DNA of 64,000 bases from Octopus vulgaris (taxonomy: Eukaryota), in NCBI GenBank assembly GCA_951406725.2, contig OX597830.1, positions 28,644,001 through 28,708,000 on the forward strand, read 5' to 3'. Each line of letters starts with the position of its first letter. Positions within the stretch are counted from its first letter, which is position 1. This document shows positions 1 through 64,000 of this stretch, one piece after another. Under the pieces are notes generated by a model. The model was given only the letters and a program-made list of their open reading frames with translations. It had not been told where the DNA came from and searched no databases. Both the position numbers and the translations under genes were made by a program.

Positions 1-121
1 CCACCGATGCTGGTTATAATAAAAGTTACAGATTGATAAAAATGTGTGCCAAGATGCCTACGTACAGTGGCATGTGGACGTGCATATAACAATATATACA
101 CACTTATTTACACCCCCCACC

Positions 122-159
<38 letters not shown>

Positions 160-317
160 TGAGAGATAGAGCGATTTGCGTATATACGTAAATATATATA
201 CATCTGTACTCATAAACATATATCTATATCTATCCATCTATCTATCATATATCTCTCTAAATATATATCGACATATTTATATATAGATATAAATGCCTAT
301 ATATATATATAAATGCC

Positions 318-373
<56 letters not shown>

Positions 374-376
374 TGC

Positions 377-407
<31 letters not shown>

Positions 408-527
408 TTAATATATATAAGTATATATACTTTTATGTATGTATATATACGTATTTATATATACGCATATCTATATATATAAATATATATGCATACATAT
501 ATGTATATGTATATATATATATGTATA

Positions 528-582
<55 letters not shown>

Positions 583-585
583 ATT
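122..585. repeat. Compound (TA)n/(GA)n/(TG)n microsatellite field
   Basis: Direct reading; explains the low-complexity ORF 293..610. Confidence 0.95.
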
Positions 586-1032
586 TGTACATCTAACCAT
601 TTACAATTAAGCTGAATCTCCAAACAAATCAAGATTTGAACAATTGCGCCAAAATTTGGTTAAATAATCTTTGGTGAGAAAGATTCGAATGCTGCCTTCA
701 TCATGTGTGTGTCTGTGTATGTTTGTGTGTATGCCTATACCGTGTGTACATATGTGTATATTCATCCCATAGTTACATAAACGAATATAAAAATATCTGT
801 GTGTATACCCCTCTTTCTCAGACCCGTCTCTCTCTCTCTCTTTGTATCTATCTATCTATCCCTATATAGATATGAATACACACACACTCATAAATCCTCG
901 CATGTGTATGATGATATGTATCTGAGCAGGTAATAGTGTGTGTATGTTTATGAAGGTGTCTGTTTGTTTGCGTGTGAATGTATATATTTATATATATATA
1001 TAAATACATATATATTTACATATATATAGGTG

Positions 1033-1065
<33 letters not shown>

Positions 1066-1284
1066 ATGTGCTCTCCTATGTAAACTCCTTGTTGAGTTCA
1101 CATGCTTATACAGACGCAACATGTGTTAATTCTGTTCTCCTTTGTTGACATACCACTAAATGCACCAATAACTCCAAAGACTGCTGTACTAACTAACAGC
1201 TTCAAGTGTACACGGACGACACCCTTCTATATCATGAATTCCCTACCTCTATTTCGTGTCATTCGTAAGAGAGTATGCTTAATA

Positions 1285-1330
1285 TTTATATACATATACA
1301 TACATGCCCCTATATATATATATTCATATA

Positions 1331-1394
<64 letters not shown>

Positions 1395-1658
1395 TATGTA
1401 TATAGATATATATGTTTATACATATATATGTGTATATATATATATGTGTTTATATATAGGTAGATATATATATATACATATGTGTGCGTATGATTATTTA
1501 TACGTATGTAGTTATATATATTCATATATCTCTGTATATATATATATGTGTATATGTGTACATTTATATGTATATATGTATAAATCTATATATACTTTAT
1601 ATGATTTAGTATGTATACGTTATTATGTAAGTGCCATTATTTACTTAGAAATATCTAC

Positions 1659-1709
<51 letters not shown>

Positions 1710-1803
1710 CGTGTGTGTATGTGTGTGTATACATGTATATAAATAAATAAATAAATAAATATATATATATACATATATTCATACATATAATCATATATAT
1801 ATG

Positions 1804-1839
<36 letters not shown>

Positions 1840-1912
1840 TGTATGTTTGTGTGTATGCGTAAATATATAAATCCCATACATTATTTATTCATATGTGTAA
1901 ATATATGCCTAT

Positions 1913-1948
<36 letters not shown>

Positions 1949-1950
1949 GT
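1285..1950. repeat. Compound (TA)n/(TG)n/(CA)n microsatellite field
   Basis: Direct reading. Confidence 0.95.
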
Positions 1951-2093
1951 GGATATATTTATAAATGTTGAGATTTCTGGATTATCTCTGTACATCACTG
2001 ATAGTTACATAAACTTTGTTATATGTATAGATAATCTTTCTATGTACAACGAAGTTTAAGGCTATACTTCATCACATCTACATACATACATAC

Positions 2094-2175
<82 letters not shown>

Positions 2176-2567
2176 GTATGTATATATATTCCACGATGTC
2201 GCGTTAAAACTTCAAATCGTTGATTCAGACTTATATACTTCTACGCCATTACACTTCTTTTATTTATGCCTTTCATACTTTCTAAGCCCTCCGGTGTCCA
2301 CATGTAGCTCACGTGTTACGTACAGTTGTTTATATAACTGACTGTACTGTAGTCAGTCCTACATTGTCTTCAGCGGCAAATTTACTATCAAATGGATAAT
2401 TATTATATTTTAGTTAATTAAATGTATTTAATTAGGATGCACGAACGCCCTTGAATAACATTGTCCTTGTACTCTTGCCTTCCTATTTATGCGATATATA
2501 TATATATATATATTTATAGAGAGAGAGAGAGAGAGAAAGAGAGAGAGCGAGAGATAGATAGATATAG

Positions 2568-2605
<38 letters not shown>

Positions 2606-2624
2606 CTAGATAGATAGATAGATA

Positions 2625-2689
<65 letters not shown>

Positions 2690-3039
2690 TTGTATGTATG
2701 TATATATACATGTATATACATTTATATACATACACATATGTATATTAATATATATATATATATGCATATATATAAACATATATATATATATATACATACT
2801 TACACAAATGTATATACATATGTATATATATATTCGTTATATATATTTCACATAGAAAATGGAGACATCACCAAATCTACTTTCCTAACTACATATATAG
2901 ATATTGAAGATAAAGGAGAGAAAGAGAGTTGTCAATAGCAAATTGGATACACATATATATACATATATAAATAAGGAGACTGAAAATCACGAAGATACTT
3001 CGATGGACAGGGAGACAATAAATAGTTTGGGAGAGAGAA

Positions 3040-3179
3040 TGTAGCCAGAGTGAGAGAGTGTGAGATAGAGAGAAAGAGAGAGAGAGAGAGAAATAGACAG
3101 ATGGATAAATAGACTCAAAGAAATCAGAAATGAAGATAGATAGATACATAAATAAATGGATGGACAGATAAATGTATAG

Positions 3180-3210
<31 letters not shown>

Positions 3211-3238
3211 AGTAGATAGATAGATAGAAAGATAGATG

Positions 3239-3312
<74 letters not shown>

Positions 3313-3330
3313 GGGAGGGAGGGAGAGAGA
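3040..3330. repeat. (GA)n and (GATA)n microsatellite
   Basis: Long TAGA array around 3175-3310. Confidence 0.95.
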
Positions 3331-3919
3331 AGGGGAGGTGAGAAAGAATGAGAGACAGTGAGATTTATAGGTGTGAAGAAGGAAAATAAAATATTTGGCA
3401 TTTCCCAATTTCACGCTCGCAGTAAGCCTAAATGTGAATTCCAGTGAAGTTATTTTACCTGCAGCTGCTGATGCACGTGAAATATTTTTACATATTGCTG
3501 AAACCACTTACATATTTAGCTAACGGGAGAATAGCTACGCTCTCGTTTATTCTTCTAGAAAACACAGCCAAATCCCATTTAGATCACAACGTATTCTGAC
3601 TTACACCAGAAGGACATATTATATAATATATATGCATATATATATTTTTTTTCAAGTTCATAAGCGAACGCGATGGTCAAATTTACAAAGAATTTGGTCA
3701 TAAGATTTGCAATTTTCGATTTGCGACTGCAGTATAATAGATTACACTGCTGCATTATTTACACTATTGAATAATACGGTTATATATCCAGTAACCATTT
3801 TCCTTCGTAACTTAACTATTAATCAACATCTTCATTTTTTCTATCAAATACAATAGCTATATTATGCTAAGATATCAATATATATTAATATAAACGGAAG
3901 TACTAAAATATATATCGTA

Positions 3920-3993
<74 letters not shown>

Positions 3994-4028
3994 CAATATC
4001 ATTATTATTATTATTATCATCATCATCA

Positions 4029-4101
<73 letters not shown>

Positions 4102-4111
4102 CATTATTATT
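3920..4111. repeat. (ATT)n/(ATC)n trinucleotide array
   Basis: Direct reading. Confidence 0.95.
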
Positions 4112-4596
<485 letters not shown>

Positions 4597-4857
4597 TGTA
4601 GTAGTAGAAGTAGTAGTAGTAGTAGTAGTCGTCATAGTAGTAGTACTTTGATCCGCAGAGTTTGACTTTGTGTTTTAAGCTTTCGAGGTCGAACCAAAAT
4701 TACTGGTCTTGTGCCTACAGTAGAAATGATTAGTTTTCTATTTCAAAATCTATCAGTGTCTGTCTTTTCTTCTCGTTCTCCCGCTCGCTCGTTCCCTTTC
4801 CTCTCGTTTTTTTTCTTTCACTATATACATATATTCATCGGTCTACTATCTATAATA

Positions 4858-5943
4858 TACAAGGGAGAGTTGCCCAAAATAAAAAAAAAATTATCCACAT
4901 TTTTGCCACAGCTCCCATTAGGCTGGCTGCTTAGTGCTCTTGTGACGGAACTGTGGCTTTACCTTGATTTCTCCAGCTTTCTTTCTTGTGTTACACAGTA
5001 AATATTGCTACTCCTCAGGGAGCTTGCATTAACGAAGAACAATAATCAATGATGCGATTTCTCAAGGTCTGCCAGGAGCTGATTTTCATCGCACGTTTTC
5101 AGTAGAATACGGTAAGACCGCTACACTCAGTATAAGTGTTTGTGAGTGGATCGAGAAGTTTCAAAATCGTGGAATTAGCGAAAAGGGAGCAGGACACACA
5201 CGCTCATCTACCACTGACGTGAAGTTTCAAGAAGTGAACATCGAAGAGGTGGCATATTCTTTGCAAAACAAACATGGTTCTGTTTACGAAATAAACCAAG
5301 AAAAGCTTCGCATCTGAAAGGGTTGTGCAAGATTTTGTATCCACAGAATTTACCAAAGCGCATTAGAGTAGTCCTGTGGAGTTCTGTCAATGCTTACTTG
5401 ACCGGTGGACCCATCACTGCGATCCAGGATCCATAAGGTAGAGTATGGATTACAGACATCCGAAATGGTCAGGGAAGAAGAAATTCGATCAATCTTCTTC
5501 AGCAAAAGTAAAGGTAAACGATTTTGGAAAGGTAATAAAGCTATACTGGTCTATTCCCTGGAAGTTGATTTAACAGTCTCCAGAGAAGTCCACAGTTAAA
5601 TGCTGTCCGATACACTGAAACCAGCAATACGCACCAAAATGGGAGGTATATTGCCAAATCAAATGTTTATTGCTGCACAACAATTCAAACCCACATACAG
5701 AATCCCAGTCTGGTAAAACCATTGACAATTGGGATTCGAGTTGCTGGAATACTCTGCAGATACTCCAGATCTCTCTCCTTCCGACTAATACCTCAATGGC
5801 CCGCTCAAACATCTATGAGGTCATTGATTTGCTACGGACGATGACATACAGGGAGGAATGAATAAATGACCGTGTGTGCAAACGAAAACCTTGTCTTCCG
5901 GCAGAATTAGCAAGCTGAATGAGCTGGGTCGAATATCAAGCAG
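4858..5943 (+). mobile_element. Decayed mariner (DD34D-type) DNA transposon, transposase pseudogene
   Basis: Frameshifted peptides EEQ*SMMRFL, VCEWIEKFQN, WTHHCDPGSIR*SMD, LKPAIRTK, LLLHNNSNPHT, TPDLSPSD*YLNGPLK match mariner motifs (EEQRSVIRFL, WIHHYEPESKRQSMEW, LLHDNARPH, YSPDLAPSD). Starts TACAAGGG (TIR-like); right end is lost at the adjoining PLE. Confidence 0.85.
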
Positions 5944-5944
5944 A

Positions 5945-6600
5945 CCTCCTCAACAAATGAATATACACAACCACTGGAGCTTTTCACATCTTTTTACAGT
6001 TTTCCACGGGAACATATCGAACTTTTTGCTTGTTAATATAGGGTTCGGTCTTAGAAAGCGTCTTCCATTTGTTGTTGAATCGTACGTTCTCGTCTTTTAG
6101 GCTTCCAGACTAATGCTGAGAGGGTTGTTGCAATACTTTTTCCGCAATGTCATAAGATCGGTAGATGTTTGCTGTATCTGGATTTAATTTTTCCCTCCAT
6201 TGCTCAAATATAATGCTTAGTATTTCTCCGACCGTTGTCATGGTTTGCTGATAACTATGGCTCATAAACAAGGAAGATATGTTGCATGCCTTCCTGCCTA
6301 GGACGTTTACATTTATTTCTGCATGTACATCCAGGACAGTTCTGATTCATCGTTTGCTTATTATTATAGGTTTTTACACTAGGGGGAGGATGAAAATGTG
6401 ATTTTAACCCATTACCTATAAAGCGTCATTCTTCATTTATAGTTGTTTGGAAAGTGATTATCTAATAAGTGTAAGAATCTTCTATGTATATTTGGCCTAA
6501 CATTTAAGGTGATGGGGCGGGGTGAACCATAAAATTTTACGGGACCAATTCTTACAACCATATGGTCCAGGAATTAGCGGGGCGGGGTTATAAAAGATTT
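5945..6600 (-). mobile_element. Penelope-like retroelement relic: RT C-terminus plus GIY-YIG endonuclease pseudogene
   Basis: Minus-strand peptides RKILWFTPP (WFTPP at 6515-6529) / LNVRPNIHRRFLHLLDNHFP, WVKITFSSSP, GCTCRNKCK, KHYI*AMEGKIKSRYSKH, ATTLSALVWK / LKDENVRFNNKWKTLSKTEPY match the PLE consensus WFNPP..FL.L.DKHFP, CNCR, YIG.TE..FK.RY..H, T.LS...W.LK. Confidence 0.85.
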
Positions 6601-6771
6601 TATCAGTGAAGCCGCTGCCTTGCATAGTCTTATTACAATATGAAGATGAATTTTCAAATGTTGTATTTTGGGACGGTCATTTTCTTTTTTCTTTTGCCAA
6701 ACACACACACTATATATTTTTCTTCACTCGTTTATTACTGTTCTTATTTTGTTATTTTATATCATGTCCAT

Positions 6772-6816
6772 TGTCTGGAAATCTTTCGTCACACATTTGT
6801 GACCTCTTCAGTGACA
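6772..6816 (-). ncRNA. Type-I hammerhead-like motif (family B cassette, about 6660-6870)
   Basis: Minus strand: TGTC A CTGAAGA G GTCACA aatg TGTGAC GAAA GATT TC CA GACA. Core and 6-bp stem II intact; stem III imperfect. Confidence 0.6.
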
Positions 6817-7689
6817 CTTTTCGTTTCTTTGTACGTGTTCTTGCTCCATTTATTCCATTTGCTCCATTTTCAAATATTTCTTTACATAAAAAAGACATGT
6901 TATTCGACGTATAATTTCAAAAACCGTATTGTCCTTTTAAACAACTTAATAAATGGCAATATAAATGATTATTTCGGCAAGCAAAAACTTGGGTGGCTGT
7001 TATTTGCAACGCTTGTGGTTTATATTATAATAATATTTTTACTATGTTAACTGATCGAGGGCAATACTACTTTTTGAAACCTTAATGCACAACACACACA
7101 CACGCACGCGCAAATTGATATATACACGTATGTATGTGTGTGATGTGTATATGAGACTAGATTGACTATATGTATGTGAATGTAAGTGCGTGTGGATATC
7201 TGTTGGAATGAACACTATTTTGAAATATGAAACTTAAGCATTCAAGACCAGAACACAACTATATATAAACACACACACACACACACACACAAATATATAT
7301 GCGTGTCTCTGTGTGTGTGTATGTGTGAATATGCATTCGAACGTGAGCTCCTTTGTATATCATTAAATGATAATTTTTTCCAAACCTGAAGATTCTTCAT
7401 CTCAAGTGTTTTGCCAGATACATTTATATGGAAAGCTATCTATTGCCGTGCATGCAATCAGCATTCACAATAGATGTGAAACTTGGACGTTAACGTCGAT
7501 CATAAAGGCGCCGTGCCATTTATGATTTAATCACTGGTTGAAAAGTAGCAGCTATTTGTTGCCGTGAAAGTTAATACATTCGATTAAAAGAAAAAAAACT
7601 TTCCTTCTTGTTTTCATACATTTCTACTATTGAAATCATATCCTCCCTTCTCGTCTTCGAAGTGTGCAACTGTGTGCGGTTGAGAATAT

Positions 7690-7729
7690 ACATACATGTG
7701 TATGTGTATGTATCTATATATATATATAT

Positions 7730-7791
<62 letters not shown>

Positions 7792-7879
7792 ATACATGCA
7801 TATATATATATATATATCGATATATATATACATATATATATACATATATATATGCATGTATATATACGTGTATATATAT

Positions 7880-7912
<33 letters not shown>
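7690..7912. repeat. (TA)n microsatellite abutting the 3' end of a PLE-like relic
   Basis: Direct reading. Confidence 0.95.
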
Positions 7913-7917
<5 letters not shown>

Positions 7918-7982
7918 AAAAAATGAAGTTTGAAATGCTGCTATATTAGACAAATTTTTGATTTTTATATATACATTATTTA

Positions 7983-8025
7983 TTTAACATGTTTCGGTTC
8001 TTGAAATGACGAACCTTATCAAAAA
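7983..8025 (-). ncRNA. Degenerate minimal hammerhead
   Basis: Minus: TTT TTGATAA GGTTC gtcatttcaa GAACC GAAA CATG TT AAA. Two core substitutions versus CTGATGA; perfect 5-bp stem II; palindromic stem III (ACATGT). Confidence 0.6.
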
Positions 8026-8314
8026 TAATTTATATATAAAAAAGATAGTTCATACTATCAAATATAAAAAATTCATATATAATAAAAAAATTCATATATA
8101 GTGAAGCGAGTCCATGCTATATGTTTAAAGAGTATGATGTAGTAGTTCATAGTGGTGATATGCATTCAATATAAAAAATTCATGTTCTTGAAAAAGCGAG
8201 GAATTCATTTTAGGTTTTACCTTGTGTTCCAATGGGAGCAACTGTGATGACTCTTGGTTGGTGTCTGTTCGAATAGTTCTGGTGAATCTTGTGAAATGTT
8301 TGGGTTTTATATCA

Positions 8315-8675
8315 CCTGTTAGGTGGCTGGTCCAGCGGAACGGGACGTCATCAAATTTTGACCAATCGTCTCGTTAGGTGGCTAGTTTTGACCAATCAGA
8401 ATCGGGTCTGACCTATAGCTGTATTAGATCTGACCCATGTCTGTCTCCTGTTAGGTGGTTAGTCCAGCGGAACGTGACGTCATCACTGTTTTGACCAATC
8501 ATCCCGTTAGGTGGCTAGTCCAGCAGAACGAGACGTCATCAATGTTTTGACCAATCAGAATCGGGTCTGACCCTTAGCTGTATCGTATGTGGAAACCGAC
8601 CAAGCAGGGTGACAATAGATTGCCCACTGAGGTAATACGTCATCAGTTTCTTGACGAATCAGGATTAGATCTGCT
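8315..8675. repeat. Degenerate tandem repeat of about 55 bp containing GACGTCA and GACCAATC motifs
   Basis: Units begin GTTAGGTGG at 8318, 8373, 8450, 8506; GACCAATC at 8360, 8390, 8493, 8549; TGACGTCA at 8475. Confidence 0.85.
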
Positions 8676-9049
8676 CGTAGAGATCTTTTTATGAATTTTT
8701 TTCCTTTCCCTAAGACATATTTCTGTCAGTGTGAGTGACTGTTTAAGGCAGCGGCCGTGGTGGAATTTCGCTTCTCCTTTTCGGAGGACCAATCTTTTGT
8801 TTTAATGTTCCTAGGTTGCGATAGATAAACTGCCACTATGTTATTTTTTAAATTTCGTAGTTGCACATTGTTTGTTTTTGATTTTGTCGACTACACAGTG
8901 TAGTAAGGTTAACTGGTATTCGCCTGTGAGAAAAAAGATCACTGTGGCGCTGTTCCCCCTGCTAGAAATTTGGCAACGACATGTTGTACTGTTTGAGATT
9001 CGCACCGGAAACTCCGATAAGAACATTTCAGTGTTGGGTGTCAATGTGA

Positions 9050-9680
9050 GTCCCAAACCATGTACCAAGAGTGATAAAGATCAAACATCCAGTCAACATC
9101 ATGGTGGCTAGAGTGATCAGTAGTGATGGTGACACTATGCCTCCATTCATTTTCCCACACGGACCTAGAATCAACACGGAGGTCTATATCATGTGCGTGG
9201 TGGAGGTAGTGCTGCCCTGGGGCAAGAGGATGGCTTCTGGAAGACCCTATGTCTGGTAACAGGACGATGTACCTTGCCACACAAGCAGGAGAAACCAGCC
9301 ATGACTGTCAAACAATATCTGAAACCACATCATCCAAAAAATCTGTCACCTACCTCCCCAAACTGCTACCGCTTTCCGGAGCAGTTTAGCGAGAGACCAA
9401 CAAAACTACTTGTAACACATTTAAGATGAACTGAAGGCAAACATTGCAGTAGCATTCACCTATTTAAATAAAGAGACTGCCCAGAAGAGCTACAGAATAT
9501 TCCTGAGTCGTCTGGAGGTCGTGGTCGAAGCCAATGGCCATTTTATTGAATGAATTTACTCTTTAGTGTTTCAAGATACTTTTCTATGTAATTCTGGTAA
9601 ATATATCTGTTAAAATGAGACATCAGTGTTATTTTCATTTTTGCGTAATTTAGATGACCGTTTATTCACTGTATCCTCTA
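9050..9680 (+). mobile_element. Tc1/mariner superfamily (maT/DD37D-like) transposase pseudogene, 3' half with terminal end
   Basis: ORF 9071..9259 KHPVNIMVARVISSDGDTMPPFIF..VVLPW..GRPYVW continues *QDDVPCHTSR (cf. WQQDSAPCHTSR); C-terminus SRLEVVVEANGHFIE; ends near a TA at about 9680. Confidence 0.85.
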
Positions 9681-9771
9681 TGTGTGTGTGTGTATGTGGG
9701 TGTGTGTATTATGTGCGTGTGTGTGTATGTGTGTATATAGATATAATAGTCAATTATGATAAAAACACATT

Positions 9772-9805
<34 letters not shown>

Positions 9806-9895
9806 TATATCTATATATCTATATATCTATGCATATACATATATATATATACATCTATGTTTATATATATGTAAATATACATATATATCTACATA

Positions 9896-9973
<78 letters not shown>

Positions 9974-10897
9974 TATGTATGTATTTATATGAAAGTGTGT
10001 GTATGTATGAGCGTATATATATATGTGGAGTCAGGCGGTAGGAAGTAACACTTGAACGTTTAGGACAGAACTTTTCTTTTTTTCGGTGTTAAGATGACTA
10101 GAGGAGACAAAGGTAAATACAAGAGCGGTCTGATCCCGTAAACCCAAAGGATATAAAACCGTTCTCTCTTACATTTTTTTACTGTCTTCTTAACCTTGAA
10201 GGAGCACTTTCTACGAAACGTTGGATCCATCATTCTCTCTTACAAATGTATTGTACACTTTTTCTTACATATTCCTAATAATACAAAATGACGCCCTTGC
10301 TGAACCCTGCCAGTACAACCATTGCCACCGCTCTCCTTTCATTCCTCCTTGTTACGGATGTGTGGAGGTGGAGGTGGGTGTATAATTCCGTGTGCGTGAG
10401 GCTACTTTGTTACGTACTTAGACAGATTGACATAGATATTGATTAGAGTGTTCTATTGATGAACGTTGCACTTGCTTTTTCTCCACTTTTCAAATGCTGT
10501 AAATTTTAAATTGATTTTGCCCTGACCAGAATCAACTCCGTCGTCATCCAGTTCCTCATCCATGCTATCATCACTGGCACCACCATCTTCACCACCACCA
10601 CCACCATCATCACCACCACTAGCATCACCACAGCTCCACTACTATCTTCATCATCATTATCAGCTTCCATCATCATCAGCAGCAGCAGCATCATCATCAT
10701 CATCATCATCATCTTCGTCGTCGTCGTCGTCGTAATCAATATTTTTCGCCACTGCAATATTTTCCTTTTACCAATCACATCCTTCCTCACAGACAGATTC
10801 CACAGTCTAATTTATAAACTTCTCTATCGAAAAGCAGATGGTTAGTGTCTTGAAAACGAAAATAAAAGAAAAAAACTCATAAATCTTACATCACCTT

Positions 10898-10936
10898 CCC
10901 TCCTCCTCCTCCTCCTCCTCCTCCTCCTCCTCCTCC

Positions 10937-10982
<46 letters not shown>

Positions 10983-11055
10983 TATCATCATCATCATCAT
11001 CATCATCATAATCATTATCATCATCATCATTATCATCATCATCATCATCATCATT
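10898..11055. repeat. (CCT)n-(CAT)n trinucleotide array
   Basis: Direct reading. Confidence 0.95.
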
Positions 11056-11162
11056 ACTGAGTTAGAGAGCAGTTCATGCTATCAAAGTGACACGGGTAAA
11101 ATATACGAAGCTCAGCACACTCATCATGACTACCTGTCTGATAAGGGTACACCAGGTACATC

Positions 11163-11330
11163 GCCATGCTGCAGCACCGCCTTTAGTCGAGGAAATCGAG
11201 CCCTGGTCTTATCTTTTGTATACCTAGTACTTATTCTATCGATCTCTTTTTGCTGATCCGCTAAGTTACGGTGACGTAAACACACCAGCATAGGTTGTCA
11301 TGCGATGTTTGGGGGACTAACACAGACACA

Positions 11331-11404
<74 letters not shown>

Positions 11405-11570
11405 AACGATGGGCTTCTTTCAGTTTCCATCTACCAAATCCACTCACAAGGCTTTGGTCGGCCCAAGGCTATAGTACCAGCTAGTTGCCCAAGGTGCCAC
11501 GCGGTGGGACTGAACCCGGAACTATATGGTTGGTAAGCAAGCTACTTCCCAAACAGCCACTCCTGCGCCT
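11163..11570 (-). mobile_element. tRNA-headed SINE, group C (CORE-like CCTTGGGCAA segment, internal microsatellite)
   Basis: Minus head AGGCGCAGGAGTGGCTG..TGGTTCCGGGTTCAGTCCC-like; homologous to 18643-19045 and 13196-13785. Confidence 0.85.
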
Positions 11571-11756
11571 ATTATTTTACGTTGATTATATAAAAACGAA
11601 CCAGATGTATATTCAATCACGATGAGATTTTAACTCCAGTGTAGTCGCTCAAAAGTAAACAATGCTAATCGTATGCTTTGTTACTGTACTGTATGTTTCT
11701 TCAAATCGTCACGTGACGATTTAATTTGACACCGGACCGTTTGTTTTTTACCATAT

Positions 11757-12100
11757 TCTTTCACTTGTTTCAATCATTTAACAGCTGCCATGCTGGAGTA
11801 CCGCCTTAAACAGTTTTAGTCGAAGAAAACCACCCTAGGACTTATTGTTTGTAAGCCTAATACTTATTATATCGGTATCTTTTGTCAAACCGTTAAGTTA
11901 TGAGGACGTAAACACACTAACACCGGTTGTCAAGTGATGCTGGTGGAACAAACAGTCACAAACACAAATTTATATATATATACGACGGGCTTCTTTCAGT
12001 GTCCGTCTACCAAATCCCGTCACAAGGCTTTGGACAGCCCGCGGCTATAGTAGAAGACATTCTCCCAAGGTACCATGCGGTGGGACTGAACTCTGAGCCA
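11757..12100 (-). mobile_element. SINE group C, 5'-truncated
   Basis: Aligns by eye with 18660-18995. Confidence 0.8.
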
Positions 12101-12427
12101 TATACGCCTAGGCTAGATAACAATAAAATAAATTAACATATTCTAATATTGGGAAGCGCAAGATCGTTGTGGATGAGACATACCATCGACTAAGAAACGG
12201 CAAAATCTAAAACCTATAGAACGTATATTGAAGAATTCCAGGCCGTCCAAGAAATGAAAAATCTGTCTACCTACATAATGTGAACGGTAAGAGTTAAGAT
12301 TTCATTGAACATAGTATGAAATCTGGTTTTCTGCCGTTGCTGACACCATTGACTTATTTATTGAGACAAATATCCTTTAGAAATTCATTGATCTGTGTTA
12401 TAGCATTCTCCTAACACTTTCAGCAAT

Positions 12428-12428
12428 A

Positions 12429-12491
<63 letters not shown>

Positions 12492-12582
12492 ATATCTATC
12501 TATCTATCTATCTCTCTATCCATATATCTATCTATCTATCTATCCGTCCGTCTGTCTGTCTATCTGTCTGTCTGTCTGTCTG
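12428..12582. repeat. (TATC)n/(TGTC)n tetranucleotide array
   Basis: Direct reading. Confidence 0.95.
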
Positions 12583-13195
12583 TGTGTTTACAGTATATAT
12601 GAATGTGTCGATTCGATTATCCGATGCTGCTACAAACCGTTTTTCAAGATTCGGTTCGTCTCATCGGATGCCATTGCAACTTGTTTGGCGGACAGGCTAG
12701 CATATCCCATGAAAACAAAGCAAGGCTATTCAGGTGTAGGTTATCCATTTACAGGTGAATGAACTTGAGCGATGTGAAATAGAGTGTTTTGTTCAAGAGC
12801 ATATAATACTTCACTAGTCTGGGAATCGAAACCACTATCCTTAAACACTAGACACCCGTCAAGCGCACACACAAACACACATACACACACGCGTACACAC
12901 ACATAGATATAAATATATGGATATATTGATAGATAAATGGAGGAGTGAAAACATAGGTTGACACATAGCTCAGCAGATGTATGAAACGACATCATATCTA
13001 TTACATCTTCCTCTAAGGCATGGATTTATCTGAATTGTTAGTTCAACTAAGAAAATGTATTGCGCTTGTAGTTATATCACAATAAACCCACTGTTCAGTT
13101 CTCACTAACGTCTCCATTGTCTTAACTAATTCTGATATCTCCGAAAATAACTACTAGATGAGTGATGGGTCGATATAATTAATGAGTTGAAATCT

Positions 13196-13346
13196 CTGGC
13201 TGTGTGGTAAGGAGCTCCCTTCCCAACCGCACGATTTCAGGTTCAGTCTCACTTCGTGTCACCTTGGGCAAGTGTCTTCTGATGTAGCCTCGGACCAATC
13301 AAAGCCTCGTGAGTGGATTTGGTAGACGGGAAACTGAAAGAAACAC

Positions 13347-13435
<89 letters not shown>

Positions 13436-13457
13436 CATCTATCTATCTATCTATCTA

Positions 13458-13506
<49 letters not shown>

Positions 13507-13785
13507 ATATATATATATATATATATATATAGATATGTATATATATATATATATATACATACCTATGTGTGTGTCTTTCTGTTTGTCTTTTTTCCCCTCT
13601 CCATCACCGCTTGACAAACGGTATTGATGTGTTTACGTCCCAGTAAATTAGTCTTTCGGCAAAAGGGAACGATACAGTAAGTACCAGGCTATAAAAATTC
13701 GTACTTTGGTTGACTTCTTCATCTATTGAAAAGCGGTATCCCTGCATGACCGCAGTCAAATGACCGAAACGTGTAAAAGTTAAAA
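13196..13785 (+). mobile_element. SINE group C with expanded internal (TA)n/(TC)n tract
   Basis: TGGCTGTGTGGTAAG..GGTTCAGTC..ACCTTGGGCAAGTGTCTTCT..GTGAGTGGATTTGGTAGACGG, then about 220 bp of microsatellite, then GCTTGACAA..GCAGTCAAATGAC tail. Confidence 0.85.
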
Positions 13786-14704
13786 TGGTAAACGATACCC
13801 ATGTTAGATACTAGTATGACATATTAATTAAAATCGCAAGAATGGCTAAAGCGTTCGAACATGTCTTGCGCTATTCCTTCTCGCTTCTTTTTGTTCAAAT
13901 CTCTGTGTCATGAATCCTGTTTTGGCATCCCTCTGTTGCCGAGAAAATGTACCACCGGTTAAGTACAGGGAGGTGTGGTATAGTTTGAACACTTCGCCCC
14001 AAATTGCTGGCATTTTTGCCTAAATTAAAAACAATTATACAATTCTTAATGCGTTGCAGTAACATTTTAAGAATTTCTTTGATCAAAAGTTCTAATGCAT
14101 TTTCAGTTTGCAGATGAAATTTCTTAATTTTAAACATAAATATAATTGCACATTTGTATAATAATAGATATTAGATTACAAGTGTATATTCTACACAAGA
14201 TCTGCATACAAAAGAAACTGATAGCTACTCCTTACTATAAGTGCAGAAACTTGTACTCCAAAATGAATTGCTTAATTCAACTACGGACATTATTTGTTGA
14301 TTCCTTGCAATTAATCAAACGAAACAGGGGATGGGTTCGATGACCCTTCATTAAATCAAGAAAACTTAATAGATATTCTTAAATATACTTCCGGGTGTAA
14401 AATTCGGTAAGATTAAATTGGAAGAGGTCTACATATAATTGAGACTTTAGTCTGCTACAGCTATATATAGTTGCGTGTGTTGTTCGAATTCACTAAACTG
14501 CGATCACTAATACAATAAATTTAAAACGTTAACACTGAATGTATTTGCGAGTGTTCTTTGATATAATAATAATTCATACCTAGCGTTTGGCTCGATATTA
14601 CATTACTATATGTGTTTGTATATGAATGCACATGCATAGATGTGTGTGTATATGCTGCGTGTGTGTGTGTGTATGTGTCGCTAAATATACCTACGAGTGT
14701 AGCC

Positions 14705-14886
14705 TGATATCATTAAATCGATATTGCTAAATTGATATCATTAAATATCACTGTGAGTGTGGTTTGTTATAACTAAACACAACTACAAACGTGACTCAAT
14801 GTCATTATGAAATTGGTATAATAATAACATCGATATTACAAAATTGATATCACAAAAGCTATATTACTAAAGTGATATTCCTAAAT
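14705..14886. repeat. 14-bp degenerate minisatellite in two blocks
   Basis: TGATATCATTAAAT/CGATATTGCTAAAT/TGATATCATTAAAT (14705-14746) and four more units at 14831-14886. Confidence 0.8.
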
Positions 14887-15300
14887 GTACTTTAGAGTGT
14901 AGATAGATAAATATCACTTATTTTTATTAGTTTGGTCTTAGAAGAAGGTTTGTGTCCTTGTTTCTCGAAGACCCTCAGAGATTAAAACGGCTAAATCATT
15001 ATCACTAACGGTTCCTTTGAGCGTTATTCAATAATGCCAACTCTGCTTTAGATATTTTAGATATAAGAATGCGGCCTTGCTGGAGCACAACCTCAAAGTG
15101 GTTAGTTGAGCAAATCGTCGGCAATACTTGTGTTTTCTGACAGTCGTTCGGTTTCTTTAACGGAATTACAGAGTTACGGGAATGTAAACACATCATCACT
15201 TGATGAAAAGTGGAAAGAGCACAAAAAACGTTCGCAGACACGTATACATATGTATGTATGTATGTGTATATATACATACACAAACATACATACATACACA

Positions 15301-15375
<75 letters not shown>

Positions 15376-15519
15376 GAACACAAAAATGCGACTGATTTCC
15401 TTGCAACTATTGTCTAGCGAATTTATACATAACATATTGGCCCGCCCCGGCTGTTGTAGATATCAATTGCTCAATGAGCTGAGTAATCGTTATGATTGAC
15501 GAAATAGGAATTTGATATC

Positions 15520-15676
15520 TGTAAAGCAATTGACAGGTACTTTGTTTCACCGACCCTGGAAGAATGAAGGGGCAAATTTGACCTCGGTGGATTTTAAACT
15601 CAGAATGTAAAGATTAGTTAGTCTTGCCGCTAAACGTTTTGTCTCATGTGCTAACAATTCTTGCAGATCGCTGCCA
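15520..15676 (-). mobile_element. SINE group M, diverged
   Basis: CGACCCTGGAAGAATGAAGGGGCAAATTTGACCTCGG..AACTCAGAA core. Confidence 0.7.
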
Positions 15677-15721
<45 letters not shown>

Positions 15722-15725
15722 CATC

Positions 15726-15811
<86 letters not shown>

Positions 15812-15815
15812 CATC

Positions 15816-15857
<42 letters not shown>

Positions 15858-15870
15858 ATTATTATTATTA

Positions 15871-15938
<68 letters not shown>
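15677..15938. repeat. (ATT)n array
   Basis: Direct reading; ATCATCTTT interruptions at 15720 and 15810. Confidence 0.95.
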
Positions 15939-15940
<2 letters not shown>

Positions 15941-16524
15941 GCCTCTTACCACATAACCACTCCTGCGCCTATGACAACCGGTGTGTTTATGTTCGGTTCT
16001 CTGAATTTAGCAATTCAGCAACAGACAGAATAAATCGCTAGCCTAAAGAAAAAAAAAGAGAGAGAGATTGATAGATAGATCTGTGGGTACACATAACGTT
16101 CTGAAAAACATTACATTGTCTCGATGTTCCCGTCACTATTATTCCAAGGTCTGAGAAGGAAGTGAGCTGATAGAACACTTATTTCTTACCGACATTTCGT
16201 CGTCTGTGTGTTCTGGGCTTAAATTCCGTCGACGTTGACCTTGCTTTTCAACTTGTCAGCGTCAACAAAATAAGTACCAGATTGGGGTAAATGTTGTCGA
16301 CATACTCCTTCTTCTGAGCTGGTTAGCTTTTTGCAAAGATATGAATCCATTATTTCGTGGTCTGACTGCAATACCTAGACTAGTATGACCGTTGTAAAAA
16401 TTAATGTCAGGCATTTGTTCCCTGTGTTGCCGTCCTGCTGAATTTAATCTTGTCTTTCGTTCCAGCGAAGTCTGTAAAGAAAGTACGCCCTAATGCGTCG
16501 ATGAGATAATCTAAGTCTTCTTGC

Positions 16525-16738
16525 TAATCTGTTCTACTCTAGGCACAAGGCCCGAAATTTTTGGGGAGGGAGCCAGTCGATTAGATCAACGCCGGTACGC
16601 AAATGGTATTTAATTTATCATTCTCGACAGGATGTAAGGCAAAGTCGACCTCGGTGAAATTTGAACTCAGAACGTAAAGACAGACGAAATACCTTCGTTC
16701 CGCCCGGCGCGCTAACGTTCCTGCTAGCGCGCTGCCTT
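16525..16738 (-). mobile_element. SINE group M, full length, short-tail variant
   Basis: CTACTCTAGGCACAAGGCCCGAAATTT tail, core, and head ending GCTGCCTT. Confidence 0.85.
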
Positions 16739-16946
16739 ATACATATACTATATTGAAAAAAAAAAAAAAGAAGAAGAAAATCCAAGCTATGTTTAGTATT
16801 AACCTAAATCACTTAATTGTATACATAGAGACCTGCAGAGATACAAGGTGATAAGCCAGTAGAATCGTTAATACGTTGGGAATATATTTACTATCATTTC
16901 TTCCATCTCTTTACGTTCTAGTTCAACTTTCATCAATCAATGAATA

Positions 16947-17161
16947 AAATACCTATTTCTTTACTACCCACAAGGGGCGAAACACAGAGGGGACAAACTA
17001 GGACAGACAAACGGATTAAGTCGATTATATCGACCCCAGTGCGTAACTGTTACTTAATTAAAGTCAACCTCGGCGGAATTTGAACTCAGTATGTAACGTC
17101 AGACGAAATACGGCTACGCATTTCGCCCGCCGTGCTAACGTTTCTGCCAGCTCGCCGCCTT
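16947..17161 (-). mobile_element. SINE group M with internal deletion
   Basis: Matches 17254-17487 but lacks the TCGACCCCGAAAGGATGAAAGG segment. Confidence 0.85.
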
Positions 17162-17236
17162 TTAAACTCACCGCTAGGAACCGAACTCATGATCTTACGA
17201 TCGCAAGTCGAATATCCTTATTACTAAGCCACGCAT

Positions 17237-17487
17237 AACGGCAGACGAAATACTTATTTCTGTACTACCCACAAGGGGCTGAACACAGAGGGGACAAACA
17301 AGAACAGACTAACGGATTAAGTCGATTACATCGACTCCAGTGCGTAACTGGTACTTAATTTATCGACCCCGAAAGGATAAAAGAGAAAGCCGAACTCGGC
17401 GGAATTTGAACTCAGAACGTAAAGGCAGACGAAATACTGCTAAGCATTCCACCCGGCGTGCTAACGTTTCTGCCAGCTCGCCGCCTT
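17237..17487 (-). mobile_element. SINE group M, full length, long-tail variant
   Basis: High identity to 44880-45110. Confidence 0.9.
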
Positions 17488-18379
17488 GCATATTACACGT
17501 AATATTTTCTCCCTGCATTCATATCATTTATCAACTATGCAATGCACAAAGATATTTGTTTTCAGGAGGAATTTTTCTCTATGTGTAATAGGCATGGAAA
17601 AATATTTGCGAGAATTTCGAACACATTTCCAAAGTAACCTTTATTTTATAACAATTCCGGTGACATGAAATTTAAAATTTGAGTCATGCTGAGTTTGAAC
17701 TCAGAACGTGAGTTACATCGGAAAGAAGCTAACTCGCTTCTCTACCGATTATCTTCGCTGCTATCAACATATTAATGTACTTCTGAATCCATGTTACCAC
17801 CTACATATGCATTCTAAGTACCTACTTATCTTTACATTAATACTTAGATATATATATACGCATCTTTTTTTTCGCTTACATATATACGTATGTATGTATG
17901 TGTGTGTCTCTGAGTGTATGTGTGTTTGTGTGAATGTATATGTATGTAACTGCCTGTTAATATATATGCATATGTACATACATGCATACGTGTGTGTGCA
18001 TATCTATGTGTGTATGCATAATTCAATTATCCTTTATATTACAGCATAAGACTTTAATACAGTTGTTGTTATTTGCTACGTTAATCTGTAAAAAAAACTG
18101 TCCTCACGTAATCCTAACATTTCATTAAAAACATACCTCGTAGTTGATTTAATGTAATACAAAAAATATCCATATGCTCCAGTACGTTTCTAAATTAATT
18201 TTTGGTTGCCTAGATATGCTACTGCATTGGTGCTGTGCAGCGGTTAATTGATGCTCTCAGTATCCATTCATGGAAAACTGAACAGAACGCGATGAACCTG
18301 AATATATATTGCATTTATTTTGATTTCTAGAATGTTACCACCATCACATGATTAACTTCCTTAGCCATGAGAGGAGCTT

Positions 18380-18582
18380 AATGCATATGACAGAATCATT
18401 AGCACGCCGGGCAAAATGCTTAGCGGCATTTCGTCCGTCTTTAAATTCTCAGTACAAATTCCATCAAAGTTGCCTTTCATCCTTTCGAGGTCGATAAAGC
18501 AAGTATCAGTTGAACACTGTGCTCGATATAATCGAATTACCCCCATTCCAGAACTTTCTGGCCTTGTACCAAAATGTGTAGC
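18380..18582 (+). mobile_element. SINE group M
   Basis: CAGAATCATTAGCACGCCGGGCAAAATGCTTAGCGG..TTGCCTTTCATCCTTTCGAGGTCGATAAA. Confidence 0.8.
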
Positions 18583-18642
18583 CAATTTCTAATCCTTTTT
18601 ATGAGCAAAAAGACTTGATTACATCAACTCCAATGCGAGCCT

Positions 18643-19045
18643 ACTCTTTACTCTTTTACTCTTTTACTTCTTTCAGTCATTTGACTGGCCATGCTGGAGT
18701 ACCGCCTGTAGTCGAGCAAATCGACCCCAGGACTTATTCTTTGTAAGCCTAATACTTATTCTATCGGTCTTTTTGCCGAACCGCTAAGTTACAGGGACGT
18801 AAACACACCAGCACCGGTTGTGAAGCGATGTTGGGGGGGGGGGGCGACAAGCATACACACACACATACATATACATATATACGACGAGCTTCTTTGAATT
18901 TCCGTCTACCAAATCCACTCACAAGGCTTTGGTCGGCCCGAGTCTATAGTAGAAGACCCTTGCCCAAGGTGCCACGTAGTGGGACTGAACCCGGAACCAT
19001 ATGGTTGGTAAGCAGTCTACTTACCACACAGCCACTCCTACGCCT
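18643..19045 (-). mobile_element. SINE group C, full length, with GTAAAAGA-repeat tail
   Basis: Complete head to tail; tail reads TACTCTTT(T) repeats on +. Confidence 0.9.
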
Positions 19046-19049
19046 ACTA

Positions 19050-19557
19050 GGTAAAACTCAAAGTTATCTTCTTGAATCATACCGATTCAGAAGAGTCGGT
19101 TTCCCGGTTTCAATCCGTATCAGTTACGCATCTAGATGGGACGCTACTCCGTCGCAGGGTTATTCATTTTTTCCAGCTGAGTGGAGCGGAACAACGTGAA
19201 ATGGAGTGCTTTTTGCTGAAAAACACAATGCGTCGCCCGGTCCAGGAATCGAAACCACGATGAGTTCAATATCTTAAACACTAAACCACGCGTCTCAACT
19301 AAAACACAAAGTTAACTCCTCGAGTCATATTGACTCATAAGTGCCGGTTTTGCAGTTTACATGGCGTCTATACTCCCTACCTGGATGGGACGCCGGTCCG
19401 TCGCAGGATTACTCATTTGTGCCACCTGAGTGGACTGGAATCACGTGAAATGAAATGTTTTGCTCAATAACACAACGCGTCACCCGGTCCAGGGATCGAA
19501 ATAACACTCTTATGATCATGATTCCCACACACTAACCACTAAGCCACGCGCCTCCAC
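19050..19557 (-). mobile_element. Two tandem tRNA-headed SINEs, group K (body B plus tail Y)
   Basis: Copies at about 19050-19297 and 19300-19557 share GGGACGC..TCCGTCGCAGG..CTGAGTGGA..CGTGAAATG..TTTTGCT..AACACAA..CCCGGTCCAGG..ATCGAAA..CACTAA.CCACGCG. Confidence 0.85.
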
Positions 19558-20155
19558 TGCGAGACTGGTACTTATTTCTTCAACCTCGAAAAAATAAAAG
19601 GCAGACTCTATTTCGGTAGAATTTCAACTCAGGATCTGAAGAGAGTCGAAAAACCGCAGAGCGTCTTATTCAGCGTGTCAACGGTACTGCCAACTCGTCA
19701 CCGTGGAATCGGAATCCTGATATATAATGAATCCTTTCTAGTATGGCTGCGCAAAATTCAACGAAAGACTGTCAAGTCTCTCTCAGTTTCCAACACTATG
19801 TCTTGAAAAAGGGAGATATGTTGAAGAATTTGTTCTTAAAAACTGCATATCTTTAAGAAAAGGATGAAATCATTACACATACAAAGCATTTCACAGTAGG
19901 ATTTCTGGCTCAGATCTTATCTGGAGTTACAAAACAGTCAGTTGCTTTTTGGTTGCTCACGTGTGTACATTCTCACCCATTGGTCTCAACAAGGTTTATT
20001 ATTACTTTTTTTCCTTCAGTAAATTCATATATCCTTTCACCCACTAATTCAGAAATACAAAAAGGCACGTAATCGAAAATCGCATGACGGCCTTACGCAG
20101 TCACAAACGAAGCTCAAACTTAGAGTAGAAGAGACTGACTCTATGATGATAATAA

Positions 20156-20218
<63 letters not shown>

Positions 20219-20284
20219 AAGAAGAAGAAGAAGGAGGAGGAGGAAGAGGAGGAATTGGAGGTGGAGGAGGAAGCCTAAAATGTG

Positions 20285-20460
20285 TGGAGAGGGGACTAGT
20301 CAATTACATCGACCCTAGTGTTGTACTGGTACTTAATTCAGCGACCTAGAAAGGATGAAAGACGAAGTCTACCTCGGAGGAATTTGATCTCAGAGCGTAG
20401 CAACGGACGAAATGCTTAACAGCATTTCGTCCAACGTGTTAACCATTCTGCCAGCTCACC
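20285..20460 (-). mobile_element. SINE group M next to (TAA)n(GAA)n
   Basis: CGACCTAGAAAGGATGAAAGACGAAGTCTACCTCGG core; head ..CTGCCAGCTCACC. Confidence 0.8.
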
Positions 20461-20559
20461 AATGTCGTTTTGTTTCCAACAAGGTGAAGGACGAGGGGAC
20501 AATGCAAAAGCAGATAAGACGTATAGGGCTTCATATATAAAGAAATGCAAATATATATA

Positions 20560-20638
<79 letters not shown>

Positions 20639-20689
20639 ATATGTATACATGTATATATGTACGCATGTATATAAACAATTTCCTCGAGT

Positions 20690-21960
20690 TACATGCATGT
20701 AATTCCCTTTTAGTTCAAGTTATTTCAAGTTTCATGGGAAAAAAACAGCAGAGTTTCAGAAATAGACAGGACAGAATTTCAAAGAAACTGAAACGTATTC
20801 TGGTGCGAGTATTTAGTCCACTATTGTTCAGTTCAGGGCACGTGATATCTTTTACTCTTTTACAGTTATACCAACCAATACGGGGAAGTCAAGGTAATGC
20901 AGCAGACAGGATGTTGGCAATTTGTCGGTATTCTTTCAGAATGTGATACTCAGCGACATCAGCTGAAAATTAACATTTTCAGGTGTTTCCATTTGAGAAT
21001 TTAGGTGTTAGGGCAGACAGACAAAATACTAGTGTTAAGTTTGTTTTCTTTCTCTGCAGTATTTCAGCGACAACTGCTACCAGGGGGGGGGAGTAACTGA
21101 TTCCATAGTGTCAAGTTATTTATATCAGTTAGTGTGGCCGACATGTGCTATAGTCAGCCTTATTCTCTATGCGCAGCAGGGATTATATACCCTGCGAATT
21201 GGCATGGATCTGCTACACCTTAGGTGGTATTTAAAAGCAGGTAATGTCTTAAAATTCACGAACAGATAACTTTTATATGAGTACAGTAATACAGGAGCAT
21301 TTTCGCATTGATGGACAGTGTAAGGTATATTATGTGCATTGAGGAATATTTGACAATTACGAGTTCGGGTGAGTGAAAGCAAGTTCTCTGAATGGTCTTC
21401 GAATCTCGAGATATAGCAGTGCAGTTAGGTGAAGTTTTCCTTTTCCCTGCACTTAAAGGAATGCATGTGGTAGGTGTAATCCCTCTTAAACTTCTTGACA
21501 GTTTTGACTGTGTACTGTCTTGTGATACCATCGCATAGTGTGAAAGTAGCTCTATACATCATATCACTTGAGTAACAGGATCATACCAACGAACATTGTA
21601 GGCTTTCGGCACTTACAGTTAGGAATATTGTACGATGAATATAGTGTGGATACATATTTGTGTCTCTTGTACCTTGCAACATTATCTAAGCTTGGCGTTT
21701 TGGAGTTAAAGACTATGATATTTATAGATTGTTTTGAAATGCTTTGTTTTTACTTTGTTTTTATCTTGATACCTCCCGTATATAATAGGGGTAATATCTA
21801 GATTGGCATTGTCATTCGTGTAAGCTGGGATGACTATTATTTCTGCGAATATCAATAGTTTTCGAGTTGGGATTTGTGTAAGGATGGATTGTTTGTCTTG
21901 AGTCCTTCGGTTACTCCCGGAAAATAGAAGCTTATCTACATGTAAACTTAGCAGTTATGA
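20690..21960 (-). mobile_element. Penelope-like element relic with GIY-YIG endonuclease pseudogene
   Basis: Minus, about 21620-21390: NCKCRKP / QCSLV*SCYSSDMMYRATFTLCDGITRQYTVKTVKKFKRDYTYHMHSFKCREKENFT*LHCYISRF matches the PLE consensus CNCR..CPL.G.C....VY.A......YIG.T...FK.RY..H..SF.....N.T.LS.YIW. Outer boundaries approximate; 3' side ends at (TA)n. Confidence 0.8.
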
Positions 21961-22814
21961 TTAGGTCAGTAAATATATATAAAATTATTCTTGTAATTAT
22001 CTAAAGGTCATACAGACTATGCACTGTGGATGTCAGGTAGAAATATGTAAGACAAACATGTCAACAATTTAACATAAATTGTTATGAATTGCATGTTTAA
22101 CTGGAGACAGTACAAGAATGTGTAAATTAACGAATGCAGAATAGACCGACCGAATAAAATAATTAACATAAAATTATGAGCACTGCGGTCAATTTGTTCG
22201 ACGAAATACCTCAGAATAGTGTACCAGATTGGCCGTTTTCCAATGACTGGAGCAAGCAAAAGATAAAAAGGACTTACGTTAAATGATAATAAAATGTTTA
22301 TAAATATTTGTACACGTGTATGTATATATATATATTATATATATGTAGTAAACACATACCTAGACATACATATACATACTAATACAAAGTAATTTAAGGG
22401 AATATTTCTCTCACATTTTTCAATTGCATGTGTATGTTTTCGTTATTTATCAGACATTATATTAAATGAACATGTATAGATCATTGATGATTGTGTGATA
22501 TTCAGATCTGTCATCTCGTGATTCTCACGGTGTATGTTTTCATCATTCGGAAAATACATACGATGAGGTATACGGGGATATGGAACTAAATAAGGGGGAC
22601 AATCAAAAGACCGTATTTTTCATTCTGTATTTGTTATATTTAACGCTTATCAGCATACACATGTAGTATCCCACGAAAATCATGAGTTTAATAACGTAAA
22701 TATACGTTCAACAAAGAAGCAGTACATTTATACACACTCGCACACACATATACACATACACATACACATATATGTTTATATATATATATATCTATATATA
22801 TGTGTGTGTGTGTG

Positions 22815-22855
<41 letters not shown>

Positions 22856-22908
22856 GTATATATATATGTATATATATATGTATATGTGCGTGTGTATATA
22901 TATTTATG

Positions 22909-22943
<35 letters not shown>

Positions 22944-23386
22944 CATATATAGATGCAGGAATAAACATATACATTCAAAAGCAAATTTACATGCATAAAC
23001 AAATGTACATGCATATATGAAGATATAAAGTCAGAGGTTCTCCCATGTAACAAAAACAAAAAAAACTATATATGCGCATACCACATGGTTACAAACATTA
23101 TCTCCTCTGACGTCACGTCAGTCCATTTCAGCCCGATTGACTCCACAAAGTCCAGTGAAGCTAAAACCGGGCTCATCACATTTTTGAGAATGTTTGCAGG
23201 CAAACAGACCGACTAAAACATATATATATATATTACAGAAAACAGAACATACTTGACAACCACACGATATAGAGTAATTACATAGAAAAACATTAAAAAA
23301 AATTACGTACAAGCAGAGCAAACGATATATAGAAAGGTAAACGCGTGTATATGTGTGTATGCGTGTATGTGTACGTGTGTGTATGT

Positions 23387-23450
<64 letters not shown>

Positions 23451-23570
23451 TTATATGCGTGATGAAAGCATCCGCAATGAACGAGAGAAATTCTTGCACT
23501 AACCTATTACGATACTGAGCATGCAAGGACATAAACAATGCACACACACAACAGACATATACACACACAT

Positions 23571-23651
<81 letters not shown>

Positions 23652-23949
23652 AGTACACACACATATATATATATATATATACGTACATGTATGTATGTAT
23701 GCGTCTGTATGTGTGTTTATGTATGTAGTTATGTATGTGTGTATCACCGGTACACAATATAGATGGCTTTTTTGATGTAATGCAGAAGCTGGGTGCTTGA
23801 AAGAACCTATGTATTTTCATTCATTAATCATAGAAACACACGCACTTTCAAGTATGCACACATGAAACACTCATACACACACGCGCGGAGGCATACACTC
23901 ACCCGCACATATGTGATAACATACACTTGCATAAGCATATATATATATA

Positions 23950-24001
<52 letters not shown>

Positions 24002-24464
24002 TACATATATATATATATACACGTATATATATACATATATATACTTCTATGTACGTGTATAGCGTAACAACCAACAATATAATATTTTTTCACACTGTAT
24101 TTGTCGTCTGTGAGTATTTTTTTTAAACTATTTATGTATATATTTATTCATTTATATATTAATAATTTGTTGATGTAAATCGAGATTCAGCTTTGTCTCT
24201 TTGATCAGAGAATGAGGCATTTATGATCTATAACCACATACGCCCCACTCCTTTTGCAACATCAATAAAACTTCGCAATCCTAAAATACATGTAGACATG
24301 TAAAAGGTCGTCACAATAGAAGGTCCTCTTACCATCATTGTCAACTTTGCTATTACTGTTTCTCTGTTGTGAGACACTCTGCTCTGATTGTATTGTCTCT
24401 CTGCCTGCCTCTTTCGTTTTTTCTACATGCTTGTACGATCTATATGTGCACCAATCTTTGAGAC

Positions 24465-24473
24465 TATCTATTC

Positions 24474-24542
<69 letters not shown>

Positions 24543-24672
24543 CCTATCTATCTCTACCTATCTGTCTGTTTATCTATCTATTTATCAATCAATTTATCTA
24601 TATATCTATCTACCTATTTATCTCTACCTATCTGTCTATCTATCTACCTATCTACCTATCTATCTATCTATT
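24465..24672. repeat. (TATC)n array
   Basis: Direct reading. Confidence 0.95.
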
Positions 24673-24949
24673 TATGTTCCAGGTATGTTTGTGAGTGAGT
24701 GTGAAATTATGTGTGTGTCTGTTTCAGTGTGTGCCTAATATTTGTTTTCATGCTTAGTTATCATAAAAGTAATTTCACAATATTGTGATGGGTCGCTCTA
24801 TTCCCTTGTAAAGTACACATTTTTCTTCTTCAAGAAAGATGCTATTGATAGTGACTTCGAAGCCATTATCAGACAGGTCACTATAGCTTCGCTGACCGAA
24901 ACTTCCAAATATTTCCTTAAGAATAATACATATATGTGTATGTAGGAAT

Positions 24950-25054
24950 GTATCTATGTATGTGCGTATATATGTAGGCATACATAATATATGTATATAT
25001 GTGTGCATGCATGTCAGCGCGCATGTGTGTGTATGTATATATATACACATGTAC

Positions 25055-25124
<70 letters not shown>

Positions 25125-25274
25125 GTGTGTGTTTGTGTGTATATTTAAGTCACAATATGTGTATTCAACTAATCCGGTAGTGCTCATAAATAAAACTCCT
25201 TAATGTATCATTGTACAAACCATATAGAATATACAGGAATATACAAGCGGAAAAGATAAGGAGTATATATGTGA

Positions 25275-25355
<81 letters not shown>

Positions 25356-25426
25356 ACATTATATATATACATATATATATACATATATACATACATATAC
25401 ATATATATATATACATATGTATAGAC

Positions 25427-25484
<58 letters not shown>

Positions 25485-25671
25485 TATGTATATATATTTA
25501 TTTATTTATTTATTTATACACTCACCCAGTCACGCAAATATATGTGATCATGCAGCTGTAGCTATTTATATATCAATATATGCATATATATACATATTTA
25601 TATATATATATATATATATATAAAAATATATATGCACACACAAACACATCTAAATACATATATATTTATAC

Positions 25672-25704
<33 letters not shown>

Positions 25705-25708
25705 TGTA

Positions 25709-25739
<31 letters not shown>

Positions 25740-25785
25740 AAATATACTTATATATGTATAAATATATACGTACTTAGATGTGTTA

Positions 25786-25825
<40 letters not shown>
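24950..25825. repeat. Large compound (TA)n field
   Basis: Direct reading. Confidence 0.95.
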
Positions 25826-25826
<1 letters not shown>

Positions 25827-26275
25827 AGCAGGAAAATCTGTAGTGGTCTGATCCTCTATCTTACTATGGATATGGCTACAAAATTATCGTTGTACGTATA
25901 CCTTTATCTCTTTATAAATCAATGAATCAATCACGTTTGATTTTTCTCCCTCCTACCTTTCTTCCCCTCATTTTCTGTTCCTCCCGCTCTTCTTTTATCA
26001 TTCACTATGTCTCCGTCTGTCTCTCTCCCCCCCTTCTCTCTCTCTCTCTGTCTTTGACTATCTCTATCTTTTTCTGTATGTACATACATACGAAAAGTAT
26101 GAACATAAGTTATAATGGCAGAAATGAAATTCACAAAGCATATCATCATTCTTTTATTCGAACCATGAGTTCACTCACAGTTAATAAATATAAGTGCAGT
26201 ACAGCTAATTAGAAATATGTCTGGTATATGAGTAATCTATATGATATATATATATATATATGTGTGTATATATAC

Positions 26276-26328
<53 letters not shown>

Positions 26329-26993
26329 ATTTATGAATCACAATATACTGTAACACCTCAATTGGTCTATGTTCAGGCTTGGGAATAACTTTCTGGTGAA
26401 TACTTACATGTACGGACGCATGCAAGATTTTCTTTTTTTTTTTTTTTTTTGGCGCTGTACTGATGGGAAAGGCCATCCATTTGGGGACAAACAGATTCGA
26501 ACCAGTCCTTTGACCGTCTCATTCAAAATGAAGGGAAACACAACATAATGCATTACAACATAAGGAAAACGCAACATAAGGCATCATACACTGGTCTCTA
26601 ACATTTCGGATATTCAACCACAGTGGAAATATATATTTTCGTTGATGCCAAACGGTGTATTCGAAACGGCGTTGTGGCAAAGAAATTATATCTAATAATA
26701 TCGTCTGTTGATTACATTATGTGTCACGCTTGTTAAGACTCATATTTCGAACCATTGCTCTTGTCTGATCTACGAGACATTTCTGCAACAATGGACGTTT
26801 TCTGAAGGTTCTTATCCGAGAGAGTAGACAGCCAAGATTTTGTGTTCCATGCTGCATTCGATATATACAGATTCCCTACCGATGCTGGCTTACATTACAC
26901 CCCCACATACACACACACACACTCGCGTGGTCTCTCTCTCTCTCCCCATCTCTCCCTCTCTCTCCCTCTCACAGCTTTTATATGCATATATAC

Positions 26994-27043
<50 letters not shown>

Positions 27044-27170
27044 TTATGGATATATACGTATATATGGATATTTGTGTATATATATGTACAAATATAAATG
27101 AATGTCTATATAGTATGTATGTATAGAAAATATAATATGATTTAATATAATATATATGTGTGTTTGTGTG

Positions 27171-27256
<86 letters not shown>

Positions 27257-27826
27257 TGTATTTATGCGTATATACGAGAATGTAAAACACGCACAAAATA
27301 TTTAATTCAATTACAATAGTAAATAAGATGTTATGAAATTTTTACATTTATGAGAGTCAGCAGCAAAGAGGTTTCATTTATATTTATTCATATCCACCCT
27401 ACATCAAATACATGGCTTTCATTTTTAATTCACACAGGCTATATATAACAGAAGCCATCACTGGTACAAAAACATGCACTAACAATCACACACATAGGCA
27501 CACCAATACACCACAATACACAATTACACACACACATACACTCATGCACCCACATGTGCACACAGACACTCATATATATATATATATACATACATACATA
27601 CATAATACGTACACACACACACATCTATATGTATACCAATGCGCATGAATGGAATGGATGTATAATTAATTCGAAGAATGAATCAGATTTTAATAAAAAT
27701 CTTTTCCCATCTATAAGGGTAAGCTTCAAAGAGGGTGTACAGAATTCATAATACCAACCCTAATTCAAATATATAGCTTTAATTTCTCCATTGAATGTTC
27801 TCAATACAAGTACCAGGATTCAGCCG

Positions 27827-27916
<90 letters not shown>

Positions 27917-28771
27917 ATCTATCTGTCTATCTATATATCTAACTATTTATTTATCTATCTATATATCTATCTATCTATTTGCATGTGTGTGTACGTATTT
28001 GTAAGTCCGTGTATACATGCACCACACACACATATGTCGGAAGATGTCGAAATTGTGATGATGTTTGGTGGATGAGTTGCCCACTTCCGTGTTTATCCTG
28101 TTGCTCGTATCTTTCTTGGTCGACCTCCAAGGTAATATTCTTTACACGCCCGAGCGCACACACACATACACGCACGCACACACACACATACATGCACACA
28201 CACACACACACATATGTATGACTTTGTATGAGTTGATTATCAATATGTACAGCATATATAACGTTAATCCCATTCAAAAGTGAAAGCATATCGTGTTCAA
28301 GTACCCTGGATCATCCAAGCATCTTTTAGTATGAATTCCAGCACAATACACTGCTTATTCTAGAAAACTCGCGAAAGTAAATAGAAAGGGACGTTTTATG
28401 TCTACACTGCTTATTTAAGTTAAAGCTTCAACAACTTTAGAATCTGCTCGACTTATTTCTCTCCGATATAACCTGCTTGGGATGGCTAAAATACAAGAAA
28501 AGCGTCTGGAAGTTCGATAGATGGAAACAGTGAGTAGATATAGAGAGCTTACACTTTATCCATACACAACAATATTTTGTCCGCCGTAAATACAGAGAAT
28601 TTGCTTACCGATGTGAAAACAGAAGTCAAAATATGAACTCTCACTTCCATATTTCAACTATGTACTTACATATATACATACATATACATACACATACATA
28701 CACACATGCATACATACATACATACATACATATACATAGACTGACATACATACACACACACAATCACACAC

Positions 28772-28817
<46 letters not shown>

Positions 28818-29241
28818 GTGTGTGTATGTGTGTGTGTGTGTGTGTTAATCGCCACGTGAATATGAGTGTTCTATAAGAACAGAGTATACTGCTGTTTTAA
28901 ACTCAGGAGGACACCTCTGTCTTTATATAGCAGTATCATCTGTTCGTATATAATACCCATGTTTAGGTAGCTCTAAATACCATTTCTCAGTATAAATACA
29001 TATTTTGCCTCTTACAGAGATTTTCTTAACGAGCTATATATATATACACGGACTTTATCAGTGAACAGGTCGCGGATTTTAGCGACGAAAATATTTTGAC
29101 AAATTAAACTTAAATGTTGAAGTGAATCGAACGGCTTTTGTGTGTTTCTTAAATGGTTTATAAACACCTTCCACGCTGCAATTGTTTTCGTTTCAGCACA
29201 CGATCTCAGATCAAATTACTTGCTATGCGAGTACATCTCCG

Positions 29242-29288
<47 letters not shown>

Positions 29289-29304
29289 TATGTACATATG
29301 TATA

Positions 29305-29384
<80 letters not shown>

Positions 29385-29491
29385 GATAGACAGAAATATA
29401 TATATATATATATATATATATAAAGAGAGAGAGAGACAGACAGACAGATAGACAGAAAGACATATATATATATATAAATAGATAGATAGGT

Positions 29492-29591
<100 letters not shown>

Positions 29592-30177
29592 TGATTGATC
29601 GGGAGAACACGTTCATGAGAATAAACGTATATTATTTATATTCTTTCACTCGATAAGAAAAGACATCGTTGCAGCAATATATATATATTTTTTACGTATT
29701 AAACCAGTAGAATCTTTTAAAAGCTGCCGGACTGAAAATGCCCATGGCACGATGCGTGTCATGCCGCTAGCACTACGAATTACCACGATCTGATGGCCCA
29801 AAGAAGAAACTCATGAAAATTCAGTTGCATTTTAAACGTCTATTTCTGAGATAATTGAGCAATATTGCTGACGGACTTGTCTCATGTATTGTACTTTCAA
29901 AGGCCTATTGCAACTGAGAGGACAATGTAATATTAATAGTTTTCCGCTGGAAGATTCTGCTACAGCTGGGTGGAGTGATTTATTAAAACATATACACTAA
30001 GTGTTCATACGTTGATAACTTCTCTGCAGTGTAAAGGATCATGTTGGTTAGACCTAATTAATTATATAAATTTTAGGATCTTCATTGAGATATTAAGGAA
30101 ATAAATAGCCGATTACTCTTTATGATGAATATAAGAGTTAATTTACACTCGTATTCACACTCGTATAAGCACCAATA

Positions 30178-31017
30178 CAGGTCGTTGTCGACTTACGACC
30201 TGTAGCACTTACGACCGATCAACTTTACGACGTTTGGCGTCAGCTACAAACACTTACCCTAGGTTCGGTTATCGATCGCCACCGTGGTTATCCCAAGTGG
30301 TGGTTGAATACCCTGTCACGGAGACATCGAGGCAACCTCGTGTTTGTTTATAAGGCGACTGCTTGAGAGTGCGAAATTGTTTACTAACGCCAGGCTCGAT
30401 TGAGCGCGACTCTTCTGGTAATTCTCTGTGTCTTGTCTGATATTTTCTCAAACAAATATCCCCTAAAATTCTTACAAAGAGGAAATTGTTTTCATCTGCT
30501 CCTCAAGCTGCCAGGAAGCAAAAACGGCCGTACAGCTCGGCAAAAAAATTATGGACATTAGTCAGTACGCAGCAGGAAAAAAAGTGAATGAAATCGCACT
30601 GAAGTTAATCACACTGAAGTTCTCACAGTCTACTGTTTCGACAATTTTGAAAGATAAAGAAAGGATTCATGAAGCTGTGAAAAGTGCAATACCCATGAAT
30701 GGTGTTATGACGAAGCAGCAGACTGGGCCCATCCCCCAAGTGGAAAAACTGTTACAAATTTGGATTGACAATCAGATACCAAAACGGACACCGTTAAGTC
30801 GTTTTACTGTGCAGTCGAAGGCTGTTGTAGTACTGATCTAGTATAATACAGAATGCTGTGTGTGACTTTTACCTGAGAATGTACCTTAAGAATGTAGAAA
30901 TATAAAACAAAGCTACGTAGGCCTATAGGCCGACTTACGACCAGATCGACTTACAACCAAATAGACTTATGACCAGTCAGTCGGAATCAGTTGTGGTTGT
31001 AAGTGGGTGGCGATCTG
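30178..31017 (+). mobile_element. Tigger/pogo non-autonomous deletion derivative
   Basis: TA|CAGGTCGTTGTCGACTTACGACC ... GGTTGTAAGTGGGTGGCGATCTG|TA imperfect TIRs with TA duplication; subterminal ACTTACGACC repeats at both ends; internal CENP-B-type HTH coding remnant. Confidence 0.88.
30551..30841 (+). pseudogene. N-terminal CENP-B/psq-type HTH region of a Tigger transposase, no DDE domain
   Basis: SQSTVSTILKDKERI..EKLLQIWIDNQ..PLS..VQSKA typical of TIGD/Tigger transposases. Confidence 0.85.
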
Positions 31018-31308
31018 TATATGACAGTTAGTATTAATTCTTACATAATTGACCATGCATGTTTGTAATGAGATATAATTAATAACACACTCTCACACAC
31101 AGATATGTGTGTGTGTGCGTGTGTGAATATATTGGTTTACATGTAATGTAACAAAGTATAAAATGTGCATTCGGGCTCCCGGTGAATATATCCGCTGCAT
31201 TATGAAGCTTTCTTAGTGAATAGGGTGGCTGTTGAACAAATGTGTAGGACTATGAACTGGTCTGACTTACGTGAAATTGTACGTTCCACTCCTTAATATA
31301 AAGTTACA

Positions 31309-31397
<89 letters not shown>

Positions 31398-31586
31398 TGT
31401 GTGTGTGTGAGTGTTTTGGTAAGTATGGTATTGAAATATTTTACTTCTCGGTGTCTTATAATATATTTCGAGGTAAAAAAAGAAGGCTCAAAGAGCGAAA
31501 GTAATCGGGAAATCAAATAATGCCATCCAAATACGTGATATATATATGTATATATATAAATGTATATATATATGTGTGTGTGTGTA

Positions 31587-31622
<36 letters not shown>

Positions 31623-32189
31623 CGAGGATTTAGGAGATTGCGACTTCATACCCGGGGGCACATTACGCCTTAAGTTACGGTGACGGCAACTAACACACTC
31701 TAATAGGAAAACTTAATGCATGTTGTTCATTGTGCTTGTAGCAAATATTTGCAACAACTTTCTCTTCTAAGCCCTTAGAAAATGTATGGTTGGTTCTACA
31801 CCACTCTTTTTTATACTTATATATGTTTGTGTGGTGGGGTATGGAGTGTGTATATGCGATTATCCACACTTTTATAATCACATTTTGGTAAGTATGGTAT
31901 TGAAATATTTTACATTGCGCAATGACAAAACGAACCACCGGTGCTGTTTCTACTCGTGTGCGAATAATCTGATGGGAAAGGCGTAAACATCACAGAAATT
32001 TTTTTTTTTTTTCATTGTCCCATCCTCTGAAAATATAGTTTCGTTTTACTTAGTGAAAAAAAAAAATTTATATATGTAGAAATAAATTAATACACAAACT
32101 AATATACTTTTTATTTTTTCACAATCTATTCCGAGTGATAACATTACATATATATGTGCTTCTACTGTAAGAGAAAAATACATGTATAT

Positions 32190-32256
<67 letters not shown>

Positions 32257-32787
32257 TATATCTATATATATATATAAATATAAATATACTTATATATATA
32301 TTATACATCTAGACAGACATATCTTTTATTACATAAATTTTTTTCCCGTTCACATATTTATGCAAGGCGTACGAATTACATCGTTCTCAAAAAAAAAAAA
32401 AAGAAGAAATGACGGAAAAAATATATATATATATATATATATATAAAAAACCCGGAACGCATACGATTTTATATATACTGCCGATTTTTTAAACTTATTT
32501 TCAATGATTTCATTGGTACTTTAAAAATAAGAAGCAAAGAAAACCTGTTTAAAAGCTAATGTTGCTATGAAGTTTTGCTTTAGATGAGATCAGAAAAATT
32601 ATATTTGTGTTACTTTAAACATTATGTTGGTTAGTTTTTTTTTACTTCTTTTTTAGTCACAACCGAAAACTATTGGTTACAAAAGCTAAGCTATATGTCA
32701 ATATGAATTGATTGTACGTATACATACATGCATGTACATATACGTTCATATCTGAGTATTAATACATATGCATATATATATATACAC

Positions 32788-32838
<51 letters not shown>

Positions 32839-32905
32839 CATATATACACATATCTTTCATTCTCTATTTCTCTCTGAATCTCTTACTCTTTATATAGATA
32901 TACAG

Positions 32906-32968
<63 letters not shown>

Positions 32969-32976
32969 TGAGCGCA

Positions 32977-33045
<69 letters not shown>

Positions 33046-33136
33046 TTACAAACATCTGAAAGTTAGCTTATATATATGTATATATAAATATAGTTGCATA
33101 TGAACATACACATTTATATATATACACTGATATAGA

Positions 33137-33172
<36 letters not shown>

Positions 33173-33676
33173 CGTGTGTGTGTGCGTGTGTGTGTATGTG
33201 TGTGTGCGTGTGTGTGTGTGTGTGTCTGTGTATATATCTATGTATGTACGTATATATAAGTATAGAAACAAATACCTACATACACACGCATATATTCTGA
33301 AGTATAAACACATTCATGTTAGAATATATATATTTGTAGATATACACACACTCATATGCATATTTATGTGCAATGGTTGGCAATATGTATTTTGTCTCTT
33401 AAACAGAATCACATCATTTAAATAAACCAATTGTGTTGATGTAACCCCAGCAGACTTATTATATTGCATTTTCAACGCTTTCGAATGGATTTGCTGTAAA
33501 CTTAACGTATAATAAACGGGTCTACAGTACACAAGAGAAAGATGTCAAGAAAAATAGATACATATTCATACGTGTGTTGATAGATAGATAGATAGATAGA
33601 TAGAGAGATACACAAGTAGTTTTAGATCCTCAAATATGCACAGATAACTATATACATTTTACATTGAAACGTATGA

Positions 33677-33732
<56 letters not shown>

Positions 33733-33905
33733 CATATATGTATGTATGTATGTATATATATATGTTTATGAACATATGTATCTATGCAGGTATGCATATA
33801 TATACCTGTGTATCTGTATCTATATATGTATATATATATATGTGTGTATGAATCTATATGTATATATATATATATACATATATACACACATATATATATG
33901 TATTG

Positions 33906-33956
<51 letters not shown>

Positions 33957-34199
33957 AGCACGTGTGTCTGTGTATGTTGTGTGCAGAGGAGAGAGATTTA
34001 ATGGATGATTTCCTGATATTTCTTTGTGGGTATAGCAAAAACCAGAAATTTAACAATATGATATGTACGCATCTCACTTTGCACACACACCTCTAATCCC
34101 AAGCGGTAAATTTCGACAACAATTATAGAAGGTCCATAAAGCAAAATATTTTATATGTCCTTTCAGACATATATAATGACAGAAGTATTTGTGTTTGTG

Positions 34200-34285
<86 letters not shown>

Positions 34286-35129
34286 GGACATATTTATGTA
34301 TATCAGATTCATTTCCATTTTCATAAATTTCCCTTTCTTGCTGTAATTTTTATCTCCTACTCCCCCCAACACGTTCGTCATCGTCACTACACTTATATTG
34401 ATGTATGTGTACATACATCTATCCTACTTGCATACAGCTATAAGTCTCAAACTGTTCCTTTTCCCAATCTCTCCATTAACACCATATATATACATATACA
34501 TATAACTATGGTGATATATATATATGTATGTATGCATTGGTCCAATATATGAATCGCTACAAACACACGCACGCACACACACACACACACACATATAAAC
34601 ACGGAATTATACATACATATTTGCACACACATAAACACATAAGAACATGTATTTCAAGTGTTTCTCACAAGTTTTCCATTCCTTCCTTACCGTCTCCATT
34701 CTTACTTTTAACACCACGACACATGTTCTCACATTCTCATTTCAACCCCTTTTCCTCGTGTCACAGTGCCGTGCACACCTCTTGCTTCTCTTTCTGTTTC
34801 ATTTCACCATACATACATATATGCAATAATTCTTATTTACATTCATAATCGTTTTAACATCTCTTTTATGCTAGACGAACCAACCAATTTAGAGTACCTG
34901 ATACATTACGGGAGAGCGAATCAGGCAGTCCTGTTTCAATTCTTGATGATAGGCAACGTTTTTTTTTCTTTCTCTTTGTTCAATTTACACGTCTTAATTT
35001 CCATCATATATACGATAATGTTATATTTTTCGTCAAGACTTTCTACAATGTTACTATGCAACTATAGCCGAATTTATAAAGTTATAAAATCGTGCTCTGG
35101 ATCTCCCCCTTGGAGGTGCTTCAAGAGAA

Positions 35130-35470
35130 CAAATAAAAATCAGTACTTATTTTTAAAATCTGGTAATCATTCGTTCTCTTTTTCCGACCCGCTAAATTAC
35201 GGGGATACAAGCACACCTACACTTGTTGACAAATAGTATTGGGGAAACAGGCACGAAGATGCACACTCAAAAACGCACACAGACACGTACCAGGCTTCTT
35301 TCAGTTTTCCGCGTACCAAATCCACTCACAGAGCTTCCTCAGAATTGAAGCTATAGTAAACGACACTTGCCGAAGTTGCAATGCAGTAGGACGATTGAAC
35401 CTCGAGACATGAGATTAGGAAGTAGGCTTCTACACAGTTTCCGTCTGCTAAATTCTCTCACAATGCATTC
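35130..35470 (-). mobile_element. SINE group C, diverged
   Basis: GGCTTCTTTCAGTTT..TACCAAATCCACTCACA..GACACTTGCC. Confidence 0.7.
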
Positions 35471-36028
35471 ATCAGCCAGGGATATATATATATATATATA
35501 TTAGAAAACGCTTGCTCAAATCACCGCGTAGGGGAGTGGAGAGAACTCGAAACCGCTTTTTTGCAAAGCTATGCCTACGGATATTATGGTATTTTGTCGC
35601 TAAACCACCCACTGTATTATATTGCAAATCATTAGTTTATAAAGTTTAAGTTTCATGAATTAATAATTCGCAAATTCAAAAGTAGATTACTCTCTTCATT
35701 TGTCAAAATTCATTTGCATATTTAAAAAAGAAAGTGTGTTACAATTTTTTTTTATGCCATATGGTATTGCTTGATTTAGAAAAACTCAAAATGGCGATGC
35801 AAAAAGAAATGCGATAAAAGACAAGCTAATACACAGAGATACATAATTTCTTTGATATAGCCATGGCTGTCTCTAAAGAGAGTGCGAAATACGTTATATC
35901 AAAATGACCATACACACACCCAGAGGTGCAAATATATCCATACATACATACATAAACACACACATACATACACACACACACATACATACACACACACACA
36001 TATATATATATTATATTTTATATATTAC

Positions 36029-36085
<57 letters not shown>

Positions 36086-37045
36086 TCTTCTTTGTTTCAT
36101 TTGACAACACTTTCATAAATATTGAATCACATATTTCTTGTGGTTATATAACAGACGGGAATGGGGGATGCGCACGCTGAGCATAACATTACGATGTAAG
36201 CTTTTAATGTGCTTCTTTCACGATTCTGATTGATATACACACTCATGGACGAGTCTATTGAGAATTGGACAAGGGTACAGAAAGTTTTATGCTTCAGTGA
36301 TATCGATGTTTTCGTGACCAGGGCTTTAATGGACTGATTTCTCTGCGCAGTAAGTAGTTACGGCATAGGAAACTTCAGACACCTGCAGAAAACTACAATA
36401 CAGCTGTTACTTGTGAGAAAGTATGACTTAGAACCATGTACGACATTTCACTAAATGATTTAAACGCCTATGTAGTGTCACATATGTCCCCCTCTCAGTT
36501 CCGTCACCTTAGCGCAGTGGTATATGTAGGATGTAATAGCTGGAGCGGTAAAAAGGTGCAGCATCTCACTGGCGGTGCGCATTTTCAGATGTGCAGACTG
36601 AGGAAACGTCGGATTATGTCCATTGCTTAAGAACAAATCGCAGTATCGTAACTGGGATATGAAAACTCCACTTTATAATCGAAATATTAACCACTTGACC
36701 AGGGGTCTCTCCAAATGTTTCAAATATCCGTCTATCTAATCCACAATCCAAATAAAACTTACCCACACGGAAACTGATGAACAATTTCTTCAATAAGCTG
36801 CAATTTAAAAATTATAAAACAGAGTTAGCAAACAATTGAAGTGGAATTGTCCTGAAATAGCACTTTGTTACTTGTGAATAGTTAGCATAAACAGCATACC
36901 AGATATCCTGTAACATCATTGAATAGCAAGATTATATAAAATATTATATATGTTTTACAGTACATACAAGCACACTCACATTCGCCATGATAGATCGGTA
37001 GCCACTACACACATTTTTTTCTCTCCTTGTTTCTTTCTGAGTTCC

Positions 37046-37079
37046 TTTCTGTGGAAGAGCGTAGGCTCGAAACGTTAAA
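37046..37079 (+). ncRNA. Minimal hammerhead-like motif, family A variant (cassette about 36980-37175)
   Basis: TTT CTGTGGA A GAGC gtag GCTC GAAA CG TT AAA; core has A6>U. Confidence 0.6.
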
Positions 37080-37941
37080 TACTTTTTCCATTCCCGAGCA
37101 TATACTCATATATCTCTTTGTTTTCTACATCACCTGTCTTCGTCTTTTGGGGTTTTTTTTTGTGAATTCTCCATATATACATATATATATAAGTATATAT
37201 ATATATATATATATATACTTATATATGCAACAAGGCTGCAGAATCGACATGATCCTTTTCCAATTTAAATTTACATATACAGTACCTCTATCACATGAAG
37301 TCTATTGTGTCTGGTTCTTTCGTCCTTATCAGCTCAATAACCAGAGAAATAGATGTGTTTCAGAATTGCTTATGGATTGAATTACCCCTATTCAACACGT
37401 AAATATGCGGGAGGAATAAAAAATTATAAGACAAATAGAAAAGAGCGCAAAAATAGAAGAGCATAAAATTTTTTCAAAGACAAGTCTTGCAAATACTGCT
37501 CACCGAATATCTCAAAACCTACATTCATTGGTTAAACAATTGCTAAAACAAAGGCTATAAACACTGGGGGTTTCAAATGTTTATTTACCATTGTGCATTT
37601 ATACAAGCGTAAACATTCGCAAATTTATGCAGCTACAGACAATGCTTTCAAGGGGATAGTCGCCGAGTCACGTGAAATAATCTGATATTTAACAAATTTA
37701 TTATTTTATCTCAATGGGTATCCAAACACAGACTATTCACCAGTCCATTTTGGTGCGTTTACTGGTTTAATCACAGATGGTTTCAACATACACAGGCTTT
37801 TATCCGTGTCTGTGTCACCATTTCAAATGAACACATTCGTAGATTACAATTCAACATTGTTCTATCTGGTCATCGTACACACACTCAGATATACACACAC
37901 ACAAACACACACACACATATGCACGAACACATACTGACACG

Positions 37942-38014
<73 letters not shown>

Positions 38015-38245
38015 GTGTGTGTAAAAAACATACAGATATACATACACATATATATGAATCAAAACAGTTTGATTAAAAATCGTAAGTACTCCGAGTTCCA
38101 ACCGAGGTGCTGTCTTCAGCCATATATATTAGTGCAGACGAGGGTGTGTGGTTCCTGAATAAGATCTACCATGTGATTTGGGCAAGTACCTTCTGCTATA
38201 GCCCCAAGCAAACTAAAACCTTGTGAAGTGGATTTCGTTCGCTTA

Positions 38246-38284
<39 letters not shown>

Positions 38285-38352
38285 GTTCGCTGAAAAAATA
38301 TTGCAATACAAACGTCTTTGTAAAATAAAAACACATGAGGGTAGAGGTATAA

Positions 38353-38463
38353 ATATAAATAGAGATGAGTGGTACGACAAGGCACTAATATTTACTGGAA
38401 ATAGCAGTTGATACAAATTTCCAGTAAATATTGTTGCCTTGTACCACTCATCTGTATTTATAT
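38353..38463. repeat. Inverted repeat with arms of about 47 bp (foldback/MITE-like)
   Basis: ATATAAATAGAGATGAGTGGTACGACAAGGCACTAATATTTACTGGAAAT, 14-nt loop, then its reverse complement with few differences. Confidence 0.85.
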
Positions 38464-38750
38464 GTATATATATATATTTATATGTATATATGTATATATA
38501 TATATCAATATATTTCTGTATATATATGTTTTCATTTAGAGATAGTCGGCCCCTTCATCCCACCATATAAAGTATTTTAATTTCCCTAACAAATAATATA
38601 TTTATATGTATATATATATATATGCATGTATATATACAGACATTCATACATGTAAACATATATAAATGCATTTATATGAATATATGTATTAATATATATA
38701 TATATATGTATTTACATTCATCTACACATGCATTTAAATATCTGAATTTG

Positions 38751-38799
<49 letters not shown>

Positions 38800-39009
38800 T
38801 TAATTACATATATATGTGTCCGAGTGTGAATGTATATATATGTATTTACATACATATAGATCCACACATTGACTCATATATATATATATGTGTATATATA
38901 TATATATAAATATATATATGTACGTATATATATATATATGCACACACATATATACATATACATACATATATATGTGTGTTTGTCTCTCTTCCTATATATA
39001 TATATATAG

Positions 39010-39051
<42 letters not shown>

Positions 39052-39212
39052 CGTACTATATATATATACATATATATATAATATACAAACTATATATATA
39101 TATATACATACATATATATATATACATATACATACATGTGTGTGTGCATATATACATGCACACATAAATCTATATCTATGTATCTATCTATCTATCTAAA
39201 TCTCTCTCTATA

Positions 39213-39300
<88 letters not shown>

Positions 39301-39707
39301 CATATATGTAACGATATGCATTTAGACAGAGAGACATAATGCAATCAGGTTTTCCTCGATATCTGCACAGAGGATATTTTTGTTTGATGATGTCACTAAA
39401 GTACATCTCCCTAAGGAAGATTCGCCATCACATAACAGTCAGAATAATCCCTCAACTATCCGAAATATTGTGAAAACGCTTAAGTGTCGATATCGTATTT
39501 CGGAAACGAAATGATTAACTTTCTATATCCTACCGTAACTTCAAAAACAACGTATTAACTTCCCTAAATCCATAAAAATTATCCAAAGATATTTACTAGT
39601 CTGGAATTCTTTTGAGCAAATGCAATTGTTTAATTTTGTTTTTGTTTAATTTTTGTTAAGTATATATATACATACATACAAATATATATTACATATATAT
39701 GATTATA

Positions 39708-39738
<31 letters not shown>

Positions 39739-39809
39739 GCATATATAAATACATACACGTATACATCATACATATACATATATAAAAATAAATATATGTG
39801 CATATATAC

Positions 39810-39873
<64 letters not shown>

Positions 39874-40244
39874 CATGTACACATACATATATATGTGTGT
39901 ATGTACATATGCTTGCACATATCCCTTGAAAGACAAAAATAGCAACTTCTCACGCTCTCCATCTTCTCTTTCCAATCCGATCACGTCCCTCTTCTACACC
40001 ACTCCTCCCCACAGCTCCAGCTTCCCTCCTCCTTCAAATGCTAGTACAACTTCTGCGAACAACAACATAAACAACAACAAAAATGATGACGATGATGACG
40101 ATGATGATGACAATGATGATGATGATGATGATGATGATGAAGTTGATGATGATGAGGATGATGATGATGATGATGATGATGATGTGGCGACGATTATGAT
40201 GATCATGATTCCAAAACTTTGCACAGGGCCAGCATGTTCGATGA

Positions 40245-40422
40245 AGGGGTAGACCGATTACATTGACTTCAGTGCTCAATTGGTTCTTATCTTATCGACC
40301 TCGAAAGGATCAAAGACAAAGGCGACCCGTGCAGATTTTTTAATCAGAATGTGATGACGAGCGGTAAACACGGTTAAGCATTTCGCTCGCCGTGTAATCG
40401 AACCTGGCAGTTCATTGCCTTT
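40245..40422 (-). mobile_element. SINE group M, diverged
   Basis: TATCGACCTCGAAAGGATCAAAGACAAAGGCGACC core. Confidence 0.7.
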
Positions 40423-40430
40423 ATAATAAT

Positions 40431-40541
<111 letters not shown>

Positions 40542-40569
40542 TAATCAGAGTAATAATTAATATAATGAA

Positions 40570-40631
<62 letters not shown>

Positions 40632-40649
40632 TACTATGTTATTAATATT

Positions 40650-41143
40650 GAGCAAACTTCAGAAGGATTCACCGAAAATGAGAATAACAAAATCCTGTGC
40701 GATGCAATGATATAGTTCGATCACTCGTCTAGACTTTGGAAACCGGACATTGTTGTGGTGAAAAAGAAAGAACATGTGTGATAATCGATAATCGATATAC
40801 CATGACCCTGTGACAAAAAGATCAATGTGAAAGAAGAAGAAAATAAACAACTATGACGATTTGAAGCGAGAACTACGAAGGTTGCCGTCAATGAAGAGAA
40901 TAGACGTGCTACCAACAGTAATTGGTGCACTTGGATGTATCAGCACTCAGCTACCAACATGGCTGAAAAAGATTGGTGTAAGTGTCAAGGTAGAACCCCT
41001 ACAAAAATCAGCATTGCTTGGAACTGCAAGAATTCTTCGTAGGGTTCTTGAAGCATGACCAGTAAACAAGTATCACCTTAGTCTGCTGGCTGTGGACGGC
41101 TGATACTTTCCAACATGCCCGGCAAAATAAGCTGTGAGTTTTC

Positions 41144-41146
<3 letters not shown>
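40650..41146 (+). mobile_element. 3' end of an R4/Dong-type non-LTR retrotransposon (restriction-like endonuclease), 5'-truncated, in (TAA)n
   Basis: ENENNKILCDAMI*FDH..KPDIVVVKKK..IIDI..PCDKKINVKEEE / YDDLKRELRRL..LPTVIGALG..LQKSALLGTARILRRVLEA*, short UTR, then (TAA)n. Confidence 0.88.
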
Positions 41147-41175
<29 letters not shown>

Positions 41176-41181
41176 GTAGTA

Positions 41182-41252
<71 letters not shown>

Positions 41253-41254
<2 letters not shown>

Positions 41255-41449
41255 GCCTTTCTACAAAGCCATCAATTTTGGGGGCGGGGATTAGTCGATC
41301 ATATCGACCCCAGTACTTAATTTATCGACCCTGAAATGATGAAAGGCAAAGTCAACCTCAGCGTAATTTGAACTCAGGACGTTGCGACGTGCAAAATACC
41401 GCAATGCATTTCGTCCCGCCTGATAATGACTCTGCCAGCTCGCAGCCTT
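41253..41449 (-). mobile_element. SINE group M between (TAA)n arrays
   Basis: TTTATCGACCCTGAAATGATGAAAGGCAAAGTCAACCTC core; head CTGCCAGCTCGCAGCCTT. Confidence 0.8.
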
Positions 41450-41450
41450 C

Positions 41451-41566
<116 letters not shown>

Positions 41567-41599
41567 CAGTAGTAGTAGCAGTAGTAGTAAGCAACAACA

Positions 41600-43000
41600 A
41601 CCAATAACTTTTCTTCCACTAATGAGGAATTTATTGAGAGCTACTATTGCAAAGGGTGTGTATAAGTATCTTGATGTGGGTGATCTACTTGCCAGGACAT
41701 GACAATGTGTGTAGAAACGTTTATAGAGAGGAAAGCGACCTACTAAATACAGATGAACAAATCCTACAAGAACTCCTAATGAGAAAGAACAATATAACAA
41801 TTCCATGGATTGATTACTAAAAGTCGTAAGATTGCTAACCACATCCATGCATCCAAGAATACCTCAACATATTTGCAATGGTAGAGAAGGTTGTGCGGCT
41901 CATACAAAATGCCGAAATGTAAATCTTAACTAACAACAAGTCAAGTTATGTTAGGTAAAGTAAACATACGAAAGCAAATATTTCACGGCACGACACTCTC
42001 ACGGTTGCTATTCAGAGTTGCTCTTATTCCTCTTACGCTAACTTTGAGAAAGACTAAATCATGCTACGCAGTTACCTTTGGTAAAGAAGTAAAACATTTT
42101 ATGTTTTTGATGGCCTGAAATTATTTGCCAGAAGTAAGAAAGCTTTAGATTCATTGTCTAGACTGTTAGATCTGTGAGTGACAACATTGGTGTTTTTCCA
42201 TTACTTATTAGTAGCACATCCATTAATAAGGCGAGGGAAAATATCAGAACGAATTAATCTCTCAGATGAGACATTAATCAAAGCAATGAATGAAGGTGAG
42301 ACTTACAAGTACCTTGATGCATGAAGACAGAAGATTTTTTCTATGAGGAAATGAAGTAGATGATAGGAAAAAAAAACAGATGCATAGCTCAGAAGTGAAT
42401 TGAGGGAAAATCTTTACAGTAAACAAATGGGAAGTGTTTCTAATAAGATATTCTTCCGCTTTCCTGAACTGAACTAGAGAAGTACTAAGAGATATAGACC
42501 GTAACGCCAGACAAAACAATGGCCATTTATAAGACCCTACATTCTAGATGCTGTGTTAATAGAGTATACTTACCAACGGAGGATGAGGTAAGACGCTTAT
42601 TTCGGCAGAAAATTGCGGGGAAAATGTTTAACGTGACAGAGAAGCCTCAGTGAGTAATAGCTCAGAGAAGTGGAGACCGCGAAAAAATACAAGAGAAGAA
42701 AAATGAGTGAGGAATAAATATCTAGAGGAATGAGTTACTCGGTGAGTATATTAGACAAACACAAAATATTGCTGTATACGAGTATTGGTTGTGGTTGAAG
42801 AAAACAAAACGAAAGCTACAGAACTAGTTACGCCTGCTCAAAGCCAATCGCTACAAACGAATTTGATTAAGACAAGAATAGACAGAACGCTGAAAAGTGG
42901 TAAATGTCGAATGTGTAATGATAAAGATTAATACGTGAAACATATTATAAGAACTTGTTGATCTATAGTACAAAAAAATAATAAACAGGCACAATGGTGC
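41600..43000 (+). mobile_element. Old R4/Dong-type non-LTR fragment: RT domain and CCHC knuckle pseudogene
   Basis: PITFLPLMRNLL, WIDY, LGKVNIRKQIFHGTTLSRLLFRVALIPL (cf. GIFQGDSLSPLLF), DGLKLFA (cf. MDDLKL), YKYL, NRVYLPTED, AQSQSLQTN, KCRMCNDKD*YVKHIIRTC. Confidence 0.85.
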
Positions 43001-43082
43001 AGCCAGTAATAATCCTTTCTACACAAGGCCTAGAATTTTAGAGGAGGGGCCTAGTGCATTATATCGGGTCCAGTGGTCGACC

Positions 43083-43481
43083 TGATGGATGGAATGATGG
43101 AAGCACTCCGTCGGTTACGACGACGAGGGTTCCGGTTGATCCGAGTCAACGGAACAGCCTGCTCGTGAAATTAACGTGTAAGTGACTGAGCACTCCACAG
43201 ACACGTGTACCCTTAACGTAGTTCTCGGGGATATTCAGCGTGACACAGAGAGTGACAAGGCCGGCCCATTGAAATACAGGTACAACAGAAACAGGAAGAA
43301 AGAGTGAGAATAAGTTGTGGTGAAAGAGTACAGCAGGGATCACCACCATCCCCTGCCGGAGCCTCGTGGAGCTTTAGGTGTTTTCGCTCAATAAACACTC
43401 ACAACGCCCGGTCTGGGAATCGAAACCACGATCCTACGACCGCGAGTCCACTGCCCTAACCACTGGGCCATTGCGCCTCCA
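43083..43481 (-). mobile_element. SINE group K (body A plus tail X), full length with TSD
   Basis: Head TGGAGGCGCAATGGCCCAGTGGTTAGGGC..GTTTCGATTCCC (tRNA A/B boxes); TSD CAGTGGTCGACC 43071-43082 and CAGTCGTCGACC 43482-43493. Confidence 0.9.
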
Positions 43482-44879
43482 CAGTCGTCGACCGGCACTC
43501 GTGATATCGATACCTAGACAACGAAAGGCAAGTCTACTTCGGCAGCAATTGAACTCAGACATTCATTCCTACATTATGAAGAATTTGAAGTTGGGAGATT
43601 TATTCGATAGGAAAAAATCTATCCTCACACATTTGATCCACATCCACCACACATTTTGCTTTACAAGCCATTAGGCTTAGTAAGACTAAGCGCTCTTTGT
43701 CCACCCCATCCCTACAGAAAGGTAGATGAGTCAATCTTTACAAAAGCTTCCGTGAGTAGCCGGATCTGACCTGGACTGGACTGTAATGCATGTTCGATGT
43801 TATGACAAAAGCCAGTGAAGCATGGACATTAAATGAATGTATGACTGGAGGCTTCGTCACTTTGGTTTGATAGATGATGGATACCATTCCTGTAGGGCTT
43901 ATCGCGAAAAGGTAAATAATTCAGGCGTTTACATATTCAGTCTTACATGTTCATTCTCGAATACTCGCCGAATATTCTTGCACGATATAAATATCATGAG
44001 TTTCCTCACCGAGGGCCAGGATCACTTCAGGCCTATTGTCACATCGAACCAAACCTAATACTAATAGGCTACAATATAGGATATTAGAGAAAATATATTA
44101 AACTTCTGAATACAGAAATTGGAGCTGCATCGGCAAAACTGCTTCCTTACTGTGAGCAAATGGCAAACCATTTCTGATGTAAAGCACCAAACTTTATAAT
44201 GTGTTTGAATTACAGGTGTAACTGAATTCAAGAGACGAGTGAAATGAAACCTATGAGAATACAATATAAGAATACAATATAATTTTGGTAGGACATAATG
44301 TTCCTTTCTTCATTTTGGCTCATGGATAAATGCATTTGGCAATTTTCACTACATTATCATATGGTAATACACCTCCTTTCTCATAGTTTTGTAAAGGACT
44401 ATTACTTCAGGTAAAATAGTTGCAGACATACATGTAGAAAGTTCACAAAAGTTGGCCTTCAAACATCAAGTGTTACCAGTTAACATTGTAGAATTATGTT
44501 TTATAATCCTCAAACTGTCGTACCCCTTGGTAAGAGGGAACAAATACTCCAAGAAGAGTTCTCTCTTATATATATCATCTCAAAAGAATGTACAAAATGC
44601 TGCTTTCGTTTAAGGCAAATTCTTAAGTTTGAGAGTAACTGATATCGAAATTCTGAAAAAAATTGCTCTTTCTAATTTTAGTAAAAGGTCAGTTATTTAG
44701 AAGATAGAGAGGATGTCAATTGCATCTGCCCCTTTCGTCACTGATACTTCATTTTATTGACATCCAAACCCTAAAGTCTTTACATTCTGAACTCAAAACG
44801 ACGGGATTTGAACTCAGAATGGAAAGAACTGGAAGAAATATTGGCAACATCTTGTCCGACACGCTAATGAATCTAATAT

Positions 44880-45110
44880 ATATTTTTATTACCCACAAAG
44901 GGTAAACAGAGAGGGGACAAAGAAGGACAGAGAAAGGGATTAAGTCGATTACATCGACCCCAGTGCGTAACTGGTACTTTATTTATCTACCCCAAAAGGA
45001 TGAAAAGCACAATCGACCTCGGCAGAATTTGAACTCAGAACGTAACGGCAGACGAAATACGGCTAAGCATTTCGCCCGACGTGCTAACGTCTCTGCCAGC
45101 TCGCCGCCTT
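44880..45110 (-). mobile_element. SINE group M, full length
   Basis: High identity to 17254-17487. Confidence 0.9.
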
Positions 45111-45453
45111 TCGCTAATAAATCTAATAGCTCGCACCCTTTGTTTCATTTAAACAATAATTTCGTTGAAATAACAGTTTCACATTCTGATACGAGACTAG
45201 CAAATCTAGATAGAGGTGGTGTTAGTCAATCGCAGTATTTTACCAGTACTTTATTTCATCGATCATTTGAAGATGAAATGAAAGATAACCTTGGTGGTAT
45301 TTGAACTCAGGATGTGAAAATTCGGAAAGAATTATCCCAAGCTTTAACAGCTCTGCCAATTTCGCAACATTCGCTATAGTCATCATTGCTGATTGTATTA
45401 ATGTCACCCTCGCTAGACGCGTATTATATTGTTAAGCTTTTCAAAGTTTGCGC

Positions 45454-45498
<45 letters not shown>

Positions 45499-45776
45499 TA
45501 CACATTGCGTACTTCACCAGAAGACAGTCAGAAAAATGCTTTGCAACACATTCTTTTGATTGTTTCCATTATTGTACAACTACCTTATTAGGTATATACA
45601 TACATACTCACTTGAGCATATACGCACAACCACACACTGGCGCACACATTTATTATAAATGGGTGTGCGTATATGTATTTCTAAAACGAGGCTTCTGAGT
45701 ATGTGTATTTGTGTAGGTGGGATTAATATATAAATTGTTTCATATCTATGTATGTGCAATAATGCATGTATGCGTA

Positions 45777-45868
<92 letters not shown>

Positions 45869-45945
45869 TGTATATATGTACATATATATAAATATAAATA
45901 TATATGTATATATTCATATATATATATACATATATATATATACAT

Positions 45946-46013
<68 letters not shown>

Positions 46014-46863
46014 ATATATACATATATATATATCACAGACACGCCACCATTCCTATAGAGCCAGTCGTCGTACCTGACTGACATAAAAAGGGGAGGAAAG
46101 CCGGAGTGATGCCATCCTCTTGTTTGAAGCTTATCATTTATTACGAAGACATTACAAGAAATCTAACCCGTTTGATGAAGGGAAAGCATTAGAGAGAAGT
46201 TGTATTATACGCTGATTAATAATATAATCTTTGATGCGTGTGGCCAGTGCAGATGATACATTGGCGGCGCTATTGCCGTTGTTGCTGTTGTTGTTGTTGT
46301 TAATGGTGGTAGTGGTGGTGGTGATGGTGCTGGTGGGTTATGGTTGTGGTAGGGATGGTGGTTACGGTGGTCATCCTGAAGGAATTGTGGCGGGGAGTGG
46401 CACGCTTGAACATCAATCACGGAGAGTAAATATGACCATTACTTTCTGTAGATGCATTGTGGAATGTAGACAAGATTGTATTGGTGAAGGAGGGCTAGTA
46501 GGTGATATATGTGTGTTTATGTATATATATATATACATATATATATAAGTATGTATGCATATAGACATATGCGTGTGTATGTGCATATATAGCATATATG
46601 CATATGTGTGTTTGTATATATATATATATATATACTAGTATGAATGCATGCGTGCGTGTCGTTGTATGTCAGCATATACGTATATATACGTTTATATGTA
46701 TATATCATATATATATATATATATATGTACATATATATATATATATATATATATACGTAAAAATACATGGCGTATTACATAACGTATATATGTGTACGCA
46801 TATGCACATATATTATGTAATATACATGCATATATATGCATACATACATATATAATATGTATA

Positions 46864-46921
<58 letters not shown>

Positions 46922-46967
46922 TATATATATATCTGTATATATTCGTTTCTGCCTGTAGGTGTATATG

Positions 46968-47052
<85 letters not shown>

Positions 47053-47169
47053 TTATATGTGTACTTATATTTATGTGTATATATATATACATACGTATAT
47101 ATATATATATTTATGTGTGTATATATTTATATATGTATATGTAAGTGTGTGCGTATATATATAAGTATA

Positions 47170-47207
<38 letters not shown>

Positions 47208-48048
47208 TATATTCATACATATATGTGTACGTATATATATATATATATATACATATATCGAGAGCCATAAATAGATAAAGAGACAGGGAAAGGGAGAAAG
47301 AGAGTGAAAAGAATGAAAACGTAGATAAACTGAAAGTATGTGTGAAGGAAAATACAGAGGAAAATATAGATAGGAAGTGTTTGTGAGGCGTCATATATTA
47401 CGAACATTTTTCCTTACCATCCGAACCATCAAAAACACTCACCACCACCACCACAACCACCAACGCCATCACCATCAACAGCAGCAACAACAATAAGGTG
47501 AACATAAACAACAACAATTACAAACTACATCAACAACAGCTGAATCCAATTCTGCCAGTTCTACCACCAACAACACAGCAACGTCAAATTCACAACGTCA
47601 CCTCCAACTCCATAAAGAATCTTGCTCTAATGGTTATTGTTCGTCTGCTTGCTTGTAAGACTAGGCAATGGTGATCTAATATTCACAGCACATAAGAAAT
47701 GCTTATATGACGAGTGAAAGTGTGGTGCTGGTGGTTGTGGTGGTGGTGGGGAACGTGTGGGTGTATGTATAAAAACAGGTATTTTATCCTCACATGCATA
47801 TCGATGGAGTTGGTGTGGATAAGGGTAGTCAGTTAAGACATAACGACTCTATTGTATTTTGGGCAATCTAGTGTTCAGATTTATGCAAGTAACTACAATT
47901 CTGCAAGGAAGATAATTCGGGAGACGCTGACGGCGATGGGTAGCATACACACACATATATATATATATATACACACACACATATATATATATACACACAC
48001 AAAACAACACACATACGTACAAACGAATACATATAAATAATATGATAC

Positions 48049-48167
<119 letters not shown>

Positions 48168-48853
48168 TACATATGCAGATATGTATATGCATATCGTTTT
48201 ATCTAACAGTGAGTATGTGTGCGCATGTCTAGGTATGTCACTGTATTGTGAGAGTGAATTTAAAATAGATGAATACAGAATGAAGGAGAAATAAATGGAT
48301 ACATGCATAGATGATCTTGCAGATAATTACCACGCGCGCAAGTACTGCCGTACGTATATAAGTATACCACAAATCTAGCAATAGCTATTATATACATATA
48401 TATATAGAGAGAGAGATTCACAGACATACACACATATACACATATTTGTATATATTCATATGAACATACATTGATACTTGCTGGTACACACTTAAATAGA
48501 TAATATGAGATAAGAGTAATGTCTAGACAAGCGTTCATGCATTTATGCTCATAGACACAGGCGGGCATATATACATATAAATGCTTGTCTATATGTATAT
48601 ATAGTTATATGTGTGAGTGTGTATATATGTATCCGATCGTGCGCATATATATTTTCTTGCTATTGTCTTATTGTTTTTAACCTTCCTGAAGATGGAAGAA
48701 GAATCATTCTACACATATATGGGTTTCGATGTAACCGTCTCTGGAATGGGCACTACAATGGCTTTTCTTGTATTAGTATATTGGCCATAATTAAATGATT
48801 GAACTTAACGATTAAAAAATCGCCACTCGATTAATGTATTTCAAGCAAAACAG

Positions 48854-49163
48854 TTTTTTTTTTGTTGTTTGTTCCTTCTCGAGCCATGGCTGGCTCATAA
48901 GGGCCGGTTTCTCGGTCTCTTGGCGTATAGGTTCCCCACCGAGGCGGGACGCCGGTCCATCGCAGGTGAGCTGCAAGATGCAGGAGGAAACAGAGACAGT
49001 TTTGGCGAAAGAATCAGCAGAAGTTTCGCCATTACCTTCTACCAGAGCTGCGTGGATCTTTAGTGTTTCGCTCATAAACACACACCTCGCCCGGTCTGAG
49101 ATTCGAACCCGCGATCCGTCGACCGTGAGGCCGCTGATCTAAACACTAGGCCATGTGTCTCCA
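48854..49163 (-). mobile_element. SINE group K (body A plus tail Y) with perfect 12-bp TSD
   Basis: TSD CAAGCAAAACAG at 48842-48853 and 49164-49175; head TGGAGACACATGGCCTAGTG..GGGTTCGAATCTC. Confidence 0.9.
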
Positions 49164-49603
49164 CAAGCAAAACAGATAAATACGTTTAAAACAATTTAAT
49201 ATAAATTTCACTGCTTCTCGACGCCTATATCATATGGTAATACCTATTCATAACTAACGGAGAGGAAGGTTAACTACGGCCGTTTCACTTGCTAGAAACA
49301 ACTGAGAATCAAAACCAGACTCTGCCACAGACTCAAACCAGACTCTACCACATAACACCGATGCACGGCTATGATACTCCTGCACTACTCCTTGTGGTCA
49401 GAGATACACATATCGTCAGTCATTCAGGGACATGCTCAATTGGTTATGGTCAAACAAACGACAAGTAAATCTATGGTACTGAGCAGAATATTTTCTGTGT
49501 ATCATATTTTTCACCAAAACCAACATGTATCATACCTGTTAACAATTCTAATGAGTGAAGAACAGAAGCCAAGTGAGCCAATGCTTGGTATCGAACGGAG
49601 CCC

Positions 49604-49689
<86 letters not shown>

Positions 49690-50324
49690 CTCGCTCAACT
49701 AACGCTTCTAAAATGTGAACGAATCCGTATGGGTTCCTCGCGTTTGTTTTTCCTTTTATTTAGCACTAAGACAATCGAGAGCAAACAGAGGCATTATCAA
49801 AGACAGAGGCAATATTTCTTAATTTAGTTACGTACTGAGACACATTTGTCACAATTATATTTGTTTTATAACTATTGATTGTTACTTGTGGGAAATCCAT
49901 GCTGCTATTTTCAGCGAGACTGAATACGTAGATGCCCTTACATTACTTTGGTTAACAAAGGTAGTCCAGTGTTCTATCATATATAATAATATAAATAATA
50001 TATAAATATATGCATATATACATACATATACGTACATACCTACATATAATATACATGCATATGTGGGTACAGGACATAAAAAAACGTTGAACACAATGAA
50101 AAACGAAAACATAAAAAGAAAAACATAGAAAAGAATTTCTTTTCGAAAAACGAAAAAAAAACAGAGAAACGAGACATACAACTTAAAAAATATTTCCCTT
50201 CTTCAGTTGTCCCTGTTTCAACTACTCTACACCCATATATGCATGTATATATACATATATAGGTAGGTATGTACATATATGTATGTATATAGGCATAGTT
50301 TTATATACGAGCAAAACGCCTCCC

Positions 50325-50715
50325 TTCCAATGGACGGTGCTGCTATGTTAAACATTTAAACCAAATTTTCTCAAAACAACCGTCCCATAGGCCTCCCCTT
50401 TGAGAAACACTAATTTAACCTAAATTTGAGACACCAAACAGGCCGATTTTTTTGCGCAAACTCCACGTGCATTTCTCTGCAGTACGCGTAGCATCAATCG
50501 CAACAGCTGATGTACTTACGCGTAGAAATTCACGTTCCCACGGCTTTATCCATCGCATTCTCACCTGGCATCGATTTTTGTAATTTTTTCAAGTCTTATA
50601 CTCGCCCTGATCACATCGGTATGTACAAATAAAATTTGAGCGCAATCGAATGGAGGTTGGCCGAGATCCTAGAAAACACACACAAAGACAGACAGATAGG
50701 ATTTTATACAATACA
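50325..50715 (+). mobile_element. Dispersed repeat, probably non-autonomous Helitron/Helentron-type
   Basis: Homologous to 58350-58705 (CCCATAGGCCTC..TTTGAGAAACAC..CACGTTCCCACGGCTTTATC..CCGAGATCCT) and ends in CACACA-GACAGA-..TTTTATA; class assignment is inference. Confidence 0.6.
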
Positions 50716-51119
50716 TTATTTATATAATCATATAATCGAATGCCACGCATCCTTTTCCAAGTAAGTTCTATCATATATATATATATGAATCGCTACAATC
50801 ATCTTGGTTAGAGATGTAAAACCACGCAGACTGTTAGAAGTAGAATTCAGTTACATAAGCATTGTTAAACCGATGTGCATCAAGCATATATAAGTTAGCT
50901 ATTATTGGCAGATTTAGTAGGTAGAAAACAGCGTGAGAGCAACTTGATATCTTCATACGAATGCCGAGAATGCATTTGCTGTGTAGTACAACCGCCATTT
51001 GGCAGTTTCTTGTAACACCTTACTATTATAAAAAAAAAGAAGAGCATGTGGAAAACGCTCGCCGCTTAGACAGATATGTGAGCACACACCACAGTCTCTA
51101 GAACTAATGCATGCAAATA

Positions 51120-51149
51120 TTTTCGCATTTATATATGCATACACACACA

Positions 51150-51205
<56 letters not shown>

Positions 51206-51284
51206 GCACACACACACATATATAAATATATATATATTCACACATATGTACATATATTTATTTATATATGTGTGTATGTACATG

Positions 51285-51342
<58 letters not shown>

Positions 51343-51409
51343 TCGCATTTATATATGCATACACATATATATATATATATTTTCGCATTTATATATGCAT
51401 ACACACACA

Positions 51410-51456
<47 letters not shown>

Positions 51457-51539
51457 TTATGCACACACACACATATATAAATATATATATATTCACACAT
51501 ATGTACATATATTTATTTATATATGTGTGTGTGTACTTG

Positions 51540-51590
<51 letters not shown>
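51120..51590. repeat. Tandem duplication of a microsatellite-containing unit of about 220-260 bp
   Basis: TTTTCGCATTTATATATGCATACAC at about 51120, 51340 and 51380; AATTTATGCACACACACAC..TGATAGTGCAT present twice. Confidence 0.85.
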
Positions 51591-51593
<3 letters not shown>

Positions 51594-52019
51594 TATGCAC
51601 GCAAAAACATGTGTGTATAGATATGCATATATGTTTATACTTATATCTATAAGTGTATATGTGCCGTTCTATGCATTTGCTTAAGTGCGTTTGTATATGA
51701 ATACATATGTACGAGTGTGCCTGTGTGTATGTGTATTTGCGAGTATGAGTGTATGCCTGTGAGTATGTGTGGAAAAAGCATGCGTGTGCGTACGTGTGTG
51801 CGTACGTGTGTGCGTGCGTGCGTTGTTGTATGTATGTGGCAGTATGTGAGTGTGTATGCGGTGTATTAGTAAGTAATTGTAAGCATTTGGCACTTCTGAT
51901 TTTATGACTGAATAACTAAGGAAGTAATTGTGTGAGTGAATGGCTCCATGAGTGATTATCTGAGTGATTGTTAAGATGGGAGGGTAATGATGACGATAAA
52001 ACAACTGCAGTCACTTGGA

Positions 52020-52028
52020 TGATTATGT

Positions 52029-52097
<69 letters not shown>

Positions 52098-52126
52098 CGA
52101 CGACGACGATGATGATAATGTTGATA

Positions 52127-52183
<57 letters not shown>

Positions 52184-52254
52184 TTGATGATGTTGATAAT
52201 GATGATGGTGATGATGATGAGGATGACGATGATGATAACAACAACTACAACAGC

Positions 52255-52308
<54 letters not shown>

Positions 52309-52368
52309 CATAATAATAATGATAACAATAACAAAAACAACAATAATAGCATCGCCACCACCAACACA

Positions 52369-52433
<65 letters not shown>

Positions 52434-52470
52434 CAATAATAATAATAATGATGATGATAATAATAGTAAT
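52020..52470. repeat. (GAT)n/(AAT)n trinucleotide field
   Basis: Direct reading. Confidence 0.95.
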
Positions 52471-52557
52471 ATCATTCTTGGTCACATCTTGTAAAATATA
52501 CTACAAAATGTGCTGCAGAAAGGTTTTATACATTCTGTGTGAATGTACATACATACA

Positions 52558-52591
<34 letters not shown>

Positions 52592-52962
52592 CATATAAAA
52601 TATAAAGACCCGACTAGATTATTTTATGCGGAACTCCATTGTCTCCTGAGACAAATATGAATGCCAACGACAATATACATTGTATATATGCATTGTCATC
52701 GAAGAGCTGCCTAGCTGGGGCATCGCCATGAAGGGCTTATTGGAGCAAATGAACCTCAGTAATTCTGTATTTTGCGCCGTTCTTATTCTATCGGTATCGA
52801 ATTCACGAATCGATAATATATGGAGATGCAAGGTAGACAGCATTGACTAGAAAGCGGTGGCAAGCGAAAAAGAAACGCAATGATACATAGATATATAGGG
52901 TATATACACACACTTAAGCATTTACATATATACATACACACACATGCCTATATATATGTATT

Positions 52963-53010
<48 letters not shown>

Positions 53011-53108
53011 TATAAACTTGACAAAGGATGTGCATAACACCTACATTGCTAGAAATAGCAGCTAAAATGCTTATATATATATATATATATATATATACAT
53101 TTTTATCG

Positions 53109-53408
53109 TTGTAATTAAGGATGGAATATTTTGTACCAAATAAACACACTCACGCAGTATATATTTGTTCTTCAATGCTTTATTATTGTTCTTACTCTAA
53201 CTCATGTCCATTGTCCGAACATATTTTGTCACACATCTGTGACCTCTTCGGCAACAGCAAGAACGCATACGGAGAAGAAGAGTGTCGCTGAAGAGGGTCA
53301 TAGATGTGTGACAAAGACATGAGTTAGAATAAGAACAATAATAAACGAGTGAAGAACAAATATATACTGCGTGTGTTTGTCAAAAAGAATGACCATCCCT
53401 AAATACAA
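53109..53408. mobile_element. Head-to-head inverted pair of family B hammerhead cassettes
   Basis: 53109-53256 is the reverse complement of 53283-53408 apart from a deletion of about 16 bp; both match 6660-6845. Confidence 0.85.
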
Positions 53409-53499
53409 CAAAATCTGTTTCAACACACGATTTCGCATCAGGAGTCTTGCAACACAAATTCATGAACGTAGCTTTTTATCTTTTAGCTTCTATTCCTTA

Positions 53500-54125
53500 G
53501 GTGATGGGGCACCACCTTGAAGATGTTTTAGATAAATGAATCGACCCCAATCTTTATTTATTTAAAGTGCGTTACTTATTATATCGAGCCACTACCTTTC
53601 GGGGGCACAAACATGCCACATCGGCTGTCAAGCAGTGTATTCGGGGAAAACACGGACACAATGGCATACTTAAGTAGATATGCAAGCATATATACATGCA
53701 TACTTACATACATACATATATATGGTCATTTCAAAACGTCACAAGTGAATCATAGACGATTTTCTTCCTTCGTCTTCCCTTCTATTGCACTTTCCTCTGT
53801 TTCCGAAGAAGAGTGTCTGCTCGAAACGTTAAACCATCTTTCTTTACTTCCATGAGCGTCTGCTAATATTTTGCAGGTGCCACATCCTCGCGTTGTGTTT
53901 TTTTTTGTTTTCGTTTTTGTGTTTGTTCTTTTGTGGATTTACTATATATACATTCATATACGTATGGCTTCTTTCAGTCTCCGTCATGGAAAATCCGCTC
54001 ACACAATCAGAAGGCTTTGGTTGGCCCGAAGCTCTAGTAGATGACACTTTCCTAAATTGTCATTCATTGGGAGTGAACCCGGAACTAAGTGACAGGGAAG
54101 CAAGCTCCTTAAACCGCCTCTCCAC
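53500..54125 (-). mobile_element. Old SINE group C interrupted by a family A hammerhead cassette (about 53725-53945)
   Basis: Tail half 53500-53670 and head half 53960-54125 flank the cassette, which sits in the internal microsatellite. Confidence 0.7.
53799..53834 (+). ncRNA. Minimal hammerhead-like motif, family A
   Basis: GTTT CCGAAGA A GAGT gtct GCTC GAAA CG TT AAAC; core has U4>C; G-U pair in stem II. Confidence 0.65.
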
Positions 54126-55014
54126 ACACATATAGTTATGGCATATTGAAGTTAAGAACGTAGTAGAGTACATAATAAAGCTCGTCCACCTTCAGATTTC
54201 ACCCTGTGCTATCCAATAGTAGTATTATAGGTACTTCCAGGGTTGTGTTTTGGCATCTCTCGTCTTGCAGTCAACAAAAAGTACATTTGGACATTTATTT
54301 TCTATCACCACAATTGTTTCCACGCAACGTGTTTCTCTAGAGTACATAGATATCAACAAATATGTGTACAAAGAAATAAAATATTAATGACTTTAGAACG
54401 GTATCCACTTTAACAGAAGCAGAATTACCATCCCACTACATCTACACATTCGACACAGTTTGCCAACGCTCCATTGGTTTCTACTAAATTCAGTCCACGA
54501 CAGACAGAGAGGATGTTCTTGAAGCCGATAAGTTGAACTTACGGAGACAATGTTTATATATTATCTGAAGAAACACAACTAGATCTCATAATACAGTGAA
54601 ACGGTTGCATAATCAAGTACTTGTACGTCTGGAGAACTACGATGTGTGAAATTAATTGCAGTGGTAGAAGATAAATTTTCAACTGTACTCCATGTTGACT
54701 CCAAATTTTTTCAGTTATAGATATATATATATATATATTATATATCGTTTTTGGATTTGGTTTGCAAGATTCTTTATGTGAGTTCGTGCGTTGAAGCATA
54801 TTCTGTTGTGTCTGGGGAGAATTATTCTCTTTTGGTGCCTTATAATGTAACACACTCACCGGTAAAATTTCCAGTTATCTGTTTTTTTATTTTTCTAAAA
54901 TTTTCGTTGCGTCTAGCAACCTTTTCATAGAAAAAGATAGATAGATAACTTGATAGTACCTGCTTCAAAAAAGAGAGAAAAAGAGGAAGATAGAAGAGTG
55001 AGAGAGGGAGAGGG

Positions 55015-55048
<34 letters not shown>

Positions 55049-55053
55049 ATAGG

Positions 55054-55098
<45 letters not shown>

Positions 55099-56097
55099 CT
55101 GGTTTGTTTTTTCAACCCATCTTCATTTGGGTGAAGACATTTGGAGGAAGTCAAAGTTGTAACCTTTGAACATTACTCAACTACAACCAATCTTCATTTA
55201 AATTTTCCCTGCCCATGAAAAATAAAATAAAGATTAATTAGTTATAAATGATATCTCTGATATCTAAAACACTACGAAACCAAAACGTATCACTAACATT
55301 AAGTGTGCTATTCAGAATCGTGCTATTTTCCTGCTTCGATAATTTGATATATGTCAACGAGTCTTAAATGTACCTTCAAATAAGAATGCTGTTCACATAA
55401 CTGAGATAATATAATGCTTTTTCTACTCATACAGACTTCCTAAACATTTTCTGTAGGAAGTTCGTAAATATCTTCACACGAACAAGCTACAAGCAGACGT
55501 TCAATTCGTTCTCTCTCAACGCTTCCATCATTACTCTATCACAATTCTCCCCTTTTGAACCATTAAGATGCATATCCCCGACATTGGAACCCAACTAATA
55601 CCCCCGTTTATTCAACTGTATCAATCCCTATATCTTCATCTCATCTAATCAAACATCGTACTACACACTTTAGTCAGTCTTTCCTTCCCAGTAGTTTACC
55701 CGTCTCAAGATATCAGTATAAGGCACATTTTCATTTGGGTATCAGTCAACTGAAATGCAAGCTTATTATCCAGTTCATATAAAATCGCTATTTACCGAGG
55801 GACACAATATTTGTAGTTCCTCATCATATAATTTTAGAGGACAGTGTGTGAGGGTTTTTACGCAAATACGACAGTATTTTTGTAAATAAATGCTAATAAT
55901 CCTTCTCCTAAAGGCACTTATCCTGAGATCTTGCGGGTAGGAATCTAACTGATTGCATTGACTACCCAGTACTTACTTTATTGATTTGAAAAAATGAACT
56001 GCTAAGTTGTCCTCGGAGTGATTTGAACACAATGTACGGAGAGACGAAATGCCTCATTTTTCCGGCGTGCTATTTTGCCAGTTCTTTGGTTGTCATA

Positions 56098-56428
56098 ACA
56101 GGTTCACTCCGTCGGTTACGACGACGAGGGTCCCAGCTGATACGATCAAAGGAACAGCTTGCTCGTGAAATTATCGTGCAAGTGGATGAATATTCTACAG
56201 ACACGTGTACACTTAACATAGTTCGCAAGGCGATTCAGCATGACACAGAGTGTGACAAAGCTGGCCCTTTTTTGAAATACAGGTACTACTCATTTTTGCC
56301 AGCTGAGTGAAATGGAGCAACGAGAAATAAAGTGTCTTGCTCAAGGACACAACGCGTCGCAAGGGATCGAACTCACAACCTTACGATCATGAGCCGAATG
56401 CCCTAACCACTAAGCCACGTGCCCTCAC
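56098..56428 (-). mobile_element. SINE group K (body B plus tail X) with TSD
   Basis: TSD TTGGTTGTCATA 56086-56097 and TTGGTGGTCATA 56429-56440; tail CACTCCGTCGGTTACGACGACGAGGG shared with 43103. Confidence 0.88.
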
Positions 56429-57084
56429 TTGGTGGTCATAGCTGTTGTTTAATCTTAATGACTTCTTATCTAACAGATCAACCAGACCGAAGTCATTTCA
56501 GCGTTGAAGCTCCCTTTTATTATATATTTAAAACGGCAGACTACATTGTCAAAATATGACTTTCGCTGGGGCATTACATCGTCCAGAATGTCTTTCTCAG
56601 TAATGAAAAAATTGAGGAAGATTTCACAAATATTTTTAGCAATTCAACCACAGATATTTTCTAAGAGTGAACTTGTAATATTCATAATACTTCAATACAG
56701 AAATTACATTTAGCATACATATTCAATCATTGACTAAATAGAAGCTTTACGGTTTAAACCAATATTCCAACTAGTGATGACCTATTGACCAGTCAAATAC
56801 AATGAAATTCTTGAGCTCAGTAGGAAAATATTATATAAATAAGTTCACGGTTTTAAAATAGGCATCTTAGTTATTGAGTTAGCAACATGAGAACTTCATA
56901 ACGCATATTAATCTGCTGATCAACTATATTTAGTATATAAATTATGAATTTAGGTGAAAGATTTGCGAAATAGTATATCACAATATATGTCCGTACGCAT
57001 CTTTCAATTCCTTCCGTTTCATCAATATTTTCGTATCTGTCACGTCTTTTTCTCTCTGTCTTTCACTCTCTGTCTGTCTGTCTC

Positions 57085-57160
<76 letters not shown>

Positions 57161-57354
57161 CATACATGCATGCATATGTATGTTTCTATATACATACATG
57201 CGTGCTTATATATGTGTGCATATAGATATATATATACATTTATATATGTGTGAATGTGTGAATGTCTGTATATATCTATATCTATATATATATATCAATC
57301 TATCTATATATCTATATCTATATATATATATATACATACATATATATATATTTA

Positions 57355-57385
<31 letters not shown>

Positions 57386-57402
57386 GCATATATATATTTA
57401 TA

Positions 57403-57496
<94 letters not shown>

Positions 57497-57837
57497 AAGG
57501 CAGACATACACACACACAGCGAGAGAGAGGTTAGTGCGTGTGAGTGCTACTTACTGACTGAATGACTTTAATGTGTATGCAATATGTATTTTTGAATGTA
57601 TGCATCATGCTTAAAAAGAATAATATCGCAACCATATTAAAAAAGAAAACAAATATCCGTCCAAAATCGGATCATCATAAAATCGACGCACGTCACTCAA
57701 AATATTTTCTATAATAAACACAGTGAACGTGACGGACTGAACTTTAGCTGCAGAGGCTAACAACGATGTCCGCTTCGATTTTGTCATTGGAGAACCAACT
57801 TTTTCACCCACATATATATCCACACACACACATGTGC

Positions 57838-57877
<40 letters not shown>

Positions 57878-58349
57878 GTACATAAACACACACATAGACG
57901 CATAAACACATACACGCAATAATTTATATATGTTTGTCTATGTGTGATTTAAGGTGAGTAAACTCATGTGCTCCATTCTGTTTAGGCTCACGACTATGTT
58001 TGAGGGTTTCATTTTCGGATTGAGCAAAACTTCAAGTCTACTATGCCATAATGGGTACCCGCCGTGAGCTGTTGCAGACCTCTCTCCCTCTGTCACTTTC
58101 TCTGACTCTCTCTACCTCAGTCAGTCACTCATTTTCTCATTCTCTCTCTCTTCTCAGCAGCCACTTTCTGGACGTTCTGCTGAGTCAAGAGCGAAGATGG
58201 TGCCATAAGTGTTATATTTTCACTCTCAAGAAACATGGTAGCTAAAAAAATTAGCATGGTACACGTTTCCAAGGGATTCACGCATGCTATTGACATGTGT
58301 ACCAAATTTACGTTCACACACAAACACACAAACACACATATATATATAC

Positions 58350-58705
58350 GTTCAATGGACTGTGCTGAGTTCTCAAACATTTAAACCAATGTTTCTCAAA
58401 ACAACTTGTCCGACCGTCCCATAGGCCTCTCCTTTGAGAAACACTGATTTAACCTAAATTTGAGACACCAGCAAAAGAAGAAATAAAGATAGACTTATTT
58501 CTATTCCAAGAAAAACGATTTTACAAATGCACGTTCCCACGGCTTTATCGACCGCATTCTCACCTGGAATCGATTTTTGTAATTTTTCAAGACTTATACT
58601 CGCCCTGATACCGTTGGTATCTACATATTACATTTGAGCACAAATGGATGGAGGATGCCCGAGATCCTTGAAGACACACACACAGACAGAACGGATTTTA
58701 TATAA
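58350..58705 (+). mobile_element. Second copy of the Helitron-like dispersed repeat
   Basis: Homologous to 50325-50715. Confidence 0.6.
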
Positions 58706-58828
58706 TATATATATATATATATATATAGTTAATCCAAAAATGAAAGCACAAAGAGAAAACACAACAACCCGAGGACGTGGAACAAATATAGTATTATTGG
58801 ACGCTCAGGAAGGAAGGAAAGAAGGAGA

Positions 58829-58863
58829 GTTTAACGTTTCGAGCAGAGCTCTTCGTCAGAAAC
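58829..58863 (-). ncRNA. Minimal type-I hammerhead ribozyme, family A (cassette 58727-58935)
   Basis: Minus: GTTT CTGACGA A GAGC tct GCTC GAAA CG TT AAAC. Full core, stems I and II, palindromic ACGU stem III, GUU site. Confidence 0.78.
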
Positions 58864-58949
58864 ATAGGAAAAGGAAAGATCCAGAGAAGGGAAGACGGAG
58901 GAAGAAAAAACGCCAACGGTACACACGCGGTCACATACACACACATAAA

Positions 58950-59760
58950 GTGTTGGGCCTAAATTTTGACGATTTTCTACGTTTCATTTTCTCAGGTACA
59001 GTTTAATGCCTTGGCTGGCATTGGAGATTACTGTTATTAATGTTAGCAGGCATTGAGTATTAGAAACGATCAGAACTTTTCGAAAGTCCCACTATATGAT
59101 GATGGTTTGTGCCGGGTGTCAAAATATGGACATCATGATTTTGAGACGTGAAATGGACATCATGAAAAATGTTCATTGTGTATATCTCCGGTGAGGGTGA
59201 CGTCAAGCTTCATCATTGAACAGGGTCTTGGGTTCAATTCTGGCAGTCTCTATATGCATCTATATATACGTATATACAAAGGGGTGCTGAAAAGTTCCTG
59301 GCTTTAAAAGCATCGCAAAAGGTCTTGTTTGGAGGCCCAATATTTTGAGTTCTTTTTTAGGGATTGGAAAAAAACCAAGTACCGTTTTAATAAGTGTGTG
59401 AATCTGAGCGGAATATATCTTCAATAAAATGTGATCAATACCTAGATGGTCAGGGGTATGATAGAAGACTATTATTTACGGCAAAAGAATTCGGCTTTTC
59501 GTCATACACCCAGAAAGATTAAGAAGTGGTTGTCGGTAAATTTCTGTGACTTCACCAGCCACAATTTCTGACCTCTCAATTCCCCCAGTTGTAATCCCAT
59601 GTATTATTATGGGTGAGACGTAGAATAAAAAGACACCAACCACTCTGCCTGCAGTAACAACACCAATCTGCTGGCCGAGATCGAAGAGGTGTCCGAAGAT
59701 CTTCCCAGGAACACAATGAGTAAGGCATACCCCAGGTTACGGAGTCTTCTTGAGGGCAGG
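58950..59760 (+). mobile_element. Internally deleted maT/DD37D-like transposon, interrupted by a mariner-type MITE fragment (about 59275-59430)
   Basis: ISGEGDVKL..EQGL, then [61 protein letters not shown] (cf. WPPNSPDCNPMDY); insert starts TACAAAGGGGTGCTGAAAAGTTCCTGGC. Confidence 0.8.
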
Positions 59761-59837
59761 GAATGGTCGTAAAAAGCTCTATGAAAATGACCGTTCAACA
59801 ACGGGATCATTTTCATAGCATTTGTTTTCGATGGCCC

Positions 59838-59898
59838 GATAACCGAAGAGATGGAAGCGTGTGTTTCCGCCCCGACATCCGAAACTCGGAGTTTTATC
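59838..59898 (+). ncRNA. Hammerhead-like motif, unique family
   Basis: GATAA CCGAAGA GATG ..22 nt.. CATC C GAAA CTC G GAG TT TTATC; 5-bp stem I, near-palindromic stem III, core has U4>C. Confidence 0.62.
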
Positions 59899-59930
59899 AT
59901 GGCTACTGAGTGATTGTCACATATTATATT

Positions 59931-59994
<64 letters not shown>

Positions 59995-60092
59995 TATATA
60001 CAGAGAGAGAGAGAGAGAGAGAAAGAGAGAATGAGAAAGACATACAGACATAGATATATATTTACACATGCATATATGATGTACTGTATATA

Positions 60093-60130
<38 letters not shown>

Positions 60131-60651
60131 TATATGTATGTACATATATATATATATATACATATATATGTGTGTGTGTATATATATATATATATATGCA
60201 TATATATATATACGTATACATATATATAAATATACACATGGACACTCATATTTATGTATATACATACATACAAACATATATATACATATATATATTTAGT
60301 GAATGCGTACATGCACTGGCATATAGTACGTGTATATTAACGCCTATGAATGCGAAGTGTTGTGCTTCAACGTGTGTCTCATCGCATACGATGGTTTTAA
60401 AAGGCATTAAATTTGAAGTAAAAATATATCCTGTCTACGATAGAAAAGAAATACTGATAACGGAACAACTCAATGGAATTCAATATCAATAGACTTATGT
60501 TTGACCTTTGACATTATAACAACTCAATTCGAAGATGTGACGTCATGCAGAGTGAGGCGGTAGCAACAGTTAATATTCATTCAAATCAAGATTAAGCATA
60601 GGGTGTACATATATAAATGTAAATATATATAAGCTTACTTGTGTATAAGTT

Positions 60652-60683
<32 letters not shown>

Positions 60684-60753
60684 TGCATATATGTAAATGT
60701 ATATATATATATGCATATATGTATATATATATGTGTGTATATGTATATATATG

Positions 60754-60828
<75 letters not shown>

Positions 60829-60837
60829 ATGAATATG

Positions 60838-60885
<48 letters not shown>

Positions 60886-61329
60886 CATATATATATATAT
60901 ATATGTATATATGTATACATATAATGTGTGTGTTTGTTTGTGTGTGTGTATGTGTGTGTGTGTGTGTGAGTATGTGTGTATAATCATGTGTATTAAAGTC
61001 CTTATAAACTGTCTAGATTAAGCCAAAAAGTTCCAAAACAATTTCTGAAATATGTACGTAATTGTTGTTCCATTTCAATGGGAAAATAATATCTAAAAGT
61101 TTCAAAGTTTAGAATCTTTATACTTGCTATATTTCCGAAACGGTGTGTTTCTTACACACGTACGCATGCACGCACAAATACAAATATACATACATACATA
61201 CATACATACATACATACATACATACATACATACATACATACATACATAAATACATACATACATACATACATACATACATACATACACACATATATATATA
61301 AAGAATTTATATCTGTCCGTTTCTCTGGC

Positions 61330-61362
<33 letters not shown>

Positions 61363-61424
61363 ATTTCTTTACACACATATATATAACATATATGCATATT
61401 CATATATGTGTAAACACTCATACC

Positions 61425-61491
<67 letters not shown>

Positions 61492-62079
61492 GTGTGTGTG
61501 TGTCTGTATATATATATATATAAACTCATACACATACATATATATTGTTACTACTACGACTTTTCCGTACTTCACAAAATACTCTCCCATAATTAAACTT
61601 ACAGAAGTATTTTTCTTTAACTGTCTGCAACAAATATTCATAAATTTATGAGTTATTTGGTGTCGTGATTCAGAAATGACGGAAAGAGCTAAGAAAAATA
61701 TAGAGTGAAATGAATAGGTGCGTGATATTATAACAAGATTTTTTTGTTTCTGTCAATTCTGTATCAAGGAACCGTGTCTTTCATCAAACGTTGTTGAAGA
61801 CAGAATCCCTCTGTGACCAGAAGTCAGTGACTGAATGTAAGTCGGTTTTGAACGTGCAAATATGCCAAAGAGTAGACAGATATATAGCCAAACGGATGGA
61901 GCTTCGCACAGAGAGAAATCTATAAACTACTCAAATAGATATTATCTCTCAAGCAGCTTACACGTTGATTACTAATACACAACTACGCCATTTAATTTTA
62001 CCAAGCGACGTATTTTACACCACACCCCTTCACAAAGGAATGACAAACACACGGGCACTTATATATATGTGTGTTTGAC

Positions 62080-62310
62080 ACTGTGGTTAGAGCATCTGGT
62101 CTACAATCGTGGGATTCTGGGTTCATTTTCCAGATCGGACAGTGCGATGTGTTCTTGAGCAAGACACTTTATTTTCACATTGGTTCAGTTCATTAAGCTG
62201 CAGAAATGAGTTGCGACGTCACTGGTTCTAAGCTGTATCAGCCTTTGCCTTTTCTTTGGACAACATCGGCAGCGTAGAGAAGGAAGACTGGTGTTCATAG
62301 GTAATTGCTG
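62080..62310 (+). mobile_element. SINE group K (body B), diverged
   Basis: GTGGTTAGAG..GGGTTC..TGTGTTCTTGAGCAAGACACTTTATTTCAC..AGCTGCAGAAATGAGT. Confidence 0.7.
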
Positions 62311-62709
62311 GTCTTCAACAAACAAGATATGTAGATGTAATCTCATGGACATTTGTAGCAGAAGGTCTTCTTTATATACATATAATGGACACTCTGGTCG
62401 AAGACGAAGTATAATTGTTCAGCTGTTACCGAATGACCTGAACAAATGATTTGTTTATACTGATCAAATGCATGTGCTGTACATTGGCTCACACCCTTCA
62501 TCAAATCGACGTTGCCAGGGCATAGTTGCCGTTGCCAGAACATAGTGTACTACACGTTTGGTGTTCAAGTGATCAGAGATCAACGTGAGATAAAATGATT
62601 TGCTCAAAAATACACCGCAGCACCCGGTATAAAAATTTAAACTACTATCTTGCGATTGGGAGTGCAACACTCTAATCACAAGGCCGTGCATACGTACATA
62701 CATATATAG

Positions 62710-62778
<69 letters not shown>

Positions 62779-62906
62779 CTGGCAAATAAATAAATAGATA
62801 AATAATTATATATATGTATATCCGTCTTTTTAGTATGTGACCTCGTGAATACTACCTGCAATTTTTTTCCTCTGTCCTCCCGTCTCGGGATCTTTCTTTC
62901 TCCTAT

Positions 62907-62941
62907 GTTTCTGACGAAGAGCTCCGCTCGAAACGTCAAAC
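62907..62941 (+). ncRNA. Minimal type-I hammerhead ribozyme, family A (cassette about 62835-63045)
   Basis: GTTT CTGACGA A GAGC tcc GCTC GAAA CG TC AAAC. Full core with GUC site. Confidence 0.8.
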
Positions 62942-63069
62942 CCTCCTTCTTCCCTTCTTTCCTGAGCGTCCAATAATACTTTATTTGTTCCACATCCTTG
63001 CGTTGTTGTCTTTTTGTTTTCTTGTTTGGATTAACTTTATGTATATATATATATGTGTGTGTTTGTGTG

Positions 63070-63315
63070 TGGAGGCGCAATGGCCCAGTGGTTAGGGTAG
63101 CGGTTCCGCGGTCGGATGATCGCGGTTTATTGAGCGAAAACACCTAAAAGCTCCACGAGGTCCGGCAGGGGGTGGTGGCGACCCTCTGTTGTACTCTTTC
63201 GCCACAACTTTCTCTCACTCTCTCTTCTTGTTTCTTGAGTAATGCTGCGATGGACTGACGCCACAGAAACTGGGAAACCGGGCCCATGAGCCTGGCTAGG
63301 CTTGAAAAAGGCGAC
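63070..63315 (+). mobile_element. SINE group K (body A, internally deleted, tail Y-like)
   Basis: TGGAGGCGCAATGGCCCAGTGGTTAGGG head matching the 43481 copy; GAAACTGGGAAACCGGGCCCATGAGCC tail. Confidence 0.85.
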
Positions 63316-63521
63316 GTTTATCGTTTTATATGTATATATATATATATATATATACAAATTTAAAAGAGGAATGAGCACTAAAGTGGTCACCCTATATGCT
63401 AAACATAGACGCCAAATCGCCATTACCACGAAGAATGTGTTCTCAAGAAAAAAGTCTCAGCGAAACACCAAAATTAAAAATGATCAAGACAAATGAAAAC
63501 ATGCAAAATGAAAACGATTAC

Positions 63522-63595
63522 CTACGTACCATTGGTTTCACTTGTTAATATCTACGTATATAAACTCGCAGATATCGGCAAGATCATCAGCGTAG
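63522..63595 (-). ncRNA. Type-I hammerhead ribozyme with extended stem II
   Basis: Minus: CTACG CTGATGA T CTTG ccg ATATCTGCG agtttatata CGTAGATAT taa CAAG T GAAA CCA a TGG TA CGTAG. Confidence 0.82.
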
Positions 63596-63656
63596 TCTGT
63601 CGCTTACAAAACACAATTTTCAGAACCAGAATTATTGTCGTCTACACATAGATATG

Positions 63657-63720
<64 letters not shown>

Positions 63721-63785
63721 GACACCGAGTGGGCAGTCATCTAAGAGTTTTTGTTCATCTTGATGCTGACATAAGTTCCTTGTCT

Positions 63786-63864
63786 CTCCTGATGAGAAGG
63801 CAGCATAATGCACCCCTTATTCCTTCGAAATTAGGAATATGCAGCCTTCGAAACATATGTCGAG
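63786..63864 (+). ncRNA. Type-I hammerhead ribozyme with extended stem II
   Basis: CTC CTGATGA GAAGGC ..TATTCCT tcgaaatt AGGAATA.. GCCTTC GAAA CATATG TC GAG; canonical G10.1-C11.1 pair and GUC site. Confidence 0.88.
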
Positions 63865-63944
63865 CATAAAGGAATTTTGTTAAATCGTCGTTCAACGCCA
63901 GTCTTTCATTTATTTGTATATATATATATATATATACTTATATT

Positions 63945-64000
63945 TGCTTCCGTCATTTCACTGCGGCAAAGCTGGATCACCACCTTTCAGTCGAACAAAT
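63945..64000 (-). mobile_element. 3' end of a SINE group C, running off the window
   Basis: GTCATTTCACTGCGGCAAAGCTGGATCACCACCTT..GTCGAACAAAT matches 18675-18722. Confidence 0.65.

Follow-up and report, generated by a model that had tools for sequence, protein, structure and literature searches.

The window analysed here is a stretch of 64,000 nucleotides of the Octopus vulgaris genome (contig OX597830.1, positions 28,644,001 to 28,708,000 of the forward strand). It carries two copies of a short repeat, called family A in this work, each with a 35-nt minimal hammerhead motif. A preliminary description had placed these copies at 58727 (-) and 62835 (+); both were found. By BLAST their identity is 82.2% in an alignment of 219 nt, or 85.2% in one of 182 nt. 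The first, identified from sequence and BLAST at 58727..58936 on the minus strand, is a near full-length unit of an older subfamily with a canonical CUGACGA core. Its motif (58829..58863, -) has the loop UCU and the cleavage triplet GUU, and (TA)n lies immediately 3' of the copy (58703..58726, -). The second copy, at 62822..63036 on the plus strand, belongs to the youngest subfamily, is 5'-truncated within a longer CA-rich non-coding element and has 42 genomic matches at 97-100% identity. Its motif at 62907..62941 (+) reads GUUU / CUGACGA / A / GAGC-UCC-GCUC / GAAA / CGU-C / AAAC, with cleavage predicted after C62937, and a microsatellite tail or target, TTA(TG)(TA)n(TG)n, follows the copy directly at 63037..63072 (+). 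Near their 5' ends the two copies share TATGTGACC followed by G or T and then CGTG, as had been described, but the second does not start there: it extends 13 nt further 5', from 62822 (CCGTCTTTTTAGT), and these 13 nt match longer genomic copies. The pyrimidine-rich body and the GGATTAACT end followed by (TA)n are present in both, again in line with the preliminary description. Common to both is also the string CTGACGA-A-GAGC-TC[C/T]-GCTC-GAAA-CGT[C/T]-AAAC after GTTT, 35 nt in all, with the extra A after CUGANGA that had been pointed out earlier. The consensus core is thus found in the window copies as CTGACGA...GAAACGTC and ...GAAACGTT, with H (not G) at the cleavage site.

More distant copies lie elsewhere in the window. 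A diverged family A relative, expected near 53.8k, is located at 53759..53919 (+) with 73-74% identity over 170-175 nt; its motif (53799-53834, +) has CCGAAGA, a GAGU/GCUC stem II and the loop GUCU, and the exact string of its stem II and loop occurs only 13 times in the genome. The relative reported near 37.0k is real, but it belongs to a sister family, B, and not to family A. This copy (36979..37172, +; 88.6% identity to locus L134 over 193 nt) is the 3' terminal module of a Penelope-like element, and its motif at 37045-37080 (+) carries CUGUGGA (A6U) and the loop GUAG. Near 10.05k, where a third relative had been suspected, BLAST detected none with family A at E<=10 or with the sister family at E<=1e-3. 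The pattern GAAGAGY-N3-6-GCTCGAAAYGT was found four times in the window (at 37054, 53808, 58834 on the minus strand, and 62916) vs 0 expected, and CTGANGA-N12-GAAACGTH twice vs 0.01 expected from 100 shuffles. Rfam returned no matches for the whole window at the gathering score. In 58500-63300 a search at E<=10 gave 142 sub-threshold matches; they were miRNA look-alikes driven by microsatellites, and none was a hammerhead. With a loopless stem III, a miss by Rfam is to be expected.

In the 2.8-Gb genome family A has at least 15,223 copies by an anchor pattern, compared with 215 for the reversed control. The copies are dispersed and mostly solo, and the unit is non-coding and about 215-225 nt long. 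In an unbiased sample of 60 copies, 29 start at the very first query position, 45 start somewhere in the first 13 nt, and 54 end at query positions 206-211; the ends are constant and not permuted. The idea of a defined cassette holds for the older subfamily only, in which 45/60 start within those 13 nt; copies of the youngest subfamily are 5'-truncated versions of a CA-rich non-coding element at least 3 kb long. At 6 of the 60 loci (five pairs, two direct and three inverted) another piece was present within 1.5 kb, always across a microsatellite, and one more direct pair was seen at L009. Head-to-tail arrays were absent from the 90 loci inspected, so the proposed check on copy number and tandem arrays gave a high number and no arrays.

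These data bear on whether family A could be a non-LTR retrozyme, as the preliminary description had suggested, in which a tandem transcript is cut by the hammerhead into unit RNAs and a circle serves as template for new copies. Animal retrozymes (Cervera and de la Pena, 2020, PMC7229834; Li, Clavereau and Pollet, 2026, preprint) are described as short non-coding hammerhead repeats of 170-400 nt, a range that includes the unit of about 215 nt; solo monomers occur among them, with monomer shares from 0 to 1 in the preprint, which also ties them to Penelope terminal repeats, the origin proposed for retrozymes. The few direct pairs (L009 and two among 60 loci) would fit as well. However, retrozymes are described in PMC7229834 as head-to-tail tandems with canonical type I hammerheads, expressed as circles, whereas family A copies are solo, (TA)n-flanked and equipped with a minimal motif in place of the canonical looped type I, and the genomic copies show no sign of a circular intermediate. 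The five pairs in 60 loci have a microsatellite between their members, the copy ends do not permute, and 0 of 100 sampled copies start at the predicted cleavage site. We consider the retrozyme explanation very improbable. As a side observation, assembled contigs of public runs included one in X10 that "goes back 61" and one in X17 with 11 letters between, which is too little to speak of a circle or a tandem. Summed depth in these contigs was higher over the motif; assembled contigs show neither the ends, strand nor level of an RNA, and their depth does not rank the parts of a stretch.

The insertion sites resemble those of Penelope-like elements. A (TA)>=4 run was scored within 40 nt 3' of the element in 55 of the 60 sampled copies; on the 5' side it was present in 39 of the 60 and on both sides in 37 of the 60, against a background of 10-18%. 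Microsatellite targets, 5' truncation and occasional inverted or tandem partners together form a Penelope-like insertion signature, which supports membership of family A in this group and is not unique to it: (TA)n is palindromic, and inverted and direct pairs can come from repeated hits. Microsatellite targeting is also known in some LINE clades.

Sister family B has at least 24,280 copies in the genome (about 40,000 together with family A). Family B queries align to family A copies over 160-200 nt with E of about 2e-6 to 8e-5, and a 13-row alignment of the two families has its invariant columns concentrated in two places, the hammerhead block and a GAGCG block; the whole family A module is homologous to the family B module. 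Family B, in turn, is the 3' terminus of a Penelope-like element with a reverse transcriptase (RT) fragment and a GIY-YIG endonuclease. At L156 there are two tandem partial Penelope-like copies, each with the RT C-terminus (YIDD), a C-x-R-x-R-C-x-T-C linker and NIIYCISCSLC..YIGQTG, and in each the order is coding part, low-complexity 3' region, family B module and (TA)n. An endonuclease was detected by tblastn at 3 of 30 family B loci (L139, L154 and L155), and also in the open frames of L142 and L148. Pfam gave nothing for P0001, an endonuclease fragment, or for the 557-aa frame of the element PLE-2. Because family B is a Penelope-like 3' terminus, the shared motif is the known Penelope-type "min-HHR", seen here at a Penelope end. 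A derivation of the module from a Penelope terminal repeat fits this homology.

A second, very abundant Penelope-like element, PLE-1 (17,595 first-look candidates), also ends in (TA)n. Its open frames reach 895 aa, and its ORF (816-869 aa) carries an RVT_1 match of 30 bits, a CX4CX2C linker and a GIY-YIG-like block; its nearest Atlas clusters carry GIY-YIG and RVT_1. The feature of an autonomous Penelope-like element, one ORF with RT and GIY-YIG, is thus present in PLE-1, in part in PLE-2, and not in family A, which is non-coding. Endonuclease-bearing Penelope-like elements as described by Craig et al. (2021, PMC8557442) share several traits with the octopus elements: a preference for (TA)n targets, a CX2-5CxxC linker upstream of a GIY-YIG with two inner cysteines, partial tandem and inverted copies, and a hammerhead near the 3' end. 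They differ in that family A encodes nothing and in that the PLE-1 and PLE-2 cores are non-canonical (U3-A8 and A6U, respectively). The 37.0k-type module was considered as part of the PLE-1 3' UTR and rejected, as it occurs at only 3 of 30 PLE-1 loci, each time behind (TA)n as a separate insertion.

We looked for a coding partner attached to family A. Searches covering at least 3 kb upstream of the long form gave no RT or endonuclease, and the 1.5 kb upstream of 60 sampled copies gave none of family A's own; the lone endonuclease frame there (L066) belongs to a neighbouring PLE-1. Three 10-kb upstream stretches had nothing in common beyond the CA-rich region. The unique 5' segment of the long form gave 152 first-look candidates, and in 30 loci with this segment RT or endonuclease was seen only in a neighbouring PLE-1 (L186) and as weak remnants (L178 and L170). 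PLE-1 itself was rejected as the parent of family A, with no DNA similarity between the two and no PLE-1 copy in the window.

A short discrete unit with a sharp 5' end, a microsatellite tail and no attached coding region might also be a SINE-like repeat moved by a microsatellite-targeting LINE, with the hammerhead-like block a relic unrelated to mobility. Against this stands the homology of the whole module to a Penelope-like 3' end, and no LINE with a matching 3' end turned up in passing. In addition, the sense strand of the 62822..63036 copy has a 7-T run at 62862-62868. Such a run would stop RNA polymerase III, so that a classical pol III SINE is unlikely. No tRNA-like head was recognized in family A by eye, and internal T runs are present; ARAGORN gave nothing on 62900-63500, a stretch without the 5' part of the copy. 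The schistosome Sm-alpha and Sj-alpha are likewise short, dispersed, high-copy hammerhead retroposons, and are described in a review (PMC6765202) as a promoter followed by a hammerhead, a promoter head of which family A shows no tRNA-like counterpart. All in all, the LINE-driven SINE is an improbable account of family A. Family A is probably a non-coding, (TA)n-dwelling retroposon with a Penelope-type min-HHR, likely copied in trans by a Penelope-like RT and GIY-YIG endonuclease of the same genome.

Next, we examined the hammerhead motif for structure and constraint. The family A motif has a 4-bp helix I (GUUU/AAAC), one extra A ahead of GAGC/GCUC, and the palindrome ACGU as helix III. Pairing was 96.5% of cells in 22 rows (20 distinct), against 15-42% when the 3' partner was slid by 1-3 columns. 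The motif block is far better kept than its flanks across the subfamilies and the sister family, which answers the proposed comparison of core and flanks in favour of the motif. Position 7 takes all four bases in family B, and at position 17, as read from 100 listed rows, U, C and A occur but G does not, in keeping with the earlier statement that H varies among allowed bases. Stem I pair 8-43, the outermost, is GC in 9 rows and CG in 7, with one GU row and three others; the two families differ by this GC/CG split (G-C in A, C-G in B), so covariation, which had been asked of this motif, is present but limited to a single base pair and essentially one event between two families. The conservation pattern is hammerhead-shaped, one compensatory stem I pair included. 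As had been noted, stem II stays paired while its loop varies; the difference of TCC to TCT, however, is a CpG transition and not free loop variation. A lone monomer is predicted by a minimum-free-energy fold to form a competing hairpin, UGACG/CGUCA, of -9.9 kcal/mol. Judged from the sequence, the motif is best supported as a minimal hammerhead with a loopless stem III, the kind that would act only as a dimer.

This architecture, as the preliminary description had read it, matches the min-HHR reported by Cervera and de la Pena (2014, PMC4209133) in metazoan Penelope-like terminal repeats. Shared features are a type I fold whose helix I has 4-5 bp and lacks a defined loop 1, a single unpaired base on the 5' side of helix II, a loopless helix III that permits the active fold only in a dimer, and copies that are mostly single and widespread, some of them close together on opposite strands. 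Dimeric Penelope hammerheads were also studied by Lunse et al. (2017), as summarised in PMC6765202. A repeat-annotation paper on an octopus genome makes no mention of hammerheads. Helix II is 4 bp here, unlike the 7-8 bp given for the schistosome min-HHR families (PMC4209133). Two other features differ from that description: most octopus copies have a non-consensus core (U4C in family A, A6U in family B), and family A is a discrete short unit with no attached coding region and not only a truncated end. Our observation is therefore of a Penelope-type min-HHR known already, of which family A is a further member.

The block might instead resemble a hammerhead by chance, being a protein-binding or priming hairpin in which a single master copy turned CCGA into CUGA through CpG decay. 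CCGA does occur in several lineages, including the distant 53759 type, and the 5' core strand varies (CUGACGA, CCGACGA, CCGAAGA, CUGUNGA) while stem II and GAAACGU never do; moreover, the 62835 copy did gain its CUGA through CpG decay. Chance likeness is nevertheless unlikely in our estimate: the variable positions are those a hammerhead allows (any base at N7, never G at H17), stem I covaries, and published min-HHRs (PMC4209133) likewise have the extra base before helix II and a palindromic helix III. Canonical cores are found in the oldest family A subfamily and in the L129 type of family B (CUGAUGA), and matches to the motif pattern in the window exceed chance 200-fold.

The core variants have a history of their own. 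Exact 20-mers counted genome-wide gave 8,555 CCGACGA, 4,488 CTGACGA and 376 CCAACGA; CTGA is 12 times commoner than the mirror product of CpG decay and is thus a heritable state. About one third of family A cores are canonical and two thirds CCGACGA (U4C), and the first 100 anchor matches listed had, by hand count, 31 CTG, 62 CCG, 4 CCA, 2 CAG and 1 unrelated. A hand count of 100 listed family B rows gave 87 with CUGUNGA (A6U). CT copies are the most diverged, with a mean pairwise distance of 0.162, against 0.113 for the intermediate CC copies and 0.055 for the young subfamily. In the tree CT copies are basal and CC copies form a nested clade (SH-aLRT 87), and the nearest rows of the 58727..58936 copy are the CT copies L051, L043, L031, L052 and L053. 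The root is a long branch with its own state, C, which leaves the ancestral base at position 4 unproven. Rooting U4/C4 by the 53759 type was uninformative, as its 13 exact copies are mixed: five CCG, five CTG-type (four CTGAAGA and one CTGAATA), one CCA, one CAG and one family-B-like. The consensus core was not kept in the master lineages: U4C is heritable in the intermediate and young family A subfamilies, and in the L086 and L088 lineages AUAC additionally disrupts one pair of stem I.

With its CUGA, the 62835 copy is unusual within its subfamily. Among 30 near-identical loci, 25 motif rows were obtained (6 loci were missed by the regular expression), comprising 2 CTGACGA, 21 CCGACGA, 1 CCAACGA and 1 CCGACAA. 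T62912 (U4) is thus C in 21 of the 25 rows, and the CUGA of this copy is a secondary CpG change, the T being regained by CpG decay.

U4C and A6U strongly lower the activity of minimal hammerheads according to mutational work cited by Perreault et al. (2011, PMC3088659), and the family A ribozyme is predicted to be weak or vestigial in most copies. With U4C or A6U in most copies, the conserved block may not act as a ribozyme at all. A natural viroid hammerhead with U4C, the same change as in the CCGACGA subfamilies, is described in PMC3088659 as much less active in vitro and sufficient in vivo; the viroid is a replicating RNA under direct selection, whereas here U4C sits in a retroposon. Penelope-like elements are reported to proliferate well without canonical hammerheads, and the role of the hammerhead in them is still called unclear (PMC8557442).

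For family A as a retroposon copied in trans, the following course can be proposed. A transcript with (UA)n at its end would anneal to (TA)n DNA at a nick, where reverse transcription would take place, and the 5' end of the new copy would be joined by microhomology. Priming and joining of this kind would give sharp 5' ends by TA/TG repeats and no visible target duplications. The hammerhead would fold only when two copies pair via the ACGU palindrome, and it is predicted to be inert in solo copies for that reason. The oldest subfamily would have had the canonical CUGACGA, with later masters fixing U4C, some of them losing a stem I pair, and amplifying further. Since such masters kept amplifying, efficient self-cleavage was probably not needed for spread, and the conserved block may be mainly a recognition or folding element.

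The genome offers a dated series, from the canonical core to U4C and to U4C with a broken stem I, next to a sister lineage with A6U that is joined to a coding element, and all variants were amplified to thousands of copies. This series makes it testable at the bench whether catalysis, or the folded block alone, is needed for spread. We tentatively suggest, as a possibility rather less likely than its opposite, that two huge sister families kept the hammerhead scaffold while their masters fixed changes at catalytic positions (U4C or A6U), with position 7 and the cleavage base varying as a hammerhead allows. If true, the two families would amount to a natural experiment with one of two outcomes: Penelope-type retrotransposition can do without ribozyme catalysis, the block being reused for RNA recognition or dimerisation, or deliberately weakened hammerheads that cleave only when transcripts pair are both tolerated and selected in cells. 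For annotation, family A explains many short pyrimidine-rich inserts in TA microsatellites, and hammerhead scans with a strict core see only a third of the family.

We found the two copies of family A, a non-coding element of about 215 nt, where the preliminary description had placed them in the window (C17:28644001-28708000 of a 2.8-Gb assembly with 227 contigs), at 58727-58936 (-) and 62835-63036 (+), and both read as described there. Their identity is 82.2% across 219 nt (85.2% across 182 nt), and the 62835 copy in fact begins at 62822. Both copies carry the type I minimal hammerhead of 35 nt that had been recognized in them (GUUU-CUGACGA-A-GAGC-UC[C/U]-GCUC-GAAA-CGU[C/U]-AAAC), with a stem I of 4 bp, an extra base before the 4-bp stem II, and a stem III that consists of the palindrome ACGU alone. 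The minimal hammerhead published for Penelope-like elements has the same architecture, as outlined in part of PMC4209133. The expression CTGANGA-N12-GAAACGTH has 2 matches in the window (0.01 expected from shuffles), and stem II with the 3' core block has 4 matches (0 expected). Rfam gave no hammerhead at gathering score and none at E<=10 around the family A copies, which is consistent with a motif whose stem III has no loop. Further relatives had been suggested in the window: that at 53.8k is a diverged family A member (53759-53919, 73-74% identity), that at 37.0k exists (36979-37172) but belongs to the sister family B, and near 10.05k no related sequence was found. In lone family A RNA a predicted alternative hairpin, UGACG...CGUCA around stem II (-9.9 kcal/mol for the motif region 62911-62939 and -7.7 kcal/mol for 58831-58859), would compete with the hammerhead fold. 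This hairpin pairing is not preserved in family B.

Across the genome, a 211-nt family A query gave 3,446 first-look candidates, and the 40 that were scored yielded 42 matches with 97-100% identity, mostly full length. The family A anchor pattern (ATGTTTC, 19 free positions, AAACGT) has 15,223 matches versus 215 for the reversed control. Copy ends were read in two unbiased samples with 60 copies together, the first 30 CTGACGA and the first 30 CCGACGA places of contig 1. The 5' end falls on query position 1 in 29/60 copies and within the first 13 nt in 45/60, while the 3' end falls on positions 206-211 in 54/60. A (TA)n run of at least four units within 40 nt is present 3' of the copy in 55/60, 5' of it in 39/60, and at both ends in 37/60 (background 10-18%). 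Among older copies, the upstream flanks are wholly different beyond ~10-17 nt 5' of ATGTGACC. From the constant ends, the TA flanks and the unlike upstream flanks we concluded that the family A unit is a discrete non-coding element of ~215-225 nt set in (TA)n. Contigs of four public runs (X1, X10, X16, X17) under four organism labels also contain family A, with both C and T states at window position 62912 (position 4 of the core) and C making up 65-83% of summed depth. Family A and its U4/C4 split are thus common to several related species or strains.

The youngest subfamily was sampled through the 30 copies that most closely resemble the 62835 copy. Many of these extend upstream of TATGTGACC and end at varied points, and the long copies have in common a CA-rich, low-complexity stretch, at least 1.3-1.6 kb in length and interspersed with small unique islands. 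The unique 5' island gave 152 first-look candidates only, and copies with it continue for another 1.5 kb, in which neither an open frame nor an endonuclease match belongs to these copies. Because the upstream stops vary and the common CA-rich extension has no coding match, the young lineage consists of 5'-truncated copies of a long non-coding element, whose last 215 nt are the "cassette". Copies of the long form are 77-84% alike in the CA/CATA-like part versus 97-99% in the terminal module. The long form (L165:1-1650, L160, L182; L024:380-1500, all sampled loci) is non-coding, at least 3 kb in length, and mostly CA/CATA-like sequence with small GC-rich unique islands.

Family A is homologous to the 3' end of a Penelope-like element. 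Queries from family B, whose pattern TTTC-N6-AGAGC-N-TAGGCTCGAAA has 24,280 matches and 0 in the control, give alignments of 160-200 nt with family A copies, at E values of roughly 2e-6 to 8e-5. The two families have the hammerhead block and the general layout in common, and when 13 representatives are aligned, the columns without variation concentrate in the hammerhead block and a second GAGCG block. Thirteen of 30 family B loci stop ~77-101 nt upstream of the block, and others continue up to 1,037 nt, entering a frame that encodes NIIYCISCSLC...YIGQTGRR...EH and the linker C-x-R-x-R-C-x-T-C. Judged by these motifs, the frame upstream of the B module is a GIY-YIG endonuclease with two inner cysteines, a feature that a passage of PMC8557442 gives as typical of canonical Penelope-like elements. 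Locus L156:1583-5114 contains two tandem partial copies of PLE-2, a coding Penelope-like element, each in the order linker, endonuclease, low-complexity 3' region, B module, and (TA)n, and the RT C-terminus (YIDD) stands ahead of the linker in the first copy only. This order and the endonuclease frame upstream of family B copies identify the B module as the 3' terminus of PLE-2. The long low-complexity 3' UTR stretch differs between the two L156 copies (CT-rich versus CA-rich); this part of PLE-2 seems to turn over fast from copy to copy.

The second coding Penelope-like element, PLE-1, is very abundant and gave 17,595 first-look candidates with open frames up to 895 aa. Its RVT_1 match reaches 30 bits versus a cut-off of 29.6, and its nearest Atlas clusters bear GIY-YIG and RVT_1. 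PLE-1 ends in (TA)n ~230-290 nt past the stop codon and occurs in inverted or direct partial copies, as is typical for Penelope-like elements. No DNA similarity was seen between PLE-1 and family A. The PLE-1 3' UTR has its own hammerhead-like motif (AAGAAA / UUGAAAA / GC-UAAAU-GC / GAAA / CCGG-U-C / UUUCUU), found in L124 (-), where the ORF ends at 1108 and the motif follows after ~60-100 bases, and also in L095-L123. The motif has U3-A8 in place of the usual C3-G8, a helix III formed by the palindrome ACCGGU and a helix I of 6 bp, is preserved in two subfamilies, and would be missed by strict-core searches. The hammerhead C3-G8 pair can covary, as a passage of PMC3088659 states.

Family A contains a conserved hammerhead-shaped block. 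Pairing in stems I, II, and III was scored over 22 rows (20 distinct) drawn from both families and the window: 96.5% of cells are paired, falling to 15-42% once the partner is slid by 1-3 columns. The outermost stem I pair is the sole pair changed on both sides (G-C in 9 rows, C-G in 7, G-U in 1, other in 3), and its G-C/C-G split divides family A from family B. The other nine pairs barely vary (5 invariant, 2 with one-sided changes to G-U, 2 deviating by unpaired cells only) and carry little weight either way. Position 7, with all four bases in family B, and the base before the cleavage site, where the 100 listed rows, read by eye, show U, C or A but no G, vary in ways that a hammerhead permits. 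Counting against a hammerhead-like constraint are U4C, with C at position 4 in two thirds of family A, and A6U, with U at position 6 in 87/100 listed family B rows (CUGUNGA); by the same hand count, CUGAUGA stands in only 3/100. Perreault et al. state, in a passage of PMC3088659, that most core changes lead to drastic loss of activity, and the same source describes a U4C viroid variant as much less active in vitro and sufficient in vivo. A minor family B lineage (L129 type) has the canonical CUGAUGA.

Motif rows of 30 near-identical loci (n=25; 6 loci outside the search expression) read CCGACGA in 21, CTGACGA in 2, CCAACGA in 1, and CCGACAA in 1. Exact 20-mers genome-wide number 8,555 for CCGACGA, 4,488 for CTGACGA, and 376 for CCAACGA. 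CTGA is 12 times commoner than CCAA, the mirror product of CpG decay; since CpG decay alone predicts about equal numbers, CUGA and CCGA are both master-copy states. Mean pairwise distance is highest in copies with CTGACGA (0.162), followed by intermediate CCGACGA copies (0.113) and the young set (0.055). In a tree built without the position-4 column, the CTGACGA copies are basal and the CCGACGA copies form a nested clade (SH-aLRT 87), with 6 changes of label versus a mean of 23 in shuffles. The 62835 copy reads CTGACGA and is nested within the young CCGACGA clade, which makes its U4 a secondary CpG transition. We infer from these sequences that the canonical core most likely came first and U4C later; this order falls short of proof because the root is a long branch with state C, from a tiny family of mixed states with 13 exact copies. 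Later lineages (loci L086 and L088) have AUAC, which breaks a stem I pair. The element is of modest interest, through this dated series of core variants in the two very large families.

The preliminary description had also noted that the size fits non-LTR retrozymes or solo pseudo-LTRs. A second family A piece lies within 1.5 kb at 6/60 loci, making 5 pairs (2 direct, 3 inverted) with a microsatellite between each, and no tandem arrays of family A were seen in the sampled loci. Retrozymes, as characterized in part of PMC7229834, combine tandem units with a motif of canonical type I, and family A, lacking both, is not a retrozyme in that defined sense. A portion of the 2026 preprint by Li, Clavereau and Pollet traces retrozymes back to Penelope terminal repeats and also describes solo monomers. 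From 9,497 copies that contain the nucleotides immediately 3' of the cleavage site, 100 were listed together with the 18 nt before it: 0/100 start at the predicted cleavage site, 2 are truncated inside the motif, and 1 has an internal deletion. As the ends of family A are also constant and not permuted, there is no pointer in the DNA record to a cleaved or circular RNA as template.

In the proposed mechanism, a Penelope-like RT and endonuclease supplied in trans would copy family A RNA with a terminal (UA)n into nicked (TA)n sites, and the 5' junction would be set by microhomology with the TA or TG repeat. The hammerhead would need two copies to fold, and in solo inserts it would be inert. The catalytic core of the motif appears to have drifted (U4C, then the stem I mismatch) in lineages that were still amplifying, which suggests that efficient cleavage is probably dispensable, in agreement with PMC8557442, where good proliferation is noted for Penelope-like elements lacking canonical hammerheads. 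The block may be retained for another role, e.g., recognition or dimerisation.

Elsewhere in the window, dense (TG)n/(TA)n/(CATA)n at 59800-62800 produced many sub-threshold Rfam miRNA matches (mir-297, mir-466, mir-3149), which are simple-repeat artefacts. The microsatellite tail of the 62835 copy is followed directly by another repeat at 63073-63200, which reads GGAGGCGCAATGGCCCAGTGGTTAGGG...; it looks tRNA-derived by eye, ARAGORN called no tRNA there, and its reverse complement is found upstream of the family A copy in locus L044.

Follow-up and report, generated by a model that had tools for sequence, protein, structure and literature searches.

The window analysed here is a stretch of 64,000 nucleotides of Octopus vulgaris DNA (contig OX597830.1, positions 28,644,001 to 28,708,000 of the forward strand), and coordinates refer to it unless another locus is named. 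Near its end lie, among TA microsatellites, copies of two repeat families, called here M and P, each bearing a hammerhead motif. The features are listed below, the parts of the minus-strand motif being read from the sequence.

~63352..63632, minus strand: solo copy of family M, about 280 nt (BLAST against 29 other loci)
63327..63351, no strand: (TA)n directly past the 3' end of this copy, read as the target microsatellite (sequence; family copies alike, counted below)
63641..63715, no strand: TA-rich microsatellite, (TA)n and then TATG-like, upstream of the truncated 5' end (sequence)
63513..63604, minus strand: type-I hammerhead motif with an open-ended helix I (sequence, minimum-free-energy fold, paralogue pair counts)
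63605-63600 / 63517-63512, minus strand: distal stem I, AAGCGA / UCGUUU, 4-6 bp
63599-63596 / 63521-63518, minus strand: 4x4 internal loop of stem I, CAGA against GUAA
63595-63591 / 63526-63522, minus strand: proximal stem I, 5 bp, CUACG / CGUAG
63590-63584, minus strand: core box CUGAUGA
63583 / 63540, minus strand: U10.1 opposite U11.1, at the base of helix II
63582-63579 / 63544-63541, minus strand: proximal stem II, 4 bp, CUUG / CAAG
within stem II, minus strand: internal loop, CC against AA
63576-63567 / 63556-63547, minus strand: distal stem II, 10 pairs including two G-U, GAUAUCUGCG / CGUAGAUAUU
63539-63537, minus strand: GAA of the core
63536-63534 / 63530-63528, minus strand: stem III, 3 bp, ACC / GGU, with an AAU loop
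63526..63527, minus strand: predicted scissile bond of the GUA site, 3' of A17 (63527) and 5' of C1.1 (63526) (hammerhead numbering on the sequence)
63740..63915, plus strand: copy of family P, in opposite orientation to the M copy (pattern match, genomic matches)
63784-63867, plus strand: type-I hammerhead motif of family P, with G10.1-C11.1 and a GUC site, predicted cut at 63861/63862

The hammerhead core follows the rule C3 U4 G5 A6 N7 G8 A9 ... G12 A13 A14, with an A15.1-U16.1 pair and an H17 that is not G, position 7 (N7) being the single free position of the core. The minus-strand motif carries CUGAUGA and GAA, pairs A63536 with U63528 and has A63527 as H17; its helix II is capped by a 10-nt loop, and the internal loops of stem I and stem II alike lie five pairs from the core. 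An intact core, stem I, a long stem II and a GUA site at 63604-63513 had been described in the original prediction and are all read from the sequence, and the cut proposed between 63527 and 63526 holds by hammerhead numbering, a scheme likewise used in sections of Cervera and de la Pena (2014, PMC4209133). The stem III written there as ACCA-A-TGGT does correspond to a pairing segment, but the hairpin consists of the three pairs ACC/GGU closed by AAU, since ACCA-A-UGGU would need a loop of one nucleotide and can form only between two copies, as 4+4 bp around A-A.

When a 108-nt stretch is folded, its minimum-free-energy structure (-25.3 kcal/mol) has precisely the three-way topology of a hammerhead. 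Against shuffled sequences this energy is only modestly better (z -1.72; 10 of 200 shuffles fold equally well), a value that would also suit a chance resemblance, in which CTGATGA and GAAA flank the hairpin of a repeat by mere coincidence. Short boxes of this kind are common in AT-rich DNA, as exemplified at 35437-35475 on the minus strand, where CTGATGA...GAAAC occurs with a 27-nt spacer; this match is probably due to chance, taking into account that 13 of 100 shuffles yield one like it. Against such an origin of the motif at 63513-63604 stand the presence of every defining element in the correct order and spacing, including the internal loops at the same distance from the core in both stems, and the adjoining family P, a further and independent carrier of a hammerhead whose 3' end and target are those of family M. 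The window holds two matches to the pattern CTGATGA-N40-70-GAAAC, where 0.19 would be expected, and two are attained by only one of 100 shuffles; the second match is the plus-strand motif of family P, 200 nt away.

Rfam hammerhead models gave no match to the minus-strand motif at gathering score in the whole window, nor at E values up to 10 in searches of 501 nt and 121 nt. The model RF00163 (Hammerhead_1) shares with family M the core, the strand order, with stem I open, and the cleavage position, although it produced no score at E up to 10. The miRNA-like matches returned by the 501-nt search all fall on the (TA)n tract and were discarded as low-complexity artefacts, for which the TA-rich microsatellite at 63641..63715 accounts. 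On the family P motif, RF00163 reached 16.6 bits (E 0.16), below its gathering score of 34.

Comparison of the locus with 29 other loci by BLAST gave alignments of 80-91% identity, nearly all of which span 63630 to 63349 or 63327. Upstream of the point where the window copy diverges, most relatives carry family M further, and thus the window copy is truncated at its 5' side. At the other side, where the copy ends in ..AAATTTGTAT, family homology stops at about 63352-63349 and (TA)n continues thereafter to about 63327, the hammerhead motif being situated some 178 nt ahead of this fixed 3' end. A cassette running to (TA)n near 63350 had been predicted, and its boundary is borne out by the family homology; the cassette, however, is actually a 5'-truncated solo copy of a mobile repeat of about 530 nt.

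Family M comprises at least 960 first-look candidates in the 2.8-Gb genome assembly of 227 contigs. Of the 960 first-look candidates, the 40 that were scored yielded 43 matches to a 126-nt query, with identities of 84-100%. A pattern for the core plus stem III had 85 exact matches, against none for its reversed control, and an anchor pattern in which the core was left free had 156, likewise against none. The unit, of approximately 530 nt, is non-coding, with no coding frame noticed in it, has a GC content of 0.34-0.36 and ends at its 3' side in ..TTTTGTAT. At locus L003, two copies of a 302-nt segment are separated by 228 nt of internal sequence, and the second is followed by (TA)n; this arrangement represents a partial tandem of the 530-nt unit. 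The tandem pairs of the family are spaced 530-534 nt. No tRNA-like, 5S-like or other Rfam match at gathering score was found in the unit, as represented by L003 and L035, and a SINE-like origin with a tRNA or 5S head was rejected on this ground.

The insertion footprint was determined on 59 distinct family M copies spanning the core box. The common 3' end is attained by 49 of them; (TA)4 or longer lies within 40 nt downstream in 25, and a unit in the same orientation follows next downstream in 20. An inverted copy is located directly upstream in 18 of the 59 and directly downstream in none. Their 5' starts are scattered across unit positions 1-290. Among 40 copies anchored on the 3' part, eight begin at unit positions 350-377 and none at 355, which corresponds to C1.1, the first base past the cut site, and is where run-off on a cut RNA would place the start. 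The ends given by BLAST are not exact, however, and arms of inverted pairs make up many of the copies. Within these limits, the 40 copies offer no genomic trace of cutting.

Not every copy reflects a separate insertion. Identical family M copies occur at about 13-kb spacing on alternating strands in G000:C7:58743981-58958697 and, on the same strand, at 24-52-kb spacing in C13:64581396-64682903; both sets are segmental duplications that carry the repeat. In the assembled contigs of four public runs, family M is present under two species labels, with tandem joints. Contig joints that go back by about 513-518 appear alike in DNA runs and in runs guessed to be RNA, and genomic tandems give the same. 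One contig from the second species carries U in place of G8 of the motif and represents a single decayed copy.

The U-U opposition at 10.1/11.1 had been considered the only clear defect of a near-complete copy. The opposition is indeed present, but it is no flaw of this copy, since it is the state of the whole family and part of its design. Thus, G10.1-C11.1 was found in 0 of 33 copies collected by BLAST, 0 of the 85 pattern matches and 0 of 100 copies listed among the 156 with the core left free, and A10.1-U11.1 in three of those 100 by hand count. It has to be noted that G10.1-C11.1 is highly conserved in known hammerheads, yet not absolute.

Among the 33 copies collected by BLAST, the box reads CTGATGA in 13, CTGACGA in 17 and is broken in three, with GAAA kept in 30. 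The 100 listed copies comprise 59 CTGATGA, 25 CTGACGA, one CTGAAGA, one CTGAGGA and 14 broken boxes, so that the variable box position among copies is N7. By hand count, 76 of these 100 copies are intact at ten essential positions and 24 are broken there, which is roughly the background rate; individual family M copies, decaying in their core at about this rate, are thus not under selection. Such decay is what dead insertions would show and does not speak for function.

At the level of the family the picture is a different one. In an alignment of 52 copies, part of which were gathered through a pattern demanding an intact core, 95.0% of 1451 cells are paired in the hammerhead register, against 26-45% when the partners are slid by one to three columns. 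The pair 21-91 in stem I is CG in 25 copies, UA in 18 and UG in 6, and the pair 42-63 in stem II is CG in 29, UA in 16 and UG in 2. When the alignment is split by the letter at column 42, a column of our own choosing, two subfamilies emerge whose majority letters differ at ten columns of the motif region, five of these columns lying in pairs: C-G is replaced by U-A at 21/91, in stem I beside the cut site, and at 42/63, in distal helix II, and a G-U becomes A-U in distal stem I. The remaining differences are N7, two positions of loop 2 and an indel in the flank, and none of the ten breaks a helix or alters an essential core base. Under a crude null of eight random transitions, which leaves out CpG bias and the choice of the split column, 3.6% of trials leave neither the core nor any pair damaged, a share that falls to 0.07% if two double changes are demanded in addition. 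CpG sites mutate fast, and the stem I swap at 21-91 involves two of them; moreover, the two compensatory swaps may stem from one split of the family. The covariation of paralogues, which had been suggested as a check of the motif, comes out in favour of a selected hammerhead fold by both the pair counts and the subfamily swaps. A resemblance by chance is hard to reconcile with the pairing in the hammerhead register and with subfamily differences that spare the core and all pairs, and we regard it as very improbable.

A more serious alternative is that of a crippled relic, in which an ancestral canonical hammerhead lost G10.1-C11.1, the family spread without self-cleavage and the conserved part is a long hairpin, used, for example, for recognition by a reverse transcriptase or for RNA stability. 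The family-wide U-U, the silence of Rfam even at E 10 and the 5' ends of the 40 copies, which within the imprecision of BLAST ends show no spike at the cleavage site, all speak for it. RNAalifold on the 52 copies recovers just distal stem II and stem III, and proposes a small and weak rival hairpin (-6.34 kcal/mol) between columns 11-16 and 23-28 that would sequester part of the CUGAUGA box. Family M (84-95% identity) is also older, by identity, than the neighbouring family P with its canonical core (93-100% identity), and parts of Craig et al. (2021, PMC8557442) report that Naiad Penelope-like elements thrive although they lack canonical hammerheads. A hairpin kept for its own sake does not account, however, for the fact that all ten essential bases of the core persist in both subfamilies, along with the GUA site and stem I, for a compensatory swap in stem I, beside the cut site and outside the hairpin, or for the fact that the sole core position varying between subfamilies is the free N7. 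Furthermore, a natural and active hammerhead with U-U at the same place has been published: in sections of Cervera and de la Pena (2020, PMC7229834), the axolotl retrozyme repeat HHR_Amex2 is described as having U-U at the base of helix II, as self-cleaving and as doing so much better as a dimer. Thus, U-U does not disqualify the motif of family M. Weighing these points, we consider the loss of cleavage in an ancestral hammerhead an unlikely explanation.

The reading that we hold to be likely sees in the stretch a solo copy, truncated at its 5' side, of a non-coding retroelement of about 530 nt with a type-I hammerhead predicted to cut itself after GUA. Judged from its sequence features, family M RNA probably cuts itself. 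By the features tested, the family belongs with the metazoan non-LTR retrozymes and has a Penelope-type insertion footprint; such elements are already known, and what is unusual here is only the U-U together with the long helix II design. A more specific proposal concerns this design, which could be a working and selected one: U-U would stand in for G10.1-C11.1, the internal loop of helix II would act as loop 2 and dock on the 4x4 loop of helix I, and the weak base of helix II, together with the near-palindromic ACCAAUGGU, would make cutting dependent on dimers, so that the ribozyme fires on multimers only and is silent in the circle that is copied into (TA)n by an enzyme of the Penelope type. 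Taken with all its parts, this proposal is tentative and we would not expect it to hold in full.

Several relationships with axolotl retrozymes, as described in the sections of PMC7229834 consulted, support this placement. Like the HHR_Amex2 repeat, family M is non-coding and AT-rich, has one type-I hammerhead per unit, forms tandems in relatives of the window copy and has U-U at the base of helix II; its short helix III suggests action as a dimer, as in the axolotl retrozyme. In contrast to the axolotl elements, the unit measures about 530 nt instead of giving RNAs of 170-400 nt, the copies are mostly solo, 5'-truncated or partial tandems and not long arrays, and helix II is far longer (4 bp, internal loop and 10 bp), with the internal loop, and not a hairpin loop, facing the loop of stem I. 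Expression of retrozymes yields linear as well as circular RNAs of unit length. Family M represents a second natural lineage, beside that of axolotl, with U-U in place of the near-universal G10.1-C11.1. It would be of use in gauging the real weight of this pair and in learning why such motifs escape descriptor and Rfam searches.

The footprint, in turn, resembles that of Penelope-like elements. In parts of Craig et al. (2021, PMC8557442), these are described as having a 3' end that is fixed and a 5' truncation that varies, as forming partial tandems, as bearing an inverted copy on their upstream side only and as targeting (TA)n. Family M matches this description in its partial tandems, its upstream inverted and 5'-truncated copies and its (TA)n bias. 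Its motif is also like the hammerheads of Penelope-like elements, as presented in portions of Cervera and de la Pena (2014, PMC4209133) and PMC8557442, in being of type I and near the 3' end, and in that its helix II is long and begins, at the 5' side, with an odd nucleotide. Unlike these elements, family M lacks an open reading frame and has no detectable shared sequence with the copies examined; according to the same portions of PMC4209133 and PMC8557442, their mini-hammerheads keep the G10.1-C11.1 that is absent in family M, whose stem III is, unlike theirs, a real 3-bp hairpin. Animal retrozymes have been proposed to be non-autonomous Penelope-like sequences in the part of the preprint of Li, Clavereau and Pollet consulted (bioRxiv 10.64898/2026.07.22.740005), and family M, a non-coding repeat with a hammerhead and a Penelope-type footprint in a Penelope-rich genome, fits this proposal. 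As far as that part of the preprint goes, it deals with vertebrates and with sequence relatedness between pLTRs and retrozymes, whereas the link of family M is its insertion footprint only (10.64898/2026.07.22.740005). With this proviso, the family supports the published idea of animal retrozymes riding on Penelope-like elements.

On this basis, a replication cycle can be proposed for the self-cutting retroelement. Transcripts of tandem copies would cleave themselves to RNA of unit length, perhaps as dimers through ACCAAUGGU, and a ligase of the host would close this RNA into a circle. A reverse transcriptase/endonuclease of the Penelope-like type would then use it as template at nicked (TA)n, with priming near ..UUGUAU. 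Partial tandems would arise when copying runs round the circle or follows a multimer, and 5'-truncated copies such as that of the window when it stops early. Taking into account that the window copy includes the cleavage site, its template would have been an uncut or religated RNA.

The neighbouring family P gives an indication of the copying machinery. Its 1599 first-look candidates gave 59 matches of 93-100% identity, with many copies arranged as inverted pairs, and it is, as judged by sequence, younger than family M. Its helix III is palindromic (ACAUAUGU), and the copy in the window has ..ATTTGTAT as its end, with (TA)n next to it. No sequence relationship links families M and P, yet both end in ..TTTGTAT directly before (TA)n (window positions 63352 and 63915), which hints at a common priming site or at microhomology to the TA target. 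That two such families agree in their last seven bases and are inserted head to head in one TA microsatellite would be consistent with a common machinery that copies both into (TA)n.

Candidates for this machinery are abundant, the genome being rich in GIY-YIG elements (148 matches from 6136 first-look candidates with the Pfam GIY-YIG profile). At locus L079, an open frame of at least 597 amino acids encodes RVT_1 followed by a C-terminal GIY-YIG, and the element ends in (TA)n. A canonical CTGANGA..GAAA is absent from the element's strand of L079 before the terminal (TA)n. In 20 of the 148 loci, each with 1.5 kb of flank, no sequence was shared by family M or P with an autonomous element carrying reverse transcriptase and GIY-YIG; one flank holds a family P copy, by chance, and a scan for CTGANGA..GAAA near GIY-YIG loci gave unrelated motifs only. 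With no sequence common to family M and these 20 loci, the Penelope-like copier is a putative one. The 3' untranslated part of L079 (1795-2870) has internal repeats of about 100 nt (..GATTGGTCAAAA..TGATGACGTC..). Separately, L081 (G000:C1:183008335-183011598) contains a hammerhead-like motif with a long helix II, CTGATGA-GTACT...AGTAC-GAAA, at 455 on the plus strand and at 3057 on the minus strand, as an inverted pair about 1.3 kb downstream of an RT/GIY-YIG frame.

As for the window copy itself, its intact core and complete helices might suggest a ribozyme recruited by the host to serve this locus, for instance in the processing of a local transcript. Yet the copy is 5'-truncated and one among hundreds to thousands of decaying copies, it is not distinguished from its paralogues, and its locus lies amid microsatellites and other repeats, so that such a recruitment is extremely improbable. 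The window copy is most likely ordinary and inert repeat debris. Being solo and 5'-truncated, with no second site, it would not permit the release of a unit-length RNA from 63352-63632, and alone it could at most cut a read-through transcript.

The whole stretch of 62.7-65.1 kb is a cluster of repeat insertions amid (TA)n and (CA)n tracts. A dispersed repeat at 63918-64362, with homologues in L008, L018, L021 and L022, flanks the TA microsatellites around the two copies, as do other dispersed repeats at 62802-63054 and 65004-65121 of L001.

Follow-up and report, generated by a model that had tools for sequence, protein, structure and literature searches.

The hammerhead motif at 63.8 kb of the window (the whole stretch of 64,000 nucleotides analyzed here) is, with a probability of about 0.88, the ribozyme of a high-copy Penelope-like terminal repeat, present as a truncated copy of 200 bp that is flanked by TA tracts and is likely inert where it lies. 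The retroelement is referred to as family A; two further repeats nearby, families B and C, carry hammerheads of their own. Positions with a sign are relative to the ribozyme cut. The features concerned are:

62821..63040, plus strand: terminal part of a family C repeat, carrying a minimal hammerhead and ending in TA
62911..62917, plus strand: family C core CTGACGA, followed by an unpaired A, a 4-bp stem II and an ACGT palindrome, with the cut after 62937
63349..63630, minus strand: truncated piece of the ∼530-nt tandem non-coding unit of family B, with a Hydra-type hammerhead
63590..63584, minus strand: family B core CUGAUGAU...UGAAA, with stem III ACCAAUGGU and the cut at 63527
63666..63715, no strand: (TA)n tract separating the 5′ end of the family A copy from that of the family B copy, likely insertion target
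63719..63918, plus strand: 5′-truncated pLTR of the Penelope-like retroelement family A, −142 to ∼+55 around the cut, short 3′ end class
63773..63877, plus strand: type I hammerhead (descriptor scan, folding, and alignment of copies)
63773..63781 and 63869..63877, plus strand: distal stem I, AAGTTCCTT/AAGGAATTT (direct sequence reading)
63786..63788 and 63862..63864, plus strand: proximal stem I, CTC/GAG (direct sequence reading)
63789..63795 and 63850..63853, plus strand: core, CTGATGA and GAAA (direct sequence reading)
63796..63801 and 63844..63849, plus strand: stem II, GAAGGC/GCCTTC, with a 42-nt insert
63818..63824 and 63833..63839, plus strand: hairpin TATTCCT/AGGAATA (direct sequence reading)
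63853..63860, plus strand: palindromic stem III ACATATGT, predicted to pair between two copies; C17 is 63861
63865, plus strand: private base, C instead of the A usual in the family, leaving proximal stem I with 3 bp rather than 4
63917..63936, no strand: (TA)n tract into which the family A copy runs at its 3′ end

Direct reading found every part of the 63.8 kb hammerhead that a preliminary description had named in its place, and the cleavage site predicted there, after 63861, was confirmed. None of 100 dinucleotide shuffles of the window yielded a strict hammerhead site, and a loose descriptor gave 0.13 sites per shuffle. The core has the form CUGANGA...GAAA...UH and is accompanied by stems I and II, which makes the motif a type I hammerhead. 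The z score of the 107-nt hammerhead fold was −2.93, with equal stability in 1 of 200 shuffles. Rfam returned no match to the motif at the gathering threshold, and none of the 48 matches obtained at E ≤ 10 over 62500–64000 was a hammerhead. The term “canonical”, which had been applied to the motif, holds for the core but not for stem III, because stem III of the monomer comprises just 2 bp and a 4-nt loop (+2.4 kcal/mol; pair probability ∼0.005) and is, thus, not stable. The minimum-energy fold of the sequence is not the hammerhead, and thermodynamic folding, which leaves tertiary contacts and Mg2+ out of account, places the hammerhead fold 4.3 kcal/mol above the ensemble. The homodimer duplex of the palindrome ACATATGT has a predicted energy of −7.0 kcal/mol in trans. 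As stem III consists of this palindrome only, the ribozyme is predicted to require either a dimer, a reading based on duplex energies, or the protein of the element. Stem covariation among 54 distinct copies of the motif is thin: 97% of cells are paired, one pair is changed on both sides, and the covariation score of 0.068 was equaled by 11 of 500 shuffles. A stem II pair runs through the series G-C, G-U, and A-U (31, 16, and 4 of the 54 copies), and the TATTCCT/AGGAATA hairpin is subfamily-specific, one of its pairs being broken in 11 copies.

When 63720–63915 was searched against the octopus' own genome (2.8 Gb), the 40 scored of 1,670 candidates gave 58 matches. Full-length matches were 95–98% identical and lay on many chromosomes, many of them as inverted pairs. 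The genome contains 4,212 exact matches to an 18-mer that spans the cut (control, 0), which sets the size of family A at 4,212 copies at least. Alignment with these copies defined the boundaries of the window copy at 63719 and 63918, and TA followed within 16 nt of the 3′ end in 81 of 96 family A alignments, indicating insertion into (TA)n. The preliminary description had regarded the 63.8 kb motif as the best candidate for activity. This view was not sustained; the motif is one of at least 4,212, its stem III probability is very low, and it bears a break in stem I unique among the distinct copies. There, the fourth stem I pair, U-A, is kept in 53 of 54, the sole exception being the window copy, and C at 63865 is found in 0 of 88 unbiased family A copies reaching that position. 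Contigs of four presumed-RNA runs contain family A sequence with A at this position in 99–100% of the depth; such contigs reveal neither RNA ends nor RNA level and are, thus, neutral with respect to expression or cleavage. The probability of stem I is 0.09–0.10 in the window copy versus 0.40 in the nearest subfamily, other subfamilies also having low values (0.11–0.12). Furthermore, the window copy starts at −142, 10 nt past the predicted start site of transcription, and is devoid of the upstream TGACGTCA/TATAA/TCATT cassette (see below). Nothing marks it out for activity.

With no same-family partner nearby, a weakened stem I, and a start downstream of the predicted promoter, the window copy is likely inert at its locus, judging from these predictions. 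Improbable by comparison is that it acts as a passive intronic cutter, that is, a retroelement fossil within a host transcript of which it cuts a fraction, either alone or with family A RNA in trans. Its core, stem II, and long distal stem I are intact, the thousands of other copies could provide partner RNA, and a weak excess of family A copies beginning at the cut (see below) is compatible with some activity. The low probability of the monomeric stem III and the energy gap between the hammerhead fold and the ensemble argue against such cutting, as does the behavior of published Penelope-like hammerheads, which were inactive singly, weak as dimers, or protein-dependent. A host gene could not be recognized: 67 of the 126 open frames of at least 70 aa in the window were scanned with 0 Pfam matches, but short exons escape such a scan, so that a host-gene context is possible. 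The open frames 5033–5433, 30467–30838, and 40831–41055, which we take to resemble transposase or retroelement fragments, had no Pfam match at E ≤ 0.001.

Published Penelope-like hammerheads showed no activity when single and little activity as dimers (Cervera and de la Pena 2014, PMC4209133). The minimal hammerheads described there resemble the 63.8 kb motif in being of type I, with a short palindromic stem III and a long stem II, and in occurring mostly as solitary copies or close opposite-strand pairs. In the 63.8 kb motif, by contrast, stem II is not preceded by an unpaired base; the palindrome is 8 nt long, stem II holds a 42-nt insert, and the distal part of stem I is long.

Long family A copies were obtained via an endonuclease fragment at one neighbor locus, which served for a protein search. 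In four full-length elements (L064, L063, L068, and L071), the ribozyme-bearing sequence forms the closing part. In L064, the order is (TA)n, an inverted piece, the leader, the ORF (2903–5551, with one in-frame stop), the 3′ UTR, the ribozyme-containing pLTR (6070–6266), the tail, and (TA)n; L063 has an open frame of 833 aa, and L071 is a partial tandem. The general plan of the full-length relatives is pLTR, 5′ leader, one ORF, 3′ UTR, pLTR, (TA)n; many have a truncated copy in inverted orientation on the 5′ side, and the ORF begins ∼260 nt after the ribozyme cut. Thus, pLTRs with a hammerhead, partial tandems, an inverted 5′-truncated copy, and an optional tail, as expected of a Penelope-like element, were all found. 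An internally deleted copy, in which the N-terminus of the ORF is fused straight to the pLTR at −169, was noticed at L028:1320–1700. Assignment of family A to the non-LTR retrozymes was considered and rejected, since family A is coding and is, thus, not a short non-coding tandem unit. Metazoan non-LTR retrozymes (Cervera and de la Pena 2020, PMC7229834) also have a type I hammerhead in an AT-rich repeat, but family A is, unlike them, autonomous in design.

Pfam and PDB sequence searches with the family A ORF returned no significant match and no reverse transcriptase (RT). The top seven PDB matches to the predicted fold of the protein (model pLDDT, 76) were all telomerase RTs (E between 1e-8 and 7e-8), and the sequence contains the motifs DKT, GLYRDD, YIG, and CxxC-E-N-CxH. 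Fold and motifs, thus, suggest that the single ORF encodes a telomerase-like RT, as in Penelope-like elements. It probably also encodes a C-terminal endonuclease of the GIY-YIG type, as SIY...FFYIG aligns with homologs, one of which carries the name predicted GIY-YIG endonuclease. The nearest database homologs are 28–37% identical and have the motif set of the Hydra clade. One homolog (P0002), which its source labels “GATA zinc finger domain-containing protein 14-like”, can be aligned along the entire RT and is likely a mislabeled Penelope-like protein. Of the Hydra-clade characters, the change from DKG to DKT is present (SDKT in L063 and L064), and so are CxxC and CxH around the conserved E and N (L063 and L068). 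The aligned RWK position, strictly RWK in 72 of 90 homologs, reads RWL in family A. The CxCX5C linker is found in 0 of 16 readable family A copies versus 82 of 90 full-length homologs; the region is instead a stretch with 21–35% Asn, predicted with low confidence and to be disordered. A fragment of another Hydra-type ORF, at L083:2402–3239 on the minus strand, has kept the CxCX5C linker, which indicates that standard Hydra elements are also present in the genome.

The Hydra clade of Penelope-like elements, including Hydra-1_Obim, was described by Craig et al. 2021 (PMC8557442). Family A shares with it the single ORF for RT and C-terminal endonuclease, DKT, the CxxC-E-N-CxH end, the hammerhead in the pLTR, insertion into (TA)n, and the inverted 5′-truncated copy. 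Unlike the clade, family A has an Asn-rich stretch in place of the CxCX5C linker and RWL for RWK, is ∼3.7 kb rather than less than 3 kb long, and has a tail of ∼150 nt rather than 30–40 nt. Both ribozyme and protein of Hydra-1_Obim differ from those of family A when compared by eye. As the linker is missing, family A is filed as a Hydra-related variant and not as a standard member. The hammerhead literature on octopus or other cephalopods that was found comprises that study and a squid genome paper; Repbase, Dfam, or subscription journals may hold family A.

The genomic copies of family A record how they were made. In an unbiased sample, consisting of the first 100 of 1,485 exact matches to the 20-mer just downstream of the cut, 62 copies had a short 3′ end (∼+55), 35 a long one (∼+200), and 3 another, and 17 of 20 inverted pairs combined one short with one long end. 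Two internal starts of the RT, and the “tail” that they define, have been shown for the Poseidon PAc element of Anolis (Frangieh et al. 2024, PMC11167929), for which uncut RNA is the main substrate and the ribozyme is protein-dependent and dispensable for insertion in vitro. By analogy, the two 3′ end classes of family A would fit two internal RT starts. The two elements are alike in having two 3′ end classes that define the tail, AT-rich targets, and copies templated on uncut RNA; they differ in that the Poseidon ORF starts inside the ribozyme and the family A ORF ∼260 nt past the cut, and in that the family A ends are 150 nt apart and sorted one per side of inverted pairs (PMC11167929). In about 89 of the 100 family A copies, the sequence continues across the cut (91 were counted, of which 2 were spurious gapped alignments), so that uncut RNA is likely the main template here as well.

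The 5′ ends of 8–9 of the 100 copies (6–7 loci) fall at −154 to −150, versus 0.87 expected. The pile-up originally counted 13, from which 5 alignment artifacts caused by a missing subfamily reference were subtracted; the final counts were curated by eye, and an all-against-all recount was confounded by inverted pieces that copies have in common. The spot coincides with TCATT, which follows TATAA at a distance of 28 nt and lies just after TGACGTCA. Among the 54 copies reaching that far upstream, 44 have TGACGTCA, 45 TATAA, and 51 TCAKT; the spacing between TATAA and TCATT is 28 nt in 37 of 39 (21 nt in a diverged subfamily). Such promoter-like cassettes number 489 genome-wide versus 21 for controls. 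We take the three motifs to be a CRE, a TATA box, and an initiator, by resemblance to consensus motifs. The sequence, thus, predicts a promoter in the upstream pLTR and a start site at about −152. The promoter of Penelope of Drosophila virilis (Schostak et al. 2008, PMC2377424) also lies in the pLTR and also needs a partial tandem. It is, however, internal and TATA-less, whereas the predicted elements of family A are upstream of the predicted start, so that truncated copies such as that in the window would lose them.

Sixteen verified copies start exactly at the cut, and each of two control positions has 10 unverified ones, an excess of ∼2-fold after correction (P between 0.009 and 0.03). The 16 remained of 25 matches to the underlying pattern after removal of 9, namely 5 that had element sequence upstream, 3 chance matches, and 1 internal deletion. 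This weak excess suggests that some family A RNA may be cut in vivo; fold-back microhomology is an alternative cause.

These observations can be arranged into a putative life cycle. The predicted TATA/initiator promoter in the upstream pLTR would start an RNA ∼152 nt before the cut, and the protein of the element would likely nick (TA)n DNA. Reverse transcription may then be primed internally, at ∼+55 or ∼+200, on RNA that would in most cases still be uncut. If priming occurred on the 5′ pLTR, cDNA synthesis would stop on reaching the cap or its vicinity, which would give short solo copies like the one in the window. Cleavage by the ribozyme is predicted to need either dimerization through the palindrome or help from the protein, and would probably serve to trim tandem transcripts. 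Internal priming, the position of the promoter, and dependence on dimer or protein are what we infer from the copies and their predicted folds. At somewhat below even odds, and thus tentatively, family A is an element that has lost the linker zinc finger thought to steer (TA)n targeting and yet inserts into (TA)n, that is transcribed from an LTR-like upstream CRE/TATA/initiator promoter rather than an internal one, and that forms each inverted insertion from two cDNAs, primed at the short and the long site. If true, thousands of young copies would map the transcription start, both RT starts, and the small share of ribozyme-cut templates, and the mechanism of Penelope-like transposition would be directly testable from genomic copies.

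That three ribozymes lie within 1 kb, as the preliminary description had claimed, is correct: the motif on the minus strand at 63527 and those on the plus strand at 62937 and 63861 all fall within 924 nt. A relaxed descriptor found four motifs in the window, these three and one at 58833 (minus). The latter belongs to another family C copy (58756–58938, minus), an intact minimal hammerhead with GUU, and a degenerate family C copy (73%) lies at 53759–53919 (plus). Family C had 41 matches of 96–99% identity and 3,714 exact 26-mers; its motif at 62.9 kb fits the descriptor of minimal Penelope-like hammerheads (PMC4209133), and no coding parent was found within 1.5 kb upstream in 15 loci. Family B had 45 matches of 86–92% (∼90%) identity and 93 exact 20-mers, its tandem period of 530 nt is seen in L074, and its 3′ end in the window runs into (TA)n near 63333–63354. 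It is a short non-coding tandem unit, as in the non-LTR retrozymes (PMC7229834), though its ∼530 nt exceed the roughly 220–400 nt given there. Its core type, CUGAUGAU...UGAAA, is common among published Hydra hammerheads (PMC8557442). In its own context, predicted stem formation is below 2%. No coding parent of family B was found within 1.5 kb in the loci examined; a Hydra-type ORF beside L083 was considered for this role and appears to be a separate insertion. Family B may be mobilized by a Hydra-type protein. At L074, L087, and L090, family B units have inverted pieces and TA ends, like a retrozyme-like non-autonomous element, and on C7 (58.6–59.0 Mb) and C13 (64.58–64.68 Mb) of the genome, family B 20-mers recur every 13–50 kb, suggesting segmental duplications.

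The divergent geometry of the 63.8 and 63.5 kb motifs across a TA tract had also been described correctly. This back-to-back layout is not a designed bidirectional cutter but a pair of copies from distinct repeat families, whose 5′ ends face each other across a TA tract. Very improbable is a domesticated switch, in which the three ribozymes would have been retained as a group so that RNA from both strands could be cleaved. Clusters of this kind are locally rare, since three classes within 1 kb were found in 0 of 97 other loci (two classes in 2 of 97), and the chance of such a triplet per 64-kb window is ∼1e-4 to 2e-3. But 40 arbitrarily chosen 10-kb stretches (400 kb) contained 6 motifs (0 in three shuffled sets), corresponding to an estimated 15,000–90,000, roughly, genome-wide, and TA tracts are 2.8-fold more frequent in the window than in these stretches (25.8 versus 9.3 per 10 kb). 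This background together with the TA richness predicts 5–36 triplets genome-wide (range, 0.2–360). Moreover, the three families are unrelated, each copy is truncated and ends in TA, and the copies resemble their own families by 95–99% (A and C) or ∼90% (B), with changes of the drift type. The low stem formation of the family B motif also speaks against a switch, and so do the palindromes, which are incompatible: duplexes of the neighbors' palindromes with that of the 63.8 kb motif reach −0.1 and −1.2 kcal/mol versus −7.0 for the homodimer, so that neither the 63.5 nor the 62.9 kb motif offers a matching partner.

Hardly credible, too, is a single chimeric insertion, in which a template switch of the RT between family A and family B RNAs produced a mixed inverted pair. 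The two copies do lie head-to-head with both 3′ ends in TA, like family A inverted pairs. True pairs, however, join directly, whereas here ∼85 bp including the 50-bp TA tract separate the 5′ ends, and the identities of ∼90% (family B) versus 95–98% (family A) suggest different ages. We consider it likely that three unrelated repeat families met by chance in one TA-rich patch, and the three-motif cluster gives no evidence of function. Other interspersed repeats lie between and beyond the ribozyme elements (63070–63310 and 63938–64000). The former, presumably with a tRNA-like head, recurs in other examined loci. The arbitrary stretches also revealed hammerheads of further families (L140:5014, minus, and 5831, plus; L110, L142, and L146), including an inverted pair with a ACGTACGT palindrome.

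For the locus itself, the finding means little; the motif is real and its origin ordinary. Where repeats target TA tracts, as they do in this genome, clusters of hammerheads are to be expected as a by-product, which should lower the prior for similar finds. For the family, the copies touch on questions that specialists have raised (PMC8557442 and PMC11167929): what Penelope-like hammerheads do, how the inverted and tail structures arise, and what underlies microsatellite targeting. Family A offers a natural test of these, with a linker-less protein still targeting (TA)n, a rule of one short and one long end at inverted insertions, and a predicted start site, and its genomic copies are a way to count cut versus uncut templates.
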